Shown: positions 1 to 58,366 of the stretch, in pieces
How the letters are laid out: each line of letters starts with the position of its first letter
Position numbering within the stretch: the stretch's first letter is position 1
From: a virus
DNA length: 58,366 bases
Virus genome (UHGV): UHGV-1376262
Strand: one strand, 5' to 3'
Made by a program: the position numbers and the translations under genes
The notes under the pieces: generated by a model
What the model was told of the DNA's origin: nothing
The model's input: the letters and a program-made list of their open reading frames with translations, nothing else
Databases searched by the model: none

Positions 1-288
1 GCTTTTAAGAAACTCGTCTTTAAAATCCATTTCAACAGGTTGATCATCGGCTTTATATAAAGTGATTGCATTGTGAGCTATTGGATCAATCACTAAAATA
101 ATGTTTTCGGAAGCATTATACCAATGCTGCGCTCCTGCTGCTCCATTGTTTTTGAAGACGGCATTCATAGCAATTCTTCTAAAAGCTTTTAACGCCTGCA
201 CCTCTCCTGCATTGCTATCTAACCTGCTTCTGTATCTTTCTACAAAATGCTTTGTAACTTGGTATTTCATAATATTCGGTAATCCCAT
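1..288 (-). CDS. Hypothetical protein, partial. Start ATG at 288 with a GGAGG RBS; the 3' end runs past the window start.
   Basis: Reverse-complement translation gives MGLPNIMKYQVTKHFVERYRSRLD... with no stop before position 1. The plus-strand ORF 101..304 is antisense to it. Confidence 0.5.
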   Translation of the reverse strand, partial: MGLPNIMKYQVTKHFVERYRSRLDSNAGEVQALKAFRRIAMNAVFKNNGAAGAQHWYNASENIILVIDPIAHNAITLYKADDQPVEMDFKDEFLKS

Positions 289-316
289 TCCGAAACCTCC
301 TTAACTTTATGAGCTT

Positions 317-360
317 ATTATACGTGTTAGAAAAGTGTTTGTCAACAACTTTTTAAAATT
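317..360 (-). promoter_or_regulatory. Early sigma-A promoter: TTGACA, 17 nt spacer, TATAAT, with the upstream element AATTTTAAAAAGTTGTTGACA.
   Basis: The reverse complement reads AATTTTAAAAAGTTGTTGACAaacacttttctaacacgTATAAT, 25 nt upstream of the GGAGG RBS. Confidence 0.6.
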
Positions 361-579
361 TATTGTTGACTATATTCCCAAATTAGATCGTCAAGTGTTT
401 GGAATGCCTCATTCATAACGCTTATGGAGTCTAAGTCATAGTTGCTTTTTTCTAAAAGCTCTCTAACTTCTCCTGCTGCACCATTTTCCCAACCATATAA
501 AATGCCCTCGTTATCCCAACTACCCCAAATATCTTGCATATCCTCCAGTGTAAAGCTAAATTTAAAAAGCTCTTTCATG
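360..579 (-). CDS. Hypothetical small protein. Start refined to MKELFKF at 579.
   Basis: ORF track 360..656. An AAAGGTGG RBS precedes the ATG at 577-579, and this start abuts the stop of the upstream gene. Confidence 0.5.
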
Positions 580-792
580 TTATTTTCCACCTTTCTTAAA
601 GCTTTGTAGTGCTTCGATAAGCTTGTCAACAGTTTCATCGTCCATGTAAAAGTCACTCACTGGAAAAGCATTGTCTTCCTCTAAGTCTTCAACAAAAAGC
701 TCTATCTGAATACTTCCTCCATATGATTCCGAAAGCTCAATGTACTCATTATAAGCCCTTCCATCAATGGCTTCGTTTACTCTAATAAGCAT
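580..792 (-). CDS. Hypothetical acidic small protein.
   Basis: ORF track. Compactly arranged with its neighbours. Confidence 0.5.
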   Translation of the reverse strand: MLIRVNEAIDGRAYNEYIELSESYGGSIQIELFVEDLEEDNAFPVSDFYMDDETVDKLIEALQSFKKGGK

Positions 793-806
793 TACTTTTT
801 ACCTCC

Positions 807-1001
807 TTAGTCAAGTCCTACTAGAAACATTACAAACACTATTAAGAAAATGGTTAACCCAATTACAATAAGTTCTCCATACTCCCCAAAATAAGGGGCT
901 GCTAGGCTAAGCAACCAGATAACTCCAAAAAATACCCCTATCGCCAACAGCACTAGTAATGATAGGACTAAACTCATTCCAATACGCTCTAATATTCTCA
1001 C
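807..1001 (-). CDS. Small two-transmembrane membrane protein.
   Basis: The 64-aa translation is almost entirely hydrophobic (LVLSLLVLLAIGVFFGVIWLL...). Confidence 0.5.
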   Translation of the reverse strand: MRILERIGMSLVLSLLVLLAIGVFFGVIWLLSLAAPYFGEYGELIVIGLTIFLIVFVMFLVGLD

Positions 1002-1088
1002 TTAAAAACCTCCTATGAAATTTATAAGTTAAGCTTACCAAAGCAAAATAAAAAAGTCAACCCTTTCGAGTCAACTTTTTAACATAAT

Positions 1089-1865
1089 TCAAATGTATTT
1101 TTTAATAACTTTTAAATCCTCTTCTAAACGGCGTGCCTTAGCTCCAAGGAAGATAGCTTGATTATTGATTCTTCTTGCCTTATTCTCAAGTCTGACAACG
1201 TCTAAACGAAGTCTCCACACAACCTTCTCAATCTCTTTTGAAATATCCTGTGAAAAAGGATTTACTACTTCGTCTAAGTAAGCCTCTAAGAGGTTTAAAT
1301 CTCTTTCAAGACGTCCTTCTTTATTTCTAAGTTTTCCAATCTGTTTATGGATTCTATCACGCTTTTGGAATAAGTGTAATTGATCCTTGTTAAGACGTTC
1401 AACATCTTTCTCTAAACGTTCGACAAGTTTTGCTGGATTCTCTGTTGAAGGCTCTAGGTAAACTGGCTCAAAGATTGTTCCAAACTTTTCAAAGTCTTCA
1501 ATAAAGTATTCAGGAGAAGGGCTAAAGCGAGGGTCTCCTTCCTCATCAATAATGCTCATAGCATAGTCCCCATAATGGATTTCATAATTCTTTCCTTCAC
1601 GCCACCAAACAGAGGCTCCACCATCATTAACACAGTGTAAATGGGTGGGGTTTTTAGAAGTATCAGCTACAATCATTTCAGGAGACCATTGCCACATAGA
1701 GTCTTCTTCAATATGAAATCTTCCACTAGAGTTGTAAACAGACTTTACTCTCACAGGCTTTCCACAAAACCTTGACATAGTGTTATTAAAGTCTAATCCT
1801 CCGTATACTACACCAACCTTTAAGTCTTCTCTAATAGTTACCACATCGCCTGCTTTAATATTCAA
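1089..1865 (-). CDS. Hypothetical protein. Its N-terminal about 65 aa contains a W-x-WSPEMI motif; the C-terminal part is a long coiled coil.
   Basis: ORF track. The N-terminal domain is paralogous to that of ORF 2314..2700. Confidence 0.55.
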   Translation of the reverse strand: MNIKAGDVVTIREDLKVGVVYGGLDFNNTMSRFCGKPVRVKSVYNSSGRFHIEEDSMWQWSPEMIVADTSKNPTHLHCVNDGGASVWWREGKNYEIHYGDYAMSIIDEEGDPRFSPSPEYFIEDFEKFGTIFEPVYLEPSTENPAKLVERLEKDVERLNKDQLHLFQKRDRIHKQIGKLRNKEGRLERDLNLLEAYLDEVVNPFSQDISKEIEKVVWRLRLDVVRLENKARRINNQAIFLGAKARRLEEDLKVIKKYI

Positions 1866-2312
1866 TTAAGCTTCCTCCCATTCAAATTTAACCTCAGCAT
1901 TTTTTAAAAATATTTCCGTCTCTTCCTTTTCTCTAGGAGAGAACCTTTTAGCATGTTTATCACTAAAGGTTATACTAAGGGTAGTTTCTTTCTCTAGGTC
2001 GCCCCAATTCCTTGTGGTGATTGAATTATAGTGTTTAATACGTTTGCCCCCAATAATTAAATAAAACTTCTTATCCATTCGCTCCTCGTAAGGAGTTTCA
2101 GCGAAGGCTTCGATGAGCTTAATAACTTTCTGCATGTGGATTGCTTTTATAACTCCATGCCAGGTAAAATCAACTTTACCTGTATCGCTTATACGTGCGA
2201 TTCCAGAATTTATGCCTAGACTAGACTCTACACAAACTTCATTGAAATCACCCGTGCTAACAGTTAGGTAATCTACCTTTTCAATCTCTTTCTTAAACTC
2301 TTTGTAATTCAT
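1866..2312 (-). CDS. Hypothetical protein.
   Basis: ORF track. Its stop is adjacent to the start of the neighbouring gene. Confidence 0.5.
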   Translation of the reverse strand: MNYKEFKKEIEKVDYLTVSTGDFNEVCVESSLGINSGIARISDTGKVDFTWHGVIKAIHMQKVIKLIEAFAETPYEERMDKKFYLIIGGKRIKHYNSITTRNWGDLEKETTLSITFSDKHAKRFSPREKEETEIFLKNAEVKFEWEEA

Positions 2313-2313
2313 A

Positions 2314-2700
2314 TTAATCTACCTCCCTAACGTAGCAAACATCAATGTTAGACACATTTCCAAGTACCTCATTAAACTCATCTAAAAACTGACCACAAGC
2401 ATTTTCATAAGCGTAATCATCATCAAGCACTGTTTGGGTTGATGTTCTGACATACGTGTCATACTGGTATCGGTAACCCACTTCTAAAGTAATCATGGAA
2501 GAAGTTTCCTCAATCATTTCTGGACTCCATAGCCATTCGCTTCCTTTAAGGAACATCTTACCTCCTATAATAGTCTCAATTTCAAAGACATGTCCTCGGT
2601 CAGGTAACATTTCTGGTAAAACTAAAAGATTATCTTTTCCATATTGACCTACTTCCAAGTCTTTCCTAACCTTTACTTTATCGCCTACTCTAAAACTCAT
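2314..2700 (-). CDS. Hypothetical protein with an N-terminal WSPEMI-motif domain. Start refined to MSFRVGDKVKV.
   Basis: ORF track 2314..2778. It shares the motif GDxVxxRxDLxVG...WxWSPEMI with 1089..1865. Confidence 0.5.
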   Translation of the reverse strand: MSFRVGDKVKVRKDLEVGQYGKDNLLVLPEMLPDRGHVFEIETIIGGKMFLKGSEWLWSPEMIEETSSMITLEVGYRYQYDTYVRTSTQTVLDDDYAYENACGQFLDEFNEVLGNVSNIDVCYVREVD

Positions 2701-2701
2701 T

Positions 2702-3091
2702 CTAAAACTCTCCTTCCAAAAGGATATATAATGAATCATTTTTAAAGTCTGGTGCAAACTCTCGAACAACCCTATCATGGTAAGGCTTCAATTGCTCTGA
2801 GTAATAGTTTTCTGAAACTATTTTAGTTGCCTTATCCTCAAAGATAACTTCTAGGTTTACACTAAAGTCTTCCGTAAGCTTATCTAAAAGCACTGCTAAA
2901 GTAAGCTCTGTAGGCGTTCCTACTTCTTCAAATTCAAATTGCCAGTTACTTATGAAGTAATATGGTCTATTCTCGTTGACATAAATGTAAACACCGTCAA
3001 ATACTTCACCTTTAATTAAGTAAGGTCTTCCTAGCTCCAAATACTCTTCCTCCCTAACATCTAATGCACGTATTCTAGCATATCTCTTCAC
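2702..3091 (-). CDS. Hypothetical protein. Probable GTG start after an AAGGAGG RBS.
   Basis: ORF track 2702..3172. The track's N-terminal extension actually translates the promoter/terminator hairpin at 3128..3160. Confidence 0.45.
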   Translation of the reverse strand: MKRYARIRALDVREEEYLELGRPYLIKGEVFDGVYIYVNENRPYYFISNWQFEFEEVGTPTELTLAVLLDKLTEDFSVNLEVIFEDKATKIVSENYYSEQLKPYHDRVVREFAPDFKNDSLYILLEGEF

Positions 3092-3127
3092 AATTGTTTC
3101 CTCCTTCTTATTTATGGTCTTATAATA

Positions 3128-3160
3128 GCAATTAAAAGGGGCTTTGTCAACCCCTTTATT
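3128..3160 (-). promoter_or_regulatory. Terminator-promoter fusion. A GC-clamped hairpin (AAAGGGG ttgacaaa GCCCCTTT) carries the TTGACA -35 hexamer in its loop; after a 17 nt spacer comes a TATTAT -10.
   Basis: Seen on the reverse complement. The hairpin overlaps the stop codon of the DNA polymerase gene. Confidence 0.5.
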
Positions 3161-5558
3161 AATTATTTTCAAACCATTCTTTAGCGTCTACCATTTTACC
3201 CCAGTTTTTACCAATAGCAATATCAGTCTTGCTTGGAACAACTAGCTTAACAGTGTTAATCATAACGTCTTCAATGGCTTTTACTTCCTCCCAAGTAATG
3301 TCTACTGGAACCTTAAATAAACACTCATCGTGAACTTGAGCTAAGAAGTTAAAACATTTCTCTTCTCCTCTGGCTTCTGAAAGTTCTTGTAAACGTTTCT
3401 TCATCGCTACCATAACAAGCTTAGTTTGAGAAGCTGCTCCACCTTGGATTTTAAAGTTTGTTGTTTGACGCATTGCACGAGAAGCTGCTGAGCGTAGTTT
3501 CTTTTCAGCGTCAGAAAGGCTTCCCCAAGGCTTTTTAAGAATGTCAAAGTTTTCTTTCTTAAAGCGTCTACGCATTCCAAATAAGGTTTCTACATAACGT
3601 TTCTGAACAACCTCATTCTGGTTAGCTTCGATCCAAGTTTCAATTTCTGGATACACTTTGAAGAAGTCGTCAATCATGGCTTGGGCTTCGTCTTTTTCAA
3701 TCTTTAAGATGTCTGCTAGAGAAGGCGCCCCCATTCCATACATGATAGCTAATACAATCATCTTAGTATTCTTACGATAAATGGAGCCGTCCAAACACTC
3801 TTCAATAGGTTTGTTAAAGATTGCGGAAGCCATTTCAGAATACAAGTCACGACCTTCGTTATAAATGTCAATAAGCGCTTGACACTTGCTTGAGTGAGCC
3901 AATAAACGAGGCTCTTGTTGGGAGAAGTCTGCTCCAAGGATTACTGAACCTTCTGGAGCCTCAAACATTAAACGTGCTTTGTAAGGCTGCTGTTGAAGGT
4001 TTGGATTAGAAGCACTATAGCGACCAGTTACAGTACCGAATTGGTTAAACTGTCCGTGAAGTCTTCCATCAGGCGAAATGAAGTTGTTAATCTTCTCTAC
4101 AAAAGCAGTTAAATGCTTGGTTAAATCTTTCAAGTCTAGCAAGTCTTGGATTTCTGGAGCGTGTGCAGCAATCTTCTTAAGAGCTTTTGAATCAGCTTGT
4201 AGTTTGTTTCTATCGTCCTTTGGAACTACTGCTTCTTTGTAAACTACTTCTCCATGCTCATCAAAGCCTGCGTTAACTTGTTTTACAACAGGGTCTAATA
4301 CAATCATTCCAGAAGGCTTCATAGCGAACAGTTTGTTATTGCTTACACCATGTTCGTCAAAGCCTACGTGACCTCTTAAAATACTCTTATGATTACGTGT
4401 TACATACTTGCTCCAATCGTTGTCATAGTAAAGGAGTTTTTGAAGCTGTGCAGGAGAGCCAAAGTTAACGTCTCCAAAGCGATCACTTAAACGTTTCTCT
4501 AATACTTTAATTTGAGCGGTGCATTCTTCACGCTGTTTCTTAACTTCATCATGGTTGACTACAAAGCCTTCTGCCTCCATTTGAAATGTTGACATGATAC
4601 AAGGTCTCTCAATACGCTCATAAACCTTTTTGATTTTAGCGAAGTTAGGTCGATTTAATAACTCCATTTGCCACTCGAATAAAAGGAATCCAACATAGGT
4701 ATCCTTAGCGGCATACCAACGAGCAATCGCAACAGGGACGTCAGCAAACTTCTGGTTCTTTCCAAATAGTTCATCAAACGTGTCCGATGGAATATCTAAA
4801 TAGTCTGTTGCAAGTTTCTTTAATTGATAGCTTGGTAAGTCTTCATCTAGTAGGTGCATGATAATAAGCGTATCATGAACGTTTGTTGCAGGAACTACTT
4901 TAAGAGAAGCATAAGCCAAGCCCAAGTCAAACGTTGCATTGTGCCATACAGTAGCCTTAGAGCTTCTGAAAACTCGTTTGATAGCTTCCTCAGCAATAAG
5001 GAAAGGAACGTTGTGAGGGTCTTCCACAAGCTGTCCTTCAACTTCTACTCGATGTCTGATTGGAACATAGCCATTAATAATGTCTCCATTAAAGCGGTAT
5101 GTCAATGAGAATCCAGCAATCTTTTCTGAATACTTATCGACACCCCCATGGTCACCGACTGTTTCAAAGTCCATTGCGATATAGTCATTATCAGCTTTCA
5201 AAGCAAGGTCGATCCAAGCGTTGATTTCAAGAGAGTCAATAAGAGGGAATTTATCATACTCTAGCTGAGCGATTTCTTCAAACTTTTTCTTACGATTGTT
5301 CTTAACAACAATTGAGTATAAGCGCATTGCCTCAGCTTTGGTAAAGGCTTTATTAAGCTTGTCTTGCTCACGTTCAATTTCACCATTCTCCATAGCTTCT
5401 TTAACTGCTTTAAGGCGTTCTAAATCTTTGACGGAGTTCTTTCTTAAAAAGATAGTTTCCCAAGACTCTTCAAGAGTTGGCACACGCTTTTTCTCCTTTA
5501 CTTTTTTGATAGATTCTTTAGCCTTGTTTTCAGTGGGTACATTTAAATTGATTTTCAT
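3159..5558 (-). CDS. Family-A DNA polymerase (Pol I-like) with an N-terminal 3'-5' exonuclease domain.
   Basis: 799 aa. Carries PolA motifs: DYSQQEPRLLAH, RRRFKKENF-type motif B and QVHDE motif C. Confidence 0.85.
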   Translation of the reverse strand: MKINLNVPTENKAKESIKKVKEKKRVPTLEESWETIFLRKNSVKDLERLKAVKEAMENGEIEREQDKLNKAFTKAEAMRLYSIVVKNNRKKKFEEIAQLEYDKFPLIDSLEINAWIDLALKADNDYIAMDFETVGDHGGVDKYSEKIAGFSLTYRFNGDIINGYVPIRHRVEVEGQLVEDPHNVPFLIAEEAIKRVFRSSKATVWHNATFDLGLAYASLKVVPATNVHDTLIIMHLLDEDLPSYQLKKLATDYLDIPSDTFDELFGKNQKFADVPVAIARWYAAKDTYVGFLLFEWQMELLNRPNFAKIKKVYERIERPCIMSTFQMEAEGFVVNHDEVKKQREECTAQIKVLEKRLSDRFGDVNFGSPAQLQKLLYYDNDWSKYVTRNHKSILRGHVGFDEHGVSNNKLFAMKPSGMIVLDPVVKQVNAGFDEHGEVVYKEAVVPKDDRNKLQADSKALKKIAAHAPEIQDLLDLKDLTKHLTAFVEKINNFISPDGRLHGQFNQFGTVTGRYSASNPNLQQQPYKARLMFEAPEGSVILGADFSQQEPRLLAHSSKCQALIDIYNEGRDLYSEMASAIFNKPIEECLDGSIYRKNTKMIVLAIMYGMGAPSLADILKIEKDEAQAMIDDFFKVYPEIETWIEANQNEVVQKRYVETLFGMRRRFKKENFDILKKPWGSLSDAEKKLRSAASRAMRQTTNFKIQGGAASQTKLVMVAMKKRLQELSEARGEEKCFNFLAQVHDECLFKVPVDITWEEVKAIEDVMINTVKLVVPSKTDIAIGKNWGKMVDAKEWFENN

Positions 5559-5568
5559 AAAAGCCCTC

Positions 5569-5919
5569 CTATTTGATAATCTCTACTTCTACGTATTGAC
5601 CATAGCCCCAACCAGAGCCACTTCCATAATCTCCTTCAATGTTTATCGTGGAGTCATTCGTAAAGATTCCAATGCTTACAGTTCCTGCGTCTTCATAGAA
5701 GTCTCCTTCGCTATTGTCAACTACCTTTGTAATAACGTTATCAGTAAAGTCAAATCCTTCTGGCAAAGTAACTTCAAAATCATTCCAACCACAGCAATCA
5801 GGCTCTGGATTACAAGATACTACTAAAGAAGTTCCATCATTTAACATAAGCTTTGTTGCAAACTCTGTTTCTACCATTCCTACAATACTCTTTCCAATAA
5901 GTTCATCATAATTATTCAT
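5569..5919 (-). CDS. Hypothetical protein.
   Basis: ORF track. Confidence 0.45.
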   Translation of the reverse strand: MNNYDELIGKSIVGMVETEFATKLMLNDGTSLVVSCNPEPDCCGWNDFEVTLPEGFDFTDNVITKVVDNSEGDFYEDAGTVSIGIFTNDSTINIEGDYGSGSGWGYGQYVEVEIIK

Positions 5920-6476
5920 TATAAAGCTCCCCTTTCAGATACTTTCACATGTGCCTTAAGCAAATTTTCCGTATCCTTTCTTTTTTTAATTTCTTTTAAT
6001 TCCTCTTGACTAAGCTTTGCCAATCCAATTGCTTTGGTTGTTGAAAAGTCATATTCTCTAAATATATTAAACGCTGCCTCTTTTCCGATCTTCATTAAGA
6101 GGTATCTGTAAATCTGCTGAACCTCTTTAAGGTCTGTTTGGAAAAAGCTTGCGATGTCTTTAAATGAAAGCCCCATTTTAAGAAGCTTAGCAAAGTGTTG
6201 GAAAGACAATTCATCAAGTCTGTATTGTGCCGTCTTTCCTAAAGAGTAATGATAAAGCTTTGCTGCATACTGTTCGATAAGCTTACAAAAAACGCAGTCA
6301 GGATTCTTACACTCATCATATGGAGTCGATTTCTTAACTCGTTCAACCTCCATTGTACTTGTGTTTAACAAATACTCGTAAGAATGCTGCTCAATAAGGT
6401 TATCAATCGCTGGGATTGGATTGCCTTCTTCGTATACTCTTAAACATGTCTCTCGTAAATTTTCTTTTTGTTCCAT
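5919..6476 (-). CDS. Sigma-factor-like or HTH transcription regulator.
   Basis: C-terminal region-4-like helix-turn-helix (GLSFKDIASFFQTDLKEVQQIYRYL). Sits next to the clear sigma-factor gene. Confidence 0.4.
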   Translation of the reverse strand: MEQKENLRETCLRVYEEGNPIPAIDNLIEQHSYEYLLNTSTMEVERVKKSTPYDECKNPDCVFCKLIEQYAAKLYHYSLGKTAQYRLDELSFQHFAKLLKMGLSFKDIASFFQTDLKEVQQIYRYLLMKIGKEAAFNIFREYDFSTTKAIGLAKLSQEELKEIKKRKDTENLLKAHVKVSERGAL

Positions 6477-6535
6477 TCAATAATTCCTCCATTAGTTTAT
6501 GTACAGAGTATATAACAAAAAAGAGCAGCTGTCAA

Positions 6536-7150
6536 CTACTCTTTTCTAAATTTTTTAATTTTATCTTTTGCTGATTTAAGAATGTTGCCAACACTGCTTT
6601 TCTTAGGGTATCCTTCAAGCTTGGCAATATCTCTAACAGAGTAACCTTCAATAGCATTTAAACGAAGTATATCCAATTCCTCTGCTGTGAGGTCTGAAAG
6701 CTCAATGTACATCATAATATCCATAATTCCATCATGCTCTCTCAAGTCGTAAGGGTCTTCTGGAATAGCCAAACGCTCCATGGAAGTCTCTTTGAAATAA
6801 TCCTCTGAAACAATCCGTCTATTCATACGGTCTGACCAAAAGCTGTATTCAAAGTTTCCGCACTCGGCGCTAACTCCTGACAATCCACTTCTAACATCGT
6901 CTTGCATATAGTATGAAGATAATAGCTGTGTTAACATTGGATTGGAAGAACCTTCTCCAAACTTCTCTGAATGCAATTCGTAAATGTCTAAACAAAACTT
7001 TTCTCTAACCTCTAGTGGTAACCTAACCTTTAATAACCTTTTGTTAATCAGTCTCTTAATAGCAGCCGCAAAGCTATAAGAGCTTGTAGCTTCCACAATG
7101 TCATTATAGAAGTCATATTCTAGTTTATCAGAGTGTTTGTTTAAACTCAA
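6536..7150 (-). CDS. Phage-encoded sigma factor with a sigma-70 region-4 domain.
   Basis: The C-terminus LTAEELDILRLNAIEGYSVRDIAKLEGYPKKSSVGNILKSAKDKIKKF is a classic region-4 HTH. Confidence 0.7.
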   Translation of the reverse strand: MSLNKHSDKLEYDFYNDIVEATSSYSFAAAIKRLINKRLLKVRLPLEVREKFCLDIYELHSEKFGEGSSNPMLTQLLSSYYMQDDVRSGLSGVSAECGNFEYSFWSDRMNRRIVSEDYFKETSMERLAIPEDPYDLREHDGIMDIMMYIELSDLTAEELDILRLNAIEGYSVRDIAKLEGYPKKSSVGNILKSAKDKIKKFRKE

Positions 7151-7153
7151 TTC

Positions 7154-7729
7154 TTAATCCCCTTCTGCAAGGATTCGGTAAGCTTCCTGAATAGCTAAGT
7201 TAGCCATTAGAGGAAGTGTTTTAAAATCCTCTTCTCCATTGTTAATGATCGTAATGTCTTCTTTAATAAAGCCTACTTCACGGTCTCCTTCATTGTTTAA
7301 GTCAAGCTCTTCACCAAGATTATGTGAGCGCTCCTGACGAACCCAATCATCAGCTACGACTTTAACAATTGGAATACCTGCTTCTCTGAGAGCCTCTGCT
7401 TCGTTTTGATAGCGAACGTCAGTAACAATCACAGAGTTATTATTACTAAGCTCCTCTAAAAGACGTTTATAAACAGGTCTAATCCATACTTCTGAATCAA
7501 TACTTCTGAAAGCATTACCGATAGTCACATAGGCGTCTCTTGGTTTACTCTCTGTATCGACATAGTAAAAGAACTTATTGTAAAGCTCTTTAATAGGGTC
7601 AGCAAAGGCTACTCTTGTCGGCGTTCCAAGACCTAGCTCTTCCATAGTCTGTGCCAATACGTCCGCAAAAGTGTCTTTACCTGCTCGGCTTGTTCCTGCG
7701 ATAGCAATAATGATGGATTTTTTATCCAC
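7154..7729 (-). CDS. P-loop deoxynucleoside monophosphate kinase (T4 gp1-like).
   Basis: Walker A motif GTSRAGKDT at the N-terminus, similar to T4 gp1 (SGVKRSGKDT). Confidence 0.55.
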   Translation of the reverse strand: MDKKSIIIAIAGTSRAGKDTFADVLAQTMEELGLGTPTRVAFADPIKELYNKFFYYVDTESKPRDAYVTIGNAFRSIDSEVWIRPVYKRLLEELSNNNSVIVTDVRYQNEAEALREAGIPIVKVVADDWVRQERSHNLGEELDLNNEGDREVGFIKEDITIINNGEEDFKTLPLMANLAIQEAYRILAEGD

Positions 7730-8289
7730 TATTTGACCCCTCCTTCAACGTTTGACAAAGCTCTTTCAATTGCTTTGTCGGCGTCTCGTGCTTCTGCAAT
7801 CGCTTCTTTAGTAAGCAGTGTAGAAGTCTTAGACAAGTGTGTTAAAACAACTCCAATAGCGTCAGTCTCATCGCCGATTAACTCTTCTTTATTGAAGTCA
7901 ACATAGCTCAGCAAAGCTTCCGCAAGCTTTTCTTTAGAAGCCTTTCCGTCTCCTGTCACTTCTTTTTTAATAGTTGTTGGAGCGTACTCATAAACCTTTT
8001 GATAGCCCATGTTGCAAGAGACCATTTCAAGGACACCTGCAAACTTCAATAAGATATGCTGAGTACCCATTCTAGCAATTGTAGTTTCCTTTGTAATAAA
8101 GTCTGGCTTATACTCATCAAGAATCCATTGATAAGCTTCGGCAAAGTCTACTAGGCGCTTTCCAGAGTAATGCTTAGGGTTTGTTGAAATGATTGTGTGA
8201 AAGACTAAGTTAAGCTCTCCATCAGGCTCACGGTCAATTACCGCAATGCCTGTGGAAACGCTACTTAAGTCCACTCCTAAATAACGCAT
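7729..8289 (-). CDS. RuvC-family Holliday junction resolvase.
   Basis: N-terminus MRYLGVDLSSVSTGIAVID has the RuvC-like catalytic Asp motif. Confidence 0.6.
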   Translation of the reverse strand: MRYLGVDLSSVSTGIAVIDREPDGELNLVFHTIISTNPKHYSGKRLVDFAEAYQWILDEYKPDFITKETTIARMGTQHILLKFAGVLEMVSCNMGYQKVYEYAPTTIKKEVTGDGKASKEKLAEALLSYVDFNKEELIGDETDAIGVVLTHLSKTSTLLTKEAIAEARDADKAIERALSNVEGGVK

Positions 8290-8633
8290 TAATTATCTCC
8301 CTCCGAAAATACCTCTACAATCTCTCTAAAGTAAGCCTTGTCGTCCATGTTGCCATTTTCAAAGCGTTTAGTAAGGTATACTGATACGTCTTTCATGTTA
8401 AGGGATACAACTACTTTTGTATCAAAGTCCATAATATCTACTTTCAACTCTTCATCATCGTATTCATTGAAATAAGCTCTATCCAATCTTTCCTTATCTT
8501 CGTGACTGATTGTCATTAAGATAGGTTTTTGACAAAGGTTGCAGTAGAACTTAATGAAAATTCCGTAAATAGAATCTCCGCTTAAGTCTGGCTTTATAAT
8601 TCCGTTAAAAAGGTCTTCTGAATAATTCATCAA
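8289..8633 (-). CDS. Hypothetical protein.
   Basis: ORF track. Confidence 0.45.
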   Translation of the reverse strand: MMNYSEDLFNGIIKPDLSGDSIYGIFIKFYCNLCQKPILMTISHEDKERLDRAYFNEYDDEELKVDIMDFDTKVVVSLNMKDVSVYLTKRFENGNMDDKAYFREIVEVFSEGDN

Positions 8634-9658
8634 AGCACGTCCTTCCGAATCTTTTTAATCTCTTCAAGAGCTTTCTGGTCGAACTTGTTAAGAGCTTTCT
8701 CTTCAAGCTTTTCTAGCTCTTTGTAAGTTAAGCTTAAAGCAAGCGCTGTTTTATAGTCACTAAAAGTGAATCCGCTAAGCTCTAGTGGAGGAAGTGATCC
8801 TGCATGGGCGTGTTCAACAGCAGTGAAGAAACGGTTTAAAACCTCTTTCTTATCTTCCTCTGTGATGGTTACTCCAAAGACTCTTAAATCTGGGTTCTTT
8901 GCGTAGTCTTCCGAAGTCATTGACCATGATTTGTGAGCAGCGTTAACATAGACAATTAAATACATGTCTAAGTCTTTTAGCATAGCGTAGTTACGAACTT
9001 GCCACACATGCTTTTCGTTAGGCTGCTTCATAGAGTATAAACTAGTCGCCGCTGGAGTAGTTTGTTTAGACTTAATCTCTAAGCCTACCCGATACTCTTT
9101 AAGAGTGCTTGGGTCAGTCCAAACCATAACGCCATCAAGGGAGCCTCCAGTAATGAATCTCATATTGCCTGATTTAAACTCTTTAAAGGTCGTTGAGAAC
9201 TCCTCAAAGTTTGGATTGCCTTCCTCAGTTCTTTCAAAGCGGAAGTTACAATCTTGTCCAGTTAAGCGTTTATAATGCTTCTCCATCATCAAGACTTGTT
9301 CTTGAAGCATGTCACCAATCTTTGTACCAATCTGTACCCAACGGCTTTGGTGAGATTCCATTTTACGTGGGTCTGATCGATGGCTTCCTTCAAGAGCGTC
9401 AATGGCGAACAAAGTCTGCTCACGTAAGCATTTACCAGTGCCACTTGAACGGAATACTGGAACGTTTTCAGGGAAGTCTTCAAAAGGATTATTGTCCTTA
9501 ACAGTTAAATAACGCTCCATTAACCAATAGTTAAGGTCAGCGTCATAAGTGAAACCTGTTTCTCCCCAGTTTTGTAAGTGTTGTTCAAAGTCTTCTGCAA
9601 TAGTATCTACTAACGTTTTGCCAGAAGCTGTATTTACTGCATTTAATCCTTTAGCCAT
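8630..9658 (-). CDS. PD-(D/E)XK exonuclease (YqaJ/lambda-exo-like).
   Basis: Contains DGVMVWTD...VGLEIKSK, a D...ExK motif. Confidence 0.55.
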   Translation of the reverse strand: MAKGLNAVNTASGKTLVDTIAEDFEQHLQNWGETGFTYDADLNYWLMERYLTVKDNNPFEDFPENVPVFRSSGTGKCLREQTLFAIDALEGSHRSDPRKMESHQSRWVQIGTKIGDMLQEQVLMMEKHYKRLTGQDCNFRFERTEEGNPNFEEFSTTFKEFKSGNMRFITGGSLDGVMVWTDPSTLKEYRVGLEIKSKQTTPAATSLYSMKQPNEKHVWQVRNYAMLKDLDMYLIVYVNAAHKSWSMTSEDYAKNPDLRVFGVTITEEDKKEVLNRFFTAVEHAHAGSLPPLELSGFTFSDYKTALALSLTYKELEKLEEKALNKFDQKALEEIKKIRKDVL

Positions 9659-10002
9659 TAAGCGACTTCCTCCTTGCGTTTATTGTAACTGTGAATAACG
9701 TTTTCACGCTGGGTAGTCCACTCAAGGTTAGAGGCATGATTATTCTTTTTGTCAGAGTCTTTGTGATTGACATAATCGCAGCCTTCTGGTCGCTCATTAA
9801 ACGTCTCGCACACCGCTCTGTGGATTCTAACATTCGTGTAAACCCCATTGTGGCGGATTCTAATATGTAGATAGCCGCTGTCTTGAAGTTTTAATAACCT
9901 ATTCGTCAACTTATTTTTAACCTGTCCGTAAGAACTTATAAGATAGTTTTCTGAGACAACTCCTCTAAACTTAAGAGGTCTCCATAGTTCTTGTTCGATC
10001 AT
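9658..10002 (-). CDS. HNH homing-type endonuclease.
   Basis: HNH_3-like motifs: GYLHIRIRHNGV...RIHRAV...NHKDSDKKNNHASNLEW. Confidence 0.7.
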   Translation of the reverse strand: MIEQELWRPLKFRGVVSENYLISSYGQVKNKLTNRLLKLQDSGYLHIRIRHNGVYTNVRIHRAVCETFNERPEGCDYVNHKDSDKKNNHASNLEWTTQRENVIHSYNKRKEEVA

Positions 10003-10027
10003 TCAATAAGCCTCCTTGATAGATTTA

Positions 10028-10066
10028 AGTATAGCACAAAAAAGGGCTTTTGTCAAGCCCTGATTG
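10028..10066 (-). promoter_or_regulatory. Terminator-promoter fusion. Hairpin AGGGCttgacaaaaGCCCT followed by a T-run, with TTGACA in the loop; 17 nt spacer, then TATACT.
   Basis: Reverse complement reads cagggcTTGACAaaagcccttttttgtgcTATACT. It terminates gene 10074..10334 and drives the HNH gene. Confidence 0.5.
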
Positions 10067-10073
10067 CTTTTGT

Positions 10074-10334
10074 TTAAATGTTAGCTGGCTCATAGTCAAT
10101 AGAGCCTGATTTAAGTACCTTTCTAACATTGGCTAAAGTAGTCTTATGGGTCATTATGGCTCGTGTGAAGGCTACTTCAATCCAAACCTCAACCTCTTCT
10201 TTTTGCTGCCTATAACCTCTATAGGTGTTTAGATTTAACACTACCTTAAACTTTGAGCCTTCTGGAACACCTTTAAAAATCTTTGAATTGCTCTTGTTAC
10301 TAGTTATAACGTATGTTTCTGTTGATAAATTCAC
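10074..10334 (-). CDS. Hypothetical protein.
   Basis: ORF track. Confidence 0.45.
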   Translation of the reverse strand: MNLSTETYVITSNKSNSKIFKGVPEGSKFKVVLNLNTYRGYRQQKEEVEVWIEVAFTRAIMTHKTTLANVRKVLKSGSIDYEPANI

Positions 10335-10345
10335 CTTTACTCCCC

Positions 10346-10570
10346 CTATCTATTGCGGCTCTTTTCAAAGTCGTTTAAAACTTTCTCAGCGTCTTCTAAC
10401 ATCTTCTGGTGAATCAGTAACTCCATTTTTAAAGCGTCAGTATATCCTAAAGAATACTCTCCTGTTGGGGTTCCAATTCGCTCAATACTTTCTTTAATGA
10501 GCTTTACTGTAGTCTCTTCATAACGAATCTTGTCTCTAAGCTTATTCGTATAAGTGGAATAGTAGGTCAT
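10346..10570 (-). CDS. Hypothetical protein.
   Basis: ORF track. Confidence 0.45.
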   Translation of the reverse strand: MTYYSTYTNKLRDKIRYEETTVKLIKESIERIGTPTGEYSLGYTDALKMELLIHQKMLEDAEKVLNDFEKSRNR

Positions 10571-10800
10571 TAAATGCCTCCTTTTGAAAGCTCATCTATG
10601 AGGATATTGTTGATTTCTAAGTTGTCACTTGGAACCATTACCTCAGTAGAATCTTCTGAGAGAGTCATATAGTAAATATCTCCACTAAGTGTATCATAAT
10701 AAACCGAACTATAGTAATCATCAAACTTCCCTATAATCAAATAGAAAAGAGAGTCGTCAGGAAACTTCCAAAAGGTTCCTACGTCTTTTGTTAACACCAT
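10570..10800 (-). CDS. Hypothetical protein.
   Basis: ORF track. Confidence 0.45.
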   Translation of the reverse strand: MVLTKDVGTFWKFPDDSLFYLIIGKFDDYYSSVYYDTLSGDIYYMTLSEDSTEVMVPSDNLEINNILIDELSKGGI

Positions 10801-10812
10801 TAAAGTTCCTCC

Positions 10813-12189
10813 TTAAAATTCTATTTCAGTAACTCCATTAAAGAGTTCTTCAACGCCTGCTTGATTGCTTTCTTCAACGTACCCAATGCTTGGTAAGAAG
10901 ATTCCCTCAACCTGTTCCCCTTCGTTTCCTGAACGACCTTTAACAACCTCTACTGCAAAGCGACCATCACAGCTATCAAAAGCCAACACATAAGAAGCGT
11001 CTTCAAGTACGCTCATGGTCTTTTTAACTTGAGAACGTTTTGGAATGTTGATAGTACGGTCGCTGCCACCTTTTTCGTTAGAGTCTTCCTCAGCCTGTGT
11101 AATAACTAGGATAACCGTTTTAGTTCTTCCTGCCATTAAACGCAGTGCCTTAGAAGTTGCTGAGGCGTCTCCACCTGCTGTTTTAGAAGTGTTCTTCTCA
11201 TAGTGCATGTAATAGATTGGATCAACTACTACAAAGTCTGCGTCAGTTTCGACAATGTCTCTTTCAAGTTGTCTTACAGAACGATTGATGAAGTCCTCAT
11301 CATCAACAGCTCTAATAGTAATGCTTCCCTCAATCTTTTCATTAAGGTTATTAACAAAATCCACGAACTGCTGCTCTTCATCAAGCGTATTGAAGTTCGC
11401 TGAGGTAAGGTCTTGGATACGGAATCCTGCTAAGTAGTCTTCACCTTTAATAGTGCTTTTCTTAATCTTGTCACGAGCAGATATAAACGACAAAGCTCTT
11501 GAAGCGAACTCATATTTAGGCATTTCCAACACCCATAGAAGAACGTTAGCTCCTTGCATAGCTGCTGAGATAGCTTCTACTAAAGTGATTGTAGACTTAC
11601 CTCTACCAGAGCGACCATAAACCGTGTACATATTACCTGATTGATAGCCTCCACCAATAAGCTCTGTCAAACCACTAAAATGGCTATCCCAAAACTTAAC
11701 AGAGTTACCTGCTTTACGGTTATAGAACTCTTCTAAGTACCAATCAGAAGCATTTTCAAGCTTTCTTCCTGCTGATTCGCCAAGGTTGTTATTAGCTTTA
11801 ATAATTTCCATATTGGCTATCATGTTGTTTATGAACTTCGTTGGATCATCGTCTTTAACAGATTCTTTCCAAAGTTCTTCCATTTCGCTGTTAACAAAGG
11901 CTGCTACCTCTACTTGTAGTTTGGAGTTCTTTAAAGACTTAGCTAAGCTTCTAAAAGAAGTGTTTTCAGTTGAAACTTGAAAGTCGAAGTCAGGAACTTT
12001 AGACAGAAGTGTTTGATAGGCAGGAGCATTACCTTCGTTTTCACGAGAGTATTTAATAATGTATTGATAAGCCTTTTTGTGAATGTCTGATTGCAGAAGC
12101 TCTTCTGTAATTCCATAGCGGTTTAAAGAGGCTACGTCATTCTCGTTTATGGCTTTCGATAAAATTAGTTCAGCGTCAATCATTGACAT
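10813..12189 (-). CDS. DnaB-family replicative helicase.
   Basis: Walker A motif GRSGRGKST plus a Walker B motif and a DnaB-like N-terminal domain. Confidence 0.75.
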   Translation of the reverse strand: MSMIDAELILSKAINENDVASLNRYGITEELLQSDIHKKAYQYIIKYSRENEGNAPAYQTLLSKVPDFDFQVSTENTSFRSLAKSLKNSKLQVEVAAFVNSEMEELWKESVKDDDPTKFINNMIANMEIIKANNNLGESAGRKLENASDWYLEEFYNRKAGNSVKFWDSHFSGLTELIGGGYQSGNMYTVYGRSGRGKSTITLVEAISAAMQGANVLLWVLEMPKYEFASRALSFISARDKIKKSTIKGEDYLAGFRIQDLTSANFNTLDEEQQFVDFVNNLNEKIEGSITIRAVDDEDFINRSVRQLERDIVETDADFVVVDPIYYMHYEKNTSKTAGGDASATSKALRLMAGRTKTVILVITQAEEDSNEKGGSDRTINIPKRSQVKKTMSVLEDASYVLAFDSCDGRFAVEVVKGRSGNEGEQVEGIFLPSIGYVEESNQAGVEELFNGVTEIEF

Positions 12190-12204
12190 ATAAAAATCCT
12201 CCTA

Positions 12205-12990
12205 TTATCCATTCAAAACTTTTCTGTGTGAACTTCCCTTAAACTCCAAAGCGATGGAATTATTCTTAATACGGTCTGCTAAGCGTTCATCAAAGATTGT
12301 CTCAAGCTCTGACACAGGCTCGTTGCTTGTGTAGATAGTTGGCAATCCGCTAACCATACGTTTATTAATAATGTCGTGAAGGTCGGCTCTAAACGCCTCA
12401 GTCGCAGAACGTGTTGCTAAATCGTCCATAACCACAAGAGGTGCTGTAGAAGCAATATCCATCATTTCGTAATACTCTCTGGACGTCTCTTCTGCAATCT
12501 CTCTTGCAATGCCATTTCTAGTAAACTTGTTGTAAGTTGTTTGGAAGTTGTTTACATCAAGGAAATATGCAGGAGGTCTTTTCATGCTTGATTTAAAAGC
12601 TACTGAGGCTTTCCAACCTAGAAACATATACTCATTTAAGAGAGCAGCTGCTGTGGAGGTTTTCCCAGTACCTTTTTTATGGCTCCATAAGTAGAGATTC
12701 TTAATAGGGACTTCGTCCTCTTCTGGATTACCAGTCTTCCTAAAGTCTCTTTTGAAGCTTTCTACATAGCTTTCTAAAGCTTTATAAATTTTCTTTTGTC
12801 CGTCTTTTGCAGGGCTATTTGACAGGAATAAGTCAGAGTATTCAAAAGGAACTCTAGCCTCCCCAAATCTTCCGCCTGTACCAGAAGCCCCACATAGTTG
12901 GACATGTATATGTGAAATGCTTGGAAGAACTTCTTCTTCGCTCTTTCCAAGGTCTTTAACAATCTTATCTAAAAGAGTCTTTTTCTTCAT
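12205..12990 (-). CDS. DnaC/IstB-like AAA+ helicase loader.
   Basis: Walker A GTGKTSTAAAL, Walker B LVVMDDL, sensor motif YTSN. Confidence 0.6.
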   Translation of the reverse strand: MKKKTLLDKIVKDLGKSEEEVLPSISHIHVQLCGASGTGGRFGEARVPFEYSDLFLSNSPAKDGQKKIYKALESYVESFKRDFRKTGNPEEDEVPIKNLYLWSHKKGTGKTSTAAALLNEYMFLGWKASVAFKSSMKRPPAYFLDVNNFQTTYNKFTRNGIAREIAEETSREYYEMMDIASTAPLVVMDDLATRSATEAFRADLHDIINKRMVSGLPTIYTSNEPVSELETIFDERLADRIKNNSIALEFKGSSHRKVLNG

Positions 12991-13033
12991 TGGAAACCCC
13001 CACGTGATTCTTTATGTTTTAATAATAGCATAC

Positions 13034-13393
13034 TTAATAAGCCTTGTCAACATCTTGTCTAACTTTTTTACGAGGTAGACCAAGGCTTACGACACGTGAT
13101 TGGACTTGGGACTCTTTTAGTCCTAGGCATTTTCCAATCTCTTTATAAGACATATCCATGTAGTGATCTTCTACAAACTCGTCCATATCGAATGTCCACA
13201 CAGCTCTCCGTGAAGTCTCTTTTATAAGTCCTTTTTCACGGAATATACAAACTCTGTTCATTACGCTTGACAAGCTTCTCCCTAAGATTTCTGCAATCTC
13301 TTTAAAAGTCTTTCTGTCTGAACTTTCTACAAGCTCTATTAGTTGCTCGTCTTCATGCTGTGACCAAATCTTTTTACTATTTGCTGCTTTCAT
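13034..13393 (-). CDS. Small DNA-binding protein with two Myb/sigma-region-4-like HTH repeats.
   Basis: Two repeats of the form W..EDE.L..LV..........IA..LGRS...V..R. Confidence 0.4.
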   Translation of the reverse strand: MKAANSKKIWSQHEDEQLIELVESSDRKTFKEIAEILGRSLSSVMNRVCIFREKGLIKETSRRAVWTFDMDEFVEDHYMDMSYKEIGKCLGLKESQVQSRVVSLGLPRKKVRQDVDKAY

Positions 13394-13414
13394 TTGAGGC
13401 TTCCTTTCTGCTTG

Positions 13415-14362
13415 CTACTGAATATACCAAAGCTTCTTAGATACTAGTTTTGGTTCGCTTATTTTAAGTATTTGAGGCTTTCTTTGTTGAGTTGTTAGGA
13501 ACTGGTTTAAATCATAACCTTCTGGAAGATTCCATTTAAAGATTGTATGAGTCTTATCAAAAGCCTTTCTAATATCCCAAGCGGTTTCTTTACCTTTCTT
13601 ATCATTGTCAGTACCAATGATGATATTCTTTACTCCAAGCTTTTTGATAAGCTCTACTTGATTATCAATTAAGTTAGCTGCACCAAGACTTACTCCAACG
13701 TATCCCCAAGAGTATGCTGTCATAGCGTCTATCTCAGCTTCACAGATAACTATTGTGGAAGGCGATAACTCATACACTAAGTGCATTCCAAACAGCATGT
13801 TCTTAATATGGTTATTCCCAGACACATAATAAAAGTCTTTGGTATCCGTTCTACGGAACTTTAAGGCTTGACATACGCCCATTCCATTAATGTATGGGAG
13901 GACAATTGAACCATCTTTCTCAGAGGTTCTGTAGGCTTCCTGAACCTTTTCTGTAATGCCTCTTCCTAACAAGTATTTAGATACACTATGCTCAGGTATC
14001 TCAAAGCTATCTCTAGGCTTAGGAATAGATATTCCAACGCCCAAGGGAGGGGCTTCATAAGGTTTTACCCAAAACTCCTCCTTAAGCATTTCCAAAGCTG
14101 TATCATAGTCAGTATCATTGAGGCGTGCTACAAGGTCTATGAAGTTTCCTGATTCACCAGAGCCTGAGTCTCCCCACGTTCCTGCAAACTCATTGTTATA
14201 GTTTACAAAGAAGCTTGGGTGATTGTCTTCCCTGAAAGGAGAGGCTGCTATTAAACGCTCTTCATTCCACTTCTCATGCTCCCACTCATAGTTGCTTTCA
14301 AGGTATTCTTGAATGTCTAGGTGGATTTGAATATCCTTTGTTAAATAAACCTTATCTAACAC
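13415..14362 (-). CDS. Toprim-domain DNA primase.
   Basis: Toprim motifs ICEAEIDAMT and IIGTDNDKKG. Confidence 0.6.
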   Translation of the reverse strand: MLDKVYLTKDIQIHLDIQEYLESNYEWEHEKWNEERLIAASPFREDNHPSFFVNYNNEFAGTWGDSGSGESGNFIDLVARLNDTDYDTALEMLKEEFWVKPYEAPPLGVGISIPKPRDSFEIPEHSVSKYLLGRGITEKVQEAYRTSEKDGSIVLPYINGMGVCQALKFRRTDTKDFYYVSGNNHIKNMLFGMHLVYELSPSTIVICEAEIDAMTAYSWGYVGVSLGAANLIDNQVELIKKLGVKNIIIGTDNDKKGKETAWDIRKAFDKTHTIFKWNLPEGYDLNQFLTTQQRKPQILKISEPKLVSKKLWYIQ

Positions 14363-14373
14363 TTTGTTGCCTC

Positions 14374-14562
14374 CTATCTAATTCGCTTGGCTATAATTAC
14401 TTTTTCTTCTTGGTCTACTGAAACCACTTCAAACACCTTGTTACCAAACTTCATAACTTTTAAATCAAGTGTTTTTGGAGCGTCAGTTAAGAAGCTTCCT
14501 CCTTGGAGTGCTGGATCGCTTTCCAAGTTGCTTGTGTAAAGTACCTTATACATGGTTTCCAT
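14374..14562 (-). CDS. Hypothetical small protein.
   Basis: ORF track. Confidence 0.4.
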   Translation of the reverse strand: METMYKVLYTSNLESDPALQGGSFLTDAPKTLDLKVMKFGNKVFEVVSVDQEEKVIIAKRIR

Positions 14563-14873
14563 TAAGCTTCCTCCTGAGACTTATCAAACATCTTTTCATA
14601 GTCTTCTCTATAAATGATTTCACATAAGACTTCCATGTCTCCAACCACCATAGACTGTAATATAACTACTTTTGATCGACCGTATTTTGATCGACCGTAC
14701 ATTGGATCATCATTTAATAAGTCACGTGACAATTCGCTTCCCAAGTGGAATCTTACAAAGAAACTGTCTCTACAGCTTTTAATAAGGTTTCCGCTAACAG
14801 CTGTAAATTTAATCTTTTGCGTTGTGGTATTGTGTGTATCAAACATTTCTAATCCTCCTGTTCCATAACCCAC
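14562..14873 (-). CDS. Hypothetical protein containing a YGRSK YGRSK repeat.
   Basis: ORF track. Covers the perfect 15-nt tandem duplication at 14670..14699. Confidence 0.45.
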   Translation of the reverse strand: MGYGTGGLEMFDTHNTTTQKIKFTAVSGNLIKSCRDSFFVRFHLGSELSRDLLNDDPMYGRSKYGRSKVVILQSMVVGDMEVLCEIIYREDYEKMFDKSQEEA

Positions 14874-15166
14874 TTACTAAACTCCATTAACACCTGAGCC
14901 TGCTCTTGGCTGTTTAACCTCCATGATGAAGGCTGACCTAAATAATTTCGCTCTCTCCAAAATACTGCTATAGTATCAATCGGCATAACAGCTTCCGTAT
15001 GCTTATATAATTTCAACCAACTTAAAACCTTGTGCTGCTTTTCATTAAGTGTTTGAATGGAGTCCACATCAAAAGACGCTTCCTCTAGCATTTCCCAGTC
15101 GCTGCTGTGCATTTCTAGGAACTCAATATCTGACAATAAGACAGCTTTCTCTTTAATATTGCTCAC
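14849..15166 (-). CDS. Hypothetical protein.
   Basis: ORF track. Confidence 0.45.
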   Translation of the reverse strand: MSNIKEKAVLLSDIEFLEMHSSDWEMLEEASFDVDSIQTLNEKQHKVLSWLKLYKHTEAVMPIDTIAVFWRERNYLGQPSSWRLNSQEQAQVLMEFSKWVMEQED

Positions 15167-15417
15167 TACGCTTCCTCCTTGCTAATAATAGAAATACTTG
15201 TATAAGCGTTACAAGGTAAATGTTCTTCGTAAGTGTATTCATTAGCTTTAAATACTACTTTATAGAAACTTTCCATACCACACAAAGACATATCAATGTA
15301 CTCAATGCTTTTACAAGGCATTGAAGATCGCTCACTTCTCCAGAAAAGCCATTCTTGAGTGTGATATAAAAGACTCCCTGTGGCATTGCTACGGATTGCT
15401 ACATACTCTCCGCTCAT
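15166..15417 (-). CDS. Hypothetical protein.
   Basis: ORF track. Confidence 0.4.
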   Translation of the reverse strand: MSGEYVAIRSNATGSLLYHTQEWLFWRSERSSMPCKSIEYIDMSLCGMESFYKVVFKANEYTYEEHLPCNAYTSISIISKEEA

Positions 15418-15836
15418 TATAAATCCTCACCATACCCTCTGACTTCATTGATAATAGCTTTTACTTCTTCTGGTGTCCCTACTGTAAGGTAATCTAAAAA
15501 GTAGTCAGAAGGCTTTGCTACGTTTACTGAATAAGGTTTATTCTCATCGTACATGTGTCCGAATCCATTTAGAGAGTGAGTTACATGGACTTTCCAACCA
15601 TTGCTAAATACCATGTTAAATACTACTTGAGTATCATTCAAACCAACTTCTTCGTAAGGGTCTTCTAACTGCTCTCTTAGACCATTAATAACTTCTGCAA
15701 CCTTATTCTGATTGTCTATACGTTGCTCATACGGAAGCTTATTTAAATCTAGGTTTACATCAACCAAGTCTTTAATCCACTTTAAATTCACTTTATGCTT
15801 CCTCCTCCTCTTCATACATATCCCAAGCGTCTCCAT
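15417..15836 (-). CDS. Hypothetical protein.
   Basis: ORF track. Confidence 0.45.
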   Translation of the reverse strand: METLGICMKRRRKHKVNLKWIKDLVDVNLDLNKLPYEQRIDNQNKVAEVINGLREQLEDPYEEVGLNDTQVVFNMVFSNGWKVHVTHSLNGFGHMYDENKPYSVNVAKPSDYFLDYLTVGTPEEVKAIINEVRGYGEDL

Positions 15837-15941
15837 ATCCTGACCAATTGTCTACTCCAGCAGCTTCCAAAGCATTTAGAAATGCCTCTGCCTTCAATAG
15901 CCTTTCGTACTCACTATATGAAATCGTTACTGCTTCTTGCA

Positions 15942-16283
15942 TTACTTAACAGCCTCCTTAATATCTTTTAATGCTTTCAAATACCCAACAATATAGTCTA
16001 GTGTAACAGTCTCTCCACCATATTCAGGATTATCCCATAGGCTGCACTCAAGATTATTTGAATAGTAGTCTAATACTTCTTCTGGACTCATTCTATGAAT
16101 ATTGTAATCTTTGATAACAACCGTTTCATCTCTGGATTCTGAATCCATTGGCAACACTTCCATAATATGGTCTCCGAGAGCGCTAGTCCACTCTCCAACA
16201 ATCTCTACAACTTCGTCTTCAAGAACCGTTCCTCCATAGTGCCTACAAACATAGTTTACCTTAGATATTCCTAAACTCTTCAT
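15942..16283 (-). CDS. Hypothetical protein.
   Basis: ORF track. Promoter at 16300..16345. Confidence 0.45.
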   Translation of the reverse strand: MKSLGISKVNYVCRHYGGTVLEDEVVEIVGEWTSALGDHIMEVLPMDSESRDETVVIKDYNIHRMSPEEVLDYYSNNLECSLWDNPEYGGETVTLDYIVGYLKALKDIKEAVK

Positions 16284-16299
16284 AAAACCTCTCCTCTAA

Positions 16300-16345
16300 C
16301 TCTTTGATGAATTAACTATAACCTTTATTAAATGGTTTGTCAAGT
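16300..16345 (-). promoter_or_regulatory. Sigma-A promoter: TTGACA, 17 nt spacer, TATAGT.
   Basis: Reverse complement reads cacTTGACAaaccatttaataaaggtTATAGT. Confidence 0.55.
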
Positions 16346-16367
16346 GTTTTTATAAATGTTTTAAACA

Positions 16368-16400
16368 AAAAAAGAACAGCCCTGTTAAAGGCTGCTCTAA
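16368..16400 (-). terminator. Rho-independent terminator ending the tRNA island transcript.
   Basis: Reverse complement GAGCAGCCtttaacagGGCTGTTC followed by TTTTTTTG. Confidence 0.55.
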
Positions 16401-16479
16401 AAGAAAGAAAGAAATAATAATTTGAAAGAGGTATTCCTCATGCTAAAGGAAAGTAGTTACTAGGCTTACTAGAAGCCAA

Positions 16480-16553
16480 TACGAGGTAGCGGACTCGAAC
16501 CGCTAACCGACAGCTTAGAAGGCTGTTGCTCTTTCCAGTTGAGCTAACCTCGT
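16480..16553 (-). tRNA. tRNA-Arg, anticodon TCT.
   Basis: Manually folded 74-nt cloverleaf. Acceptor ACGAGGT/ACCTCGT is a perfect 7 bp. D stem GCTC/GAGC. Anticodon stem ACAGC/GCTGT with loop CTTCTAA. T arm AGCGG-TTCGAGT-CCGCT. No encoded CCA. Confidence 0.8.
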
Positions 16554-16566
16554 GGAAAACGTATTT

Positions 16567-16680
16567 CTAACGCTTTCTGTTTTTGCGTCTACGAGCAGCT
16601 TCTTCTTTCTTGCGTGCTGCTTCTTGTTCCGCTTTTAAGATCGCTTTGTTCCATGCTTTTTCGTTGGCTCGTTTATCCAT
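16567..16680 (-). CDS. 37-aa highly basic mini-protein (MDKRANEKAWNKAILKAEQEAARKKEEAARRRKNRKR). It lies inside the tRNA island.
   Basis: A GGAGG RBS sits 8 nt upstream of the ATG. It fell below the ORF-track size cutoff. Lies between the tRNA-Ser-side structured region and tRNA-Arg. Confidence 0.45.
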   Translation of the reverse strand: MDKRANEKAWNKAILKAEQEAARKKEEAARRRKNRKR

Positions 16681-17157
16681 TAACAAAACCTCCAATAGTT
16701 TTTATGCAGAGGAGAGGATTTGCACCTCTCAACAAGAGCATTTTACTTGTCTACCTGTTAACTAGGCTGCTCTCAGCACATTCTGTTACCTATTCCGTCA
16801 CTCTGCTGGCGTTAGCAACTTGCCTTTTTCAGCGACTTCACTTAGGGAAGCTACTCTGGTCGCCTATGCTAAACTCTTGGAGCGACTCCCTAAAGTCTTT
16901 TACCAAGAGTCTGGATTTGTTTTACAGCCCATACACCAGTCGTTCGATGAGCCAACAACCTTTAGTAATGGTGGTTGAAATCCATCACCAAGACGTCTCT
17001 TGGATTCCTCCGCTCCTAGTCGTTCTAGCACGCTACGGATTAAGCTTTACAGTAAAGGATTATTGAGTGTTCCCTTTACCAACCTCTTCTTCACACTGCA
17101 TAAAAGCACGTTACGTTTCTTTTCACTTTTATACAGCCCTACTGAGGAATTATGTAA

Positions 17158-17244
17158 CCGAGGAGGAGGGACTCGAACCCCCAAACGCTTTTACACGCCT
17201 ATCGGTTTTCAAGACCGAAGCTTTTCCAGTTATGATACTCCCCG
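17158..17244 (-). tRNA. tRNA-Ser, anticodon TGA. Class II with a long variable arm and a weak D stem.
   Basis: Anticodon arm TCGGT-CTTGAAA-ACCGA. Variable arm TAGGCGTGTAAAAGCGTTT. T arm GGGGG-TTCGAGT-CCCTC. Acceptor CGGGGAG/CTCCTCG. The layout closely parallels B. subtilis tRNA-Ser. The D stem pairs poorly, so it may be a pseudo-tRNA. Confidence 0.55.
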
Positions 17245-17484
17245 AAAACGTGTGAATAAACTCGATGAACTGCTACTGAACGCCTAACCTGAGTTCAATC
17301 TGGCTGCGCAAAGACGCTCGTAGAATCCATCGGGAATACTCACACACGCCCCCCAAGCATGGGTAAACGCGTTACAGCAAACCGAAGTAATACTGCCTTA
17401 GTGGGCGCTCTTGGATTTGCACCAAGGAACCTTTCGGAACGGTTTTACAGACCGCCTGCTTTAACTACTTGCATAAACGCCCAA

Positions 17485-17556
17485 CAAGCTGTGAAGGAAT
17501 CGAACCCTCTCTAACAGTTTTGGAGACTGTTGTGCTAACCATTACACTAACAACTC
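17485..17556 (-). tRNA. tRNA-Trp, anticodon CCA.
   Basis: 72-nt cloverleaf. Anticodon arm ACAGT-CTCCAAA-ACTGT. D arm GTGT-AATGGTTA-GCAC. T arm GAGGG-TTCGATT-CCTTC. Acceptor GAGTTGT/ACAGCTT with two G-U pairs. Confidence 0.65.
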
Positions 17557-17729
17557 ATCTGGCACACAGGAAGCAGACACCACTTGAGCGTTGAGTAGGT
17601 CTTCCTCAAAAAGTCCTCTCTAAAGCTTTGTTCAAGGCTAGCTAAGGTGCAGGTGTTTTTCCTCTAAGCTACCTGTGTGCTTATATCAACTAGGAGCATT
17701 TTCTTTAACGTCGATATTGCCCTTCGACC

Positions 17730-17775
17730 AGCTCTATAGTAATATTACCACATCTTAAAGCATTTGTCAAGTCGT
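17730..17775 (-). promoter_or_regulatory. Strong early promoter driving the tRNA/ncRNA island: TTGACA, 17 nt spacer, TAATAT.
   Basis: Reverse complement reads aaaaagttttaaaaacgacTTGACAaatgctttaagatgtggTAATAT. It points into 17725 down to 16400. Confidence 0.55.
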
Positions 17776-17787
17776 TTTTAAAACTTT

Positions 17788-17988
17788 TTAACGACCCTTT
17801 ATCTTAGCATAGTTAAAACTCATTTGGATAAGCTTCTTGTTGCCATGTTCATCTTGGATAAAAGCATGTCTTGGCTTGTTTGGAATAGTTTCCACAACGA
17901 CATACTCTCCGCCTCTGATAACGCTATTGTTGGCACATATATTGCCTTGATAAATTACTGTATCGCCTACGTAAAAACGGCTATAATC
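17788..17988 (-). CDS. Hypothetical protein. Start refined to MDYSRFYV.
   Basis: ORF track 17788..18123. The long version overlaps the upstream gene by 143 nt. Confidence 0.4.
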   Translation of the reverse strand, partial: DYSRFYVGDTVIYQGNICANNSVIRGGEYVVVETIPNKPRHAFIQDEHGNKKLIQMSFNYAKIKGR

Positions 17989-18424
17989 CATCTTCGCAAT
18001 AGCTCCATTCAAAGTCTTCAATAACGCCTTTGTCAATCGACTTAGTAATAGCTTCTTTATCAGCTGTGAACTTGTACTCTGAGTGGTATACGCCAGTGCT
18101 TCTTTGAAATAGTTCATCAACAACTACATCAAAGATTGGACTAACAGCTATTTCAACAGAAGCTTCAAGGGGGCTTAATCCGTTAAAGTCTTGGATAATG
18201 TTAGCAGAAGCAAACCACAAGCCTTCTTTGATTACTTCTTCAAGCTTTTCTCCTAAAGGCTTATCAATTTCTGATTCTTCCCAGTCGTCAGCATAGTATG
18301 TGAAAGCCCAACCATCGCCTGTAACACCTTCTTCTGTAAGGTATTTCAAAGAGGCGTAGGCAGTGATTTTAGCAAGCTCCATTTTAACAGGTACAGTAAT
18401 TTCTGATGTATCCATGTTATTCAC
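17981..18424 (-). CDS. Hypothetical protein.
   Basis: ORF track. Confidence 0.45.
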   Translation of the reverse strand: MNNMDTSEITVPVKMELAKITAYASLKYLTEEGVTGDGWAFTYYADDWEESEIDKPLGEKLEEVIKEGLWFASANIIQDFNGLSPLEASVEIAVSPIFDVVVDELFQRSTGVYHSEYKFTADKEAITKSIDKGVIEDFEWSYCEDGL

Positions 18425-18812
18425 CCTTTGCTAAACGTTCTGCTTCCTCGATAGCTTCCTTACGTTTCTTGTCAGCTTCTTCTGCAAACTGTTTCTTAAG
18501 CTCTTCGATTTCAGCTAAACGATCTTCTGGTAATAAGTGTTGATAACGAGTTACTAAATACTCTGTTTGAGAGAATAAGTAATCCACTAATACTTGGTCG
18601 CCTTCTTTAGCAGCTTCTTCATCGTCTTCTGCATAATCCATAATAGCATTTAGCACGAGAGCATTGTCATGGATTTTAAGAATCTTCTCTAAGCGCTCTT
18701 CACCTTGATAGCCTGTCGAAAGATAAGGTAAATATAAGCCCATGATTTGCGGTACGATAAGCATTAATAAACCGTCTTCTTTATTCATGTAAATTTTATG
18801 TTCTTTCAATTG
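18417..18812 (-). CDS. Hypothetical acidic protein. Start probably TTG or the downstream ATG.
   Basis: ORF track 18417..18884. A GGAGG RBS lies 8 nt before the TTG at about 18812. Confidence 0.4.
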   Translation of the reverse strand, partial: QLKEHKIYMNKEDGLLMLIVPQIMGLYLPYLSTGYQGEERLEKILKIHDNALVLNAIMDYAEDDEEAAKEGDQVLVDYLFSQTEYLVTRYQHLLPEDRLAEIEELKKQFAEEADKKRKEAIEEAERLAKGE

Positions 18813-18858
18813 CTTTTCCTCCAATAGTGGAAGAGGAGCCGAAGCCCCTCTATGGTTT

Positions 18859-19665
18859 TTAGAATGGAATGTCTTCTTCGCCAATGTCTGGTAAAGGATA
18901 GTTTGTTACTGCTTGTTCTACTCCTTGTAAACGACTTACATCGAATCCGATTTTTTGCAAGTCTTCGATTTGGCGTTCAGTAGAGCTTTCAAAGATAGCA
19001 TTGTCGAACGCTTCTTCTTCTACTGTTTGTCCAGCAGTTTCATTGAAGACTTTCAACATGTCTTCTCCGCCTTCCATAGCTAACAAGTCTTCTTCATCAA
19101 GAGGTGTGAATGTGTATTTGTTAGCAGCAGTGCAAGTGATTTGGAATGGTTTTTTACCAAACTTGCGAGCGTTTACTGGGTTTGTTAAGAACGATGTTAA
19201 AGCGTCAATGTTTGCACGGTCTTTTCCTAAGTTTGTTTCTAATAGGATTGGAGTGCCTGCTTCATACAAGTTGTTTTTCTTGCCTTGTGTAAAGTCTTGT
19301 AATAAGATTACTCCGAACAAGAACAACGGTTTTGGAGCCAATTGATTAGCTTTAGTCCAAGCCCCTTTTTCTAATGCTGTTGGATCGCCAGCTGCTTTAC
19401 GTTTGTTGTGGTCAGCTACCATCATTTGATGAGCTTCGTGGTACAAGTCACGTTCAGTGCGTCCTTCACCATGATAGGAAAGTGATGTTAAAATGCTTCC
19501 GAATACAGATACTGTTTGGAACACATGTAAGTTTTCTACAATGTTTTCTGGAATGCGAACGATAACGCTTTGACCTTTTTTAAGGTAGGTACGTTTTGAT
19601 AATTCACGTTCTCCTCCGTCCGCTTGTGCTACTGTTTTGTTAATTGCGTCTAAACCTTTTGCCAT
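18859..19665 (-). CDS. Putative ssDNA-binding or recombination protein with an SSB-like acidic C-terminal tip (EEDIPF).
   Basis: C-terminus ...LPDIGEEDIPF mimics the bacterial SSB DDDIPF tail. Confidence 0.4.
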   Translation of the reverse strand: MAKGLDAINKTVAQADGGERELSKRTYLKKGQSVIVRIPENIVENLHVFQTVSVFGSILTSLSYHGEGRTERDLYHEAHQMMVADHNKRKAAGDPTALEKGAWTKANQLAPKPLFLFGVILLQDFTQGKKNNLYEAGTPILLETNLGKDRANIDALTSFLTNPVNARKFGKKPFQITCTAANKYTFTPLDEEDLLAMEGGEDMLKVFNETAGQTVEEEAFDNAIFESSTERQIEDLQKIGFDVSRLQGVEQAVTNYPLPDIGEEDIPF

Positions 19666-19714
19666 AAGTTAAGCTCTCCTTTAATAACCTTATTTAAGTA
19701 CAACATTAGTATAG

Positions 19715-19750
19715 CATATCCTAAGACTTAATGCAAGTTTTTTCGCTATA
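19715..19750 (-). promoter_or_regulatory. Promoter for the 19665..17788 operon: TTGCAT, 17 nt spacer, TG-n-TATACT.
   Basis: Reverse complement reads TTGCATtaagtcttaggatatgcTATACT with an extended -10 TG. Confidence 0.45.
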
Positions 19751-19816
19751 TAATAGAAGCTTTTTTAAATCCTATTGTTACAGTTTCTTTACATTTTTAA
19801 TTTCAGTCAAAAAACG

Positions 19817-19848
19817 GCTTGACAAGCTTGACACATTTTGGTAAAATG
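19817..19848 (+). promoter_or_regulatory. Sigma-A promoter: TTGACA, 17 nt spacer, TAAAAT.
   Basis: ggcTTGACAagcttgacacattttggTAAAAT. Confidence 0.5.
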
Positions 19849-20097
19849 GTCTTACAGGTCTTTAAGAGAGTTATTTACATGTTAATAAATACACTCCACG
19901 AGACAAGCGTAAGCTTTTCGAGTGAACCAATGCTGAAAGCTTTGGTTGATTCTTTTGAACTAGGTTGTTTCTATAGGCTTAAGGATAACTATGCCTTTTT
20001 GAAAAGTCTGTAAAAAGCAGAGATAAAAGCTGCGCCAAAGGCTTGCTTCATCGTTCGTAAACTCACTCAGAAACTCCATTAAATAATTTTACATAAA

Positions 20098-20130
20098 GTG
20101 TTGACAAACCTTTTCTAAGGTGTTATTATG
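20098..20130 (+). promoter_or_regulatory. Sigma-A promoter: TTGACA, 17 nt spacer, TATTAT.
   Basis: gtgTTGACAaaccttttctaaggtgtTATTAT, 25 nt upstream of the RBS and ATG at 20159. Confidence 0.55.
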
Positions 20131-20158
20131 GATTCATCAACTAACAAGGAGAGGTTTT

Positions 20159-20377
20159 ATGAAGACAACATATAAACGTGCTGGGCGACCAGTAGTAGGC
20201 TTTAACAAAGAAACTGGAGAGATGGTTCAATTTGACTCTTTAACGAAAGCTGCTGAGGCAGGTTTTACACAACCTCGTATTAGTAAGATTTGTTTAGAGG
20301 GTAAAGGACGCCATCGAGGCTTTGAGTGGAAGTATTTAGATGAGCATGAAGGAGGCTTTGACAATGGCTTGGATTAG
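20159..20377 (+). CDS. Small NUMOD1/IENR1-like DNA-binding protein.
   Basis: 73 aa containing GRPVVGFNKETGEMVQFDSLTKAAEAGFTQPRISKICLEGKGRHRGFEWKY. RBS GGAGAGG. Confidence 0.45.
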   Translation: MKTTYKRAGRPVVGFNKETGEMVQFDSLTKAAEAGFTQPRISKICLEGKGRHRGFEWKYLDEHEGGFDNGLD

Positions 20378-20780
20378 AACTCCTGAAAACAAGCTTTATA
20401 AGAATGAGCATGGAGACAAGGTTTTAACAACCGATTGGCAAAACGCTCCGATAGAGCTTTGGAATAGTACAACGGTTCTTGAATACGTTAATGCACGCAA
20501 CTTACAGCTTTATGGAGTGACTCCACTAAGAGTTAATGTAAAGCTTTCTCAGATAACTTGTGCCAGAGACATTAAAGAATATTCTGCCGAAGCTGTTAAG
20601 AAGTGGATTGATGTAGCTATGAGAAAGCATAAGCCTACAAGAGAGTTTCCAACGATCACTTATATAACGCTTCGTAATTTCTACATGGCGGAGCTTATGC
20701 CAGCTGTCCTTAAACAGATTGAAGAAGAGAAAGCTGCTCATAAAGACTTTGACATTGATGAGATTGTTGATTTATTTTAA
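20364..20780 (+). CDS. Hypothetical protein. Start refined to MAWIRT.
   Basis: ORF track 20340..20780. GGAGG RBS 8 nt upstream of 20364. Confidence 0.45.
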   Translation: MAWIRTPENKLYKNEHGDKVLTTDWQNAPIELWNSTTVLEYVNARNLQLYGVTPLRVNVKLSQITCARDIKEYSAEAVKKWIDVAMRKHKPTREFPTITYITLRNFYMAELMPAVLKQIEEEKAAHKDFDIDEIVDLF

Positions 20781-20785
20781 ACTAT

Positions 20786-20820
20786 CAAAAAAGCCCTTGG
20801 GAATAATCCCTTGGGCTTTT
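20786..20820. terminator. Bidirectional rho-independent terminator shared by the convergent genes 20364..20780 (plus) and the endolysin (minus).
   Basis: AAAAAAGCCCttGGGAataaTCCCttGGGCTTTTG: an A-tract, a GC stem, then a T-tract. Confidence 0.6.
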
Positions 20821-20829
20821 GTTATGTGC

Positions 20830-21588
20830 TTAAACTTTAACTTGTGGTAATGCTGCTTCCATCATTTTCAAACCAAAGTTGTCGTGGTTATAAGTGGTTA
20901 CGTTAGTGTTTCCACCATAGCGTTTGATTAAGTCGTTAGCTTCGTTTACATAAGTCATTGTAGGTAAGTAGATACGTTTGTCTCCAATAACGAACCATTG
21001 TTCTGTATTGCCTTCTTTAGTTTTCTTGTAATAAATGAACATTAAATCATCGTCTCCTTTAGGTTTTGGGAAGTCTGGTTTTGGTGGTTGTGGATTAGGC
21101 TTTGGTGGAGCTGGTTTATTATCAGCTTCATATGGAGGTCTAATAACACCCCACACGCCATCTAAGTTGTGGTGGACAGGCTGAGCATAAGAGCCTACTG
21201 TAAGGCTTGGATTAACCCAGTTTTGATCTACACTTACAAAGGTTCCGTCAGCTTTACCATTCTCTGTGGCAATGCCTGTATGTCCGTATTGTGCATAAGC
21301 TCCTAAGCCCCACACCATAACGTCTCCTGCTTTTATTTGAGTAGCGTCTGTAACTCTAATTCTTTGGAATCCATTTGGCAAAGGTTGGTCAACCAGTGCA
21401 ATGGCATTTCCATAAGGGTGCCAGCCGAAGAACTTCTTCATAACGTGTACTGTTAAATCCATACACTGGAAGCCATAATAACCGTCTTCGTCAACACCTT
21501 TTCCTACTAAGCCATTGACATAGCTTGCGACATCGTTTGCACGAACCATATAATCGCTCCTTTCATATTTTCCCAACAACCCACCCAA
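20830..21588 (-). CDS. Endolysin: N-terminal CHAP peptidoglycan hydrolase, a Pro-rich linker, and a C-terminal cell-wall-binding domain.
   Basis: CHAP Cys/His motifs (GFQCMDLTVHVM, GHTGIA), the linker PPKPNPQPPKPDFPKPK, and a C-terminal domain of about 70 aa. Confidence 0.7.
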   Translation of the reverse strand: MGGLLGKYERSDYMVRANDVASYVNGLVGKGVDEDGYYGFQCMDLTVHVMKKFFGWHPYGNAIALVDQPLPNGFQRIRVTDATQIKAGDVMVWGLGAYAQYGHTGIATENGKADGTFVSVDQNWVNPSLTVGSYAQPVHHNLDGVWGVIRPPYEADNKPAPPKPNPQPPKPDFPKPKGDDDLMFIYYKKTKEGNTEQWFVIGDKRIYLPTMTYVNEANDLIKRYGGNTNVTTYNHDNFGLKMMEAALPQVKV

Positions 21589-21620
21589 AGCTTTTGAAGA
21601 GTGCTTCTAACTCGTTTATC

Positions 21621-24600
21621 CTAAGTTTTGAAAACCTCTGTAATTTGAAGTGACGGAACACTTGAGATAAAGCTATACTTGCCAGCTGGTAGAGCTATTC
21701 TAAAACCAATGAACCAGTCTTTCGGAACATCAATAACGAATGAACCCATACCAATGTAACGAAGCATTAGAGGCTCAGCACTTTTAGTGTTACCAACCGC
21801 TCCAATATAACCATCTTCTCCTTTAGTAGTCATATCGTCTACCTTGTTAGACCTGATAATTTGAGTATAAATGTAGTGTGCCTGACCAGCTGTACCATCT
21901 CCTTGATGGCGTAGGTTAATGTCAAATTTAAAAGTTCCTGCTCTCTTAAATTGCATTACAGTTCTATTTGAGTTAAACCAGATTAAATTGGAGTGTTCTA
22001 GCGAAGATGTATTGAAGTCTGTACCCATAAAACCTCCAATTCTAAGCAATGTATTGGTAGGAATCTTGTCCATGTTCGGGCCATTTCCATAGAATGAAGA
22101 AAACTGTTTCTTACCATTTACTATGATGCCAGTATCTTGAATAGATGTCGAGGCATTCTTAGAGGTATCTTTATGGGTAGATGTAACATTTAAGTAACCA
22201 CCTAAAAGCTGTGCAGTCTTTTGATCAGTGACATCACCAGTGCTTGGGTCATAATTTTTAGTTACATTTGAAACTCCGCCAGAAAGTTGTACATAATCGT
22301 TTCCTCGTAAAGTTTCTTTACCATTCTCTGTAATGTAAGTGTTATTACTTACTGAAATCTCTCTAGCTTGGATTTTACTAATACCTTCATCACGAGTAGT
22401 CCCACTGGTAACATTCCACGTATTTATAAACTCAGAACCAGTGATTGTTGTACCTGTGATGTTAATACCTTGGATAGTACCAGCTTTGATTTGGCTTGCG
22501 TCAATGTTTGTAACGTTGATTTTAGAAGCGTCAATAATTCCTGCTGTAAGCTTACTAGCTGATAAGTCAGCGATCATAGCGTCTTTGATAACAGCGTCCT
22601 CAATGTACGTTTTACCAGTGATTTGAACTTTTGCGCCATCAATGATAATTCCTTCTGTAGAAACGTTAATCTGATTGATTACATCATTCTTTTCAACACG
22701 TAGATTAATCTGGTCTTGAAGCTGTGTGATTTGACTCTTGTCAGCTTTATCCCCAACTGTCAATTGGATTTCATCAACCGTTTGTGAGATTTGGCTAAAG
22801 TTAGTTTCTAATCCGTCTGTCTTAGTTACTAAAGAAGTGATCTCACCATTGATGTTTGTAATGCTTGCGATAGCGTCTTCTGGGGCTGGCTGCCAATCGC
22901 CAATCTTATCGCCTTCTACAAGGTATACTTCTGAAAAGTCAAAGTTATCTCCGTCCTTAACTTCATTCCTAACACCTTGATAGATTAGGAGAACGTCTCC
23001 TTCTCTAGCAGTTGTGGTTAACTCTGCAAAGCCTTCTCCAGACTCGTTCTCATTAGTTGGTACTAAGACGATATTAGAAGTAAATGCCAAAGCTGCAACA
23101 TTATAGATACCTACAGTAATACCTTCTGGGAGAGTTCCTGCTGTAAGAGCATATTTAAATCTAAGTTTATAGTCCGTGTTAGGTTTTGTGTTAATAGCCA
23201 ATGGAATAGTCTTTCTCCGACCAGTTGTTCCAGCTCCTGTATCGTTTACGGTAATCTTTTGAGAGTTTCTTACAAGGTTACGACCACTAATCATAAGCTT
23301 ATTGTATCTATCTAAAGCTTCTTGAGCAGCTGTCTTAGCTGTATCAGCGTCTTCCACAGCTTGGTTAGCTTTCTCTAATGAGTCGGCAGCTTCTTTAGCA
23401 GCTTCATCGGCAGTATCTTGGGCTTCAAAAGCTTTTGAAGTATCCATAGATAGCTTCCATACTTTTTCAACGCCGTCCCAAACTTTGATTTCATGGATCG
23501 TTTGACCTTTCTCATTAACTCTTGTAGAGAACCATGTATCTCCATCAATAGGGTTTGGTTTAGGAGTATCTCCAATACTAATAGAGTTTTTTCCGTTAAG
23601 GTCTTCAATAATACCTTCTTGACCTTCCTCAATCTTTGCAATCTGGTCTCCAAAACCTTCGATGATAACTGTGTTGGAGTCAACTCTATCACCAAGGTCT
23701 TTCAAGGCGTCTCGAATGCCTGCGATGTCGTCAGTGTCATAAGTGTTGATTTCACGGAAGTTTGTAAAGGTAACCTCATCAAGGCTTGGATCGTCTTCAT
23801 GATATACATACTCAATAACTCGTGCTTCCAAACCGATTTCACGAGAGCCTACTCGTTCCTTAATCCAAACAGTATCACCAAGAGCGATGTCTTCGCCTTC
23901 CCAGCCGATTAGGCGTTGTAAAAGCAACACGTTAACGGTGTATGTATACTGTGGAGCAACGTGATTTAAAAGCTCTTCACAACCTTGTCTGTAAACTAGT
24001 TCAGGATTAGTTCCAGTACCTTTAAAAGGCATTGCCTTAAAGAAGAACGGTTCGTCATAGTTCGCATGAGCTTCATTATGAACAATTAGAGGGCTTTCTT
24101 TATCCTTGGTGAAACCTTCTACAGGACTTACAGGCGCCCAATCTTTTAGAGTCAATACTTTACCGTCAGCATTTGTGTAATAAGGCATGATAGCAGTCTT
24201 TATTGCGTCATACTTAATGTCTCTAGTAATACCTAGAACGTCTCTGTCATAAGTGAAATACTTACCTGTTTGAAGACCACGGTTTTTGAACACTTTAACA
24301 ATACGTTTGACATGGTTGAAAGCGTCTTTCTCAGCTGTGAACTTAAACTCAATTTCATAAGTTTCATTAAGCTTTGAAAATACCTCACGCATGTTTGTAT
24401 AGTCAGTTAGTACAAAAGGGTCTTCTCCTTCTTGCCAAGTGTCCGCAGCATATTCCACAGACCAACCAGTTCCTGCAACAGCTTTTGTCAATGAGTCTCC
24501 TAGATTGTGTCCATTAAAAGGAGCAATTACAGTAGAGTTCATTTCACTGATAGAGAAGTCTTCACATTCAACTCTAATAGTTGCGTTTACCTCTTGGAAC

Positions 24601-24842
24601 TCCTCATAAGTATTGATAATGTTAAAAAGGCGTAGGTCTCCGTCTTTGTCTTTTACAAGGACTTTGTTAAGACCTGTTAAATACTCTGAGTTAGTTTCCT
24701 CCAAAGGTGCAGAGAAAGAGAACCTCGAAACAAGGCTCTCTATATTCTCTGTTAACTCTGGCTCAAAGTAGGGAACGCCTTCTGGAGCTTCATTATTAAA
24801 ATGTGTTACAATAACTCCATTGGCATTTAAAACAGTAATCAT
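21621..24842 (-). CDS. Tail-associated lysin / distal tail fibre protein (Tal-like), 1073 aa.
   Basis: Large protein immediately downstream of the Dit-like gene. Has an N-terminal prophage-tail endopeptidase-like region and C-terminal beta-rich repeats. Confidence 0.6.
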   Translation of the reverse strand: MITVLNANGVIVTHFNNEAPEGVPYFEPELTENIESLVSRFSFSAPLEETNSEYLTGLNKVLVKDKDGDLRLFNIINTYEEFQEVNATIRVECEDFSISEMNSTVIAPFNGHNLGDSLTKAVAGTGWSVEYAADTWQEGEDPFVLTDYTNMREVFSKLNETYEIEFKFTAEKDAFNHVKRIVKVFKNRGLQTGKYFTYDRDVLGITRDIKYDAIKTAIMPYYTNADGKVLTLKDWAPVSPVEGFTKDKESPLIVHNEAHANYDEPFFFKAMPFKGTGTNPELVYRQGCEELLNHVAPQYTYTVNVLLLQRLIGWEGEDIALGDTVWIKERVGSREIGLEARVIEYVYHEDDPSLDEVTFTNFREINTYDTDDIAGIRDALKDLGDRVDSNTVIIEGFGDQIAKIEEGQEGIIEDLNGKNSISIGDTPKPNPIDGDTWFSTRVNEKGQTIHEIKVWDGVEKVWKLSMDTSKAFEAQDTADEAAKEAADSLEKANQAVEDADTAKTAAQEALDRYNKLMISGRNLVRNSQKITVNDTGAGTTGRRKTIPLAINTKPNTDYKLRFKYALTAGTLPEGITVGIYNVAALAFTSNIVLVPTNENESGEGFAELTTTAREGDVLLIYQGVRNEVKDGDNFDFSEVYLVEGDKIGDWQPAPEDAIASITNINGEITSLVTKTDGLETNFSQISQTVDEIQLTVGDKADKSQITQLQDQINLRVEKNDVINQINVSTEGIIIDGAKVQITGKTYIEDAVIKDAMIADLSASKLTAGIIDASKINVTNIDASQIKAGTIQGINITGTTITGSEFINTWNVTSGTTRDEGISKIQAREISVSNNTYITENGKETLRGNDYVQLSGGVSNVTKNYDPSTGDVTDQKTAQLLGGYLNVTSTHKDTSKNASTSIQDTGIIVNGKKQFSSFYGNGPNMDKIPTNTLLRIGGFMGTDFNTSSLEHSNLIWFNSNRTVMQFKRAGTFKFDINLRHQGDGTAGQAHYIYTQIIRSNKVDDMTTKGEDGYIGAVGNTKSAEPLMLRYIGMGSFVIDVPKDWFIGFRIALPAGKYSFISSVPSLQITEVFKT

Positions 24843-24853
24843 TTGTTTACCTC

Positions 24854-27800
24854 CTACTTGAATCTTTCGTTATATACTATGTCTAACTTACCACTAAAGT
24901 TATTCACTCCAATATAGTTATCACCTTTCGTGATTGGGAACCAGTCAGTCATAGGGTCTACTAATGATGGGGTTAACTCTCCGTTTAGGTAAGTTTGTGC
25001 TTTGCTTGAATCAATTACAACCGTGTCGCCTTCGTGGAAGAGAATTGGAGTTCCTTCTTTAGGGTTTTCTCTGTAGTTCTCAAGATTTTCCCAAACAAGT
25101 AATCTACGGATTGACAAGTGACCTAGTTTAGGTCTATTATTGTATTGTCCGAAGAATACTCCAACACGTGAGAACTTCTTACCCCAAGTTTCTGGTGGAA
25201 GGTCAAACCAACCTGTATCCTTGGTATCTTTCAACATGCCTTGACCAAAGTTGAATACAGCTTCTGGAGCTGGGCTGTACTTACGGTTTGAATACTGACC
25301 TACAATAAGTCTCCATCTGTTGTCTCTACGCTGTACGGAAACTTTTCCCCAGAAGTCTTTCCATTTAGCTCCGTTATTGATTGTTCTACGCTTAGTCCAG
25401 TCACCTGCATAAGCTACGTAGCTGTCTAAGTTACCTTCTTGAGGACGGCTTCCTACTTTAGTGTAGGCGTAAGCTTCTCCATTCTCGTCATAAAACACTA
25501 AGAAGATAGCATTTAATGATTGTTTTACAGGTTTACCAGTAGCAACAATGGAAGCTTCCATGTAAAAGTCGTCAAGGTTCTTTTGAAGGTTAGCTACAAT
25601 ACCTGCTCCATGGAATCCTTTATGGGAAGTGTCTCCATAATTCCACTTATCTTGGTTACCAATACCATTGGCACGCTGTACAGTCCCTTGAATCTTAGCA
25701 GAGTTTCCTTCAAAGTTTGGAAGCTGCGTATCGTTCATGGCAGTCCAGCCTGCTCCATCGCTTGGAGTAAACTTACTGTAAAACTTACGAGGTCTCAAGT
25801 CTACTTTAGTCTCATCGTTAGAGTCTGTAGGACGTCTTCCGATAGAAACGTTGGCAGAGGTGTCGGTACCTACTAAATCCACATAACCAACCTCTTTGTC
25901 AAAGGTTAATTGATATACTGGATAAGTGTTTGCAGTTCCTTTATTCTCAAGTTCAATGATTGGAACAGAACCTGTTGTACTGTCGATTGTAAAGCTTTCC
26001 ACAACCTCTTCACCAATTGCTGTATTCTCAAGCAATGCAAAGTTTAAAGTAAAGTTACCTACATTAACCTCTTGGTTAAGGTCTGTGGAACCATCTAAGA
26101 TAACCTTGTAGTAACGGTCTGGATTATCAGAAAGCTGTAGTACAGTTTCTCCAACATCTAAGTAGTCAGCAAGCTCTTCCATAAGCTTAGGCATGTCTTC
26201 CTCTTTAGGGGCTTTGATAAAGCAGTTCAATGAAATCATTCTAACGTCTTCTGTAACTCCATAGTTGTAACGTCTTGTACCTTTGTTAATAGGTTGCAAG
26301 TTGTTTTGCTTAGGAGCTAAGATAGAGCGGTTGATGTCTCTTACAAAGACGAACCAAGGCTGTTTCTGATAGTTATATCTAAACACTCTAGGTAAGCTGT
26401 CGTATTGTCTATCCATTAAAAAGCTGAATGTCAAGCTTGAATCAAGAGACATTGCAGACTCTCTGTCGGAAGGAGTTTTACGAGCAAACCCTACATAGAT
26501 ATATCCATTAGGGTGAATAAAGTGTCCTTTAGAGTTATTGATAACCATTTCAACGGTTTGTCCAAGCTCTGTCTTAATCAAGTAATCCCTGTCAGGATTG
26601 TTTGCCTCAGCGCTTGCTTGAACTTCTCTACTACCTATAGGAACCTCGTCCTCATCTATTGGAGTAGCAGTTAACGTAAACTCTTTAATCCTGTCATTGA
26701 TTTTACGAATACGATCATCGAAAGTGTAACAGTCCCCAAAGAACTCTGGGTAACTACTTTCAACGTAACCATAAATATCATAAGCATGTGTAACTTGAAC
26801 CATTGATCCAAACATGTATTCCTCCGTTGAAGAAACAGGTCTCTCTAGAGACTCTACTCGATAGTCTGGTAAATCAGGGTTAAATCCCCATTCGTCAAGT
26901 TGTGATTGAGTGACTGTGATAGAAGCTGTCATAACGACATGGTCAACTTCCATAAAAGGTTTTTGATTGAACTCCGCAACGTCTTCTGGTTTAGTTGCCC
27001 AGAAAAGCTTAGCATAGTCTTTTTTACCAGACTCTTTAGCAAGGTATCCTACAACTCTTACAGTATCCTTTTCTGTAATCTTTCCACCAACGTTGTTGAA
27101 CACGAATGTACTAGCTTCTCTGCTAACTTCGGCTTTAATGTCTGTAAGCTCCCCATTAACCTCTAGCACAACTGTGTCCATAATGGAGTCAACATATCCT
27201 TTGATAGTGTTACCACCTGAATAAAGCTCATTGACAACCAGCTTGTTACTCTTAACAAAGGATACTACCTCTCCTTGAGGGTTAATCCATTCTTGGTAAG
27301 TAGATGGGTGAACGACTGTTGTTAATCCGTTTCCTTTAAGCTGTTGTAATACTTGTTGAGCTTTAGTTCCATCTGGAAGCCATCTCCAGAAGCATAAGTC
27401 AAGACCTCCGACTCCTTGAGTGATTGATCGTGCTGTTACAGAAGTTGTGAAGATGTCAGCAATGCTTCTCATACGAAGCTGTTTCTCTGCATCCGTTGTA
27501 AGGTCGTCAAAGATTTTAGGAAGAACCTTCTCAATAGCTCCTTTAAGGTTAATGTTAAATTGCATTGCTACAGGTTCTGTACGATAGTTAGTTTCAGCTC
27601 TAGCAACGTTTCCATCAAGCTTGTTAGCGATGGCGTCATACCACTCTTGTCTAAACTCTGTCCAGTTGTCATTAGAAGGTTGTACAGCAACCTCTGCGGA
27701 AGCTTTGCCTTTCTCTGAGGTAACCATTACACGATAGTGTGAAGCTCCAGCAGGAACGTCTACACGAGCAGCATAGCCACCATACGTACTAGACTCTCTT

Positions 27801-28846
27801 GGGAAAAGCTTATACTGGTGCATATACGATTCTTCGTTAGCAGCACTATAGAATAGGATTTTACCATAAGCATTGATAGGGCTTGGTGGTTCTGAGATTG
27901 TAGTACGTTTGTAGAAGTTGATGTAACTAGCGCCATCTTTGATTGGTAAGAAGTCTTTCATGGCATAGTTGGAAGCAGCTTTACCGTCTGTAGCATACTT
28001 ACCAGTATTCTCATCTAGGTAAGATTTAGATAAGGCTTTATTCCAATCCCATTTATTAGCAGAGAAGTAGTCTTCGCCTGCCTCAATGTATTCTGTAGCA
28101 CCCATTACAGAAACCATAGGTCTTGCGAACTCTAATTGAATGCTTTCTTGCGCTTGGATAAACCCTGCCAATTTGTCTCGGTTATACATGAATGAAGGGT
28201 AGTCTGTTACAGGAGGGTTTTCAGCTCCCCAAAACATTCCGAAAGCTTCGTCCCATTCCCACTCCTCAGATAGGAAACGAGTTGTAAATGAAACTCTAGT
28301 AAACTCTTTTGTAATAGGTTGTTCGATAACATGGTAATACGTTTCAAAGTTTGAAGTAGATTTAAAAGCTACAGCGTTGCTTGAGATACCTTCTCCAGTG
28401 CTTCTTACATCAATTGAAAACGTTACGGTATCGCCTTCTTTAATCCGTTTAGTAGGTCTAAGTAAGTCTTCCCAATAGAACATAACCCCTTGATTAGTCT
28501 CTTGAGTAGTTGCTACGATAGCTCCATTGTAAAGAGTTGTCTCATTATAGACCGCTCCGTTAAACAACATTGAGGGTTTAGACATGTACTTACTTCCTCT
28601 AAGCAAGTTTTCAGGATACATTTGATCGTTGTGTCCAACTGCATTAGATGGATTAGATTGAATGTTTCCTTTAACCTTACCTCTAAAGTCTACAGGAAAA
28701 GTAATCTTAACAGAGTCTTCTAAAGGGTGAAACTCGTTTGGGTTAAACCGTTCGTAACTTGCAGAACGACCTAAGCCCCACTGTTTAGTAGGGGCTAGGT
28801 TCTGTAATGTAAACGGAGAGTAATTAGGTTTATTTGAACAGCTCAT
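24854..28846 (-). CDS. Giant distal tail protein (evolved Dit-like with carbohydrate-binding insertions), 1330 aa.
   Basis: Sits directly downstream of the tape measure gene. Its size and position match extended Dit proteins. Confidence 0.5.
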   Translation of the reverse strand: MSCSNKPNYSPFTLQNLAPTKQWGLGRSASYERFNPNEFHPLEDSVKITFPVDFRGKVKGNIQSNPSNAVGHNDQMYPENLLRGSKYMSKPSMLFNGAVYNETTLYNGAIVATTQETNQGVMFYWEDLLRPTKRIKEGDTVTFSIDVRSTGEGISSNAVAFKSTSNFETYYHVIEQPITKEFTRVSFTTRFLSEEWEWDEAFGMFWGAENPPVTDYPSFMYNRDKLAGFIQAQESIQLEFARPMVSVMGATEYIEAGEDYFSANKWDWNKALSKSYLDENTGKYATDGKAASNYAMKDFLPIKDGASYINFYKRTTISEPPSPINAYGKILFYSAANEESYMHQYKLFPRESSTYGGYAARVDVPAGASHYRVMVTSEKGKASAEVAVQPSNDNWTEFRQEWYDAIANKLDGNVARAETNYRTEPVAMQFNINLKGAIEKVLPKIFDDLTTDAEKQLRMRSIADIFTTSVTARSITQGVGGLDLCFWRWLPDGTKAQQVLQQLKGNGLTTVVHPSTYQEWINPQGEVVSFVKSNKLVVNELYSGGNTIKGYVDSIMDTVVLEVNGELTDIKAEVSREASTFVFNNVGGKITEKDTVRVVGYLAKESGKKDYAKLFWATKPEDVAEFNQKPFMEVDHVVMTASITVTQSQLDEWGFNPDLPDYRVESLERPVSSTEEYMFGSMVQVTHAYDIYGYVESSYPEFFGDCYTFDDRIRKINDRIKEFTLTATPIDEDEVPIGSREVQASAEANNPDRDYLIKTELGQTVEMVINNSKGHFIHPNGYIYVGFARKTPSDRESAMSLDSSLTFSFLMDRQYDSLPRVFRYNYQKQPWFVFVRDINRSILAPKQNNLQPINKGTRRYNYGVTEDVRMISLNCFIKAPKEEDMPKLMEELADYLDVGETVLQLSDNPDRYYKVILDGSTDLNQEVNVGNFTLNFALLENTAIGEEVVESFTIDSTTGSVPIIELENKGTANTYPVYQLTFDKEVGYVDLVGTDTSANVSIGRRPTDSNDETKVDLRPRKFYSKFTPSDGAGWTAMNDTQLPNFEGNSAKIQGTVQRANGIGNQDKWNYGDTSHKGFHGAGIVANLQKNLDDFYMEASIVATGKPVKQSLNAIFLVFYDENGEAYAYTKVGSRPQEGNLDSYVAYAGDWTKRRTINNGAKWKDFWGKVSVQRRDNRWRLIVGQYSNRKYSPAPEAVFNFGQGMLKDTKDTGWFDLPPETWGKKFSRVGVFFGQYNNRPKLGHLSIRRLLVWENLENYRENPKEGTPILFHEGDTVVIDSSKAQTYLNGELTPSLVDPMTDWFPITKGDNYIGVNNFSGKLDIVYNERFK

Positions 28847-28861
28847 TTAAATTCTCCTTTA

Positions 28862-31750
28862 TCATTTGCCTCTCGCACGGTTCGTTATACGTTTGGCGTT
28901 TTGTTGTTCTTCTGTGATGTCTTTCTGAGTAGCTCTTGCAAACTCTCTACCATTGACGTATAATGGAACATCTACAATAACTTGTGGTTGACCCATTCCA
29001 CCACCCATTGACTGCATTTCACGAGCAACAGCGGCTGCGAAAGGTCTCATGTAAGTAGGGTTTTGAATAGGCATAGTGACTTCTCGTCCTCTTTCATTGC
29101 TTATAACTCCCCCACCAATACCAGCTTGTCCAAGTTGGGTACCTACACCTACGGCAGAGGCGAATGGAGAGTAAGTAGCGCCTCCTCCAATTCCGTATCC
29201 AACGCCTGATGTAAGACCTCCACGAGCTTTCTTAGTTCCGCCTTTACCTCTGAAATAGTCAATGGTTGCTCCAGCATTCTCAATACTTTGGTTAACCCAG
29301 CTACCCAAGGCGTTTACTTTACCTTCAATTGCTGATTTAGCTTTACCAAAGGCGTCAAATACGCTGTTGATGTTAGCTGCTAACTCCGCCAATTGACCCA
29401 TTGCAGAAGAGGTGTCTGCGTCAGCGTTGATTTGAATGTGTGTTCCATCGACTTTCTCAGAAGCTTCTGCCATGTCAGTAACTTTTCCGACTACTCCATC
29501 ACGCTGTTCGGTAGCATGTGTGATAGTTCCATCACGTTGTTTTCTAGCAGCTTCAATCATAGCGTTTTTCTGCTCTTGAGTAAGGTTTACGCCGTCAACT
29601 TTCATGGAGTTAATAGCGGCTACTGATTCAGAGTATTGTTTAACAGCTGCTGCTACAGTTTCTTCATACTGTTGGTTAGCATTGATGATAGCTTTGTCAG
29701 CAGCTTCTTGGGTAATCGTTCCAGTAGCGCTTGCCTGAGCTTGTAACACTCCTAGGATTTCGTCAGAGCTTGCTTGGGCATTTTGAGCAAGGATAGCATT
29801 GTTGGCTTCTTCTAAAGCTCTAATCTTCTCTGCTGACTGCGCTCTTTGAGATTCATTTTGTGAACTCATGCTCTTATAGATTTCAAGAATCTGGTTCTGA
29901 TTGCTTTGGATAGTGTCTTGTTGTTGCTGACCAGCTACTAATTCACGTTGGTAAAGCTTTTGCTTTTGCTCCGTTGTCATAGAATCCTCGGAAGCAAAGA
30001 ACGTTGCCAAAGCGTCTAAACGTTTTTGGTTAGCTGTTCCGAAAGTTGCTAACTGGGTTTCTTGAGCGGCTTGTAATGCTGGAAGGTTTTCATTAATGGT
30101 TTGTACCATAATGCTTGACCAGTCTCCTGCTCCACCTTTACGGAAAGTTGCACCTTTAGTAACCGTTGCAATCTCCATTTGAGTCAAGGCGTCTTGCATT
30201 ACTGTACTAGCATTTCCCCAGCTCTCTTCCCAGTCGTCTGGCAAGAAGTTTGTTTCACGGACTACCTTAGCCATTTGAAGAGCTACGTTAGCGGAGTTTC
30301 CGTAAGCTTCTCTCCACTTAGCCATGTCTTGAATGCTTCCATCAACCTTCTCAGGCATTGTGTCAAAGTCTCTACCCATTTCTTTGATGGCGTTAGCTAA
30401 ATCGTCCGCAGACTTTTTAGAGCCAACCATTCCAGAAGAGGTTTTAAGTAAGCCATCTACACGAGCATAGTTGCTAGCAAACTCATTCAATCCATCTTGA
30501 ACTTTGTCTAAGACATTGTTCATGCCTTTAACAGCTGGTAATGCAAAGGCGTCTGTAAGACCTTTACCAATCTTTAGTTTGATGGCGTCAACAGAGTCTC
30601 CTAATTGGTCGAGTTGTCCTGCCATTGTCTCACGCATTTTAGCGGCTTGAGCAGCAGCGGTACCGGTAGAGTTTTCCAAGGCTTTAGATAAGTCTTGAAC
30701 CTCTTCTTTAGTCTTCTTCAATACGAAGGACATACCAGCCGCTCCGGGCTTACCAAAGAGGATTGTAGAAAGCTCTTGGATTTGAATATCGTCCATGCCT
30801 TTAACAGCGTCTTGAAGGTCGTAGATAACGTCCATTGTAGGTCGAGCTTTTCCTTCACTGTCTTTAAACTGTACCCCCAACTCTTCCATAGCAGCTGCGG
30901 CATTGTCAGTTGGATTGATAAGGTTAGTGAATGCTGTACGGAGAGACGTACCAGCTTTTGATCCACGGATACCATTATCAGCCATGATACCAGCCATTGC
31001 AGAAACGTCTTCCAAAGAAGCTCCTGCTAGTGAAGCGGCTGAACCAGTGTATTGTAAAACGTATCCCATATCCTGCATGTCAGCAGCTGTTTCGTTGGCA
31101 GTCTTAGCCAAGACATCGGCAACGTGTTCTGCTTCTGTTGCTTTAAGGTTCCATACATTAAGCGCTGTTGCTACGATTCCAGAAGTTTCTTGTACGCCTG
31201 AACCAGAAGCTTCGGCAGCATATACGATACCTTTCATTGCCTCAGAAGTTTCCTTAGCCGTGAAACCCAGCTTAGCAAAGTCTACCATGGCGGTAGCTAC
31301 TTCTTGAGCGCCTTTAGAAGTCTTACTACCAATCTCAATGGCAGTATCTCCAAGCATGTCCATGTCTGATTGAGTACCACCAGCGATGATTTGAACCTGT
31401 TTCAAAGTTCCTTCAAAGTTAGCATAGTCGCTGACAGACTCTGCGGCAAACTTACCAGCAGCTTGAGCAGCTTTACCAACACCAGCCAACACAGCTGTCA
31501 TTGGAGTAAGCCCTGCTGTAAACGTCATACCAGCGCCACCAGCACTAATCCAACCTTTTCCTAATCCACCTAGTTTGCTTATTAAGCCTCCAGTAGATTT
31601 TTCAACCGTTCCCATGCTGCTTGACATAGAGCTAGCCCAACCAGCCGCTCCACTAGAAGCTTTCTTCTGGGCGCTTGCCATTTCTGTCATGGCTTTTCTA
31701 AATTCGGTATTATCAACTCGAATCTTAATACGCATTTCTTTATCGCTCAT
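28862..31750 (-). CDS. Tail tape measure protein, 962 aa.
   Basis: Rich in Ala, Gly and Gln. Position is after the chaperone pair. Length is consistent with a siphovirus tail. Confidence 0.8.
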   Translation of the reverse strand: MSDKEMRIKIRVDNTEFRKAMTEMASAQKKASSGAAGWASSMSSSMGTVEKSTGGLISKLGGLGKGWISAGGAGMTFTAGLTPMTAVLAGVGKAAQAAGKFAAESVSDYANFEGTLKQVQIIAGGTQSDMDMLGDTAIEIGSKTSKGAQEVATAMVDFAKLGFTAKETSEAMKGIVYAAEASGSGVQETSGIVATALNVWNLKATEAEHVADVLAKTANETAADMQDMGYVLQYTGSAASLAGASLEDVSAMAGIMADNGIRGSKAGTSLRTAFTNLINPTDNAAAAMEELGVQFKDSEGKARPTMDVIYDLQDAVKGMDDIQIQELSTILFGKPGAAGMSFVLKKTKEEVQDLSKALENSTGTAAAQAAKMRETMAGQLDQLGDSVDAIKLKIGKGLTDAFALPAVKGMNNVLDKVQDGLNEFASNYARVDGLLKTSSGMVGSKKSADDLANAIKEMGRDFDTMPEKVDGSIQDMAKWREAYGNSANVALQMAKVVRETNFLPDDWEESWGNASTVMQDALTQMEIATVTKGATFRKGGAGDWSSIMVQTINENLPALQAAQETQLATFGTANQKRLDALATFFASEDSMTTEQKQKLYQRELVAGQQQQDTIQSNQNQILEIYKSMSSQNESQRAQSAEKIRALEEANNAILAQNAQASSDEILGVLQAQASATGTITQEAADKAIINANQQYEETVAAAVKQYSESVAAINSMKVDGVNLTQEQKNAMIEAARKQRDGTITHATEQRDGVVGKVTDMAEASEKVDGTHIQINADADTSSAMGQLAELAANINSVFDAFGKAKSAIEGKVNALGSWVNQSIENAGATIDYFRGKGGTKKARGGLTSGVGYGIGGGATYSPFASAVGVGTQLGQAGIGGGVISNERGREVTMPIQNPTYMRPFAAAVAREMQSMGGGMGQPQVIVDVPLYVNGREFARATQKDITEEQQNAKRITNRARGK

Positions 31751-31760
31751 CTAAATCCTC

Positions 31761-32144
31761 CTAATCGAATAAGTCAAATATAGTATTTAACTCGTCTTTC
31801 TTGAATGCTTTACGGTCAGCTTCTTCCATTTCTCTCATCAAGTCTTTAGTGGTCAATTCTTCTTCTTTCTTATGCTCATTAATAAGCTTGAACCCAGCGT
31901 ATTTCTCTAGCTTGATAGGTTTCTTAGAGTTGATTGTAGATAGGAATAGTGAAGCTTCTCTCAGTTGTCTTTGGTAAGCGCCTCTTAACAGCCCATTAAA
32001 CTCATACGGAGTGCTTGTCCAAAAATCGTTGACTGAGATTTCTAAGTCTGCGCATAAGATCATAAAGTACCTTACGTCCAAAAGCGGAAGCTTTTCCTCT
32101 TCCGCCTCTTCTGGGCAATTCGGAAGGCTCGTCTGGAGTATCAA
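31761..32144 (-). CDS. Tail assembly chaperone, downstream frame. It may be expressed as a frameshift fusion with 32002..32442.
   Basis: Overlaps the upstream ORF by 143 nt in the +1 frame. An internal ATG (MILCADLE) with a weak RBS also exists. Confidence 0.5.
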   Translation of the reverse strand: MILQTSLPNCPEEAEEEKLPLLDVRYFMILCADLEISVNDFWTSTPYEFNGLLRGAYQRQLREASLFLSTINSKKPIKLEKYAGFKLINEHKKEEELTTKDLMREMEEADRKAFKKDELNTIFDLFD

Positions 32145-32442
32145 ATAATTGTTTTACTACAATACTTTTTGTATAAGCGTCATTGACTTTTAAGAAGTAT
32201 TCCTGTAGAGTAAACTCATATTTTTCTAAAGAGTCTTGTAAAAGGTCTGCAACGTCTCCGACAGTCATTCCATAATACTCAGGCTCGTTTTGAAGCATAG
32301 CCCAGAATATGTATAAGCTTTGGTTAAAGTTAGTTTGCTCTGCAATAAACTCGATGTAAGCTTGGTCGAAGGCAACCTCTAAAAGGTGAATAGATTTATA
32401 AGTCATTTTTAGTTCGATGTTTTTACCTTGAAAAGTAATCAT
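32002..32442 (-). CDS. Tail assembly chaperone (gpG-like).
   Basis: Conserved position between the major tail protein and the tape measure gene. Confidence 0.6.
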   Translation of the reverse strand: MITFQGKNIELKMTYKSIHLLEVAFDQAYIEFIAEQTNFNQSLYIFWAMLQNEPEYYGMTVGDVADLLQDSLEKYEFTLQEYFLKVNDAYTKSIVVKQLFDTPDEPSELPRRGGRGKASAFGRKVLYDLMRRLRNLSQRFLDKHSV

Positions 32443-32574
32443 TGTAAGTCTCCTTTGAATTAAAATAAAAGGACTGCCTTATTTAAAAGACAGCCCAAAC
32501 CCTCTTAGATTAGCTCCACCCAAGCGTTACCTCTGTGGGCGCAGAAGCAACTACTTTTAAGCCAGTAGGTGGAG

Positions 32575-33264
32575 TTACGCCTCCTTTACTGTCACCGTTG
32601 CTGTTGCTGATACAGAAGTGTTTACAGTAGAGCGTACTTGAATTGTAGCTTCTCCAGCTTTAACACCTGTTACAACACCGTTTTCGTCAACAGTTGCTAA
32701 CGTAGGCGTTAATGAAGCCCATGTAACAGATTTGTCAGTTACGTTTTCTGGAGTGAACGTAGTTGTTAAAGTAGTTGTTCCACCAACTGTGACTTGAGCG
32801 TCTTGCTCATTGATAACAACTTTACGAGGAAGGACAATAGGAGCTGTTTGGTCAGTTTCTAAAGGACCTTTTCCTTGAAGTGTCATTGAGTAAGTAGCTG
32901 CGTCATCGTATGAGAACTCGTGTGGGAAGTCTGTGATAATAGCTGTACCCACTTTAACTTTACCAGAAGGGAAGCGAACACGTACACGTAAGCATTCTCC
33001 GTTTTCCCAAATAGTATCTAAGATGTCTAAAGCTTCGTCACCGTCTACAATCAATCCATCACAGTCAATAGACCATTCTTTATTACCTGCTTCTGAATCG
33101 TTCCAGCCAAAACCTTCTTTATTAGATACGTCTAACGTTTCAGCGGTACGGTTTAAAGTACCTCCACGTTGTGCTGCAACTTTCTTCCATTCGCCTGTTT
33201 CATCTTGGAACTCGATGATAACGGCGTTACCTTTGATATAGCGTGATACGCAAGTCTCTGCCAT
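32575..33264 (-). CDS. Major tail protein with a C-terminal Ig-like (Big_2) domain.
   Basis: The C-terminal TVGGTTTLTTTFTPENVTDKSVTWAS...GEATIQV is a Big_2 signature. Confidence 0.65.
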   Translation of the reverse strand: MAETCVSRYIKGNAVIIEFQDETGEWKKVAAQRGGTLNRTAETLDVSNKEGFGWNDSEAGNKEWSIDCDGLIVDGDEALDILDTIWENGECLRVRVRFPSGKVKVGTAIITDFPHEFSYDDAATYSMTLQGKGPLETDQTAPIVLPRKVVINEQDAQVTVGGTTTLTTTFTPENVTDKSVTWASLTPTLATVDENGVVTGVKAGEATIQVRSTVNTSVSATATVTVKEA

Positions 33265-33285
33265 TGTCTAATCTCCTTTTATGTG

Positions 33286-33708
33286 TTATACTGGGTCTAT
33301 CTTAGAATCCACAACTTGGAAGTCGAGGAAGAGATAGCCTCTGAAAATCTTTCTTGTCCCATTAGAAGCCTCGGTATATCTAACGTGGTCGAGAGAAGCC
33401 TCTGTCATACAGAAGCCGCCTTCCAACTCTAGTGGAGAGTTTACCAAAAGGTCTACCAGAAAGTCTGATAAAGCTTTCGTCTCCATGGAGCTTTTGTAAT
33501 CACTCCAAATATGAAGCGTTAGATTATGTGTTTTACCTACAGCGTCTTTTGAGACTGCTAAGCCTGATGTAAGCTCTTCACCAATCTTTATAAAAGGGAA
33601 GTCAGGCTTTTTGTTAGTTCCGTCCCAAACGTTTATACCTTCGTTTCGGATAGCTTTAACGATAGCTCTCTGCAAACTAATTGAGGAGCTTCTTGCCATG
33701 AAAACCAT
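33286..33708 (-). CDS. Tail completion / head-tail joining protein.
   Basis: Position in the late module. Confidence 0.45.
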   Translation of the reverse strand: MVFMARSSSISLQRAIVKAIRNEGINVWDGTNKKPDFPFIKIGEELTSGLAVSKDAVGKTHNLTLHIWSDYKSSMETKALSDFLVDLLVNSPLELEGGFCMTEASLDHVRYTEASNGTRKIFRGYLFLDFQVVDSKIDPV

Positions 33709-33719
33709 TGCCTGCCTCC

Positions 33720-34103
33720 TTAAATTTTGATTGATGATAGCTTTTCATAAATCACTTTAGAATACTCATCTAAAGCGTCACGGAAGTTAGGATAGGCTCT
33801 GGTATCGTTGGTACCATATTCCAAAGGAATGGCATAGCCTCTGTGACCTTTTGGATTAGACCTAACGTTTGATTCTACAACGCCTATACTAATGTTGCCT
33901 TTTACCGACTCTGTTGTCCGTGACTGTAAATTGTTCATTAAAGTTGTGGTGTCGATGTTGCCACGGTTTACTATATTTTCACGAACAGCTTGTCTCATCT
34001 GCTCGGTGTTTTTTTGATTAGCTTTGAAAGAAGCGTCAACCCACTTTTCAGCTATACGGTTGAACGGAACCTCTTTCGTAACCTCAATCATGAACCTTGC
34101 CAT
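33720..34103 (-). CDS. HK97 gp10-like head-tail joining protein.
   Basis: Position and size; gp10-family-like sequence. Confidence 0.45.
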   Translation of the reverse strand: MARFMIEVTKEVPFNRIAEKWVDASFKANQKNTEQMRQAVRENIVNRGNIDTTTLMNNLQSRTTESVKGNISIGVVESNVRSNPKGHRGYAIPLEYGTNDTRAYPNFRDALDEYSKVIYEKLSSIKI

Positions 34104-34462
34104 ACGACTCCCTCCTCTTGAGAGCGTCTAACGTCTCTCCATTCAACCTTGTAGGAGATTGTCTGGTCGGTTCCTGTAGTGTTATCCCAGTAGATGTCCA
34201 TAATCCTTCCGTCAGAATGGAATCGGACAGCGTCTACTCTAAGGTTTTTAAGCTCCCATATCTTATGCTGAATCAAGAAGCGGTCTTCCCATTGTAAGTC
34301 TTGGTTTTGCAAAAGCTTACTTTGAGTCCTTAAGGAACCTACTGCTACAGGAAGGTTTGTGACAACCACTGTAGGCTCTTCATACTCCAGTGTACCGAAG
34401 TCTTCGTCAGGGTCTACAGGATTGTTGTATTGAAGCAAGTCAACAATTTCGTTGTAACGCAT
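34088..34462 (-). CDS. Head closure / adaptor protein.
   Basis: Position in the late module. Confidence 0.45.
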   Translation of the reverse strand: MRYNEIVDLLQYNNPVDPDEDFGTLEYEEPTVVVTNLPVAVGSLRTQSKLLQNQDLQWEDRFLIQHKIWELKNLRVDAVRFHSDGRIMDIYWDNTTGTDQTISYKVEWRDVRRSQEEGVVWQGS

Positions 34463-34475
34463 TCACATTGCCTCC

Positions 34476-34886
34476 TTACATCATTCTAAAAGAGTTCTTA
34501 CGATACTCTCCTTGATTGTCTAACCACTCATTAAGAACGGCGTACCAGTTCTTGTAAATATCCTCTGTGTAGTCGTATCTTGTAATGTCTGTGGACTCTG
34601 TTTTCAAACCTTCTGAGTTAAGCTGAGACATACGGCTTGCTGTTAGCTCATCGGCAATGTAATCCAAATCTGCAATTGGAAATTCCGTGAGAGGTCTTTT
34701 AATGAAGATACAAATATGCTGTCTAGCACGTTTCTTCAAGACCTTAAGAACGTTGTCTCGGATTCCACTGTTGCCGTAGCCTAACATAATCTTTAGCTCA
34801 GAAATGTCAATAGCTTCGATTTCAGGTGGAAGAGGCGTACTCTGAAAGCTTGCGAACACGTCAATAGGTGTTTCGATTTCTTCCAT
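34476..34886 (-). CDS. Head-tail connector protein.
   Basis: Position in the late module. Confidence 0.45.
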   Translation of the reverse strand: MEEIETPIDVFASFQSTPLPPEIEAIDISELKIMLGYGNSGIRDNVLKVLKKRARQHICIFIKRPLTEFPIADLDYIADELTASRMSQLNSEGLKTESTDITRYDYTEDIYKNWYAVLNEWLDNQGEYRKNSFRMM

Positions 34887-34943
34887 GTGAATCCTCCTAA
34901 AAAAGGAGACTAAGGCGTTTAGCCCAAGCCTCCCAAGGTTTTA

Positions 34944-35393
34944 CTAGCCTTCTGCTGGATTGACAGTTACGGCTACAGTGCCTGTAACGCCTGATCCATC
35001 GTTAGCTGTTGCGATAATGTTTGCAGAACCTTCTGCTACAGGGTGTACTTTACCGTCTACCCAAGTGGCAATTGCTTCGTTGTCAGAAGTTACCGTGAAC
35101 GTTTTGTCAGTAGCATTTTCAGGTGCCACTTCAAACGTTACAGCACGGTCAGCGTCTCCAACTTTGATTGTCATAGTCTTTTGAGAAGGTGTAATCGTTG
35201 TAACTTTTACAGGTTCAGCTTTTGGAGTGGTTACATCTAGCGTAGCTCCAGCGCTTTCTTGTCCGTCTTCAACAGCCGTCACTTTAAAAGTGTATTTAGT
35301 TTCGGGTGTTAAATTATCGACTTTGAAAGTTGTTTCGGAAATGCCATCAGCAACCTTTGTGTCTCCATTGTATACGTTATAAACTCTTGCCAA
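34944..35393 (-). CDS. Ig-like (Big_2/fibronectin) domain head decoration protein.
   Basis: Two Ig-like repeats (TFKVTAV..., ANIIATANDGSGVTGTVAVTV) directly downstream of the capsid gene. Confidence 0.55.
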   Translation of the reverse strand: MARVYNVYNGDTKVADGISETTFKVDNLTPETKYTFKVTAVEDGQESAGATLDVTTPKAEPVKVTTITPSQKTMTIKVGDADRAVTFEVAPENATDKTFTVTSDNEAIATWVDGKVHPVAEGSANIIATANDGSGVTGTVAVTVNPAEG

Positions 35394-35470
35394 TGCCTTT
35401 TCCTCCTATTCCCAAGACAGAGTAACGCTGTTAGACGTCACTTCTGTCGAGGTCAAGTTTTTTGGTGGAA

Positions 35471-36277
35471 CTACGCTCCCGCTTTTTTTAAGTAGAAAGC
35501 TTTCTTAGCGTCTTTCACGTATCCAACGTAATGTTGGTCAGCTGTGATGTGAGTAATCTTATGAAGAACGTCACGGTCAGGTTCTACCATTACATCACGT
35601 TTCATGATTAATGATAAGCCACCACGTTTCAAGATGAATGCTTCACCATCTGCTACACGGTTAGAAACAACGATCTTCATACCGAAGATTTCGCCTAAGT
35701 AACCAGTGATTTTAACAGAGCCGCTTTGGATATATACGAAGTCAGAAGCTTTGATGATTGCTCCACGTTGTTTAGGAGAGATAATCAAGTAAGTTTCTTC
35801 ATCGAAGTTTTCGCCCATTGCTACTTGAGCGTCTAGTACCCAGTCGTAACCCTCTGCTGATGGATCAACGCCTTCTACAGGAGTTAAAGCACGCATAGCA
35901 GCGAACAAGTCGTTATCAACTTTATCAGCTAATGAGATAGCTAATTGGTCAACAGCTTCGTCCAATGGTTTGTTGTAAGCAGATAAAATAGCTTCGTCTG
36001 TTAATGAAACAGCTTTAGCGATTTTTTTAACTGTTACTGTACGAGTTTGTTGAGAAAGTTTTACTGACTCAATCAAAGCACCTTCTGGAACGTCTTGAGC
36101 AGAGCCAATGTAATCCCATTGAGGTAATGTTAATGTGTCGCCTGGGCGGTTAGTTAACGTATAGTCAATATCCGCAAAAGGTGATAAAGTGATCTTGTCG
36201 ATTAATTTTACATTTAAGAAGTCAGCAAGCACCTGTGGGTTAATTAAGTCTGCTAACATAGTAGTTTGAGAAGCCAT
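35471..36277 (-). CDS. Major capsid protein.
   Basis: 268 aa, follows the scaffold gene, preceded by a strong RBS. Confidence 0.7.
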   Translation of the reverse strand: MASQTTMLADLINPQVLADFLNVKLIDKITLSPFADIDYTLTNRPGDTLTLPQWDYIGSAQDVPEGALIESVKLSQQTRTVTVKKIAKAVSLTDEAILSAYNKPLDEAVDQLAISLADKVDNDLFAAMRALTPVEGVDPSAEGYDWVLDAQVAMGENFDEETYLIISPKQRGAIIKASDFVYIQSGSVKITGYLGEIFGMKIVVSNRVADGEAFILKRGGLSLIMKRDVMVEPDRDVLHKITHITADQHYVGYVKDAKKAFYLKKAGA

Positions 36278-36306
36278 AAATTTTAGTCTCCAATCGGTTT
36301 ATAATT

Positions 36307-36957
36307 TTATTTTGTTGCTTGAATACGTCTGAACTCTGCTGGATTAGTATTAGCAATCTCAGAAAGCTCAGCTACAGAATACTCGTAGTAAGTCTTAGCA
36401 GGTTTAGCAGTTCCATTAGCAGAATCAACATTTACAGCTGCTGCTTGGTTTGCAATAGAGCCTACCTTCGCTTCTACTTGACTTTGTACAAGTTCTTGAA
36501 TGCTCATATCAAGCTCTTGCGCACGGTGGCGTGTCACTTCTTCTGAATCCGCTACTACAAACTCCGCAAAATTAGAAGGTAAACCATATTTGCTTAAGGC
36601 GTCTTGAGCAACACCTCTCATTTCTAAGGCACGTTTTTCTTGTTCAGACTGTGCTAAACGAGCTTCAATCTGTTTCAAACGTTTTTGCTCTTCCGTTTCT
36701 TCTGGCTGCAATTTAGAAATTTCTTCTTGAATGATTGACGGCATGCTTTTAGTTTTGAATGTTTCAATAGCACGGCTGGCAAAAGAGTCTAATTTAGGGG
36801 CGATAACTGCTTTACCATCGTCTGTTTCTAAGTATTGGTTTAAAAACTCTTTGTCAATCAATTTTTGACGTAAGCCATCTTTCAGTTCTGGATTAGTTTC
36901 AATTAATCCTTGAATGTCTTCTAAACCTAAGTTTAACTCTGTATTTTGTTCTGTCAT
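36307..36957 (-). CDS. Scaffolding protein.
   Basis: Acidic, helical, coiled-coil-rich protein between the gp7-like gene and the capsid gene. Confidence 0.65.
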   Translation of the reverse strand: MTEQNTELNLGLEDIQGLIETNPELKDGLRQKLIDKEFLNQYLETDDGKAVIAPKLDSFASRAIETFKTKSMPSIIQEEISKLQPEETEEQKRLKQIEARLAQSEQEKRALEMRGVAQDALSKYGLPSNFAEFVVADSEEVTRHRAQELDMSIQELVQSQVEAKVGSIANQAAAVNVDSANGTAKPAKTYYEYSVAELSEIANTNPAEFRRIQATK

Positions 36958-37067
36958 AATAGTTAATTCTCCTCCTGACCCTTAAGTTCAATTAAGCCCT
37001 TAAAGTTCGCTTGATATGATTTTTGGAAAGTCCTTTTTACCTTAGAGTGTCCTTTGCCATTACAACT

Positions 37068-37826
37068 CTATAGAACAACAGGAATAACAACGCATACGCA
37101 ATGTGGGTGAACTGGTAGCAGTGGAAGGTCTTCTAAAGCATAAATGCCCTCATCGCCAATTCCACCTTCTGAAATTCCTCTACAGCGTTCACACGTTCCA
37201 GAAGCTGTTAACTCTGGGCGGATACACCATTTCCAGTAAGTTGTTCCAAGCTGTCGAGAAGCCTCGATGATAGCTAGGTTTATAATGAGACTCATTTGAG
37301 CCTCCACATGCCTTCTCAGAAAGTATACTAAACGATCTCTTATTGAAGCTAACGTTGCAACAAGCTCGTTAGTGGATTTGTCTGAAAGGCTTGAAGAGTC
37401 TATGGCGTCCATTTCCACAAGTATTGAGTCGAAGATTTCTTCAAAGTAGTCGTAAGCTTCTTCAATGTTGTTTTGGAAAGTGCCTGTATCCTCTATCGTG
37501 TTCTCAACCTTATCATAATAGGTGTGTCCAGAAGCCTGTGAGAAGACGTCTGCGAACGTTGATTGTAAGAGACGCCTAAACTCCTCACGATAGTCTTCAA
37601 GCAGCTCATACAGCTCCATAATGGCTCTCTGATAAGCTATAAGGTTAGAGGTAATTCTTTGGTCTTGGGAAGTCTTGAGAATGATTATCTCATTAAGCTT
37701 TCCTTCGAGCCGTTCAGAGAAGTCTTCAATGAATGCTTTATACTCCTTCTGAGTGGTCTCCATAACCCCTACCAACAAGTCCTCTAAAGCTTGTTGACGT
37801 TCTTTCTTACTAAGCTCTTTAGCCAA
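37068..37826 (-). CDS. Minor head morphogenesis protein (SPP1 gp7 / Mu F-like).
   Basis: C-terminal Cys/His cluster TCERCRGISEGG...HPHCVC and its position after the portal gene. Confidence 0.65.
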   Translation of the reverse strand: MAKELSKKERQQALEDLLVGVMETTQKEYKAFIEDFSERLEGKLNEIIILKTSQDQRITSNLIAYQRAIMELYELLEDYREEFRRLLQSTFADVFSQASGHTYYDKVENTIEDTGTFQNNIEEAYDYFEEIFDSILVEMDAIDSSSLSDKSTNELVATLASIRDRLVYFLRRHVEAQMSLIINLAIIEASRQLGTTYWKWCIRPELTASGTCERCRGISEGGIGDEGIYALEDLPLLPVHPHCVCVVIPVVL

Positions 37827-37837
37827 AGCCGTTCCTC

Positions 37838-39361
37838 CTATTCTTTAGGTTTCTTGTTACGAGCTTTCTCTTGCTCTTTGGCAGCCACTTCGTCAGTGGT
37901 TGTGATAGCGTTAGTGTTAGCGTTGTTGTCAATCTTATTAACCTTGTTTGGATTCAACACTCCAGCGCCTACTTTAGTTTGCTTGAAGCCTTCAAGAGCT
38001 TTCTTAGCTCTGTCTTCACGCTGTTTATCAGCCTTAGCAATTTCCTCTTTAGCGTCTGTAATGAATGGGAACAATCCAACGATCGTTTGGTCAGACAAGA
38101 TGTCACGCAATTTAACAGCCATGTCCGCTAACTCTGAGTAAGATTGAGGTAAGTTTCTAATGAACACTGGTTCTAACTCTTCTGGCTTCAAGTCTTTAAG
38201 CTTGTATTTACCCATTAAGTCAAGGTAGCTACAGATAATTTTGAAGCGTTGTTCAAGAGTCTTACGATACTTAGCCTCTTTCATTGCCGACTTGTTCTCT
38301 AATGGTTGAGTAGCAGCTTTCATTGCTGTACCAGAAGCAGCATTAAAGTCTTTAGAAGCAATGTCTGGAATTTGTGAGAACGTGAAGATGTCTTGTTTAG
38401 CACGGTTCTTAACATTCTCAATGTGTTTATCATTAACGTCTTTAACAACGAATGATACATTGCCTTGTCCATCAGTTACAATAACCTTGTTATTCTTCAT
38501 GTTGGCAATAGCGTCTTCGTCAGCAGCTTCAAATCCGTTCAACCATAAGTAAGCGTCATTCCAGTAAACGATGTCGTTAATGCTGTCTGAAACGGCAATG
38601 TTATAGCTGTCGATTAATGATATTTGAGCTTCAAAGTCGCCAATGCGTTCCTCGTTACAAATCGTTTCAATAACTGGGAACCGTTTTAAAAGGTTAGGGT
38701 ACTCTCTTAAGTTTCTTACCTCAGCTCTTGCGTCAGGTTCATCTGGGGTTTCCGTAGTGAATTTATAAACCTTGTCGTCAGTATAGATTTCATAAGCTCT
38801 GATAAACTTATTGTCAAGAGACATTCCTACGTTGTTGTAATAGATTGCTACAACAGGTTCTTCTTCTAAGTCGAATGAATAAGCGATTAAACAATTCATC
38901 GGAGAAACTGCTTTGAAGCGAAGCTTGTTGTTCTTATCAATCCAATGGATTTCAAAAGCGTGTCCGAAGATGGCAGACTTCTTGATAATCTCTGTATCAA
39001 CGTCCGTATAGTAGTTCTCTTTAAGAACAGGCATAATGGCGTCAATAGTTTTTTCGTCACCTTTAAGAGTGATAGGTTCACCTACTAGATAAGATGTAGC
39101 AGTGTCTACCAACAACTTGGGAAAGTTATGGACTACTTTATTGTTAGGCTTATTGACATCATCGAAAGTTCGGCTTAAAATAGCTGTGTGCATGCCTTTG
39201 TAATAGTCGTATAGAATCTGGTATTGAGAAGTTGAGGCAGCGTGTTGGTTAGCTACTTCAATCACTTGTTCAAGATTCCAGTCTCTGCTGATATAGTGTT
39301 TTCTTTTAATGCCTAGAGTATCGATGTCTCCAGCATTAAACTGTCCTTTTGGGATTGCCAT
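37838..39361 (-). CDS. Portal protein.
   Basis: 507 aa directly downstream of the large terminase. Confidence 0.8.
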   Translation of the reverse strand: MAIPKGQFNAGDIDTLGIKRKHYISRDWNLEQVIEVANQHAASTSQYQILYDYYKGMHTAILSRTFDDVNKPNNKVVHNFPKLLVDTATSYLVGEPITLKGDEKTIDAIMPVLKENYYTDVDTEIIKKSAIFGHAFEIHWIDKNNKLRFKAVSPMNCLIAYSFDLEEEPVVAIYYNNVGMSLDNKFIRAYEIYTDDKVYKFTTETPDEPDARAEVRNLREYPNLLKRFPVIETICNEERIGDFEAQISLIDSYNIAVSDSINDIVYWNDAYLWLNGFEAADEDAIANMKNNKVIVTDGQGNVSFVVKDVNDKHIENVKNRAKQDIFTFSQIPDIASKDFNAASGTAMKAATQPLENKSAMKEAKYRKTLEQRFKIICSYLDLMGKYKLKDLKPEELEPVFIRNLPQSYSELADMAVKLRDILSDQTIVGLFPFITDAKEEIAKADKQREDRAKKALEGFKQTKVGAGVLNPNKVNKIDNNANTNAITTTDEVAAKEQEKARNKKPKE

Positions 39362-39412
39362 TCACAAATCCTCCTTGTTTTCTCTTACTGGTATTGTACA
39401 CCTTGATTTTAA

Positions 39413-40678
39413 TTACAGTCCAAGAACGGACTTACTGATAGTTGAAATACGGTTTCTTGGAATCAAGTCATTAACACTGTAGCGAAGAGCGTCCATACAG
39501 TGGTCGAATCCATTCTGTAAAGGCTTGTTCTCATACTCATCGGCAACACCTTTAACAGGCTTCCACTCGTAGTTCTCAAGTTCCTTGATAGTTTCTACAC
39601 AGCGTGGATCAACGATAATTTTAAAGCCTTGTAGATACTGGATTCCGTGAACGATTGAGTCAGCACCTTTTTTAACAGGCTTAATACGTCTAGCTCCTAA
39701 GCGTCTAATCTCCTCGATGGTAGCAAGGTTAGATGAGTCTGCGAATATCTTATGGTTAAGGATTTTCATACGTTCCATTTGCTTATAAATCTCAGCCCCA
39801 ATCATGCCTTTCTTAACGTACTCGTCATAAACATAGATTAGTTTAGCTTGTGGATTAACCATAACTGAAAGGATTACAGAAGGGTCATTAGAGAACCCGA
39901 AGTCGACTCCAAAACGAGGTTCCCAACCAGCTTTATAGATTTCTCTAAGGTCTAGTCTGGCTCTTTCCCAGTTGGTGTATATACGCTTACCTAAAGAAGC
40001 GAACTTACCCATAGCGTAGATTTCATAGTAAACTGGATTGGTATGCTTCATGTCTTGAAGCTGCTTAATGTAGGTGCTTGGTAAGAAGCGGTTATCCTTA
40101 AACGTTGTACAAACAACCTTACAATCCTCTGGTCGTTTAGTTGCTGGGTTATGGAACATTTGATACGTCCAGTTGGCTTTTGAAGATGGGTTGTACATAA
40201 TGAATACTTGACCGTTCTCATCTTTACGCAAACGTAATTGAAGCTGTGAGTAGTCGTCTAAGTTAAACTCGGAAGCTTCCTCTATAATGATGTCTGTAAT
40301 CCCTGAAATAGACTTGATTCGCTCAGGGTCTTCCATACCTTTGAATATGTATTTAGTTCCATTAGGTAATACAATAGTCATGTAAGAAGCTTTTACATCA
40401 CACATTCCTAAGATGTTGTACTCAGATAAGCATGTGATAAACTCTTGGAAGATGGAATCCCTAATCGTATTATCAACCTTTCTGGTAACTAGGAATTTAC
40501 GCTTTGAAGCAAGCCCTTTTAAGATAGCATTTTGGACTACGAACTTGGATTTACCTGATCCAGCCCCTCCATAAAAGACCATTGTACGGTGCTTTCCTTC
40601 TGGCTTATTATAAAGGTATGGTAAATAGGCTGCGTTGAAAGTCCTTGTAGTAATGGTTAATTTTAATGGTTGTCCCAT
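39413..40678 (-). CDS. terL: Terminase large subunit.
   Basis: Walker A GGAGSGKS and a C-terminal nuclease domain; 421 aa. Confidence 0.85.
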   Translation of the reverse strand: MGQPLKLTITTRTFNAAYLPYLYNKPEGKHRTMVFYGGAGSGKSKFVVQNAILKGLASKRKFLVTRKVDNTIRDSIFQEFITCLSEYNILGMCDVKASYMTIVLPNGTKYIFKGMEDPERIKSISGITDIIIEEASEFNLDDYSQLQLRLRKDENGQVFIMYNPSSKANWTYQMFHNPATKRPEDCKVVCTTFKDNRFLPSTYIKQLQDMKHTNPVYYEIYAMGKFASLGKRIYTNWERARLDLREIYKAGWEPRFGVDFGFSNDPSVILSVMVNPQAKLIYVYDEYVKKGMIGAEIYKQMERMKILNHKIFADSSNLATIEEIRRLGARRIKPVKKGADSIVHGIQYLQGFKIIVDPRCVETIKELENYEWKPVKGVADEYENKPLQNGFDHCMDALRYSVNDLIPRNRISTISKSVLGL

Positions 40679-40732
40679 ACTTTTGTCCTCCTATAATAAA
40701 AGCCCCCAGATTACTCCAAGGGCTTAGAAAGT

Positions 40733-40996
40733 TTATTGGTCGTTTGATTTCATTTGTGTAAGCTGGTAATAGCCTACAGAAGAAAGCCCTGCTAAGAAGC
40801 CTGAAATAGCTCCTAGATATAAGGATAAACCAAACAACGGTGACGCAATCAAACCTGCCACAACTCCTACAAGCAATGCTACCAATGGAGTATACTTACT
40901 TGGGAAAAGCTCGGTTTCTTTAAGTAGCTGCATAACCCCTGTCAATACAGCAGCTAAAGCCGTTGCTACGGTTACGATAAGTTCTAAGTGACCCAA
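40733..40996 (-). CDS. Holin-like three-transmembrane membrane protein (XhlB/phage_holin_4-like).
   Basis: 87 aa with three hydrophobic helices and a charged C-terminus. Confidence 0.55.
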   Translation of the reverse strand: MGHLELIVTVATALAAVLTGVMQLLKETELFPSKYTPLVALLVGVVAGLIASPLFGLSLYLGAISGFLAGLSSVGYYQLTQMKSNDQ

Positions 40997-41012
40997 AATG
41001 CTAACCCCCTTT

Positions 41013-41390
41013 CTAATGTGTTAGGATTTGAAGTAAGCCAGTGATAATGCTTCCAGCTCCTGCTACAATAGCCATTACGACAGCCCATGTCTGCTTCTGG
41101 TTAAGAGCTTTAGCTTCTTGCTTGGCTTCCTCTTGTTTAATTGAAAGTTCATCTCTACGTCTTTGTGAATCCGTCAGTAAGCTTAACATCTGTTCATTTT
41201 GTTGTTGGACATGCTGCATATACACTTCTGATTTACCATTACTTTCGATAAGAAGTTCTCTAAGCCCTGCTACGTCAGTGGAAAGCTTTCCTACTTCTTG
41301 TTTCAATGTGTTAATCATATCATCGTGCATTTTAAAGTCCTGAACAAGCCTCGTAACGGTAGCACGTAACTCTTCCTCTTGATTGTTCAT
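41013..41390 (-). CDS. XhlA-like protein: N-terminal coiled coil plus a single C-terminal transmembrane helix.
   Basis: Coiled coil (LKQEVGKLSTDVAGLRELL...) then WAVVMAIVAGAGSIITGLLQILTH. Same architecture as the PBSX XhlA lysis accessory protein. Confidence 0.5.
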   Translation of the reverse strand: MNNQEEELRATVTRLVQDFKMHDDMINTLKQEVGKLSTDVAGLRELLIESNGKSEVYMQHVQQQNEQMLSLLTDSQRRRDELSIKQEEAKQEAKALNQKQTWAVVMAIVAGAGSIITGLLQILTH

Positions 41391-41405
41391 ACTATCCTAC
41401 CCCTA

Positions 41406-42008
41406 CTAGTAATTTGTCAGAAACTCCAAATCTTCGCCCAAGTCTTCCTCAGATTCATTAAAGTCGCCCTCTTCAATTACTTCTACTTCCTCTATTACTT
41501 CTGCCTCTTTAGGTTCTTCAACGGCGTCCGTAATATCCACAATGATGTTAAACTCTTGGTTAACCTGTGTGTCAGGCATTAGAAGTTCATGGAATTTAGC
41601 TAGAGAGTTTAAAGCGCTGATTTGAGTGTTTACGTCAATACGTTTATCAATAACATCGCCTTTTGGAGTAACCACTTGGTCATAAGCGTTTCTCTCAGCA
41701 ATCTCTGTAAAGCGTTCCAAAACTTCTGTCGGAGACATGATTTTAGCCTCTGACTTCTCGTTCATGATCCATTTCATATAAGCCTTAACATCATCACGCT
41801 TCAACAAGCGCCAACCAGTGGATTCATTATAACCCACAGAGCGGCATGCTTCTGCGTTATTCATCGTACTCATATAGTGTTTTATATAGCGTTTCATCTT
41901 AGGTCTTAAAGTTGTCAAGTCAACGCCATCGTATTGGTCTGGTTCGTTAACCTCTGAGATATACTTCTCATGTCGGTTTCCTACTTCTCTTTTTCCAATC
42001 TTTACCAA
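41406..42008 (-). CDS. terS: Terminase small subunit.
   Basis: N-terminal HTH (AEACRSVGYNESTGWRLLKRDDV) and an acidic C-terminus. Sits at the head of the late operon. Confidence 0.7.
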   Translation of the reverse strand: MVKIGKREVGNRHEKYISEVNEPDQYDGVDLTTLRPKMKRYIKHYMSTMNNAEACRSVGYNESTGWRLLKRDDVKAYMKWIMNEKSEAKIMSPTEVLERFTEIAERNAYDQVVTPKGDVIDKRIDVNTQISALNSLAKFHELLMPDTQVNQEFNIIVDITDAVEEPKEAEVIEEVEVIEEGDFNESEEDLGEDLEFLTNY

Positions 42009-42112
42009 AGCTGTTCTCCTCCTCTCAGCTCTAAAGCTTTGTTTAAAGTTTCCTATTAAGGATAGCCTTATGGTGGGCTTTTGTCCAAATTATTAAAAAA
42101 GTAATTTAAAAG

Positions 42113-42150
42113 TGTTGACACGTCCTTTATAATATGTTACTATTAGTTTA
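42113..42150 (+). promoter_or_regulatory. Sigma-A-like promoter for the plus-strand accessory island.
   Basis: gtgTTGACAcgtcctttataatatgtTACTAT. Divergent from the late operon. Confidence 0.4.
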
Positions 42151-42283
42151 TCAAAGAGATACACACGGTATAATAGTCCTCAGAAGCCACAGGAAGCTCT
42201 TAGAGAGCTTTTAGGTATTCTCAGGTGTAATTATTCCAGAGAAGTATAAAACGCCTCTAAGAGGCTTATAGGAGGAATTTAGA

Positions 42284-42508
42284 ATGGCTATTAAATTGTA
42301 TGCAGTAAAAAGCTACCAGCAGTATTTAGAGAAGCTTGGAACAGTCCGTAAAGCAGCTGCTGATTTTGAGCTTAACAATAGCTTTTCAGAAGAAGCTCAT
42401 GAATTGATCGCTAAGCAGTATGCAGAAGACATTGAAAAGCTTTCTCGTAAGGTTCAAGAATACCATGAGCTTATCGAAAGCATTGTTAAAGACGGAGGTA
42501 ATGGTTAA
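42284..42508 (+). CDS. Hypothetical helical small protein.
   Basis: ORF track. RBS AGGAGG. Confidence 0.5.
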   Translation: MAIKLYAVKSYQQYLEKLGTVRKAAADFELNNSFSEEAHELIAKQYAEDIEKLSRKVQEYHELIESIVKDGGNG

Positions 42509-42783
42509 TGGAAGGAATTGAATTAGACTACTATAATGACTTTATAGAAGGTCAGTACTTGTATTGGGATAAGGTTGAAATAGGGAATAAATTGCTTGAG
42601 CTATTAAGAATCCTTAGTGTTGATATTGAAGATGTTAATAGTTATGAGTTTGAAGCAGCAGTACAAGATGTTAGAGAATCCGTTGATAACCTTTCTAATG
42701 GATTAGACGAACTTTCTGACGTGTTTTATAATGCTAAGAACTACTTAGCAAATGCTGATAAGAAATGGGAGGAAGATGTTTAA
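42508..42783 (+). CDS. Hypothetical acidic protein.
   Basis: ORF track. Start and stop overlap its neighbours. Confidence 0.5.
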   Translation: MEGIELDYYNDFIEGQYLYWDKVEIGNKLLELLRILSVDIEDVNSYEFEAAVQDVRESVDNLSNGLDELSDVFYNAKNYLANADKKWEEDV

Positions 42784-43172
42784 TGAAGATTGCAAGCATT
42801 GATAGAGGAATTTACGTACCAGTTGAAGTTGAAGTAGGTTCTTCATTAATATCTATTGAAACTGGGAGTAGCCTGATTACACTTAATCGATCAGAGACAG
42901 AACAGCTTATCTTAGCACTAGGTAAAGCCTTAAAAAAGCTTCCCGATGAGCCTAAATATGTTGTGGTACTGCCTCAGAAAGTATCCGAAAGGTTTTGGAA
43001 ATACTATTATTTAGGGGATAATGGCGTTATTTATAGCTGTGACAAACCCCAAGAAGTATTAGAAGAGGGTACTATGACAATGGGTGAAATTAAAGCTATC
43101 AGTAAGCATTACGAACCTTTTGCAATTCCTGTAGAAGAGTTTAAAGAAAAACATTTAGAGGGAGAGTTTTAA
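42783..43172 (+). CDS. Hypothetical protein, tandem paralog A. Start refined to MKIASIDRG.
   Basis: Shares ...LPQKVSERFWKYYY...AIPVEEFKEKHLEGEF with the next gene. Confidence 0.5.
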   Translation: MKIASIDRGIYVPVEVEVGSSLISIETGSSLITLNRSETEQLILALGKALKKLPDEPKYVVVLPQKVSERFWKYYYLGDNGVIYSCDKPQEVLEEGTMTMGEIKAISKHYEPFAIPVEEFKEKHLEGEF

Positions 43173-43173
43173 T

Positions 43174-43554
43174 ATGGAACGTATTATTAGAAGAACAGGC
43201 AAAGATGATTTAGAAGTTTCAAGTTATAGAGGAGGCATTTGTTTGAATAGAGAAGGTTTAATGACAAACATTTGTCTAACTCATTCCGAGACACTAGAAC
43301 TTTTAAAAGCTATCAAAGAAATTGTGCTAGAGCCAAGACACATTGTATTGTTACCTTTCAAAAAGGCAGCATTAACTGATTGGAAATACTTTTATATAAA
43401 CTCAAGTGGAGGTATTGATTATACAGACACGGCTGCTGATGTTTGGGAAGATGGTCGTTTGACCTCCGAACAACTAGAAAGTCTTGACGAAAACATTAAA
43501 GCCTATGCTATCCCTGCGGAAGAGTTTAAACAAAACGAGATTGGAGAGTTTTAG
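43174..43554 (+). CDS. Hypothetical protein, tandem paralog B.
   Basis: ...LPFKKAALTDWKYFY...AIPAEEFKQNEIGEF. Confidence 0.5.
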   Translation: MERIIRRTGKDDLEVSSYRGGICLNREGLMTNICLTHSETLELLKAIKEIVLEPRHIVLLPFKKAALTDWKYFYINSSGGIDYTDTAADVWEDGRLTSEQLESLDENIKAYAIPAEEFKQNEIGEF

Positions 43555-43555
43555 T

Positions 43556-43933
43556 ATGAGCAAACTACCCTTTGAGAAGGAATTAAAAGAGGCTTTGAAC
43601 AAGCCTACATTAACTCAACGTGAAACAGCTTTAACGGCGCTTGTAGAAAAGCTTCAAGGAGCCTTAGTGGATTCCAATTATGATAAACTTATGTATGAAC
43701 AGTGGTATGAAGAGACTGTGGAAGATGTTCGGAGACTTGTCGCAGACCTTGAGGATAGTGAAAACGAAATTGACAGTCTTGAAAGTGAGATTTCAGATCT
43801 AGAAGACAAGCTAGACGAGGCTTTTGATGATTTAGCTATGGCTGAGGAAGACCACAAATCCTTATATGATGATTATATAAGTCTTCAAGAAATGTATGAA
43901 GATCTAAGTGAAACACTTGATGTATACGCTTAG
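43556..43933 (+). CDS. Acidic coiled-coil protein. Start refined to MSKLPFEK.
   Basis: ORF track 43484..43933. RBS GGAGAG before 43556. Confidence 0.45.
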   Translation: MSKLPFEKELKEALNKPTLTQRETALTALVEKLQGALVDSNYDKLMYEQWYEETVEDVRRLVADLEDSENEIDSLESEISDLEDKLDEAFDDLAMAEEDHKSLYDDYISLQEMYEDLSETLDVYA

Positions 43934-43945
43934 GAGGCGTTTGGA

Positions 43946-44131
43946 ATGGTTTTAAGAGCGCTATTAGTAACGGCAGGCATTTTTATGGCTTTAGTAGTGG
44001 TTGGAGTAGTGTTTTTCACTAATCCTTCCCTAACTGCCTTGATTATTATTTTTGGAGGGGCTGCGATAGCTTTTATCGCCCCTATTTTATTAGTGTTTTT
44101 AGTAGTTTTGTGGTTTATGGGAGGTTTTTAA
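43946..44131 (+). CDS. Small two-transmembrane membrane protein.
   Basis: 61 aa, almost entirely hydrophobic. Confidence 0.5.
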   Translation: MVLRALLVTAGIFMALVVVGVVFFTNPSLTALIIIFGGAAIAFIAPILLVFLVVLWFMGGF

Positions 44132-44132
44132 A

Positions 44133-44270
44133 GTGATTGGAGACATTCTGTTAGCAATTAAATCGCTTTTCAAGCATAACTTTTGTATGCACGAGTATAA
44201 AGAGGTTACTGTAAAGTGCTATCCTCCTGTATACTACAAGGAATGTGAGAAGTGTGGGAGAGTTAAGTAA
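44133..44270 (+). CDS. 45-aa Cys-rich zinc-ribbon-like protein (C-x-H...C...C-x-x-C). GTG start.
   Basis: A GGGAGG RBS lies 8 nt before the GTG. Not in the ORF track because it is under 60 aa. Confidence 0.35.
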   Translation: MIGDILLAIKSLFKHNFCMHEYKEVTVKCYPPVYYKECEKCGRVK

Positions 44271-44287
44271 AGATTACTGGAGGAAAT

Positions 44288-44554
44288 TTGATGAATCGTA
44301 TTAAAGTTTATACAAAAGACGCTTGTCAGGCGTGTAAAATGACTAAAAGAAAGCTTACAGAAGCAGGCGTAGGCTTTGATGAGGAGTTTGTAGACGTTAT
44401 CAATGACGTTGAAGTGCTTGATATGCTTCGTGAGAGTGGTTTCAGAAGCTTTCCTGTAGTGCTTCTTGACGATAACTTTGTCACAGGCATTTCAGGATTC
44501 AATCCGCCTAAGTTAAATGAGTTTATTAAGATCGTTAAGGAGAGTGCCTTATGA
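44288..44554 (+). CDS. NrdH/glutaredoxin-like redoxin.
   Basis: CQAC active site, plus SGFRSFPVV and ISGFNP segments that parallel E. coli NrdH. Confidence 0.6.
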   Translation: MMNRIKVYTKDACQACKMTKRKLTEAGVGFDEEFVDVINDVEVLDMLRESGFRSFPVVLLDDNFVTGISGFNPPKLNEFIKIVKESAL

Positions 44555-44913
44555 AACTAATTGATGGAGAAGCTTTATTAACATTTATGACAAGCAAATT
44601 GGTATCCTCCGAAGACCGCTATCACAAGGGCTGGAACGACGCTGTAGAAACCTGTATAGACGAAATTACAGACGCTTTGGATAAAGCTAACGAAGAGGCT
44701 GCTGGAACACCGTTTGCTATAAACGGAAATATCGTTGCTTCTGCGATGGCTTCTGAAACGTCCGTAAAAGCTCCTAAGAGTGGCTTTATCGTGAACTCTA
44801 ACGATAACACTATTAAAGCTTTAAAAGCTGTTAGAGAGGCTATTGAAGACACTTACGACACGGAAGCAGCTGTTGCGTTTATCGACGGCATGTTGACAGC
44901 TTTAGAAATGTAA
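44551..44913 (+). CDS. Hypothetical protein.
   Basis: ORF track. Followed by a terminator. Confidence 0.5.
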   Translation: MKLIDGEALLTFMTSKLVSSEDRYHKGWNDAVETCIDEITDALDKANEEAAGTPFAINGNIVASAMASETSVKAPKSGFIVNSNDNTIKALKAVREAIEDTYDTEAAVAFIDGMLTALEM

Positions 44914-44949
44914 AAAGAAAGCCCTTGGGAAGCTTCCTAGGGGCTTTTT
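44913..44949 (+). terminator. Rho-independent terminator.
   Basis: AAAGCCCTTGGGAAGCTTCCTAGGGGCTTTTT. Confidence 0.55.
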
Positions 44950-45189
44950 AAATGCTTTTATTAATAGCAATCCATCAAATAAACATGGCGCCTATGTATA
45001 AAGCTTTTTAGAAGGCTTTCTGATTGCCTATCTTAACAACTATCGAAGCTGCGCTTCTCAGTTCCACTCACTCACTTCGTTGGAGTTCGTGGAGTCTATT
45101 TTAAAAGCTTTTTAGAAGACCTCAAAACATATGGTCTTAAAAAAGAGGTACTGTCCAAGAGCTTACACTAAATATGGAGTTTAAAAGTT

Positions 45190-45300
45190 TATATAAAACA
45201 CTATAAATGGTGATGAAATCCACTAAAAATAGGGTCAGGCGCCTTAAATCCACTAAATATGGTGATAAAATTTTGTTCTAATCCACTATAAATAGTGTTT
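45190..45300. repeat. Four direct repeats (consensus ATCCACTAWAAATRGTG) immediately upstream of a promoter.
   Basis: Copies: cactataaatggtg, atccactaaaaataggg, atccactaaatatggtg, atccactataaatagtg. Confidence 0.6.
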
Positions 45301-45335
45301 GACAGATACCTTATAATGTGCTAAAATAGCGTTAT
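45300..45335 (+). promoter_or_regulatory. Sigma-A promoter: TTGACA, 17 nt spacer, TAAAAT.
   Basis: tgtTTGACAgataccttataatgtgcTAAAAT. Drives 45358..47067. Confidence 0.5.
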
Positions 45336-45357
45336 TAAAGATTAGGAGGAACGATTA

Positions 45358-45660
45358 ATGAAGAATCGAGAGGAGTTTAATTCAACAGGTTACTATAGAG
45401 TTTCTTATAAGTATAGTGGAAGTGACTTTTATTGGGAAGGCGCTGCTGAGGACGAAGAAGAAGCTTATGATAAGGCTTTGTTGGAGGCTAAGAGTACGCT
45501 GTTCTTTATAGATGAAAAGCCAGAGCCTTGGGAAGTGTTTAACCTTAAAATAAAGCATGTAAAGGCGCCTACTTATGAAATGATGGGCTTCTGGAAGTTC
45601 GTTGCTGGATTCAGCATTGTATTAGGAATTATAAGCTTCATACTTGGAGGCATTAAATAG
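45358..45660 (+). CDS. Hypothetical protein with a C-terminal transmembrane helix.
   Basis: RBS AGGAGG. The C-terminus FWKFVAGFSIVLGIISFILGGIK is hydrophobic. Confidence 0.5.
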   Translation: MKNREEFNSTGYYRVSYKYSGSDFYWEGAAEDEEEAYDKALLEAKSTLFFIDEKPEPWEVFNLKIKHVKAPTYEMMGFWKFVAGFSIVLGIISFILGGIK

Positions 45661-45674
45661 AAAGGATTGATCAA

Positions 45675-46286
45675 ATGTTTAGTAATAAGTATGTTAAGAC
45701 ACTTCAAGAAAAGAACGAACGACTTTTTGAGGACTTAGAGAACGCTCAAAGTGTCTCGGCGCAGCGTGGAATGGAAATTTTATCCCTAAAGGATAGCCTT
45801 GAAGTGAAAGAGGAACAGATAGAGTACCTTACAGGAGTTATAAAAGGACTTAACGAAGAGCTTGATAGAGTATCTGAGGAAAGCGTCCCTTCACCTCATG
45901 AAGTAATTTGTGGAATGACAACTGAAGACATCGAACGTTTTGCAGAAATCTTTGTTAAAACTCTTAAAAAGGAGTCTGAGGATAACTCAACCTATGAGTA
46001 TGTAAAGGAGAAGATTCGCTTCTCTGCAACGTTTAATGGAAAAACATTCTCAGCTCCTCACAGAGACACTGTAGCTAACCATATCGATAAGGTAATGGAA
46101 TTGACTTGGGAAGGTTATCAAAGGGTTGTAGACACTTTACAGCAGCTTTCAGATTCAATGGCTGGACAAGATACTACAAATGGATTTGAGAACTCCGTTT
46201 ATGTAAATGTGTTCTCCATGCGTTTAGAACGCTTTGTAATCATTACACTAGGAATTAATAAAAAGGCAGAGTGGAGCATTGTCTAA
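45675..46286 (+). CDS. Hypothetical protein, 203 aa.
   Basis: ORF track. Confidence 0.5.
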   Translation: MFSNKYVKTLQEKNERLFEDLENAQSVSAQRGMEILSLKDSLEVKEEQIEYLTGVIKGLNEELDRVSEESVPSPHEVICGMTTEDIERFAEIFVKTLKKESEDNSTYEYVKEKIRFSATFNGKTFSAPHRDTVANHIDKVMELTWEGYQRVVDTLQQLSDSMAGQDTTNGFENSVYVNVFSMRLERFVIITLGINKKAEWSIV

Positions 46287-46321
46287 ATGGTAATATAAGG
46301 CTATATGAAAGGATTGATTAG

Positions 46322-46573
46322 ATGTTTTGGAGAAAGCCCGATCCATTAGATACTGAGTATGAGTTACTAAAGGAGAACATTAAGCTTAAAGAACAAGTTA
46401 TGGAGTTGAATAGAGCCTTGGAAGCTGAGGCAGAGATTTCAAGAACCCATTGCGAAACGATTAGTTATTACGAGAATGCTCACATGCTTCTATTAGCCGA
46501 TGTAGTAAGCTTACGTATGGAGAATGATGAGTTAAGAAAGGAGCGGTCAAATGTTTTGGAAGAAGTCGAATAA
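46322..46573 (+). CDS. Hypothetical coiled-coil protein.
   Basis: ORF track. Confidence 0.45.
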   Translation: MFWRKPDPLDTEYELLKENIKLKEQVMELNRALEAEAEISRTHCETISYYENAHMLLLADVVSLRMENDELRKERSNVLEEVE

Positions 46574-46856
46574 GCGTTCGGAGCAGATTGAGAAGCTTGA
46601 AGCAAAGCTTAGAGAAGAGGTTTATTACAAAGAGTTCTATAGAAACCGTTTAGACGTGGAGGAACACGTTAAAGAAACACTAATGAACAAGCTGGATAAA
46701 GTAACTCTTATGGCTTATGATAGAATGGAAGAGATAGAGCGCCTTAATAAGCATATTAAAGAGGCAGAACACACTATCAGCACCTATGACTTCATGATAG
46801 ATGAGCTTTTGGCAAAGGTTGAGAGACTTAAACGATCCGCAGGGGAGGACTATTAG
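46551..46856 (+). CDS. Hypothetical coiled-coil protein.
   Basis: ORF track. Overlaps the previous gene by 23 nt. Confidence 0.45.
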   Translation: MFWKKSNKRSEQIEKLEAKLREEVYYKEFYRNRLDVEEHVKETLMNKLDKVTLMAYDRMEEIERLNKHIKEAEHTISTYDFMIDELLAKVERLKRSAGEDY

Positions 46857-46857
46857 A

Positions 46858-47067
46858 ATGAATAAGAAAGCTTTTGCCATCGCAGTGGCTTATGTAGCCG
46901 TTGGAGTAATCGCTAGTACAGCTATTTTAACAACGCTTCAATTAATGTGGGGATCAGGAGGCTTAAAGACAGCTTTGAGAATGGGTATAGCAGTTGGCAT
47001 AGGGAATGCTTTGGGAGTGTCTTCAAGAAAGCTTTACTGGCAACTAGAAGAGCGATACAATAAATAG
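46858..47067 (+). CDS. Small two-transmembrane membrane protein. Start refined to MNKKAF.
   Basis: ORF track 46801..47067. RBS GGGGAGG before 46858. Confidence 0.45.
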   Translation: MNKKAFAIAVAYVAVGVIASTAILTTLQLMWGSGGLKTALRMGIAVGIGNALGVSSRKLYWQLEERYNK

Positions 47068-47074
47068 ACAGGGC

Positions 47075-47096
47075 GCCTTGACAGGGCGTCTTTTTT
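47075..47096 (+). terminator. Weak putative terminator.
   Basis: gggCGCCttgacagGGCGtctttttt. Only a 4 bp stem, so confidence is low. Confidence 0.3.
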
Positions 47097-47279
47097 GTGC
47101 TACAATTAAGAAAACTAAAATAGGAGACGTGAGAAGCTTGATCAAACAGATTAAAAGAATGCTTGGCAAAATGCTTAGCTCAAATGATTTAGTTACAGCT
47201 TAATAAGAGGCGCCATGTTTTGTTGTTGATGGAGTGTATAAAGCTTTATCTCAACAGGTTGGAGGGATAGGCTGCCGAA

Positions 47280-47600
47280 GACGTTTGCCGATCGCTTTGC
47301 CAAACGCTTTATAGGAGATTTTCAGAAAAAATAAATCGCAACGCCTATAATACCGTTTTGGCAAAAACTTTGAGAGGTCAATAGTCGGCGCCGCCCCCTC
47401 AAAATTTTTTGAGACCCCCTGCCCTTCCCAAGGCATGCCACCGCCTTCGCCAAGCGTTTGCGATTCGCTTCGAGTTTCGCTCCCAAGCGTTGCCGATTCG
47501 CTTCGAGTTTGCGTTCGCCGAGTGCTTCGCCGAGTGCTTCGAGCGTTTGCCAAAGGCTTTGCGAGTTGCTTCATCGATTCCACAATTCCACAAGCTCAAT
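47280..47600. repeat. GC-rich tandem/direct repeat island.
   Basis: A 33-nt unit CAAGCGTT(T)GC(C)GATTCGCTTCGAGTTT... occurs twice. A 12-nt unit GCCGAGTGCTTC occurs twice. A TTTGCCAAAGGCTTTGCGAG-like motif occurs three times. The ORFs called here translate as low-complexity sequence. Confidence 0.6.
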
Positions 47601-47699
47601 CTACTTTGGATAATACGTATTATGTTAACTAGCCGATTACATGGCTTTCTATAATGCCGTTTCTTTACATGTTTGCACGTGCTTCACTGTTAAGCTTAT

Positions 47700-47800
47700 C
47701 TCAAAGCCTCTCACAGACTCACTCACAACACACACCGAAGCAGTCACAACCTCACTCACATCAGCACTCACGACACCTAACACCATACAAGCCACTGAGA
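47700..47800. other. Strand-asymmetric A+C-only tract containing CTCACTCACA-type repeats.
   Basis: ctcacagactcactcacaacacacaccgaagcagtcacaacctcactcacatcagcactcacgacacc is almost free of T and G. Confidence 0.55.
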
Positions 47801-48147
47801 AGCGATTGACAAGGCTTTAAACTCTCCATTACATTTCATATTAAAGCGTTCCGAATAGCGTTCTAAGAACGGATAACGGCGCCTGTATAAACGCCCTCAA
47901 GAAAGGGGCTTCCGAAACATAGACACCCATTAGAAAAATGATTCCAAAAATACGCCATTGCCTTTTATAAAATCCCTAGAATATCGCTATCCTTTCACGT
48001 TTAGAAAATCATTGCAAACACCTTTCTTTCTTGATGGATTGCAATAAGTTTTCAAGGCTTACTATTATCTTTTTAGAATGGTTGTTCATGGATTCCATGA
48101 AAGCATTGCACTAACTTTCAAAAGTTCGATCGAACTTTCATTTAAAA

Positions 48148-48175
48148 GCAAAAAAAGAAACGCTTTTCAGCGTTC
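48148..48175 (-). terminator. Rho-independent terminator for the early battery.
   Basis: Reverse complement AACGCTgaaaAGCGTT followed by TCTTTTTTTGCTTTT. Confidence 0.55.
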
Positions 48176-48520
48176 CTACTTAAAAATCTTATTGTATTCT
48201 TTTGTTAATTCCTTGTCGCTTTGCTCGTTACGTTCCTGAAAAATAAGTTTCATTGTTGCGGGTACTTCTTTCATAGCTTTTTTAACAGTCCAATATTGAC
48301 GAGCTAGCAAAATGTCTTTTGTATTACTTTCTTCTTCCGTTTTATTTAAGCTTTTTTCTAGTGCTTCGATTCGCTCATTGTTAGAAACATTTTTATAATT
48401 TTCTTGTGAAAGTTTTAAAGTAGTAAATCCAAGCGCCGTTGCTAGAATGATAACCAAAGCTGTTAATAAAGCGATAATGTTTTTTTGTCCTTTTAAAGTT
48501 CCGTTGTTTTCTTTTCTCAT
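48176..48520 (-). CDS. Early protein with an N-terminal transmembrane helix and a C-terminal coiled coil.
   Basis: ORF track. Confidence 0.5.
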   Translation of the reverse strand: MRKENNGTLKGQKNIIALLTALVIILATALGFTTLKLSQENYKNVSNNERIEALEKSLNKTEEESNTKDILLARQYWTVKKAMKEVPATMKLIFQERNEQSDKELTKEYNKIFK

Positions 48521-48567
48521 TTTTAAAAACCTCTTTCAAAATTTATTTTTTTATGTTTTCTATGTTT

Positions 48568-48702
48568 TTATTCTTCGATTAAATATTCTAGTTCTTGTAT
48601 AGCTTTTTCGATACCTTGGTAAACTTCTTCCGAATAGTCTTCAATCATCATTAAATCTTTTTGAGTTCTTTCAAGTTGTTTCAAAATTTCTTCATAATTC
48701 AT
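48568..48702 (-). CDS. 44-aa acidic early mini-protein (MNYEEILKQLERTQKDLMMIEDYSEEVYQGIEKAIQELEYLIEE).
   Basis: GGAGG RBS. Lies directly downstream of the promoter at 48740..48782. Below the ORF-track size cutoff. Confidence 0.45.
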   Translation of the reverse strand: MNYEEILKQLERTQKDLMMIEDYSEEVYQGIEKAIQELEYLIEE

Positions 48703-48739
48703 TTTTAAAATTCCTCCCGAGTTGTTTTATTATACTTTT

Positions 48740-48782
48740 ATTATAATGCTTGTAAATGTTTTTGTCAATAACTTTTTAAAAT
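48740..48782 (-). promoter_or_regulatory. Early promoter: AATTTTAAAAAGTTATTGACA, 17 nt spacer, TATAAT.
   Basis: Reverse complement is an exact consensus. Confidence 0.65.
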
Positions 48783-49000
48783 TCTAATGTGTCGATAGTG
48801 TTTGAAAAAACTTCCTCTATTTCTTCCGCTTCCTTTTCTGTGATAGCACCAATGTCTTGTAAATCGTTGAAAAGGTCGACTAGTGTATTGCTTACACCTG
48901 CTGTATAGTCGGCTAGCTCCTCTTTCGTCCAACCGTTCTCCTTACGTTCTAAGATACCTTTGTAACCGTCATTAAGTTGTTTGATGATAATTTTTTTCAT
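48776..49000 (-). CDS. Early small acidic protein. Start refined to MKKIIIKQ.
   Basis: ORF track 48776..49042. The track's N-terminal extension translates the promoter. Confidence 0.5.
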   Translation of the reverse strand: MKKIIIKQLNDGYKGILERKENGWTKEELADYTAGVSNTLVDLFNDLQDIGAITEKEAEEIEEVFSNTIDTLEF

Positions 49001-49032
49001 TTTCTTTCTTCCTCCCTTTTCCTTATGCCTTA

Positions 49033-49075
49033 ATAATAGCATGTTATAATAAACTTGTCAAGTATTTTTATAAAT
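49033..49075 (-). promoter_or_regulatory. Early promoter: TTGACA, 17 nt spacer, TATTAT.
   Basis: Reverse complement reads aaaatacTTGACAagtttattataacatgcTATTAT. Confidence 0.6.
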
Positions 49076-49085
49076 ATTTTTTTGA

Positions 49086-49307
49086 TTATCTCCCAACCCT
49101 TGTGTATAGCCAATCAAAAAGGTTTATATTTTCCGTAGTGTATTCATCTTTACCAATTAAAATACCTAGTAAAGTATATTCACCGAGCGCCCCCATTCGC
49201 ATATTTTTATTTTTAAAGCGATTTTCTAATTCCTCCATACTCTTAAAAGAATATTTTTCAATTGGTGAGTTTTCAAAATAATTTTCGGTAACTAGTAACG
49301 AAACCAT
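49086..49307 (-). CDS. Early small protein.
   Basis: ORF track. Confidence 0.5.
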   Translation of the reverse strand: MVSLLVTENYFENSPIEKYSFKSMEELENRFKNKNMRMGALGEYTLLGILIGKDEYTTENINLFDWLYTRVGR

Positions 49308-49334
49308 TTTACACCTCTTTCCTTATGGATTAAT

Positions 49335-49372
49335 AATAGCATAGAAAGGGGCTTTTTACAACCCCTTTTTAT
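49335..49372 (-). promoter_or_regulatory. Hairpin-embedded early promoter (TTGTAA, 17 nt spacer, TATTAT) that doubles as the terminator of 49380..49589.
   Basis: Reverse complement aaaaaGGGGttgtaaaaaGCCCCtttctatgcTATTAT. Confidence 0.45.
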
Positions 49373-49379
49373 AACTTTT

Positions 49380-49589
49380 TTAATATTCTAAAATATAACT
49401 TTCTTGTTGCCTTGTCGATCGATTCCAATAAGAAACTTCTAACGCTATGTTATCCCACTCAAAAACTTCGATAGTTTTCTTGTCTGTTCCCTTAAGCTTT
49501 CTCAAAACATAGTTTTCAGCTTCTTCGGAAGTGTGGAAAAGCTTTAAACATCTGTCCGAATTTTCTTTATAAACCTTAACAATAAACAT
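49380..49589 (-). CDS. Early small protein.
   Basis: ORF track. Confidence 0.5.
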   Translation of the reverse strand: MFIVKVYKENSDRCLKLFHTSEEAENYVLRKLKGTDKKTIEVFEWDNIALEVSYWNRSTRQQESYILEY

Positions 49590-50010
49590 TTGAAAATTCC
49601 TCCTTTAAACGTTTTACAATAGCTTTATTATATTCTTCTTCGGCTTGCTCGTTCCATAAGATAGTATTTCCGAAAAAGTCTTCGGAAACTTCTTCCAATA
49701 CGCGGTTAAACTCAAGTGTTTCATTTAAAAATTTATCTCCGATAATATAATAAAGCATATCAGCAACCGCCGAAGCGTTCCCGAGGTCAGTTAAAACCTC
49801 TCCAAAGTTGTCTTTTTCATATTCTTGGATTTCTCCGAGGGCATTAAAAACGCCGTATTCTTCCAAGTCTTTAATGTCAGCATTTACGCCATAGTTAAAA
49901 ATTTCACTGTGTAAGTCGCTGTAGTAGCCAGTATACCCATTTTCCAAAACTTCCATAATTTCATCAAAAAATCCTTTTTCGTCTAAAAATACATTACTTT
50001 CTTTTGTCAT
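49576..50010 (-). CDS. Early acidic protein.
   Basis: ORF track. Confidence 0.5.
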   Translation of the reverse strand: MTKESNVFLDEKGFFDEIMEVLENGYTGYYSDLHSEIFNYGVNADIKDLEEYGVFNALGEIQEYEKDNFGEVLTDLGNASAVADMLYYIIGDKFLNETLEFNRVLEEVSEDFFGNTILWNEQAEEEYNKAIVKRLKEEFSNVYC

Positions 50011-50044
50011 GTTAAAACGCCTCTTTCTTTTATTTTATGTGTTT

Positions 50045-50092
50045 ATTATAATGCTTTTTTAAATGCTTGTCAATAACTTTTTATAAATTTTT
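50045..50092 (-). promoter_or_regulatory. Early promoter: TTGACA, 17 nt spacer, TATAAT, with the AAAAAGTTATTGACA upstream element.
   Basis: tgtcaa at 50068-50073 and attata at 50045-50050 on the plus strand. Confidence 0.6.
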
Positions 50093-50377
50093 CTATTCCT
50101 CGTCATCATCGTTCCAATTGGAATTTTTTCGCCCTAAGCGTTGGTAAACAACTTCCAGAACCTCATTAGAAAAACCTTCTTCATATTCATCGCCGATTTT
50201 AATCGCTTCTAATGCTTCTTTTTGCTTTTCGGTTGCTTTAATAATATAAGTTTTTCTTTTATTGATTTTTTTAAAAGCTTTTTCACATGCCACCTTGTTT
50301 TTTACTCTTAAAATAAAGTCAATTGTGTATGCTATGCTTGCTAGAAAAACCCCTAAATAAAATATGTTTAAAACCAT
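50093..50377 (-). CDS. Early protein with an N-terminal transmembrane helix.
   Basis: ORF track. Confidence 0.5.
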   Translation of the reverse strand: MVLNIFYLGVFLASIAYTIDFILRVKNKVACEKAFKKINKRKTYIIKATEKQKEALEAIKIGDEYEEGFSNEVLEVVYQRLGRKNSNWNDDDEE

Positions 50378-50397
50378 TTGTTGACCTCCTTAAGCCC

Positions 50398-50440
50398 ATA
50401 TTATCATGTTATAATAAACTTGTCAATTACTTTTTATCAT
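50398..50440 (-). promoter_or_regulatory. Early promoter: TTGACA, 17 nt spacer, TAATAT.
   Basis: tgtcaa at 50421-50426. Confidence 0.55.
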
Positions 50441-50804
50441 TTTTTGGCATTCCATACATTAGAAAATGATGGATATTTCTAAAATCATTTTCAACGCTTA
50501 ATAAATCCATTCCGTGTTTATTGAAAAGGTTTAAAGTCTTTTCATAAGTTGCAAAAAATCTTTTATCCGTTGGTTTGCAAAAATTTTCTAAGTTGTTTAG
50601 TGTGCCATTTGAAATAACCATGCTTCTTTTTGAGTTATTAAGCGTTGCAAAAATACGTTTGCAACTTTTTAAAACGCTGTCCAATTGCCTTGTGTCGATC
50701 GATGAAAGGTTTTCTTTAGCTTTTAAGGCTTTCAACTCCCTTTTAAGGTCTGCATTTTCTTTTCTTAATTGTTCCGCTTCATACATCGATAAAACCACTA
50801 ACAA
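50427..50804 (-). CDS. Early coiled-coil protein.
   Basis: ORF track. Confidence 0.5.
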   Translation of the reverse strand: MLVVLSMYEAEQLRKENADLKRELKALKAKENLSSIDTRQLDSVLKSCKRIFATLNNSKRSMVISNGTLNNLENFCKPTDKRFFATYEKTLNLFNKHGMDLLSVENDFRNIHHFLMYGMPKNDKK

Positions 50805-51088
50805 CCGCCCTCTCTCACTTCTTTAATAATTTCATTAAGTAAAACATTTTTAAAAATTCCTTTTTCTGTCTCTTTATAAAGAATATCAGAACTAGAGTAG
50901 CTCGCTTTTAATGTCAATTCTTCTAATGCTCGCAGTGGGAAAAATTTTCCCACAACGCCACAAGAAAGCCAGCTAGAAACGCCCTTATTTTTATAAAAAG
51001 GGTCTTTTTCCATATAATTAATAAAGCCTTCCACATCGCAAACAAATTTAATGGATTCTTTTAAGATTCTTCTTTTTCCATGTGCCAT
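50798..51088 (-). CDS. Early protein.
   Basis: ORF track. Confidence 0.5.
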   Translation of the reverse strand: MAHGKRRILKESIKFVCDVEGFINYMEKDPFYKNKGVSSWLSCGVVGKFFPLRALEELTLKASYSSSDILYKETEKGIFKNVLLNEIIKEVREGGC

Positions 51089-51180
51089 TTTTTATCCTTC
51101 TTTCTAAAAATTTTCGTCCGTTGCTGCATATGCCACTAAATACCCTACAATGCCTAAAACAATCAATTCTAAAATCATTT

Positions 51181-51411
51181 TTAAAACACCTCGTGTCCAT
51201 CGTTTTCTAAGTCGTCTACCAAATCAAACCACACATAATCATTTAAATCGGTGCTTTCAATATAATCGCCCAATCTTTCAAAAATCATTTGCTCAGCTTC
51301 TTCGGTCAGCCCTGCTTCTTCGATAGCTTGCCAACTGTCAATAGCGCCCGCCCAAAAATTAAAATTGCTCAATCCTTCGTATAACTTTTCCTCTGTAATT
51401 GTAAAATCCAT
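51181..51411 (-). CDS. Early, strongly acidic 76-aa protein; candidate DNA mimic.
   Basis: About 22 Asp/Glu against about 3 Lys/Arg. Confidence 0.5.
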   Translation of the reverse strand: MDFTITEEKLYEGLSNFNFWAGAIDSWQAIEEAGLTEEAEQMIFERLGDYIESTDLNDYVWFDLVDDLENDGHEVF

Positions 51412-51499
51412 TTTTTATCCTTCTTTCATATATTTTTAGTAGGCAGTTTATAAAGGAAGTACCTAGCCTTTTTTATGGTCGCTTGTTTCTTACAAGATT

Positions 51500-51545
51500 A
51501 ATATAACACTTTCAAAAATGATTGTCAACACTTTTTTAAAATTTA
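51500..51545 (-). promoter_or_regulatory. Early promoter: AAAAAGTGTTGACA, 17 nt spacer, TATATT.
   Basis: tgtcaa at 51523-51528. Confidence 0.55.
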
Positions 51546-51908
51546 TCTGTAGAAATATAATTCTTCATCAATTGCTAGTATTTCATGGCTTTCGAAAAAT
51601 GTTTCTATTAAATAATCGGGTGTGTTTAGTGCTTCTTCTTCATCGTTCCATAAATAGTCCATAATATCAAAATCTAAGATGGCGCCCCAAGCGCTTTGCC
51701 AAATGTTTTCAGTGGTTAGCTCTAGTGGTGAAATATTTCCAGATGTGGCATTTCCATAAAAGATTGAAAAATTGTTTATTTCATTTGTTTCTAGGTAGTC
51801 CGCTTTTTCGTCTTCTTCGTAAATATCTAAGCTTTTCCAGAACTGTTCCCAATCCTTAAAATATGTCACGTTGTTTCTTATGATTATTTCTTTTTCTATC
51901 AATTCCAT
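51543..51908 (-). CDS. Early, strongly acidic 121-aa protein.
   Basis: ORF track. Rich in Glu, Asp and aromatic residues. Confidence 0.5.
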   Translation of the reverse strand: MELIEKEIIIRNNVTYFKDWEQFWKSLDIYEEDEKADYLETNEINNFSIFYGNATSGNISPLELTTENIWQSAWGAILDFDIMDYLWNDEEEALNTPDYLIETFFESHEILAIDEELYFYR

Positions 51909-51934
51909 TTTTTAAACCTCTTTTCTTTTTGGTA

Positions 51935-51982
51935 TGTCCTTAATATAATACTTTTTAAATCCTTGTCAATAACTTTTTAAAT
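51935..51982 (-). promoter_or_regulatory. Early promoter: AAAAAGTTATTGACA, then TATATT.
   Basis: tgtcaa at 51964-51969. Confidence 0.55.
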
Positions 51983-52204
51983 TACTTTCCAACTATTTTC
52001 AATTAATAATTCGATATTAAGGTTTTGTAAGTCTGAGAATAGAAGCCCTAGCTCATACTTTTCTATTTCTTCTTCATTGTCTGCCACGTCGTCAATATCA
52101 ATCAAAAAGTCTTTTCCAGATTCCTTTTCAATAACATGGTAGTTCATATCCCACTCATTTAATGGACTTTTAACAATGTATAATTCATTTTCTGCAATAA
52201 TCAT
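51977..52204 (-). CDS. Early acidic 75-aa protein.
   Basis: ORF track. Confidence 0.5.
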   Translation of the reverse strand: MIIAENELYIVKSPLNEWDMNYHVIEKESGKDFLIDIDDVADNEEEIEKYELGLLFSDLQNLNIELLIENSWKVI

Positions 52205-52254
52205 TTTTTAAACCTCTTTCTTAAATTTATTTTTGTAACTCGTTGCTACGTCTT

Positions 52255-52312
52255 TAATATATCACTTTCAAAATTGCCTGTCAATAACTTTTTTACAACT
52301 TTTTAAAATTCC
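52255..52312 (-). promoter_or_regulatory. Early promoter: AATTTTAAAAAGTTGTAAAAAAGTTATTGACA, 17 nt spacer, TATATT.
   Basis: tgtcaa at 52279-52284. The upstream element is duplicated. Confidence 0.55.
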
Positions 52313-52596
52313 ATTGAAAGGCGATATGCACGACTTCCGTTTTCTTTTATAGTAATGGCTTCGAAGCCCTCACTTTTTAGGTAGCATTCTAGTTGCTTTC
52401 TTACAATCTCACAATAATCTAAACTAGCATTATTAAAAATGTTTCTTTCGTAAATAAAGAACTTTTCTAATTGTGTAAAATGTGCTTTCCGAGAAAACTC
52501 TTTTTCGATGTACTCACAAACTAGTTTCTTTTTAGTGTCGGTTAATGCTCCCTCTAATTTACTGTTAATTAATTTTTCTCTTAATGTTTTTGTCAT
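52303..52596 (-). CDS. Early protein. Start refined to MTKTLREKL.
   Basis: ORF track 52303..52650. RBS AGAGGAAG. Confidence 0.5.
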   Translation of the reverse strand: MTKTLREKLINSKLEGALTDTKKKLVCEYIEKEFSRKAHFTQLEKFFIYERNIFNNASLDYCEIVRKQLECYLKSEGFEAITIKENGSRAYRLSMEF

Positions 52597-52629
52597 GTTG
52601 TTTCTTCCTCTCTTTTCTTGATGGCTTAA

Positions 52630-52685
52630 TAATAACATGCTCAAAAACACCTGTCAACAATAAAATACAACTTTTAAAAAATTCT
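52630..52685 (-). promoter_or_regulatory. Early promoter: TTGACA, 17 nt spacer, TATTAT.
   Basis: Reverse complement reads ttattgTTGACAggtgtttttgagcatgtTATTAT. Confidence 0.55.
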
Positions 52686-52844
52686 TTTTACACTTTTTAG
52701 GTGCATTATATAGAAGAAACACGAAAAAAGTTTTTTCGATTGGATTTTAAAAAAGAGTTTAGCTTAATTAGAATTGATCTAAAGTAGGTTTGAAAAACTT
52801 TTGATTTCCTCGTGTAACGTTTTACGTTAAATCTTCTAAAAACT

Positions 52845-53020
52845 GGGGGGGGGTAGTATAGTAGGGTACTGTAGTAGGTATGGTAAGGTGTACTATAGTA
52901 GCATATAGTAAGGCATGTACATAAGCATATAGCAAAAGCAATATAGAAATGTGTTGTGCATGCTGTATAAGAGGCATGTATGATCGCAGCATATGTAAAA
53001 GGCGTGAAAAAGGCGAAGGC
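52845..53020. repeat. A run of nine G followed by a degenerate GTA/TAGTA microsatellite. The plus strand here is C-poor.
   Basis: ggggggggg at 52845..52853, then tagtatagtagggtactgtagtaggtatggtaaggtgtactatagtagcatatagtaaggcatgtacataagcatatag... Confidence 0.6.
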
Positions 53021-53149
53021 AGCAATTTTTTGCGGTGTTTTTGGCTGCTTTGGTGGTAAGTTATGCAACAAGCTAACTGAAAAGCGCTCAGAATGCTCCT
53101 GTGACACACTCCATAACGGATTATAGCGCTATAATTAGCTGATAATCAG

Positions 53150-53340
53150 CGCTTCTTGAAAAAATTTTAAAAATATTTAGGAAAAATTTTTTGAAAATTA
53201 TCAGCTTTGGAAAAAATTTTTTAAAAATTTAGGGCTGGCTTTTAGAAAAAAGATTTTAAAAATATTAAAAAGACGTTCACAGGTTCTTTATAGAATGCCT
53301 GCAAACGCCTTGTTAACGTAGAAAATAAGAGTTAGAAAAA
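53150..53340. repeat. Five phased direct repeats of the form GAAAAAATTTTTTAAAAAT(T)TAG, i.e. A-tract/T-tract units.
   Basis: Copies at about 53157, 53180, 53208, 53244 and 53334, spaced roughly 25-35 nt apart. Confidence 0.55.
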
Positions 53341-53344
53341 TCTT

Positions 53345-53497
53345 TTAAAAATCGTCCCAATGATCGTTACTGCAATCATCTTCTGGAAAATCTTTTTCAG
53401 ATTTGCTTTGAGTGAACTTTCGTAATAGCAGGAATGCCACTACCCCAAAGCTGAACATAAAGAGTAATAAAAGTATCTTTGAAATGAAGAAAGCCAT
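53345..53497 (-). CDS. Small membrane protein, partner of the SPFH protein. Start refined to MAFFISKIL.
   Basis: ORF track 53345..53533. One hydrophobic helix and an acidic C-terminus. Its start overlaps the stop of the SPFH gene. Confidence 0.45.
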   Translation of the reverse strand: MAFFISKILLLLFMFSFGVVAFLLLRKFTQSKSEKDFPEDDCSNDHWDDF

Positions 53498-53498
53498 T

Positions 53499-54311
53499 TT
53501 ACTTGCCTTCTTTAACGACTGTGTTAGCTCCATTAGTAGTAACCCAACCGTGTTTTAATCGAGCTTGTGCTTCTGTGTATTTGATAAGCTCATCGGTAAC
53601 AGATTCTGAAACTTTCTTGTTAGAATTAGCTTCTGCTTCCGCCGCTTTTGTTTTCTTATAAGCCTCACTGTCAGCTTGTGTTTTAGCTGTTTCAGCGTCT
53701 AGCTTAGCTTTTTCGTTTTCTTGACCAGCACGGATAATAGCGTCAATTGATTTTTGAGTTTCTCCATCAACTTCTGGAACGCCCACCGTAACGTCTTCTA
53801 CTTCAAAGCCTTTAGCAGCTACAGCTTTGGAAAAATTGTTTAGTAAAGCTGCTTCAACATTTGTGGATTCACCTGAAAGAATATTTAAAAGGCTTTGCTT
53901 AGAATAAACTTCACGAGCTTCTTTTTGAAGCTTAGATTTTAACCAACCTTTTTCAATGTCTTCGCTAGTGATGTTACCAAATTCTTTGTACATTTTTGAA
54001 GCTTTAGTAGCGTCTACTTTATAATCATATTTAATGTCTACAGTAGTCTTTTTACCGTCGCTTGTAGAAACAGAAACATTTTTTGCAGTAACTGTTTGAA
54101 GGCGAATAGGGTATTGAGTAACCTTATCTAATCCAACAAACTTAACACCTTGTGTAAGGACTTCGTCACGAACGCCTCCATTCATGGAGTATCGAACACC
54201 TACATAACCGTTATCGATCTTCTCCAAAACTTTAAAAGCTGTTACAGTTCCTACTAATCCTAATACTAAAGCACCTACGCCAAAAGCAATTAATTTATTT
54301 TCGTTCTTCAT
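53499..54311 (-). CDS. SPFH/band-7 (prohibitin/HflC-like) membrane protein.
   Basis: An N-terminal transmembrane helix, an SPFH core (YVGVRYSMNGGVRDEVLTQGVKFVGLDKV...) and a C-terminal Ala/Glu/Lys-rich coiled coil. Confidence 0.6.
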   Translation of the reverse strand: MKNENKLIAFGVGALVLGLVGTVTAFKVLEKIDNGYVGVRYSMNGGVRDEVLTQGVKFVGLDKVTQYPIRLQTVTAKNVSVSTSDGKKTTVDIKYDYKVDATKASKMYKEFGNITSEDIEKGWLKSKLQKEAREVYSKQSLLNILSGESTNVEAALLNNFSKAVAAKGFEVEDVTVGVPEVDGETQKSIDAIIRAGQENEKAKLDAETAKTQADSEAYKKTKAAEAEANSNKKVSESVTDELIKYTEAQARLKHGWVTTNGANTVVKEGK

Positions 54312-54585
54312 TAGAGTCCTCCCAAAGGTTTAAAATTCGTTTTACAAAGTTTTCAGTAGTAGCTAACTCAATAGCTGTTAAATGCCCTATGAGTTGTTGA
54401 TAATAGTCGTCAAAATCTTGTAAGGATTTTATACGAGTTAGTTCAGAAGCTTCCATATCTTCTTCTGATAAAGGCTCATCATAAATGTATATCCCATTAA
54501 AATATCCTGTCCAGTGGATTGGAACACGTTTTAATGAGCCTTTTCTTTGAGTGTAAGCATAAGCTTTATCCATGGCTTCCTCCAT
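54295..54585 (-). CDS. Hypothetical protein.
   Basis: ORF track. Confidence 0.45.
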   Translation of the reverse strand: MEEAMDKAYAYTQRKGSLKRVPIHWTGYFNGIYIYDEPLSEEDMEASELTRIKSLQDFDDYYQQLIGHLTAIELATTENFVKRILNLWEDSNEERK

Positions 54586-54588
54586 TCG

Positions 54589-55113
54589 CTATTTACAAGG
54601 AACAATAGCTTTTTCGATAGCTTCATCAAAATCTTTTTCTGAAACATTTTTCAATTTAGCAAAGTCAATGGTTTCATTAAAAGCAATATTTACTTCAATT
54701 AAACCTAGATTTTCATAAGCTTTAAAAGAGTCATCATGAGGTTTTTCGATAAAACGCCATCTACCAGAATAGCTTTTAAGGCTTTCTAATTCACGATCAT
54801 TGTAACTATTAAAGTCAACTATACTATAATCAGAGATAGTGTCTTTTAAAAGCATTAAATCACCCTTAGAAGATTCAACAAAATAAACTTTTAATGATCG
54901 TTTAGAAAGTTTAGCCTCAGCCTCTTCAATAATGTCTTTCAAAAGTTTTAAGTCCTCTAAGCTTACAGGAATGTCGTAAATGCTTCCTCCATTACCTCCA
55001 CTATAATCATTTACTACGTGGTGTAGAGTAATTTTATTACTTTCGGTATGTTGAGAGATTCTAAAATCATCTCCAGAATAGTTTGATCGAAACTCTGAAA
55101 TATATCCCCACAT
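54589..55113 (-). CDS. Hypothetical protein.
   Basis: ORF track. Confidence 0.45.
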   Translation of the reverse strand: MWGYISEFRSNYSGDDFRISQHTESNKITLHHVVNDYSGGNGGSIYDIPVSLEDLKLLKDIIEEAEAKLSKRSLKVYFVESSKGDLMLLKDTISDYSIVDFNSYNDRELESLKSYSGRWRFIEKPHDDSFKAYENLGLIEVNIAFNETIDFAKLKNVSEKDFDEAIEKAIVPCK

Positions 55114-55115
55114 AA

Positions 55116-55442
55116 TTATAAGTCCTCACTTTTCACAAATACGCCATCAACCATTTTTCCAGTACGTCCTTGAATTACTCCATAAGCACTGAATAAGGCG
55201 TCTCCAAGGTTTACTCCAAGCTGTTGAGAAAGAATAATTAAGGTTACTAAAGTGTCCCCTAAACCATCTACAATCTCTGGTCGGTCGTTACGAGCCATTG
55301 CAGCTGCTACTTCTCCAACCTCTTCAATAACCTTTAAAAATTGTTTCTCTGGAGCTGCTTTGTCAAGACCCTTATCCTTAGACCATTGCTCAACTCTTTC
55401 AAATAAGGTTCCTAAACTGTCAGTCTTTACTAATTCTTCCAT
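55116..55442 (-). CDS. MazG-like nucleoside triphosphate pyrophosphohydrolase.
   Basis: Contains EEVGEVAAA...DGLGDTLVTLIIL, the MazG EExxE/D motif pair. Confidence 0.65.
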   Translation of the reverse strand: MEELVKTDSLGTLFERVEQWSKDKGLDKAAPEKQFLKVIEEVGEVAAAMARNDRPEIVDGLGDTLVTLIILSQQLGVNLGDALFSAYGVIQGRTGKMVDGVFVKSEDL

Positions 55443-55459
55443 GAAAAATGCCTCCTAAG

Positions 55460-55500
55460 TTTAATGTAAGCTTATTGTACCACTTTATTAATTGCTTGTC
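55460..55500 (-). promoter_or_regulatory. Sigma-A promoter: TTGACA, 17 nt spacer, TACAAT.
   Basis: Reverse complement reads gtgTTGACAagcaattaataaagtggTACAAT. It sits inside the 3' end of the ligase gene. Confidence 0.5.
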
Positions 55501-56450
55501 AACACATCTTGGTAACTTTCTTGGATTAATTCTTTAATATATTTTGCAATCTCTCCTGAGAAAGACTTTGTTAGTCCAATAAGTTCTTTTTCAGAGAATG
55601 TTGATCCAGTTTCTTTAATAAATTCGTTAGCAGCGTCTTTCTTAACTTCTAACATAATCTTTCCAATGCTTTTCTCAGTAAGTTCATAGTCGCCATGAGA
55701 ACATACGTTAGAGACACGCTGTTTAGTAATATATTTACTTAACTCGTTTAAAGTATTTATCTGCTCTGTAGTTAATTCTGGAGCTTTCTTACGAGGTTTA
55801 GAAGGCTTGTCTTTAACTTCTAAATACTTTTCAGTCTTATACTTGACTCCAAGAAAGTCTTGAGTAGTCTTCATTAGATAGCCTGCTAAAGGTTTTAGAA
55901 CAATCCCTTCTGAATATCCACCAAGGGCTGACTCTTCGCTTGGAGAAGTTTCTAGGGACTCTTTAAGGGTCTTTCCTAAAGTGTTGTAAGGAACAATCGA
56001 ATCGTTGTCGAATACATTTTTCCAAACGTTTATCCCACAAACTACTAATTCTCCATTTTTAAATTTAATGATTACATCAAACACTCTAAAGGCTTTTTTG
56101 CCTTCTTTAATAATATCATAATCCATGTGCTGAACGCCTTTTCCAAAGAACTCTCCAAATACATAGATAGTATCGGCGTCAGGATAGTAGTCAAAAAGCT
56201 TTTTAGCTCCTTGGCGAATGTCTGGAGTAATGCAGTCTGGAAGAGTTGAAAATTGCTTATCATCATCAGCAATAATGCCGCTACGTTTTGCAAAATACTC
56301 TTCTCCATCAGCTGATAAAGCATAAGAAGCATTTGCTCCATGGATTTTCTCAGAAGCATACCATAACATGTTATCATATCTATTTACAAGGCGCTGAGAC
56401 TTTCCGATGGCGTAATGGTTGACTAGTGAAGGATACTTTAAAAATTCCAT
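55488..56450 (-). CDS. Rnl2-family RNA ligase (T4 gp24.1-like).
   Basis: Motif I EKIHGAN with a catalytic Lys. FGEFFGKGVQ parallels T4 Rnl2 FGEFAGPGIQ. GIVLKP parallels GYVLKP. N-terminal KYPSLVNHY parallels KYSSLENHY. Confidence 0.75.
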   Translation of the reverse strand: MEFLKYPSLVNHYAIGKSQRLVNRYDNMLWYASEKIHGANASYALSADGEEYFAKRSGIIADDDKQFSTLPDCITPDIRQGAKKLFDYYPDADTIYVFGEFFGKGVQHMDYDIIKEGKKAFRVFDVIIKFKNGELVVCGINVWKNVFDNDSIVPYNTLGKTLKESLETSPSEESALGGYSEGIVLKPLAGYLMKTTQDFLGVKYKTEKYLEVKDKPSKPRKKAPELTTEQINTLNELSKYITKQRVSNVCSHGDYELTEKSIGKIMLEVKKDAANEFIKETGSTFSEKELIGLTKSFSGEIAKYIKELIQESYQDVLTSN

Positions 56451-56451
56451 T

Positions 56452-57021
56452 CTATTTGCCTCCTAATTCTGCTTTTAGTTCTAGAAGAGTCGTGAAATGT
56501 TTAATAGTTAAAATCCCTTCTAACTCTTCTTGATTGTTATAAGCAAAGCTTACTACGTTTTCTAGTAAGTCGATAAGCTCTTCTTTAGGGCTTTTACATG
56601 CCTCTAAAACTCTTACTTGATCGTAATACATAGGATACTCTGGGTTTCCATGATGGTTAATATAAAAGTATTCACAAGTTTTTCGTGAAACCTCTACAGT
56701 ATCTCCTAATTTAAGCCCTACTGCCTTGTCCATACCTGTTAATCGAATAACTTCTACATAAGTTTTCACAGAGCTTTCCCCCTTAGATTCTTTGCCGATT
56801 TCTAAAATGTCCTTAATCCATTTTGGAATCTCTTCCTTTACTGGTTCTACTTCCTTTTCCCAATAACCCCAAAGTCGGTCAAAACAACCACTTACACCTG
56901 TTCTAATAAATAAGAGATTACAACCTACTTTCTCTACAACATACTCATTTCCTACACTAGGGTCGTCAATATATGTTGTGCTAACTACTCTTACTTTGTC
57001 GCCTACTTTATAACCCATCAA
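56452..57021 (-). CDS. Hypothetical protein.
   Basis: ORF track. Confidence 0.45.
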   Translation of the reverse strand: MMGYKVGDKVRVVSTTYIDDPSVGNEYVVEKVGCNLLFIRTGVSGCFDRLWGYWEKEVEPVKEEIPKWIKDILEIGKESKGESSVKTYVEVIRLTGMDKAVGLKLGDTVEVSRKTCEYFYINHHGNPEYPMYYDQVRVLEACKSPKEELIDLLENVVSFAYNNQEELEGILTIKHFTTLLELKAELGGK

Positions 57022-57030
57022 AAATTCCTC

Positions 57031-57501
57031 CTATATCGTTTCTATGAACGTTTCTTCTACTTCTCCATCAACTATTGAAGCTACTTTCCAAGCGGTTTCC
57101 TCATCATCGAATAACCCAACTCCTAAAGCTTTCAATTCCCTTAAGTAAGAGATTGTTTCAAAGTTTACTGGATTGTCTGTTGCCGAACTGAACCTTAAAA
57201 AATACTTGTCTTTAACTTTTACAACAAACTTTTGCTGCTTCTCTGGTTGAAAAGGTTTATCAAAGGAGTTCTCAAGCATATCTTTAAACACTCGGTCAGT
57301 CTCTTCCATGATCGTTGGAATATCTACTCCAAGCTTTTCAGAGAAGCTATAAAGTTTTCTAATAGAGATACTTAAAGTACCGTCCGTAAAAGCTCTTGTA
57401 GTGTTTCCGTGAACGATTTCAGACTTTGTTAGCCCTGCCTCCGCTCTAAATCTGTTAATGGCTGTCCATAATGCTTTTAAATATACTTCACTGTTATCCA
57501 T
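57031..57501 (-). CDS. Hypothetical protein. Start refined to MDNSEVYL.
   Basis: ORF track 57031..57567. RBS GGAAAGGG before the ATG at 57501. Confidence 0.4.
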   Translation of the reverse strand: MDNSEVYLKALWTAINRFRAEAGLTKSEIVHGNTTRAFTDGTLSISIRKLYSFSEKLGVDIPTIMEETDRVFKDMLENSFDKPFQPEKQQKFVVKVKDKYFLRFSSATDNPVNFETISYLRELKALGVGLFDDEETAWKVASIVDGEVEETFIETI

Positions 57502-57502
57502 T

Positions 57503-57679
57503 CTAAACCCTTTCCAGAATCCTCCAAGCTGTGTAGATAAGCCAAGCGGTAACGATAATACCGCCAAGCTTTCCTAAATACGTTAGAGAAATTCCAATAA
57601 TTAATATTCCTGTTACGCTTATTATAAGTGCTATTACAATCATTGTCAATAGCCAGATAAGATATTTTACAAAGTCCAT
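57503..57679 (-). CDS. 58-aa two-transmembrane membrane mini-protein (MDFVKYLIWLLTMIVIALIISVTG...).
   Basis: Its stop overlaps the downstream start (TAGAATG). Below the ORF-track cutoff. Confidence 0.4.
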   Translation of the reverse strand: MDFVKYLIWLLTMIVIALIISVTGILIIGISLTYLGKLGGIIVTAWLIYTAWRILERV

Positions 57680-57889
57680 TTAATTAACCCTCAAAATATC
57701 CGACTTGTTGGAATCTTCTTCATCAAACTTATTCCAAGAAAGCACAATGAAGTTTTTCTCAAAGTCTCCAGTCTTCTGTCTAACAGCTGTTTCGCAGATT
57801 TCAAGAGACTCTGAAGTAAAGTTTTCTTGCTCTATTACAAGGCTTCCAAATAAGTCTCCTAAGAGGTATGCCACGTGATATTTACTCAT
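57680..57889 (-). CDS. Hypothetical protein.
   Basis: ORF track. Confidence 0.45.
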   Translation of the reverse strand: MSKYHVAYLLGDLFGSLVIEQENFTSESLEICETAVRQKTGDFEKNFIVLSWNKFDEEDSNKSDILRVN

Positions 57890-58104
57890 AAATAGAAACC
57901 CCCCTCAAATACTTCTTCTAAATCCTCTTTGTAAAGTAGTTGAGTTACCTCTAAGCTTTGGTATTCGCTGTTAGAAGATATTTTATATGTTCCTTTAACC
58001 TCATAAATTCCTTTAGGTTTTTCCTCTATTAACTCCACTATCTGACCTACTACAAAACCGTGGAAATAACTAGTTTCTTTAGCTACTTTAAAAAATCTAC
58101 TCAT
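57886..58104 (-). CDS. Hypothetical protein.
   Basis: ORF track. Confidence 0.45.
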   Translation of the reverse strand: MSRFFKVAKETSYFHGFVVGQIVELIEEKPKGIYEVKGTYKISSNSEYQSLEVTQLLYKEDLEEVFEGGFYL

Positions 58105-58345
58105 CTTCTTCTCCTTCCATAAGGTTCTCTAAGTCTTTTAGAATACCTTCCATGTTATTATTAAGCTGTTCAGCAGCTGTTTTAAGTGCTGAAAACTCTT
58201 CGTACTGCTCTTTCAGAGGTCTTCGGTTGAGAGTTACCGACATTCTTTCAGAAAGATTTGCTAAGTCCTCATAGATAGGTGCCAAGGCTTTAGCGGAGTT
58301 TCTAATCTCATCAAAGAACATTTTCTCAGACTGTTCCTGAATCAT
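58097..58345 (-). CDS. Hypothetical coiled-coil protein.
   Basis: ORF track. Confidence 0.45.
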   Translation of the reverse strand: MIQEQSEKMFFDEIRNSAKALAPIYEDLANLSERMSVTLNRRPLKEQYEEFSALKTAAEQLNNNMEGILKDLENLMEGEEDE

Positions 58346-58366
58346 TAGAGCAACCTTTGGATTAAG

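Follow-up and report, generated by a model that had tools for sequence, protein, structure and literature searches.

The RNA island of the phage genome UHGV-1376262 encodes four tRNAs, one small protein and a structured RNA that is non-coding, not represented in Rfam, and shared with every Saphexavirus-type Enterococcus phage examined. The stretch of DNA analyzed (58,366 nt, referred to as the window) holds a far-diverged copy of this RNA, in which helices are maintained by compensatory changes on the sense strand. A sequence-only reading of the window had described a protein-poor island with three tRNAs and unexplained structured sequence. The island proved to be real, but the tRNA count and the bounds of the blank stretches needed correction. 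By homology, all three stretches left blank in that reading are variants of non-coding modules of Saphexavirus-type Enterococcus phages. As relatives, 21 distinct Saphexavirus-type island sequences were examined; ARAGORN was run on ten, and the alignment of the structured RNA and its model R1 were derived from 19.

Organization of the RNA island

The island covers about 1.37 kb of the minus strand and, in a consensus scan, is bracketed by one promoter and one terminator (Table 1). Both had been proposed from the letters, and the scan located the promoter pointing into the island at 17770..17742 and the terminator stem-loop closing it at 16398..16373, with the T-run beyond. A TTGACAAA-type promoter stands at the head of the homologous unit in every relative. 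The stem-loop is the sole terminator-like site within 15800..18300 and is kept in all relatives in the alignment; the following promoter is placed by the consensus scan at 16343..16315. A single minus-strand transcript from about 17735 to about 16365 is predicted. The earlier idea of a single early RNA transcription unit holds in this putative form, both "early" and "single" being predicted from the promoter and terminator consensus matches.

The G+C content is 0.44-0.51 across the island versus about 0.37 outside. Of the ~1.37 kb, tRNAs make up only 319 nt, and the unexplained stretches, as corrected, amount to ~790 nt (the leader at 17558..17735, a spacer at 17246..17400, and 16696..17156). 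The sequence-only reading had left about 700 nt unaccounted for; one of the stretches concerned, 17250..17484, contains a tRNA-Tyr, and the blank sequence was therefore redrawn as given here.

The 37-aa ORF, also noticed earlier, is real, and the unit has no other protein gene. Its start codon is preceded by a GGAGG ribosome binding site, and its product matches phrog_13247 (E = 2.6e-08), a family of unknown function; no match to Pfam was obtained. At the nucleotide level it matches a 41-aa ORF of the relatives, located at a different position, right behind the tRNAs and ahead of the structured RNA. A tblastn search with the 37-aa peptide, a short query of low complexity, gave no match.

Table 1. 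Features of the RNA island, listed in the direction of predicted transcription (window coordinates).
Feature	Coordinates	Strand	Description
Promoter	17742..17770	-	Sigma-70-like: -35 TTGACA, 17-nt spacer, TG-extended -10 TAATAT; 10/12 hexamer positions match
Leader (module A)	17558..17735	-	Conserved 5' hairpin region and degenerate tRNA-derived element 17562..17680
tRNA-Trp (CCA anticodon)	17484..17557	-	ARAGORN; Rfam 60.1 bits; no encoded CCA end
tRNA-Tyr (GTA)	17401..17482	-	ARAGORN; Rfam 49 bits, sensitive mode only; long variable arm
Spacer head, two hairpins	17343..17400	-	Loops of the UUCG and AUGCUU types; homolog of module B
Long, very stable hairpin	17250..17345	-	Unique to this phage; inserted between tRNA-Tyr and tRNA-Ser
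tRNA-Ser (TGA), class II	17157..17245	-	ARAGORN; Rfam 40 bits
Structured RNA	16705..17156	-	Divergent copy of the 350-450-nt RNA of relatives
Core block	17008..17156	-	Variable hairpin, then hairpin with conserved loop GAACRCUCAAUAAUCC
Variable mid-section	16924..17007	-	Hairpins (alignments, fold)
3' half	16807..16923	-	Nested helices H2, H3 with loop UUAGGG; H4; H5
Putative 3' tRNA-like element	16705..16806	-	Acceptor GCAGAG/CUCUGC, internal arm, T-arm GAGAGG-UGCAAAU-CCUCUC
37-aa Lys/Arg/Glu-rich ORF	16567..16680	-	ATG 16680, stop 16567; RBS GGAGG 16693..16689
tRNA-Arg (TCT)	16480..16553	-	ARAGORN; Rfam 68 bits
Trailer hairpin, conserved	16459..16479	-	TTGGCTTCTAGTAAGCC; aligns with TTGGCTGTTTATCAGC in all relatives
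Intrinsic terminator	16363..16398	-	11-bp stem, 4-nt loop, T-run

The island encodes four canonical tRNAs

A tRNA was regarded as canonical when ARAGORN drew a cloverleaf, the Rfam tRNA score exceeded the 29-bit gathering score and the anticodon loop had 7 nt. All four tRNAs of the island (Trp, Tyr, Ser and Arg) are canonical in this sense. The three tRNAs reported earlier, Trp(CCA), Ser(TGA) and Arg(TCT), are all present; the count of three was wrong, tRNA-Tyr(GTA) having been overlooked. ARAGORN and sensitive Rfam searches found more than those three, and the suspicion that additional tRNAs of non-canonical or pseudo type, or an sRNA, might be present was borne out by tRNA-Tyr, by the degenerate tRNA-derived leader and by a conserved structured RNA with covariation. 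Relaxed and organellar ARAGORN settings (-ps80, -ps70 with introns, -mt) added only weak, mutually inconsistent calls, none at a conserved module. In sequence, an encoded CCA is absent from all four tRNAs. Maturation of CCA-less tRNA precursors in Bacillus subtilis proceeds through endonucleolytic cleavage by RNase Z.

The tRNA-Trp is found in every relative examined. The tRNA-Tyr has an unusual T-loop (UGCAAAU) and shares 98% identity with its counterparts in CCS2 and Ef7.1, the latter labeled "tRNA-Pseudo-GTA" in its record; the tRNA-Ser is 100% identical to those of CCS2 and Ef7.1. Between tRNA-Tyr and tRNA-Ser lie 155 nt here versus 1 nt in relatives. Immediately 5' of the structured RNA, where relatives have a 5' tRNA-like element, the window has tRNA-Ser. 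The terminal 25 nt of this tRNA (17181..17157) can be aligned with the 3' end of that element, which places the junction inside the T-arm/acceptor. The tRNA-Arg is situated in the slot of the relatives' 3' tRNA-like element, immediately 5' of the conserved trailer hairpin, and its T-arm together with the downstream ATTGGCT...AGCC hairpin aligns with that element and the trailer. No tRNA-Arg was called by ARAGORN in the ten relatives scanned. Hence, the window has real tRNAs (Ser, Arg) at both boundary positions. Its own tRNA-like copies are weakly supported.

Phage tRNA clusters have been proposed to provide codon supply, or substitutes for tRNAs that host defences attack, and the sequence-only reading suggested that the present set may do the same. 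Akin to ordinary clusters such as those of T5 and the mycobacteriophages, the island groups four genuine tRNA genes in a single, putatively early unit, and its tRNA-Arg(UCU) fits the Arg codon most used by the phage (AGA, 40%). It differs in that the genus-universal part is tRNA-Trp plus the structured RNA, the tRNA set varying from one to four.

A structured RNA is conserved among Saphexavirus-type phages

The structured RNA was present in 21 of 21 distinct Saphexavirus-type islands examined. Its core block matches 71 phage records at 80-99% identity, with 61 records reaching at least 90%, and is almost never annotated there. In the 19 relatives the homologous gap forms one unit consisting of a 5' tRNA-like element, a body and a 3' tRNA-like element. 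The 5' element comprises GGGGTTCGAATCC and a D-arm and scores 16.8 bits on the Rfam tRNA model; the 3' element, which closes on itself, comprises GGCGGTTCGATTCC and an acceptor of 7 bp in which four pairs covary. In the relatives' records the tRNA-like elements are labeled as a 99-nt "tRNA-Arg" and a 126-nt "tRNA-Lys".

Identity among the relatives is 97.1% for the 5' tRNA-like element, 95.0% for the core and 92.2% for the 3' half of the body, compared with 90.0% for tRNA-Trp and 88.5% for the neighboring 66-aa gene. The core of the window is 87-95% identical to that of the relatives, against 77-80% for the rest of the genome versus its nearest relatives. These alignments indicate that the structured RNA is under purifying selection. 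Such values sit poorly with a decaying tRNA array, in which tRNA-like pieces would be pseudogenes and the rest non-functional, hitchhiking spacer. Several tRNA-derived elements are indeed defective (the leader lacks a T-arm and the relatives' 5' element scores as low as stated above), the record of one relative marks Tyr and Ser as "pseudo", and module content differs among phages. Nevertheless, we consider decay an unlikely account: the presumed junk equals or exceeds tRNA-Trp and the flanking genes in conservation, the core stands well above a genome-wide identity of ~78%, compensating changes maintain helices even in the far-diverged window copy, and the body occurs in every relative examined, whereas genuine Tyr, Ser and Arg tRNAs are optional.

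RNAalifold predicted 129 pairs for the relatives, 13 of which show changes on both sides, although the relatives are alike (mean 91.5%), most predicted pairs are invariant and the structure was scored on the same alignment from which it was derived. In this alignment, 35 double-change cells were counted, a value equaled in none of 500 shuffles; slid controls gave 0-2 pairs. The long-range helices showed zero covariation in the relatives' alignment.

The pairing is strand-specific. The consensus energy is -115.4 kcal/mol for the sense and -92.6 kcal/mol for the antisense strand, the sense being better in every block, and G-U cells outnumber A-C cells by 288 to 3. Strand-specific pairing is expected of RNA, not of duplex DNA or cruciforms. 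It therefore weighs against a cis-acting DNA site, a transcription-primed replication origin or recombination hotspot upstream of the replication genes with merely incidental RNA structure. For such a site speak the RecBCD inhibitor and primase among the next downstream genes in relatives, the strong promoter that feeds the region, and recombination joints within T-arm sequences common to tRNAs and tRNA-like elements. Since iterons and an AT-rich unwinding block are lacking, G+C is raised and the unit closes with its own terminator, we regard a DNA site as quite improbable.

No protein frame is open throughout the 19 relatives, the common stop-free stretch on the sense strand being at most 37 codons, and the most conserved blocks are interrupted or separated by indels of 1, 46 and 70 nt. 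Likewise, in the records examined of annotated relatives, no protein gene is placed consistently in the homologous region. Lack of a shared open frame together with the indels indicates that the structured RNA is not coding. That small proteins were missed or inconsistently called by annotators is, in our estimation, highly improbable. Some records do annotate short ORFs (30-63 aa), on one strand or the other, in the homologous region, and the window has a plus-strand ORF of 150 aa at 16614..17066, but the annotated ORFs disagree between records in position and strand, entire hairpins are swapped between phages, and the 150-aa ORF runs on the strand opposite both the conserved 37-aa gene and the RNA.

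Anatomy of the window copy

In addition to the hairpins listed in Table 1, the core block holds a hairpin UCCGUAGCGU...ACGACUAGGA and a GGAGCGGAG motif; its helices 7 and 8 contain compensatory pairs. Among relatives, this block displays a whole-hairpin swap and 1-nt indels. A pseudoknot between the conserved loop and GGAGCGGAG (CGCUC/GAGCG) was considered and is not claimed, the window loop being changed to CACUC without compensation. Nor do we claim a long-range RNAalifold helix between the D-region of the 5' tRNA-like element and AUUAGCC, which has no covariation and is impossible in the window. The mid-section carries different hairpins in relatives, with 0, 46 or 46+70 additional nt; a BLAST-type search of the phage collection gave no sequence match to the version in the window.

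In the 3' half, helix H4 encloses the conserved AGAGUAGCU(U)CCCUA(A)GUGAAGUC. Although this half is invisible to BLAST, it was the top match in the whole 58 kb for R1, a covariance model built from 19 relatives with the window excluded (31.1 bits, E ~1e-5; next match 17 bits), and in the matched segment the helices are preserved through compensation. When the window was included in the alignment, 98.7% of cells were paired and 10 of 31 pairs were changed on both sides; none of 500 shuffles reached the observed value and slid controls gave 1-3 pairs.

At the 3' end, 16705..16806 shows an acceptor, an arm and a T-arm in the centroid fold, with the junction at the same position as in the relatives' 3' tRNA-like element (fold versus shuffles, z = -1.3). 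Neither an Rfam tRNA match (E up to 10) nor a default ARAGORN call fell on this segment. Model R2, representing the relatives' 3' tRNA-like element, found no significant counterpart in the window, its marginal matches being T-arms of true tRNAs; the element is therefore listed as putative only.

Leader and spacer modules

BLAST aligned 17770..17483 with the L010 leader at 79% and 17770..17632 with BC611 at 84%. In BC611, module A is intact (L002 1610..1708): it scores 38.3 bits on the Rfam tRNA model, whose gathering score is 29, and a 39-nt insert replaces the anticodon arm. In the leader element of the window, an acceptor-like stem of 9 bp (GCACACAGG / CCTGTGTGC) and the variable-arm hairpin are retained and the T-arm is lost; at 17562..17680 no Rfam tRNA match (E up to 10) and no default ARAGORN call was obtained. 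On this comparison the leader element is tRNA-derived, not a tRNA. Without a T-arm, it may now be a poor substrate for RNase P/Z.

Module B, which serves as the leader in many relatives, was recognized in the spacer head by R3, a covariance model built from relatives only (17343..17403 at 36.8 bits, E ~6e-10; runner-up in the window 10 bits). The loops of its hairpins are conserved, and the stems differ through compensating changes. Neither the leader (z = -0.8) nor module B folded better than shuffled sequence; thermodynamic stability was thus left out as evidence for both. The 155-nt spacer as a whole has a fold of -59.8 kcal/mol versus -41.7 +/- 3.8 kcal/mol for shuffles (z = -4.8; 0 of 200 shuffles equal). 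Its long hairpin had no match in the phage collection, and an exact 22-mer from it was not found in IMG/VR.

Across the genus the modules are shuffled, lost or swapped among phages, and in some genomes the leader is missing altogether. Given this variability, not every single module can be essential.

Distribution and relation to known RNAs

At gathering scores, an Rfam 15 scan of the whole window returned tRNAs only. Sensitive scans (E up to 10) of three islands (window 16100..17950, KEN03 L011 1100..2600 and BC611 L002 1500..2830) added only low-scoring, biologically implausible non-tRNA lines. Matches to L20-leader, suhB/mmgR and sbrA correspond to the terminator hairpin and T-run, and those to U7, snoRNA and RalA are noise far under the gathering scores. 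No Rfam 15 match to 6S, RNase P RNA, SRP RNA, Y-RNA-like or T-box RNAs, to group I/II introns or to riboswitches was seen.

Bacterial genomes gave no true match to the structured RNA; the single match, to a "Prescottella plasmid", is mis-assigned Saphexavirus DNA. Exact-word scans of IMG/VR with the window-specific body found no match, and a route through flanking proteins led to only six IMG/VR loci. A metagenome motif scan hit two contigs that share only a 24-nt word, located within a 365-aa ORF; lacking tRNAs and surrounding similarity, these are chance matches. In the collections searched, the structured RNA is confined to one genus of lytic Enterococcus phages.

ROOL and GOLLD are large RNAs of phages and prophages that lie beside tRNA islands and have no known function; the GOLLD linker may carry tRNAs (PMC5737381; 10.1101/2024.12.08.627333). 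Like ROOL (RF03087) and GOLLD (RF01998), the Saphexavirus-type RNA is phage-encoded, several hundred nt long and rich in helices, and lies beside or among tRNA genes with which it is probably co-transcribed, a context that by itself confers no membership. ROOL and GOLLD are spread over several phyla and form pseudoknots and multimeric cages. In contrast, the Saphexavirus-type RNA occurs in one lytic Enterococcus phage genus, is alone in being bracketed by dedicated tRNA-like elements, and is known from sequence, with no pseudoknot claimed. The shared setting, and tRNA-like ends that recall tmRNA, might suggest a far-diverged ROOL, GOLLD or tmRNA, which we hold to be highly improbable. No cmscan line for ROOL, GOLLD or a credible tmRNA appeared at E up to 10 in the window or two relatives, the sole tmRNA-family line being a 17-nt, 7.9-bit fragment of beta_tmRNA. 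ARAGORN found no tmRNA in the window or ten relatives. Moreover, tmRNA builds its tRNA-like domain from the 5' and 3' ends and carries a tag frame, whereas the 3' tRNA-like element here is self-contained and not built from the RNA's two ends.

RNAC and RNAD of phage T4, ~120-140 nt in length, are co-transcribed and co-processed with tRNAs. Both are encoded in the T4 tRNA cluster, have no known function and are classed as late RNAs (PMC9697503). By genomic arrangement, the only level at which they are compared here, they resemble the Saphexavirus-type RNA as non-tRNA RNAs of a phage tRNA cluster; they are much smaller and belong to another host and phage lineage. In the t-elements of plant mitochondria and in MALAT1/mascRNA, non-canonical cloverleaves set the termini of neighboring RNAs by directing RNase P and RNase Z cuts (PMC1920247; PMC8457004). 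The relatives' tRNA-like elements likewise combine an acceptor stem with a GGTTCRANYCC T-arm at the ends of another RNA. The former systems are eukaryotic or organellar and experimentally tested, whereas a processing role in Saphexaviruses is suggested by structure and position, and the window copies are degenerate (no T-arm in the leader, a UGCAAAU T-loop in the putative 3' element).

A putative tRNA-punctuated precursor

We think it probable that the island is one early RNA operon, driven by host sigma-70, with a tRNA-punctuated precursor that releases a stable phage RNA. The predicted single transcript would string together four CCA-less tRNAs, anticodon-less tRNA-derived elements, the mRNA of the basic 37-aa peptide and the structured RNA. 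Each tRNA or tRNA-like element would be cleaved on its 5' side by host RNase P and on its 3' side by RNase Z, which would free the tRNAs and the peptide mRNA as well as the structured RNA, all with defined ends. The 5' end of the structured RNA of this phage would arise from the 3' cut of tRNA-Ser. By analogy with T4 RNAC/RNAD, ROOL and GOLLD, the freed RNA may be a stable, trans-acting phage RNA.

More tentatively, the RNA may belong to a new class of large structured phage RNAs, 350-630 nt long, trans-acting and equipped with tRNA-like handles, as the Saphexavirus counterpart of ROOL/GOLLD; we put this forward as a possibility that has less in its favor than against it. In one version, the tRNA-mimicking ends could engage the host tRNA-handling machinery as decoy or scaffold, candidate targets being RNase P/Z, the CCA-adding enzyme, T-loop modifiers and tRNA-directed defence nucleases. 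The structured RNA might also form an RNP with the Arg/Lys-rich peptide of 37-41 aa that is always encoded in the same unit.

Saphexaviruses rank with the most frequently isolated phages for Enterococcus faecalis therapy. In public records this 0.5-0.8 kb region is left blank or bears tiny ORFs that are inconsistent between records, along with odd "tRNA-Arg/Lys/pseudo" calls, so that the present analysis amounts to an annotation correction for ~70 public genomes. What is new is a selected RNA in every member examined, not in Rfam, which joins the set of ROOL, GOLLD and T4 RNAC/RNAD. With an easily grown host, lytic phages and natural variants (module swaps, hairpin swaps and the far-diverged window copy), the system is tractable and offers a bacterial-virus candidate for the tRNA-punctuated processing of a non-tRNA RNA.

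Organization of the island

All genes of the island are located on the minus strand. Between promoter and terminator, the unit that they form consists mainly of RNA genes. The sequence-only reading had placed an early promoter pointing into the island and a terminator closing it, together with one small ORF, and all three were recovered upon analysis (Table). Its count of tRNAs was correct as far as tRNA-Trp, tRNA-Ser and tRNA-Arg are concerned; however, these are not the only ones, as ARAGORN and Rfam both identified a fourth, tRNA-Tyr(GTA). Along the island the G+C content ranges from 0.44 to 0.51, compared to approximately 0.37 in the surrounding DNA.

Table. Features of the island and its borders
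Feature	Position	Strand	Basis or remark
Sigma-70-type promoter (TTGACA, 17 nt, TG-extended TAATAT)	17770..17742	-	consensus match
Leader stretch	17558..17735	-	left over once tRNA-Tyr is counted
tRNA-Trp(CCA)	17484..17557	-	ARAGORN; Rfam 60 bits
tRNA-Tyr(GTA)	17401..17482	-	ARAGORN; Rfam 49 bits, sensitive run only
Spacer, 155 nt	17246..17400	-	left over once tRNA-Tyr is counted
tRNA-Ser(TGA)	17157..17245	-	ARAGORN; Rfam 40 bits
Remaining stretch	16696..17156	-	left over once tRNA-Tyr is counted
Putative 3' tRNA-like element, 102 nt (acceptor GCAGAG/CUCUGC, arm, T-arm GAGAGG-UGCAAAU-CCUCUC)	16806..16705	-	centroid fold
37-aa ORF	ATG 16680, downstream of GGAGG	-	phrog_13247, family without known function
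tRNA-Arg(TCT)	16480..16553	-	ARAGORN; Rfam 68 bits
Hairpin followed by a T-run	16398..16373	-	sole terminator-like hairpin in 15800..18300
Second promoter, start of the next genes	16343..16315	-	

The motif TTGACAAA heads successive short operons of this region in all of the phages compared, including both promoters of the Table and further sites in related loci, which points to a group of host-type early promoters close to consensus. Upstream of the island promoter, a 111-aa ORF with a TTG start (17788..18123, minus strand) matches phrog_7571 over residues 45-109 only, and relatives annotate a 66-aa protein at its position. Judged by these matches the ORF is probably over-extended, the true start likely being the ATG at 17991, with an 11-nt overlap with the end of the preceding ORF at 17981. 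On the plus strand, a leucine-rich 150-aa ORF with a GTG start (16614..17066) lies opposite the 37-aa gene and the structured RNA described below, in antisense orientation. Relatives do not conserve it, and it has the look of an artefact of the sort that gene callers may pick up.

In the phage's own codon usage, 40% of Arg codons are AGA, more than any other, and UCA accounts for 23% of Ser codons, which is compatible with codon supply by the tRNAs. Codon bias cannot account for tRNA-Trp, the sole universal tRNA, because it reads a single codon. The T-loop of tRNA-Tyr is UGCAAAU, with G in place of the near-universal U55; the same T-loop occurs at 16718..16724 within the putative 3' tRNA-like element. 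In the records of relatives, the Tyr and Ser genes are labelled 'pseudo'.

The island of related phages contains a conserved structured RNA

Matches to the island come from Enterococcus phages of the genus Saphexavirus (SAP6, VD13, BC611, IMEEF1 and others), and any single record covers at most 37% of it. When 22 kb of sequence from elsewhere in the window were compared, the nearest phages were 77-80% identical over approximately 40% of the sequence and, hence, the window phage is a divergent member of the group. At the equivalent site of annotated relatives, tRNA-Trp, in some cases accompanied by Tyr and Ser, precedes a 41-aa ORF, after which 0.5-0.8 kb carry no annotation. In some records this gap is filled with mini-ORFs that disagree with one another or with unusual calls, among them a 99-nt 'tRNA-Arg', a 126-nt 'tRNA-Lys' and a 'tRNA-Pseudo'.

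Alignment of the promoter-to-terminator islands of the relatives revealed the gap to be one unit. It opens with a 5' tRNA-like element composed of a D-arm, an 'anticodon' arm that is long and aberrant, and the T-arm GGGGTTCGAATCC. A core block and a variable stretch of hairpins come next, and then the conserved 3' half. This half is followed by a 3' tRNA-like element with an acceptor of 7 bp, an arm of 13 bp and the T-arm GGCGGTTCGATTCC, and the unit closes with a small hairpin and its terminator. RNAalifold predicted 129 pairs from 19 distinct relatives, 13 of which vary on both sides yet stay paired. In a formal count, pairing was retained in 99.1% of cells with double changes in 35, a level reached by none of 500 shuffles, and only 0-2 double-change pairs remained when partners were slid by 1-3 columns. 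Since the structure came from the same alignment, the double-change count alone is not decisive. Covariation support is confined to local helices, the predicted long-range helices having none, and the narrow sequence diversity among the relatives is a main weakness of the analysis. The strand was assigned by two further comparisons: the helices hold 288 G-U cells versus 3 A-C cells, and an independent fold of the reverse complement reached -92.6 kcal/mol versus -115.4 kcal/mol for the sense strand, being poorer in every block.

Identity among the relatives is 97.1% in the 5' tRNA-like element, 95.0% in the core and 92.2% in the 3' half, compared to 90.0% in the true tRNA-Trp and 88.5% in the neighbouring 66-aa gene. 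Every reading frame is closed in at least one relative. The conserved blocks have indels of 1, 46 and 70 nt inside or between them, and entire hairpins are swapped from phage to phage. Judged from these comparisons, the gap very probably holds a conserved RNA that is selected, structured and non-coding.

The window carries a diverged copy of the structured RNA

The first 149 nt past tRNA-Ser (17156..17008) match 71 phage records at 80-99% identity, with at least 90% in 61 of them, which far exceeds the genome-wide 77-80%. The following 312 nt gave no BLAST match anywhere. A covariance model of the 3' half (R1), built from the 19 relatives only, was run unfiltered on both strands of all 58 kb. 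Its best match was 16923..16807 (minus strand; 31.1 bits, E ~1e-5), the runner-up scoring 17 bits. This second match (10561..10689, minus strand; 17.2 bits, E ~0.02) contains several non-canonical pairs and is probably noise. In the R1 alignment, the window has CUCUUGG/CCAAGAG as helix H2 in place of CGCUGUU/AACAGCG, and helices H3 and H4 are re-paired in the same way. The loop UUAGGG is retained, and so is the box AGAGUAGCU(U)CCCUA(A)GUGAAGUC. Once the window copy is included, both sides have changed in 10 of 31 pairs (1.7 expected from shuffles, 1-3 in slid controls), a count that is favoured by fitting the window alignment to the model; the R1 search match itself was not fitted. The entire 453-nt segment folds with z = -3.0.

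The 102-nt element of the Table occupies the exact position of the relatives' 3' tRNA-like element and is a putative counterpart of it. Its tRNA-like fold has no statistical support: it gave z = -1.3, no significant score with R2 (the model of the relatives' 3' element) and no Rfam match. The brackets of the RNA differ in the window. tRNA-Ser stands in place of the relatives' 5' tRNA-like element, the joint lying inside common T-arm/acceptor sequence, and a genuine tRNA-Arg fills the slot of the relatives' 3' element, directly before the conserved trailer hairpin. The small ORF lies 3' of the structured RNA in the window, but 5' of it in relatives. tRNA-Trp, the small peptide gene and a structured RNA bracketed by tRNAs or tRNA-like elements are the conserved, invariant parts of the unit.

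Leader and spacer are built from modules

Across the genus, leaders are interchangeable modules, absent in some phages. The window leader is a module A, 79-84% identical to the leaders of BC611 and of a related phage (L010). In BC611, the second half of module A is tRNA-derived, scoring 38.3 bits on the Rfam tRNA model despite a 39-nt insert that replaces the anticodon arm. The corresponding element in the window (17680..17562, minus strand) kept the acceptor-like stem and the variable-arm hairpin and lost the T-arm. Between Tyr and Ser, the window has its 155-nt spacer versus 1 nt in relatives. A covariance model (R3) of the two hairpins that begin the module B leader of relatives matched 17403..17343 (36.8 bits, E ~6e-10; next match 10 bits); the loops are unchanged there and the stems re-paired. 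The other 96 nt form a long hairpin for which no relative was found in the searched collections; owing to this hairpin, the spacer folds 4.8 standard deviations better than shuffles. The suggestion that the unexplained stretches may hold further RNA elements is supported by a fourth tRNA, a tRNA-derived leader element and the conserved structured RNA.

An HNH homing endonuclease gene lies one or two genes upstream of the island promoter in some relatives (KEN03, 414..929 of locus L011; EF-P29, 1..198 of locus L019) and is missing from others. This patchy occurrence fits heavy module shuffling around and inside the island.

Distribution of the element

Scanning IMG/VR with two conserved motifs returned Saphexavirus-type contigs only. 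Two matches in the metagenome scan were rejected as chance, lying inside an ORF. Bacterial genomes yielded nothing apart from a 'Prescottella plasmid' (CP121462.1, Prescottella defluvii strain SampleD3_15 plasmid unnamed4; 24,796 bp, G+C 39.8%). Although labelled actinobacterial, it shares up to 96% identity with Enterococcus phage KEN03 over the RNA island and flanks and, judging by this identity, is almost certainly Saphexavirus DNA mis-assigned in assembly. Similarly, the host labels of PP848412.1 ('Escherichia phage vb_EcoB_G21-7', self-flagged UNVERIFIED_ORG), PV874195.1 ('Enterobacter phage BHUENT5') and HE962497.1 ('Streptococcus phage SP-QS1') look doubtful, because all three carry the Saphexavirus island. 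Rfam 15 contains no matching family, including ROOL, GOLLD, tmRNA, 6S, RNase P RNA and Y-like RNAs, and a full-text literature search found no RNA element described for these phages.

A model for processing by tRNA punctuation

In Firmicutes, CCA-less tRNA precursors are matured by endonucleolytic cleavage by RNase Z past the discriminator base, and tRNA 5' ends are cut sites of RNase P. None of the four tRNAs encodes CCA. If the whole unit is transcribed as one precursor, each tRNA or tRNA-like element could therefore serve as punctuation for RNase P and RNase Z cuts. In the window, an RNase Z cut after tRNA-Ser would generate the 5' end of the structured RNA, and a cut at the putative 3' tRNA-like element or at tRNA-Arg would define its 3' terminus and release the peptide mRNA. 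We regard this model as a whole as rather likely. The role that we infer for these elements is akin to that of t-elements, which punctuate transcripts in plant mitochondria (PMC1920247), and of mascRNA, which punctuates MALAT1 (PMC8457004).

The nearest parallels of the RNA that would be released are ROOL and GOLLD, found by phage tRNA islands (PMC5737381; 10.1101/2024.12.08.627333), and RNAC and RNAD of T4 (PMC9697503), whose own functions are unexplained. In kind, it would be one more large non-coding RNA lying within a tRNA island of a phage; new is a structured RNA, absent from Rfam, that appears genus-wide and carries tRNA-like handles.

Follow-up and report, generated by a model that had tools for sequence, protein, structure and literature searches.

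A tRNA island with two look-alike stem-loops

The tRNA island of the virus genome studied here contains two stem-loops with an identical 7-nt loop, together with recurrent CCAAGA/TCTTGG hairpins, and the question raised by this locus is whether all of them belong to one family of structured elements or to distinct RNAs. The DNA analysed, hereafter the window, is the whole stretch of 58,366 nucleotides of UHGV virus genome UHGV-1376262, which was recognized by blastn as a Saphexavirus, a SAP6-like Enterococcus phage; a metagenome scaffold of 58.4 kb (L289) is identical to it. On the minus strand, the island starts with a promoter-like site (TTGACA-17-TAATAT with TG, 17742..17770, from a consensus scan only), which is followed by tRNA-Trp(CCA) (17484..17557), tRNA-Tyr(GUA), a hairpin spacer of 155 nt and tRNA-Ser(UGA) (17157..17245), and continues with a non-coding stretch of about 350 nt, the element containing hairpin 1, a basic ORF of 37 aa, tRNA-Arg(UCU) (16480..16553) and a terminator. 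The latter, a hairpin with a T run resembling an intrinsic terminator (16373..16398, consensus scan), closes the island 3′ of tRNA-Arg, and the same one was found 3′ of the island in relatives. The tRNAs of this operon were identified with ARAGORN and Rfam, and the hairpin 1 element lies between the promoter-like and terminator-like sites that also flank the four of them.

Both stem-loops were found on the minus strand, where each of them reads as a T arm followed by an acceptor 3′ strand, as had been noticed by the sequence-only reading. In plus-strand letters, hairpin 1 is formed by GAGAGG (16712-16717) and CCTCTC (16725-16730) around the loop ATTTGCA (16718-24), which gives, by sequence and covariance-model alignment, a minus-strand T arm (16712..16730) with a 6 bp stem GAGAGG/CCUCUC and the T loop UGCAAAU (16724-16718). 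Hairpin 2 comprises cttgg (17410-14), atttgca (17415-21) and ccaag (17422-26), that is, CUUGG-UGCAAAU-CCAAG on the minus strand (17410..17426). Different stems of 5 bp had been described for the two hairpins, which is accurate to within one base for hairpin 2, but the stem of hairpin 1 has six pairs and lies 2-3 bases away from the position first proposed for it (16715..16732).

The identity between both hairpins on the minus strand is longer than the loop and extends to an 11-base core, GGUGCAAAUCC. In the window, the 11 nt sequence GGTGCAAATCC (minus strand) appeared in exactly two copies, those of hairpins 1 and 2, with 0.6 matches expected when up to one mismatch was allowed and two or more matches in 8 of 100 shuffles. 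Taken alone, the copy number of the shared 11-mer is only suggestive, and it gains its meaning because both copies occupy T-arm positions.

The tRNA-Tyr around hairpin 2

A class II tRNA-Tyr(GUA) with a long variable arm (17401..17482, minus strand) has hairpin 2 as its T arm; this tRNA was called by ARAGORN and matched by the full Rfam tRNA model (RF00005, positions 1-71) with 49 bits and E=4.6e-9, and its MFE structure is the cloverleaf. The sequence-only reading could not complete a cloverleaf around either hairpin; this one is complete, but none exists around hairpin 1 because the RNA formed there genuinely lacks an anticodon arm. Since hairpin 2 belongs to a complete tRNA-Tyr, hairpins 1 and 2 are not two copies of one new element.

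Moreover, this tRNA-Tyr has its own oddities, namely a T loop UGCAAAU with G at position 55 and a D loop AAGUAGUUAAA without GG, and thus neither the canonical U54-U55-C56 T loop nor the G18G19 D loop. In the record of one relative, the gene is labelled as tRNA-Pseudo-GTA. Among 250 tRNAs called by ARAGORN in 2.3 Mb of fetched loci, the UGCAAAU T loop was found in this Saphexavirus tRNA-Tyr alone. Hairpin 2 is ordinary except for its loop.

A tRNA-Leu-like RNA around hairpin 1

A covariance model (R1) was built from 90 members of a wider family, leaving the window out. Searched with cmsearch, R1 recognized the window element over its full length (16807-16704) with 49 bits and E=2.4e-10, delimiting a tRNA-Leu-like RNA without anticodon of about 100 nt on the minus strand (about 16705..16807). 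Hairpin 2 came next after it, with a local match of 14 bits only. In the R1 alignment, the acceptor 5′ strand (16806-16801) is paired with the 3′ strand (16711-16706), so that 6 of the 7 acceptor pairs are formed, the outermost one being an A.A mismatch at 16807. Then follow U8G9 (16800-16799), a D-loop region GACGGAAUAGGUAAC (about 16799-16785), a central non-decoding arm (about 16784-16731) and the T arm of hairpin 1. In particular, UG ACGGAAUAGGUA at 16800-16787 agrees with the U8G9 and the D loop GGAAUAGGUA of the family, and GAGAGG-UGCAAAU-CCUCUC, with the 6 bp T stem, directly abuts CUCUGC. A16705 is the likely discriminator, and CCA is not encoded.

The window copy is nevertheless a weak family member, with 49 bits compared to 55-86 for typical members. 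Its D stem does not form the three pairs of the family, two of the three being non-standard and one base being deleted, and the element could be decaying. The centroid fold retains the acceptor stem, the T arm and a hairpin directly 5′ of it, and the fold energy is not unusual (z=-1.3). No tRNA was called by ARAGORN at the element and no Rfam tRNA match was found at E up to 10. ROOL, GOLLD and YrlA likewise gave no Rfam match in the window region, neither at the gathering score nor with E values as high as 10.

A family of tRNA-Leu-like RNAs with covarying stems

The exact 19-mer of hairpin 1 was found in 21 viral contigs, mainly SPbeta-like Bacillus prophages plus two tRNA-rich phages, and in each of them it closes a tRNA-like unit, constituting the T arm of the SPbeta-type members. 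A search with the pattern GGAATAGGTA N55-85 GGTGCAAATCC matched at least 120 contigs of viruses and, with one genome taken per species, at least 120 genomes of bacteria. The family consensus consists of a 7 nt acceptor 5′ strand, UG, the D arm GCGGAAUAGGUAGACGC, 50-170 variable nt, (C)AU, a T arm with a 6 bp stem and a loop that is usually UGCAAAU, and a 7 nt acceptor 3′ strand. The D arm is of the tRNA-Leu type, and the anticodon and variable arms are replaced by the 50-170 nt, which by inspection form a nested long arm or an H-type pseudoknot varying between subfamilies; within the Lactobacillus-phage subgroup, covariation was seen in this central region. In the family, CCA is not encoded.

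The sequence-only reading had called for covariation to be sought in related phages, and this was observed in the stems of the hairpin 1 family. In an alignment of 90 distinct members, from which the window was excluded, 98.5% of the stem cells were paired, compared to 71.7% in shuffled sequences and 36-44% with slid partners; the acceptor filter used for selection favours the acceptor stem only. Changes on both sides of a pair were found in 13 of the 16 pairs, amounting to 405 cells. Furthermore, in 110 unfiltered elements each acceptor pair was formed in 87-99% of cases, with all four Watson-Crick types. Within the family stems, G.U/U.G exceeded A.C/C.A by 41 to 7, and therefore the structure belongs to an RNA of this sense.

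By established tRNA structure, the nucleotides U8, G9, A14, A15, G18G19 and the A/U preceding the T stem build the core and elbow of a tRNA. At positions outside the search pattern, U8 and G9 were conserved in 100% of the family, as was the U just 5′ of the T stem, and the A preceding the latter in 88%, while the conservation of the D and T loops was partly imposed by the pattern. Extra copies found with R1 have the T loops UUCAAAU, UGUAAAU, UUCGAAU and UGAAAAU. The base after the acceptor stem was A in only 61% of members, with the core nucleotides conserved.

The R1 model separated the family members (47-86 bits) from real tRNA-Leu genes (26-43 bits). None of 225 elements overlapped an ARAGORN tRNA, and in the loci checked the Rfam tRNA model did not match the family elements. 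A 7 nt anticodon-like loop (U33, purine 37) was present in 17 of 140 elements (12%) versus 7.5 (5%) in shuffles. A decoding tRNA with an extended arm was considered for the Lactobacillus-phage subgroup, which has a UUGACAA loop, and was rejected, as anticodon-like loops are rare family-wide. In the family loci, ROOL, GOLLD, YrlA and tmRNA gave no Rfam match beyond local tmRNA matches to bare T arms, and Rfam 15 holds no family corresponding to these anticodon-less tRNA-Leu-like elements. In the GenBank phage records among the matches listed, no RNA is annotated at the element, where there is either nothing or a hypothetical protein. A literature search of limited coverage (loop sequence, terminase-linked tRNA-like elements, small RNAs of SPbeta and SPP1, and tRNA mimics acting against defence) yielded no account of the family, which may already be described outside that coverage. 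Apparently, this is a widespread and undescribed class of anticodon-less tRNA-Leu mimics.

Genomic distribution

The hosts are mostly Bacillota and most members belong to Bacillota prophages, with true members also in genomes that were assembled from metagenomes and labelled as Acidobacteria, Dehalococcoidia, Bacteroidales and Pacearchaeota. A tRNA was found within 300 nt of 55 of the 225 elements, and the strand was the same in 60 of 62 cases. In tRNA-rich phages, the elements are placed inside the tRNA arrays, on the same strand and with gaps of 5-11 nt to their neighbours, and some phages carry two to four copies. In temperate phages and bacterial genomes, the element lies between late activators and HNH/TerS/TerL, and YopX and Tad2-like accessory genes appear near it in prophages. 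The SPP1 copy is located between genes 9 and 11, that of SPbeta-type phages downstream of a long gene, which on length alone we take to be yonO, and that of phiJL-1 stops 3 bp short of the right end of the record. No conserved partner gene of the family was found.

Relation to tRNA-Leu in sister phages

Real tRNA-Leu genes of the same loci have exactly the D arm of the family, and the D-arm part of one member matched annotated tRNA-Leu genes of unrelated phages. The adjacent ORF of 37 aa led to the closest relatives of the window. Two of them (L290 and L294) retain the tRNA-like RNA, with a single A-to-G change in the T stem of hairpin 1 that keeps the pair as G.U. In the other four (L291-L293 and L295), the same slot is occupied by a genuine tRNA-Leu(UAG) (tag in DNA letters), whose acceptor stem GCAGAAG/CUUCUGC is nearly that of the window element and whose downstream flank is identical. 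Moreover, main-clade Saphexaviruses (KEN03 and SAP6) have a diverged tRNA-like element with a canonical T loop at the same 3′ position, in which both the acceptor stem (CCUUAUA/UAUAAGG versus CCUUACA/CGUAAGG) and the arm (ACAGAA/UUCUGU versus ACAUAA/UUAUGU) covary. These elements were aligned by position, R1 does not recognize them, and they were not counted as family members.

The CCAAGAG hairpins and the upstream spacer

The recurrent CCAAGA/TCTTGG hairpins pointed out by the sequence-only reading are real. CCAAGAG/CTCTTGG has 15 copies in the window, with 7.3 expected and none of 100 shuffles reaching 15, and the stretch 16874-17414 (about 540 nt) alone has four, compared to an expectation of roughly 0.07; the four include the copy that makes up the 3′ side of the T stem of tRNA-Tyr. 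On the minus strand, hairpin A (16989..17004) folds as CCAAGA-GACG-UCUUGG with -7.0 kcal/mol (z=-1.6), and hairpin B (16871..16912) has a 10 bp outer stem AGACUCUUGG/CCAAGAGUUU and an inner hairpin GACUU-UAGG-GAGUC, with -17.9 kcal/mol and z=-4.15, none of 200 shuffles being as stable. In the group-3 relatives, hairpin A becomes CCAAGAA-GACG-UUCUUGG, where an A and a U gained on opposite sides lengthen the stem from 6 to 7 bp. In L290, L294 and L295, the change of A16875 to G turns a U-A pair of hairpin B into U.G, which is tolerated as a pair only in RNA of the minus sense. Comparative support for hairpins A and B is modest, and most relatives lack both.

Hairpins A and B belong to the non-coding spacer between tRNA-Ser and the tRNA-like RNA (16808..17156, minus strand), which was characterized by blastn and alignments. 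Its 5′ 149 nt (17156-17008) have an identity of about 94% among Saphexaviruses, while its 3′ 200 nt, with hairpins A and B, occur in the sub-lineage of the window only. In relatives, a spacer hairpin at 17041-17019 shows two compensatory changes, and the MFE helix of 16986-16981 with 16951-16946 is broken in group 3. For the main-clade Saphexavirus spacer (7 sequences), RNAalifold predicted 82 pairs, 3 of them with a compensatory change. The window-specific 200-320 nt gave nothing beyond a 21 nt T-arm match by blastn against phage records, and exact-pattern scans of viral and metagenome contigs gave no match. An RNase P-like RNA was suggested by ACAGAAUG and GUGAAGUC, motifs of B. subtilis RNase P RNA, and was rejected, with no Rfam match at E up to 10. 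The CCAAGAG hairpins lie in a separate, lineage-specific upstream spacer and do not belong to the tRNA-Leu-like family.

Weighing of alternative explanations

In the most probable reading, which we hold with good though not full confidence, hairpin 2 is the T arm of tRNA-Tyr(GUA) and hairpin 1 that of a non-decoding, tRNA-Leu-derived mimic of about 100 nt. The identity, architecture, covariation, strand, gene-like placement and tRNA-Leu slot of the latter are established by the comparisons above. The window element might instead be a decaying pseudogene of the tRNA-Leu of its sisters, with no function of its own, which we regard as unlikely; the intact tRNA-Leu(tag) in the same slot, the degenerate D stem, the mismatched first acceptor pair, the lowest score among family members and the unremarkable fold energy (z=-1.3) would fit with it. 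However, the element has the derived traits of the family (6 bp T stem, UGCAAAU and the exact 19-mer common to SPbeta-type members), its 49 bits exceed every real tRNA-Leu tested (at most 43 bits), the whole family covaries strongly, and the sole T-stem change in L290 and L294 retains pairing. That the family as a whole is an intron-containing tRNA-Leu, from which the middle would be removed to give a decoding tRNA, has very little probability. Its 5′ and 3′ parts are tRNA-Leu-like and some members have a CUUAA-like remnant directly after the D arm, but the flanks yield no anticodon stem, anticodon-like loops are limited to 12% of members, the 6 bp T stem and the usual G55 differ from neighbouring real tRNA-Leu genes, and these coexist with the elements in the same arrays. 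Besides, the insert measures only 50-170 nt, which is too small for a group I intron.

The remaining alternatives concern the locus as a whole. According to the sequence-only reading, all these elements could be tRNA-like or other structured members of one family, possibly processing signals; this stands for hairpin 1, as part of a seemingly undescribed family, but hairpin 2, in an ordinary-shaped tRNA, and the CCAAGAG hairpins fall outside it. That the CCAAGAG hairpins form, together with hairpins 1 and 2, one family of free-standing stem-loops serving as processing signals is quite improbable: they do lie in a single transcription unit, with CCAAGAG clustered and an 11 nt core common to hairpins 1 and 2, but each UGCAAAU hairpin sits in a larger, independently recognized structure, and hairpins A and B have other loops and are missing from most relatives. 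We give equally scant credit, as for the intron, to a signal at the DNA level (cos/pac site, origin or attachment site), for which the positions directly upstream of HNH/terS in temperate phages and 3 bp from the right end of the phiJL-1 record could speak. Against it are the preference for G.U over A.C (41 to 7), the conservation of tRNA-core nucleotides, the location of the SPP1 copy between genes 9 and 11 and, in virulent phages, the placement inside tRNA arrays with tRNA-like spacing, far from terminase genes. The least probable of all is a tmRNA-like RNA in which the 3′ strand pairs with a distal GCGGAGG (17013-17007), enclosing about 300 nt. By inspection, this GCGGAGG pairs perfectly with CCUCUGC in the window, including G3:U70, and the MFE structure of 16700-17020 uses the distal pairing. 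However, the distal strand is non-complementary in KEN03/SAP6, in the group-3 relatives it has become GCGGAGU and the 3′ strand pairs locally, and it is the local 5′ strand that is followed by the expected U8G9 and D loop. Moreover, there is no conserved tag reading frame, the indels of the region are not multiples of 3, ARAGORN calls no tmRNA and the Rfam tmRNA model gives bare T arms only, so that a tmRNA identity is refuted by the comparative data, ARAGORN and Rfam.

Likeness to known systems

The family shares with class II tRNA-Leu the acceptor stem, U8G9, the D arm GCGGAAUAGGUAGACGC, the A15/U48-type core and the T arm. It differs from it by having no anticodon stem-loop, a 6 bp T stem and hence a 13 bp acceptor/T stack, a T loop that is usually UGCAAAU instead of UUCRAnU, a middle of 50-170 nt, and no tRNA call by ARAGORN or Rfam. 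In the tRNA-like domain of tmRNA, the anticodon arm gives way to a long helix and pseudoknots, and the family likewise joins an acceptor/T module to another middle. In contrast to tmRNA, the G3:U70 pair is not conserved, pair 3 being U:A, C:G, A:U, G:C or rarely G:U, and the elements, of 100-150 nt, have neither a tag reading frame nor an Rfam or ARAGORN tmRNA match. YrlA, mascRNA and plant-virus TLS also imitate the elbow and acceptor of a tRNA and do not decode; compared with a tRNA, YrlA is circularly permuted and has its ends in the Ro-binding stem. None of these three families gave an Rfam match in the window region or the family loci.

Among phage RNAs, T4 RNAC and RNAD mature by the tRNA-processing route. 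These RNAs (species 1 and 2) are two small stable RNAs encoded in a phage tRNA cluster, with roles that are not established (PMC3014915). They are alike in their location in a tRNA cluster but belong to another phage and host group. As for the T loop, the non-proteogenic tRNA-Gly of Staphylococcus has UGC or UGU for UUC, lacks pseudouridine 55 and is used outside decoding (PMC7826273). Unlike the family, it is a complete, anticodon-bearing, chromosomal tRNA that supplies glycine for cell-wall peptidoglycan. Many hosts of the family (Bacillus, Paenibacillus) are not known to make tRNA-dependent cross-bridges.

Proposed mechanism and implications

The tRNA-like RNA would be co-transcribed with the tRNAs of the island and cut out of the transcript by RNase P and RNase Z, and the host would add CCA, which we infer because none is encoded. 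It would then fold as an L, with the core and elbow of a normal tRNA and a 12-13 bp acceptor/T stack. With no anticodon, its action would have to go through proteins that read the tRNA body or the 3′ end. As a conjecture that we put forward only tentatively, it may work as a decoy or competitor where a host factor has tRNA-Leu or class II tRNAs as its targets or ligands, for instance a defence nuclease, a toxin or LeuRS. This role is favoured because the RNA replaces a real tRNA-Leu in the sister phages and because the accessory regions hold Tad2-like genes. A universal leucylation by LeuRS is doubtful, given that only 61% of members have A after the acceptor stem.

Phage tRNAs are now known as a countermeasure to tRNA-destroying systems of the host. 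A tRNA body without an anticodon cannot directly aid translation, which points to another use of tRNA mimicry. It is conceivable, at odds as low as those given to the decoy role, that phages of Bacillota, including SPP1 and SPbeta, widely encode mimics matured like tRNAs that act on the tRNA-handling machinery of the host. If so, the mimics would be decoys against tRNA-targeting nucleases or toxins, or ligands hijacking LeuRS or another reader of the tRNA body, and the UGCAAAU T loop, which is also found in the odd tRNA-Tyr of this phage, would belong to that evasion strategy as well. For annotation, the family accounts for 'empty' intergenic stretches upstream of terminase genes and in tRNA arrays. 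Finally, the gene model, the covariance model and the deletable loci in the tractable phages SPP1 and SPbeta make the function of these RNAs directly testable.

Structured segments of the tRNA operon

The spacer between tRNA-Tyr and tRNA-Ser, which spans 155 nt (17246-17400, minus strand), was found to fold into a long imperfect hairpin of -63.5 kcal/mol (z=-5.0), with none of 200 shuffled sequences being equally stable. This segment was also present in the metagenome scaffold identical to the window (L289) and in the close relative that keeps the tRNA-like RNA (L290), and it was missing from the relatives CCS2 and Ef7.1, where only 1-3 nt separate tRNA-Tyr from tRNA-Ser. Overall, the 155-nt segment looks like an inserted element. 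In the group-3 phages, an insertion of ~150 nt was found upstream of tRNA-Leu(tag) (about 2700-2890 of locus L291), which starts with AAATAATCCTTACTGTTAAGG, contains several inverted repeats and is missing from the window. Moreover, the leader of the island, running from the promoter-like site to tRNA-Trp (17558-17741, minus strand), was folded, presenting a long-range pairing of 9 bp (GCACACAGG...CCUGUGUGC) that encloses ~110 nt, and a fold energy within the ordinary range (z=-1.2).

Regarding tRNA-Tyr itself (17401-17482), its T loop carries G55 and its D loop (AAGUAGUUAAA) lacks the G18G19 pair, so that the elbow of this tRNA must differ in build from that of a standard tRNA. The tRNA-Tyr of a relative was labelled as a pseudo-tRNA by a tRNAscan-based annotation.

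tRNA-like units in other phages

In SPP1, a second short unit (ACGGAC...GCGCGGGTTCAATTCCCGGAGTCCGT; 1165-1215 of locus L288, about 6765-6815 of the SPP1 record) directly follows the member of the anticodon-less family, and it looks like a minihelix made of an acceptor stem and a T arm with a canonical T loop. Furthermore, two other phage loci harboured three family members arranged head to tail in a tRNA island (L026, 11370-11860, minus strand; L032, 2363-2779), two of which were 148-230 nt long and enclosed additional hairpins, each bearing a canonical T loop (GGGGUUCGACUCCCC and CGGGUUCGACUCCCG), possibly representing a double T-loop module.

Most Saphexaviruses presented a 99-nt tRNA-like unit at the position held by tRNA-Ser in the window (1404-1502 of the KEN03 locus, L001, and equivalents in SAP6-like phages), comprising a canonical T arm, an acceptor of 5 bp and an 8-bp arm with a 14-nt loop. 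This unit is annotated as tRNA-Arg in KEN03, and ARAGORN made no call on it. Separately, in the main-clade Saphexaviruses, the stretch separating the 3' tRNA-like unit from the terminator contains CATTACCTCCTTTCG (1960-2000 of the KEN03 locus and equivalents), which resembles the 16S rRNA 3' end (anti-Shine-Dalgarno sequence) and whose opposite strand can be read as a ribosome-binding site with an ORF of 5 codons after it.

A basic ORF within the tRNA operon

Directly after the tRNA-like RNA, the operon contains a very basic ORF of 37 aa (MDKRANEKAWNKAILKAEQEAARKKEEAARRRKNRKR; 16567-16680, minus strand), preceded by a GGAGG ribosome-binding site and matching phrog_13247, a PHROG without assigned function. 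In other Saphexaviruses, its homologue is located after tRNA-Trp or tRNA-Ser instead. The product of this ORF could be a small RNA-binding protein.

Follow-up and report, generated by a model that had tools for sequence, protein, structure and literature searches.

What is the role of a GC-rich, repeat-bearing island that lies in a gene-free gap of an otherwise AT-rich phage genome, at a point where two directions of transcription meet? The question is raised by the virus genome UHGV-1376262, whose entire 58,366-nucleotide stretch was analyzed and is called the window below. A first-pass annotation, made from the sequence alone, had singled out about 320 nucleotides of it (47280-47600) as a protein-binding array and had offered several functions for this array: a replication origin with iterons, a pac or cos recognition region for terminase, or a partition-like site. 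On the basis of sequence comparison with related phages, we propose that this phage has a linear chromosome and that the island is very probably its direct terminal repeat (DTR) region, or concatemer junction.

Composition and repeat content of the island

The island stands out by its composition, in agreement with the initial description. Its GC content of 0.54 at 47350-47599 is the maximum among all 250-nt windows of the 58,366-nt genome (mean, 0.384; standard deviation, 0.043; z = 3.7), and only 0.05% of these windows are as high; the peak of the 250-nt windows was placed at 47341-47590. The 100-nt windows between 47350 and 47600 reach 0.54 to 0.58, and the overall value for 47280-47600 is 0.508.

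The direct repeats that had been reported were also recovered. The unit described as 33 nt long and present twice corresponds to a pair of segments found by repeat search at 33-nt spacing, 47450-47477 and 47483-47510, which are identical at 26 of 28 positions. The 12-nt unit, TTCGCCGAGTGC, is present in 2.3 copies at 47514-47541 with 100% identity, as detected by TRF. A family of TTTGCC-type motifs, three copies of which had been noted, was retrieved by repeat search at 47282-47312, 47512-47542, and 47544-47574 with 68 to 74% identity, and the middle copy of the original description (47354-47374) matches at 16 of 20 positions by manual count. Self-identity of the sequence exceeds that of shuffled controls at lag 12 (z = 4.6) and lag 33 (z = 3.8), and the hexamers of the repeats are enriched 10- to 90-fold relative to the remaining genome. 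The phased repeats extend beyond 47280-47600, from about 47262 on the left to a CA-rich array at 47700-47790 on the right.

Open reading frames (ORFs) overlapping the island translate, as previously remarked, into low-complexity peptides rich in R, S, T, and A. No PHROG match was found for the six of the region's nine ORFs that were scanned, and tblastn hits in the relatives were confined to stretches of conserved DNA, with no conservation at the protein level. The gene-free gap extends from 47068 to 48175. Its width of 1,108 nt had been taken for the distance of the island from any gene, which needs correction: the island begins about 210 nt past the last plus-strand ORF. An inversion of GC skew had been suggested as a check on the site; the sign does change at the island, but it does so together with the switch in gene strand, as it also does at about 42 kb, and it carries no independent information.

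Identity and assembly state of the genome

In blastn searches, the window falls among the Enterococcus phages of the Saphexavirus group (SAP6, BC611, IME-EF1, and about 100 others), with similarity that is patchy only and identities of 75 to 85%. TerL and TerS are 71% and 60% identical, respectively, to their counterparts in phage KEN17. The TerS gene lies at 41406-42008 on the minus strand. Judged by its sequence, the window is related to the Enterococcus Saphexavirus phages but diverges from them.

Its packaging proteins match the Pfam families PF04466 (TerL), PF03592 (TerS), and PF05133 (SPP1-like portal), TerL matching Terminase_3/Terminase_3C and, more weakly, Terminase_6N. These three families are typical of SPP1-like headful packagers, not of T7, and the machinery alone therefore does not predict a DTR. 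Genes for a T7-like replisome, comprising Pol A, a DnaB-like helicase, and a primase, are also present, 14 to 25 kb from the island.

No terminal redundancy was found within the window, which is what would be expected of a collapsed DTR, and the single copy of the predicted repeat likewise fits a collapsed repeat. A 185-residue ORF spans the junction between the end and the start of the window, and one tblastn high-scoring segment pair (residues 1 to 144) crosses this junction at about residue 96; blastn of the junction gave no match, so that contiguity is evident only at the protein level. Since one ORF and a single segment pair run across both ends, the ends are contiguous and the window is a complete genome, opened arbitrarily from a circle. 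These features fit a complete, circularly permuted assembly in which two identical end copies have been merged into one.

Fixed genome ends in related phages

The corresponding region of SAP6 served as a query against a phage collection. Nine Saphexavirus records start or stop within about 45 nt of one position, with two matching places each. Exact terminal redundancies are present in the records of TV16 (340 bp), SE (343 bp), BC611 (341 bp), and fHoEfa06 (340 bp), and the boundaries of all four are identical: ...ggctgact/GTCGCGCGCC and ...ccttgtttag/TGTCAG in the orientation of the window, the slash marking the boundary. Because the four phages were isolated in different countries (Italy, Russia, Japan, and Finland), a shared accident of assembly is implausible. 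The claim that the location is typical of a genome end is thus upheld by homology, as the homologous locus in Saphexavirus is a DTR whose boundaries are the same across four independent records. In GenBank, the repeat of vB_EfaS_TV16 (MN939408) is annotated at 1-340 and 57788-58127 as left and right direct repeats, and that of phage SE (PP583004) is annotated as a DTR at 1-343 and 57905-58247.

In phage SE, restriction mapping showed fixed ends: the terminal fragments were equimolar and exceeded their calculated size by about 300 bp, which the authors read as a DTR of about that length (PMC11510935). PhageTerm returned "DTR (short)" for the Kenyan Saphexaviruses KEN03, KEN05, and KEN17 (PMC11465766) and "headful" for fHoEfa01 and fHoEfa06 (PMC13227665). 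The headful call for fHoEfa06 (PMC13227665) conflicts with the 340-bp redundancy in the record of that same phage.

The short-DTR, T7-type class is marked by fixed, nonpermuted termini that carry an exact repeat a few hundred base pairs long; such termini were found in the relatives only. Their DTRs have a GC content of 0.56 to 0.59, versus about 0.40 for their genomes. Among the other records, those of Pumpjack and KEN17 were opened arbitrarily at gene boundaries, and their ends are uninformative on the DTR; that of ZC1 was opened inside the repeat and carries no redundancy; and that of EF653P3 has only a 41-nt assembly overlap, which starts 6 nt inside the left boundary. The published accounts of IME-EF1 and of another Saphexavirus genome do not mention termini, and no literature on terminal repeats of SAP6 was found.

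Boundaries and conserved elements of the predicted repeat

The boundaries were transferred to the window by MAFFT alignment with 7 and then 12 relatives (13 sequences including the window). The locus occupies the homologous position, flanked on one side by the accessory block and its micro-ORF and on the other by the 3' end of the early operon, and the region is about 54% identical overall between the window and the relatives. The alignment delimits the following elements.

47384-47687, no strand: predicted DTR, 304 bp, boundaries within 2 nt on either side by alignment, GC content 0.51
47303-47358, plus strand: left boundary signal, conserved ACGCTTTATAGGAGATTTTC...ATAAATCG followed by the box CTATAATACCGTTT, in invariant alignment columns
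47415-47431, plus strand: GC block CCCCCTGCCCTTCCCAA, inside the repeat, nearly invariant in the window and the 12 relatives
47600-47635, plus strand: core TCTACTTTGGATAATACGTATTATGTTAACTAGC, 36 nt, with the palindrome ATAATACGTATTAT; candidate terminase recognition site
47649-47662, plus strand: right boundary box CTATAATGCCGTTT, whose TATAAT (47650-47655) ends 32 nt short of the right boundary; the box lies inside the repeat

The left boundary is predicted at 47383/47384 (aata/GTCGGCGCC) and the right boundary at 47687/47688 (cttcac/TGTTAAGC). All 13 sequences share an invariant GTCG at the left boundary and TGT at the right one, where the window and its relatives read /TGTYA. The 33-nt and 12-nt repeats of the first-pass annotation lie inside the predicted DTR, and its first and second TTTGCC motifs lie just to the left.

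Each boundary is accompanied by the same box, CTATAATRCCG, exact copies of which occur in the genome only at 47345 and 47649. The left box covers 47345-47358, with TATAAT at 47346-47351. From the end of TATAAT, the distance to the left boundary is 32 to 33 nt and that to the right boundary is 32 nt in 13 of 13 sequences; the length of this spacer is fixed, while its sequence varies between genomes. The distance from box to box is 304 nt, equal to the predicted DTR length in the window. Counting this length twice, the packaged genome would measure about 58,670 bp.

Across the 13 aligned sequences, no block but the core has 85% or more of its columns invariant, and the core is unique in the genome. 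It holds a perfect 14-bp palindrome at 47610-47623, an 8/9 match to a DnaA box on the minus strand at 47605-47613, and a weak promoter-like sequence, TCCACA-16-GATAAT. The core and the right box are separated by 49 nt in the window versus 80 to 82 nt in the relatives, and the DTR measures 304 bp versus 340 to 343 bp. Searches of viral contigs with a 14-nt core pattern gave 120 hits, mostly due to chance, and those with a 32-nt degenerate core gave eight loci, all in ordinary Saphexaviruses and none closer to the window. The 32-nt degenerate core had no match in metagenome contigs, and its one match in genome contigs was a mislabelled record. In the alignment, the boundaries, the boxes, and the core show purifying selection.

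Repeat arrays and flanking elements

The predicted DTR is set among phased arrays and, farther out, transcription signals.

47070-47092, plus strand: terminator-like hairpin closing the accessory block, with a 10-pair stem, five G-C pairs, and a T-run; conserved in the relatives
47078-47106, plus strand: sigma-70-type promoter, TTGACA-17-TACAAT with a TG extension, 11/12 matches
47129-47203, plus strand: 24-codon micro-ORF, VRSLIKQIKRMLGKMLSSNDLVTA, conserved; no further coding element follows before the predicted right physical end
47262-47312, plus strand: array A, about four 12-nt units (GCTGCCGAAGAC, GTTTGCCGATC, GCTTTGCCAAAC, and GCTTTATAGGA), just left of the DTR
47440-47575, plus strand: array B, 33-nt (two copies) and 12-nt (2.3 copies) repeats, inside the DTR
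47700-47790, plus strand: array C, CA-rich 12-nt-phased units of the CACAGACTCACTCACAAC type, just right of the DTR
48156-48177, minus strand: terminator-like hairpin closing the minus-strand early operon

The promoter at 47078 overlaps the terminator and points toward the DTR; the relatives have TTGACA-17-TATAAT. The flanking promoter, micro-ORF, and terminators are conserved in the relatives, the micro-ORF having the counterpart VVTSMLERIKGMLRKITSSNGLATA in SAP6 and Pumpjack.

Array A includes the first TTTGCC motif and has a period of 12 at 47284-47310 (lag-12 z = 2.8); a TCGGA-type array takes its position in the relatives. In Entf1, EF-P29, and SSsP-1, a gene for an HNH homing endonuclease lies between array A and the conserved block of the left site, and in Entf1 it parts the counterpart of array A from the boundary by about 540 bp. 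Since these relatives are viable with the insertion, array A need not adjoin the left cut. Array B comprises about eleven units of the GCTTCG/GTTTGC type with 11- to 12-nt phasing. These units are lineage specific; the relatives are GC rich at this place with a lag 11-12 periodicity but have other units, of TCGGA types. Array C has a lag-12 identity of 0.48 to 0.52, a GC skew of -0.6, and an AT skew of +0.47. It mirrors array B in composition and is partly inverted relative to it, as inverted repeats were found between the two, and arrays B and C bracket the core, the right box, and the predicted right cut.

Periodicity of 11 to 12 nt reaches a z of about 3 to 4 in the DTRs and left flanks of the window and its relatives. 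The expectation that a terminus would map to the island and that the repeats would recur in syntenic phages was borne out in its first part: a terminus maps there in the relatives, but the 33-nt and 12-nt units are absent from the relatives. What the window and the relatives have in common, despite their different repeat units, is GC richness and the 11- to 12-nt periodicity.

Alternative explanations

An iteron-type origin of replication was among the functions initially suggested, and it is compatible with a terminal-repeat role; an initiator would bind the phased repeats, and replication would start at the core or the palindrome. Helically phased direct repeats, noncoding DNA, and an invariant core that joins the DnaA-box match (TTATCCAAA) to a perfect 14-bp palindrome would all suit such a site. 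The island, however, lacks an AT-rich unwinding element and is the GC-richest spot of the genome; DnaA-like boxes are not clustered, with a single hit here and 20 genome wide against 13.4 expected; the replisome genes are distant, with no initiator gene adjacent; the repeat units are not conserved in the relatives; the GC skew merely follows gene strand; and an AT-rich repeat region at 52,830-53,260 is more origin-like. We therefore regard an origin at the island as unlikely. Somewhat less probable still is a role in transcription control or as a noncoding RNA, in which the boxes and the core would serve transcription as promoters or operators, and the 47078 promoter would give rise to a structured RNA that includes the repeats. 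That consensus promoter does point into the region, the two TATAAT hexamers are invariant, the core contains a promoter-like sequence, and its palindrome is of a kind suited to a dimeric regulator. Against this, there is no relevant Rfam match at an E value of ≤1, the only hit being weak, to an unrelated sRNA, and outside the island; folding is ordinary compared with shuffled sequences (a z of -0.87 when the DTR is folded as DNA and of -1.31 for the promoter-proximal RNA upstream); and the palindrome and the box recur at no other promoters. When the TATAAT boxes were considered as ordinary promoters, manual reading gave no acceptable -35 element or TG extension, and they are absent from the promoter-scan output; the eight early promoters of the phage, which have the full consensus, and the 47078 promoter differ from the boxes in this respect.

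A terminase or genome-end function was also on the initial list, in the form of a pac or cos site; homology favors the function and points to a short DTR, neither pac nor cos. In a headful pac system, there would be one initiating cut, later cuts would be independent of sequence, and the genomes would be permuted. The SPP1-like TerS (Terminase_2), TerL (Terminase_3), and portal families would be at home in such a system, the PhageTerm calls for fHoEfa01 and fHoEfa06 (PMC13227665) point to it, and the arrays flanking the predicted cut site resemble pacL and pacR of SPP1. Yet the same two boundaries with a redundancy of 340 to 343 bp are found in four independent records, the terminal restriction fragments of SE are equimolar (PMC11510935), PhageTerm indicates a short DTR in three isolates (PMC11465766), and under headful packaging the second boundary would not be fixed at 32 nt from a duplicated box; a pac site is thus very improbable. 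A cos site with short cohesive ends or a plasmid-like partition site would also be noncoding and would also have repeats able to bind protein, but together they have next to no probability in our assessment: the relatives show double-stranded redundancies of 340 to 343 bp, not short overhangs, and the terminal fragments of SE are about 300 bp longer than a collapsed map predicts (PMC11510935), while a partition site would have no obvious use in phages whose relatives are described as strictly lytic (PMC11465766). The partition-site reading of the island is not supported.

A possible mechanism of end formation

If the island is a DTR, its setting finds a simple explanation. The accessory block and the early operon would each be transcribed outward to a physical end of the chromosome, which accounts for the gene-free "convergent" gap. 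The two directions do meet at the island, as first described, but their convergence would have arisen only when a linear chromosome was collapsed into a circle.

We infer from conservation and geometry that terminase may recognize the boxes, the core, and the arrays and cut at a measured distance from them. In this mechanism, a terminase made of a Terminase_2-type TerS and a Terminase_3-type TerL would assemble on the core at 47600-47635 and on the helically phased 11- to 12-nt arrays, and both ends would be cut at a fixed distance, 32 to 33 bp downstream of the directly oriented CTATAATRCCG boxes at 47345 and 47649. Since the boxes are directly oriented, both cuts would probably be made by same-facing complexes and not within one symmetric site such as lambda cosN. 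With just one DTR copy at each concatemer junction, the repeat must be duplicated. Nick-primed strand displacement has been proposed for duplication of the T7 repeat, and the junction copy might be duplicated here by the same kind of synthesis. The high GC content might help exposed repeats to anneal as replicated genomes join into concatemers.

How the boxes would be read is a separate matter. That terminase itself reads the box and measures the distance to the cut is a plausible suggestion to which we give somewhat less than an even chance. It is considerably likelier than the version in which host sigma-A RNA polymerase, bound or paused at the TATAAT boxes, which match the host -10 hexamer perfectly, marks the positions at which terminase cuts, which we consider improbable. 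Such a role of the host polymerase would be an analogue of the T7 concatemer processing that is coupled to RNA polymerase pausing, in a siphovirus with an SPP1-like terminase.

Comparison with known systems

The closest likeness is to the Saphexavirus DTR itself. The window has the same genomic position, the same boundary nucleotides, the two CTATAAT boxes 32 to 33 nt upstream of the boundaries, the same 36-nt core, the CCCCCTGCCCTTCCCAA block, an elevated GC content, and the 11- to 12-nt periodicity. It differs in the length of its predicted DTR (304 bp versus 340 to 343 bp), in its overall identity of about 54%, in the lineage-specific units of array B, and in the lack of the TCGGACA array of about 30 nt that precedes the right box in the relatives.

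The T7 terminal repeat is 160 bp long and is duplicated during concatemer processing. The predicted DTR resembles the T7/T3 repeats in its fixed ends, its short exact end repeat (known here from the relatives), the one copy per junction, the T7-like replisome, and a promoter-like element close to each cut. In contrast to T7/T3, the phage is of the siphovirus type, with SPP1-like terminase and portal families and no phage RNA polymerase seen, and the elements near its predicted cuts are host-type -10 hexamers lacking a -35 element, not phage promoters. To our knowledge, no duplicated box equidistant from the two boundaries has been described in T7.

The pac site of SPP1 consists of pacL, pacC, and pacR and is bound by G1P, a small subunit of the Terminase_2 family; one sequence-specific cut is followed by headful cuts that yield permuted genomes. 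The island is reminiscent of SPP1 pac in the family of the small subunit (PF03592) and in the helically phased arrays, B and C, that flank the predicted right cut, whereas the Saphexavirus relatives have two fixed cuts 340 bp apart. Lambda cos is composed of cosQ, cosN, and cosB, with symmetric nicks 12 nt apart in one site. Common to both would be a terminase site of several parts, in which an array of sites for the small subunit, putative in the window, adjoins the cut; unlike lambda, the window would have two cut positions about 300 bp apart, each at a directly repeated box. With the iteron origins of plasmids and phages, the island shares tandem direct repeats in noncoding DNA, but it has no AT-rich region or initiator gene, and it is the DTR boundaries that are conserved, not the repeats.

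Significance

The short-DTR class of Saphexavirus is already known, from GenBank annotation (TV16 and SE) and from experimental support (PMC11510935), and the DTR of the present phage is new but predictable. Its packaging class is T7-type by end structure, and its machinery is SPP1-like by Pfam family. The literature searched holds no description of the internal anatomy, of a duplicated box with an invariant spacer, or of the core, an absence that is weak evidence.

Placing the DTR at 47384-47687 would fix the true start and end of the genome and explain the gene-free gap. As to annotation, several GenBank relatives have ORFs placed within the repeat, and these calls are probably spurious. Should terminase prove to measure its cuts from the boxes, the phage would offer a simple system for the generation of short DTRs by an SPP1-like terminase; otherwise, the island would be an ordinary feature of a known type. 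Packaging has received little study in Saphexavirus, a group of phages used in therapy, and the two boxes, the 32- to 33-bp spacer, the 36-nt core, and the phased arrays provide a testable anatomy for the formation of its genome ends.

Promoters, origin-like elements, and small genes

Eight copies of a repeat of ~60 nt are present in the window. On the minus strand, the repeat reads TTGACA-17-(TG)TTATAAT with A/T-rich sequence upstream of it, and the copies form a series of consensus promoters of host type, nearly identical to one another, ahead of the small early genes.

Window features
48722-48783, minus strand (promoter sense): repeat copy 1
49020-49079, minus strand: repeat copy 2
50020-50089, minus strand: repeat copy 3
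50387-50445, minus strand: repeat copy 4
51498-51546, minus strand: repeat copy 5
51917-51979, minus strand: repeat copy 6
52243-52301, minus strand: repeat copy 7
315-360, minus strand: repeat copy 8
47078-47203, plus strand: promoter and 24-codon ORF
52830-53260: second non-coding region, with a G8 run, tandem repeats, and A/T repeats
53499-54311, minus strand: SPFH/Band-7 family protein gene
55488-56450, minus strand: T4 Rnl2-type RNA ligase gene

The terminator of the plus-strand accessory block is overlapped by a full-consensus promoter (TTGACA-17-TACAAT, with the TG present), which would drive the 24-codon ORF, the final gene ahead of the right genome end. The product of this ORF is conserved (VRSLIKQIKRMLGKMLSSNDLVTA in the window and VVTSMLERIKGMLRKITSSNGLATA in its Saphexavirus counterpart).

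In the second non-coding region, the tandem repeats are of TATAGTA type with a period of 12-24 (52851-52946), and several A/T repeats of AAAAATTTT type lie at 53150-53260; this region looks more origin-like than the GC island. When coordinates are mapped roughly, the equivalent position lies close to the start of two GenBank records, those of IME198 and EfsWh-1. Within the invariant core of the direct terminal repeat (DTR), TTATCCAAA (47605-47613, minus strand) matches the DnaA-box consensus TTATCCACA at all but one position, occurring as a single copy outside any cluster. The genes for the SPFH/Band-7 family protein and the RNA ligase lie in the interval that separates the early genes from the replication module.

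Records of related phages

The paper describing fHoEfa06 gives a PhageTerm call of "headful" (PMC13227665), but the two ends of the deposited record (PV296020) repeat 340 bp exactly, and this redundancy has the canonical DTR boundaries. CP121461.1 ("Prescottella defluvii plasmid unnamed3," 19,825 bp, from an actinobacterium) carries Saphexavirus DNA with 83% identity to SAP6 over >2 kb, DTR core included; the record is probably a contaminant or a mis-binned contig. The genomes of "Escherichia phage vb_EcoB_G21-7" and "Enterobacter phage BHUENT5" likewise belong to Saphexavirus and bear unlikely host labels.

Features annotated in relatives
TV16 (MN939408) 132-347: "hypothetical protein" CDS inside/across the DTR
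SAP6 13142-13462: "hypothetical protein" CDS inside/across the DTR
BC611 ORF1 and ORF2: equivalent CDS
KEN17, several CDS: equivalent
Entf1 (MK800154) 685-1197: HNH homing-endonuclease gene, also in EF-P29 and SSsP-1

The GenBank CDS inside or across the DTR lack protein-level conservation with the window, which suggests that they are spurious calls. In Entf1, EF-P29, and SSsP-1, the HNH gene is inserted upstream of the DTR, ~95 nt from its left boundary, with the phased array on one side and the conserved left-site block on the other; the packaging signals evidently tolerate this insertion.
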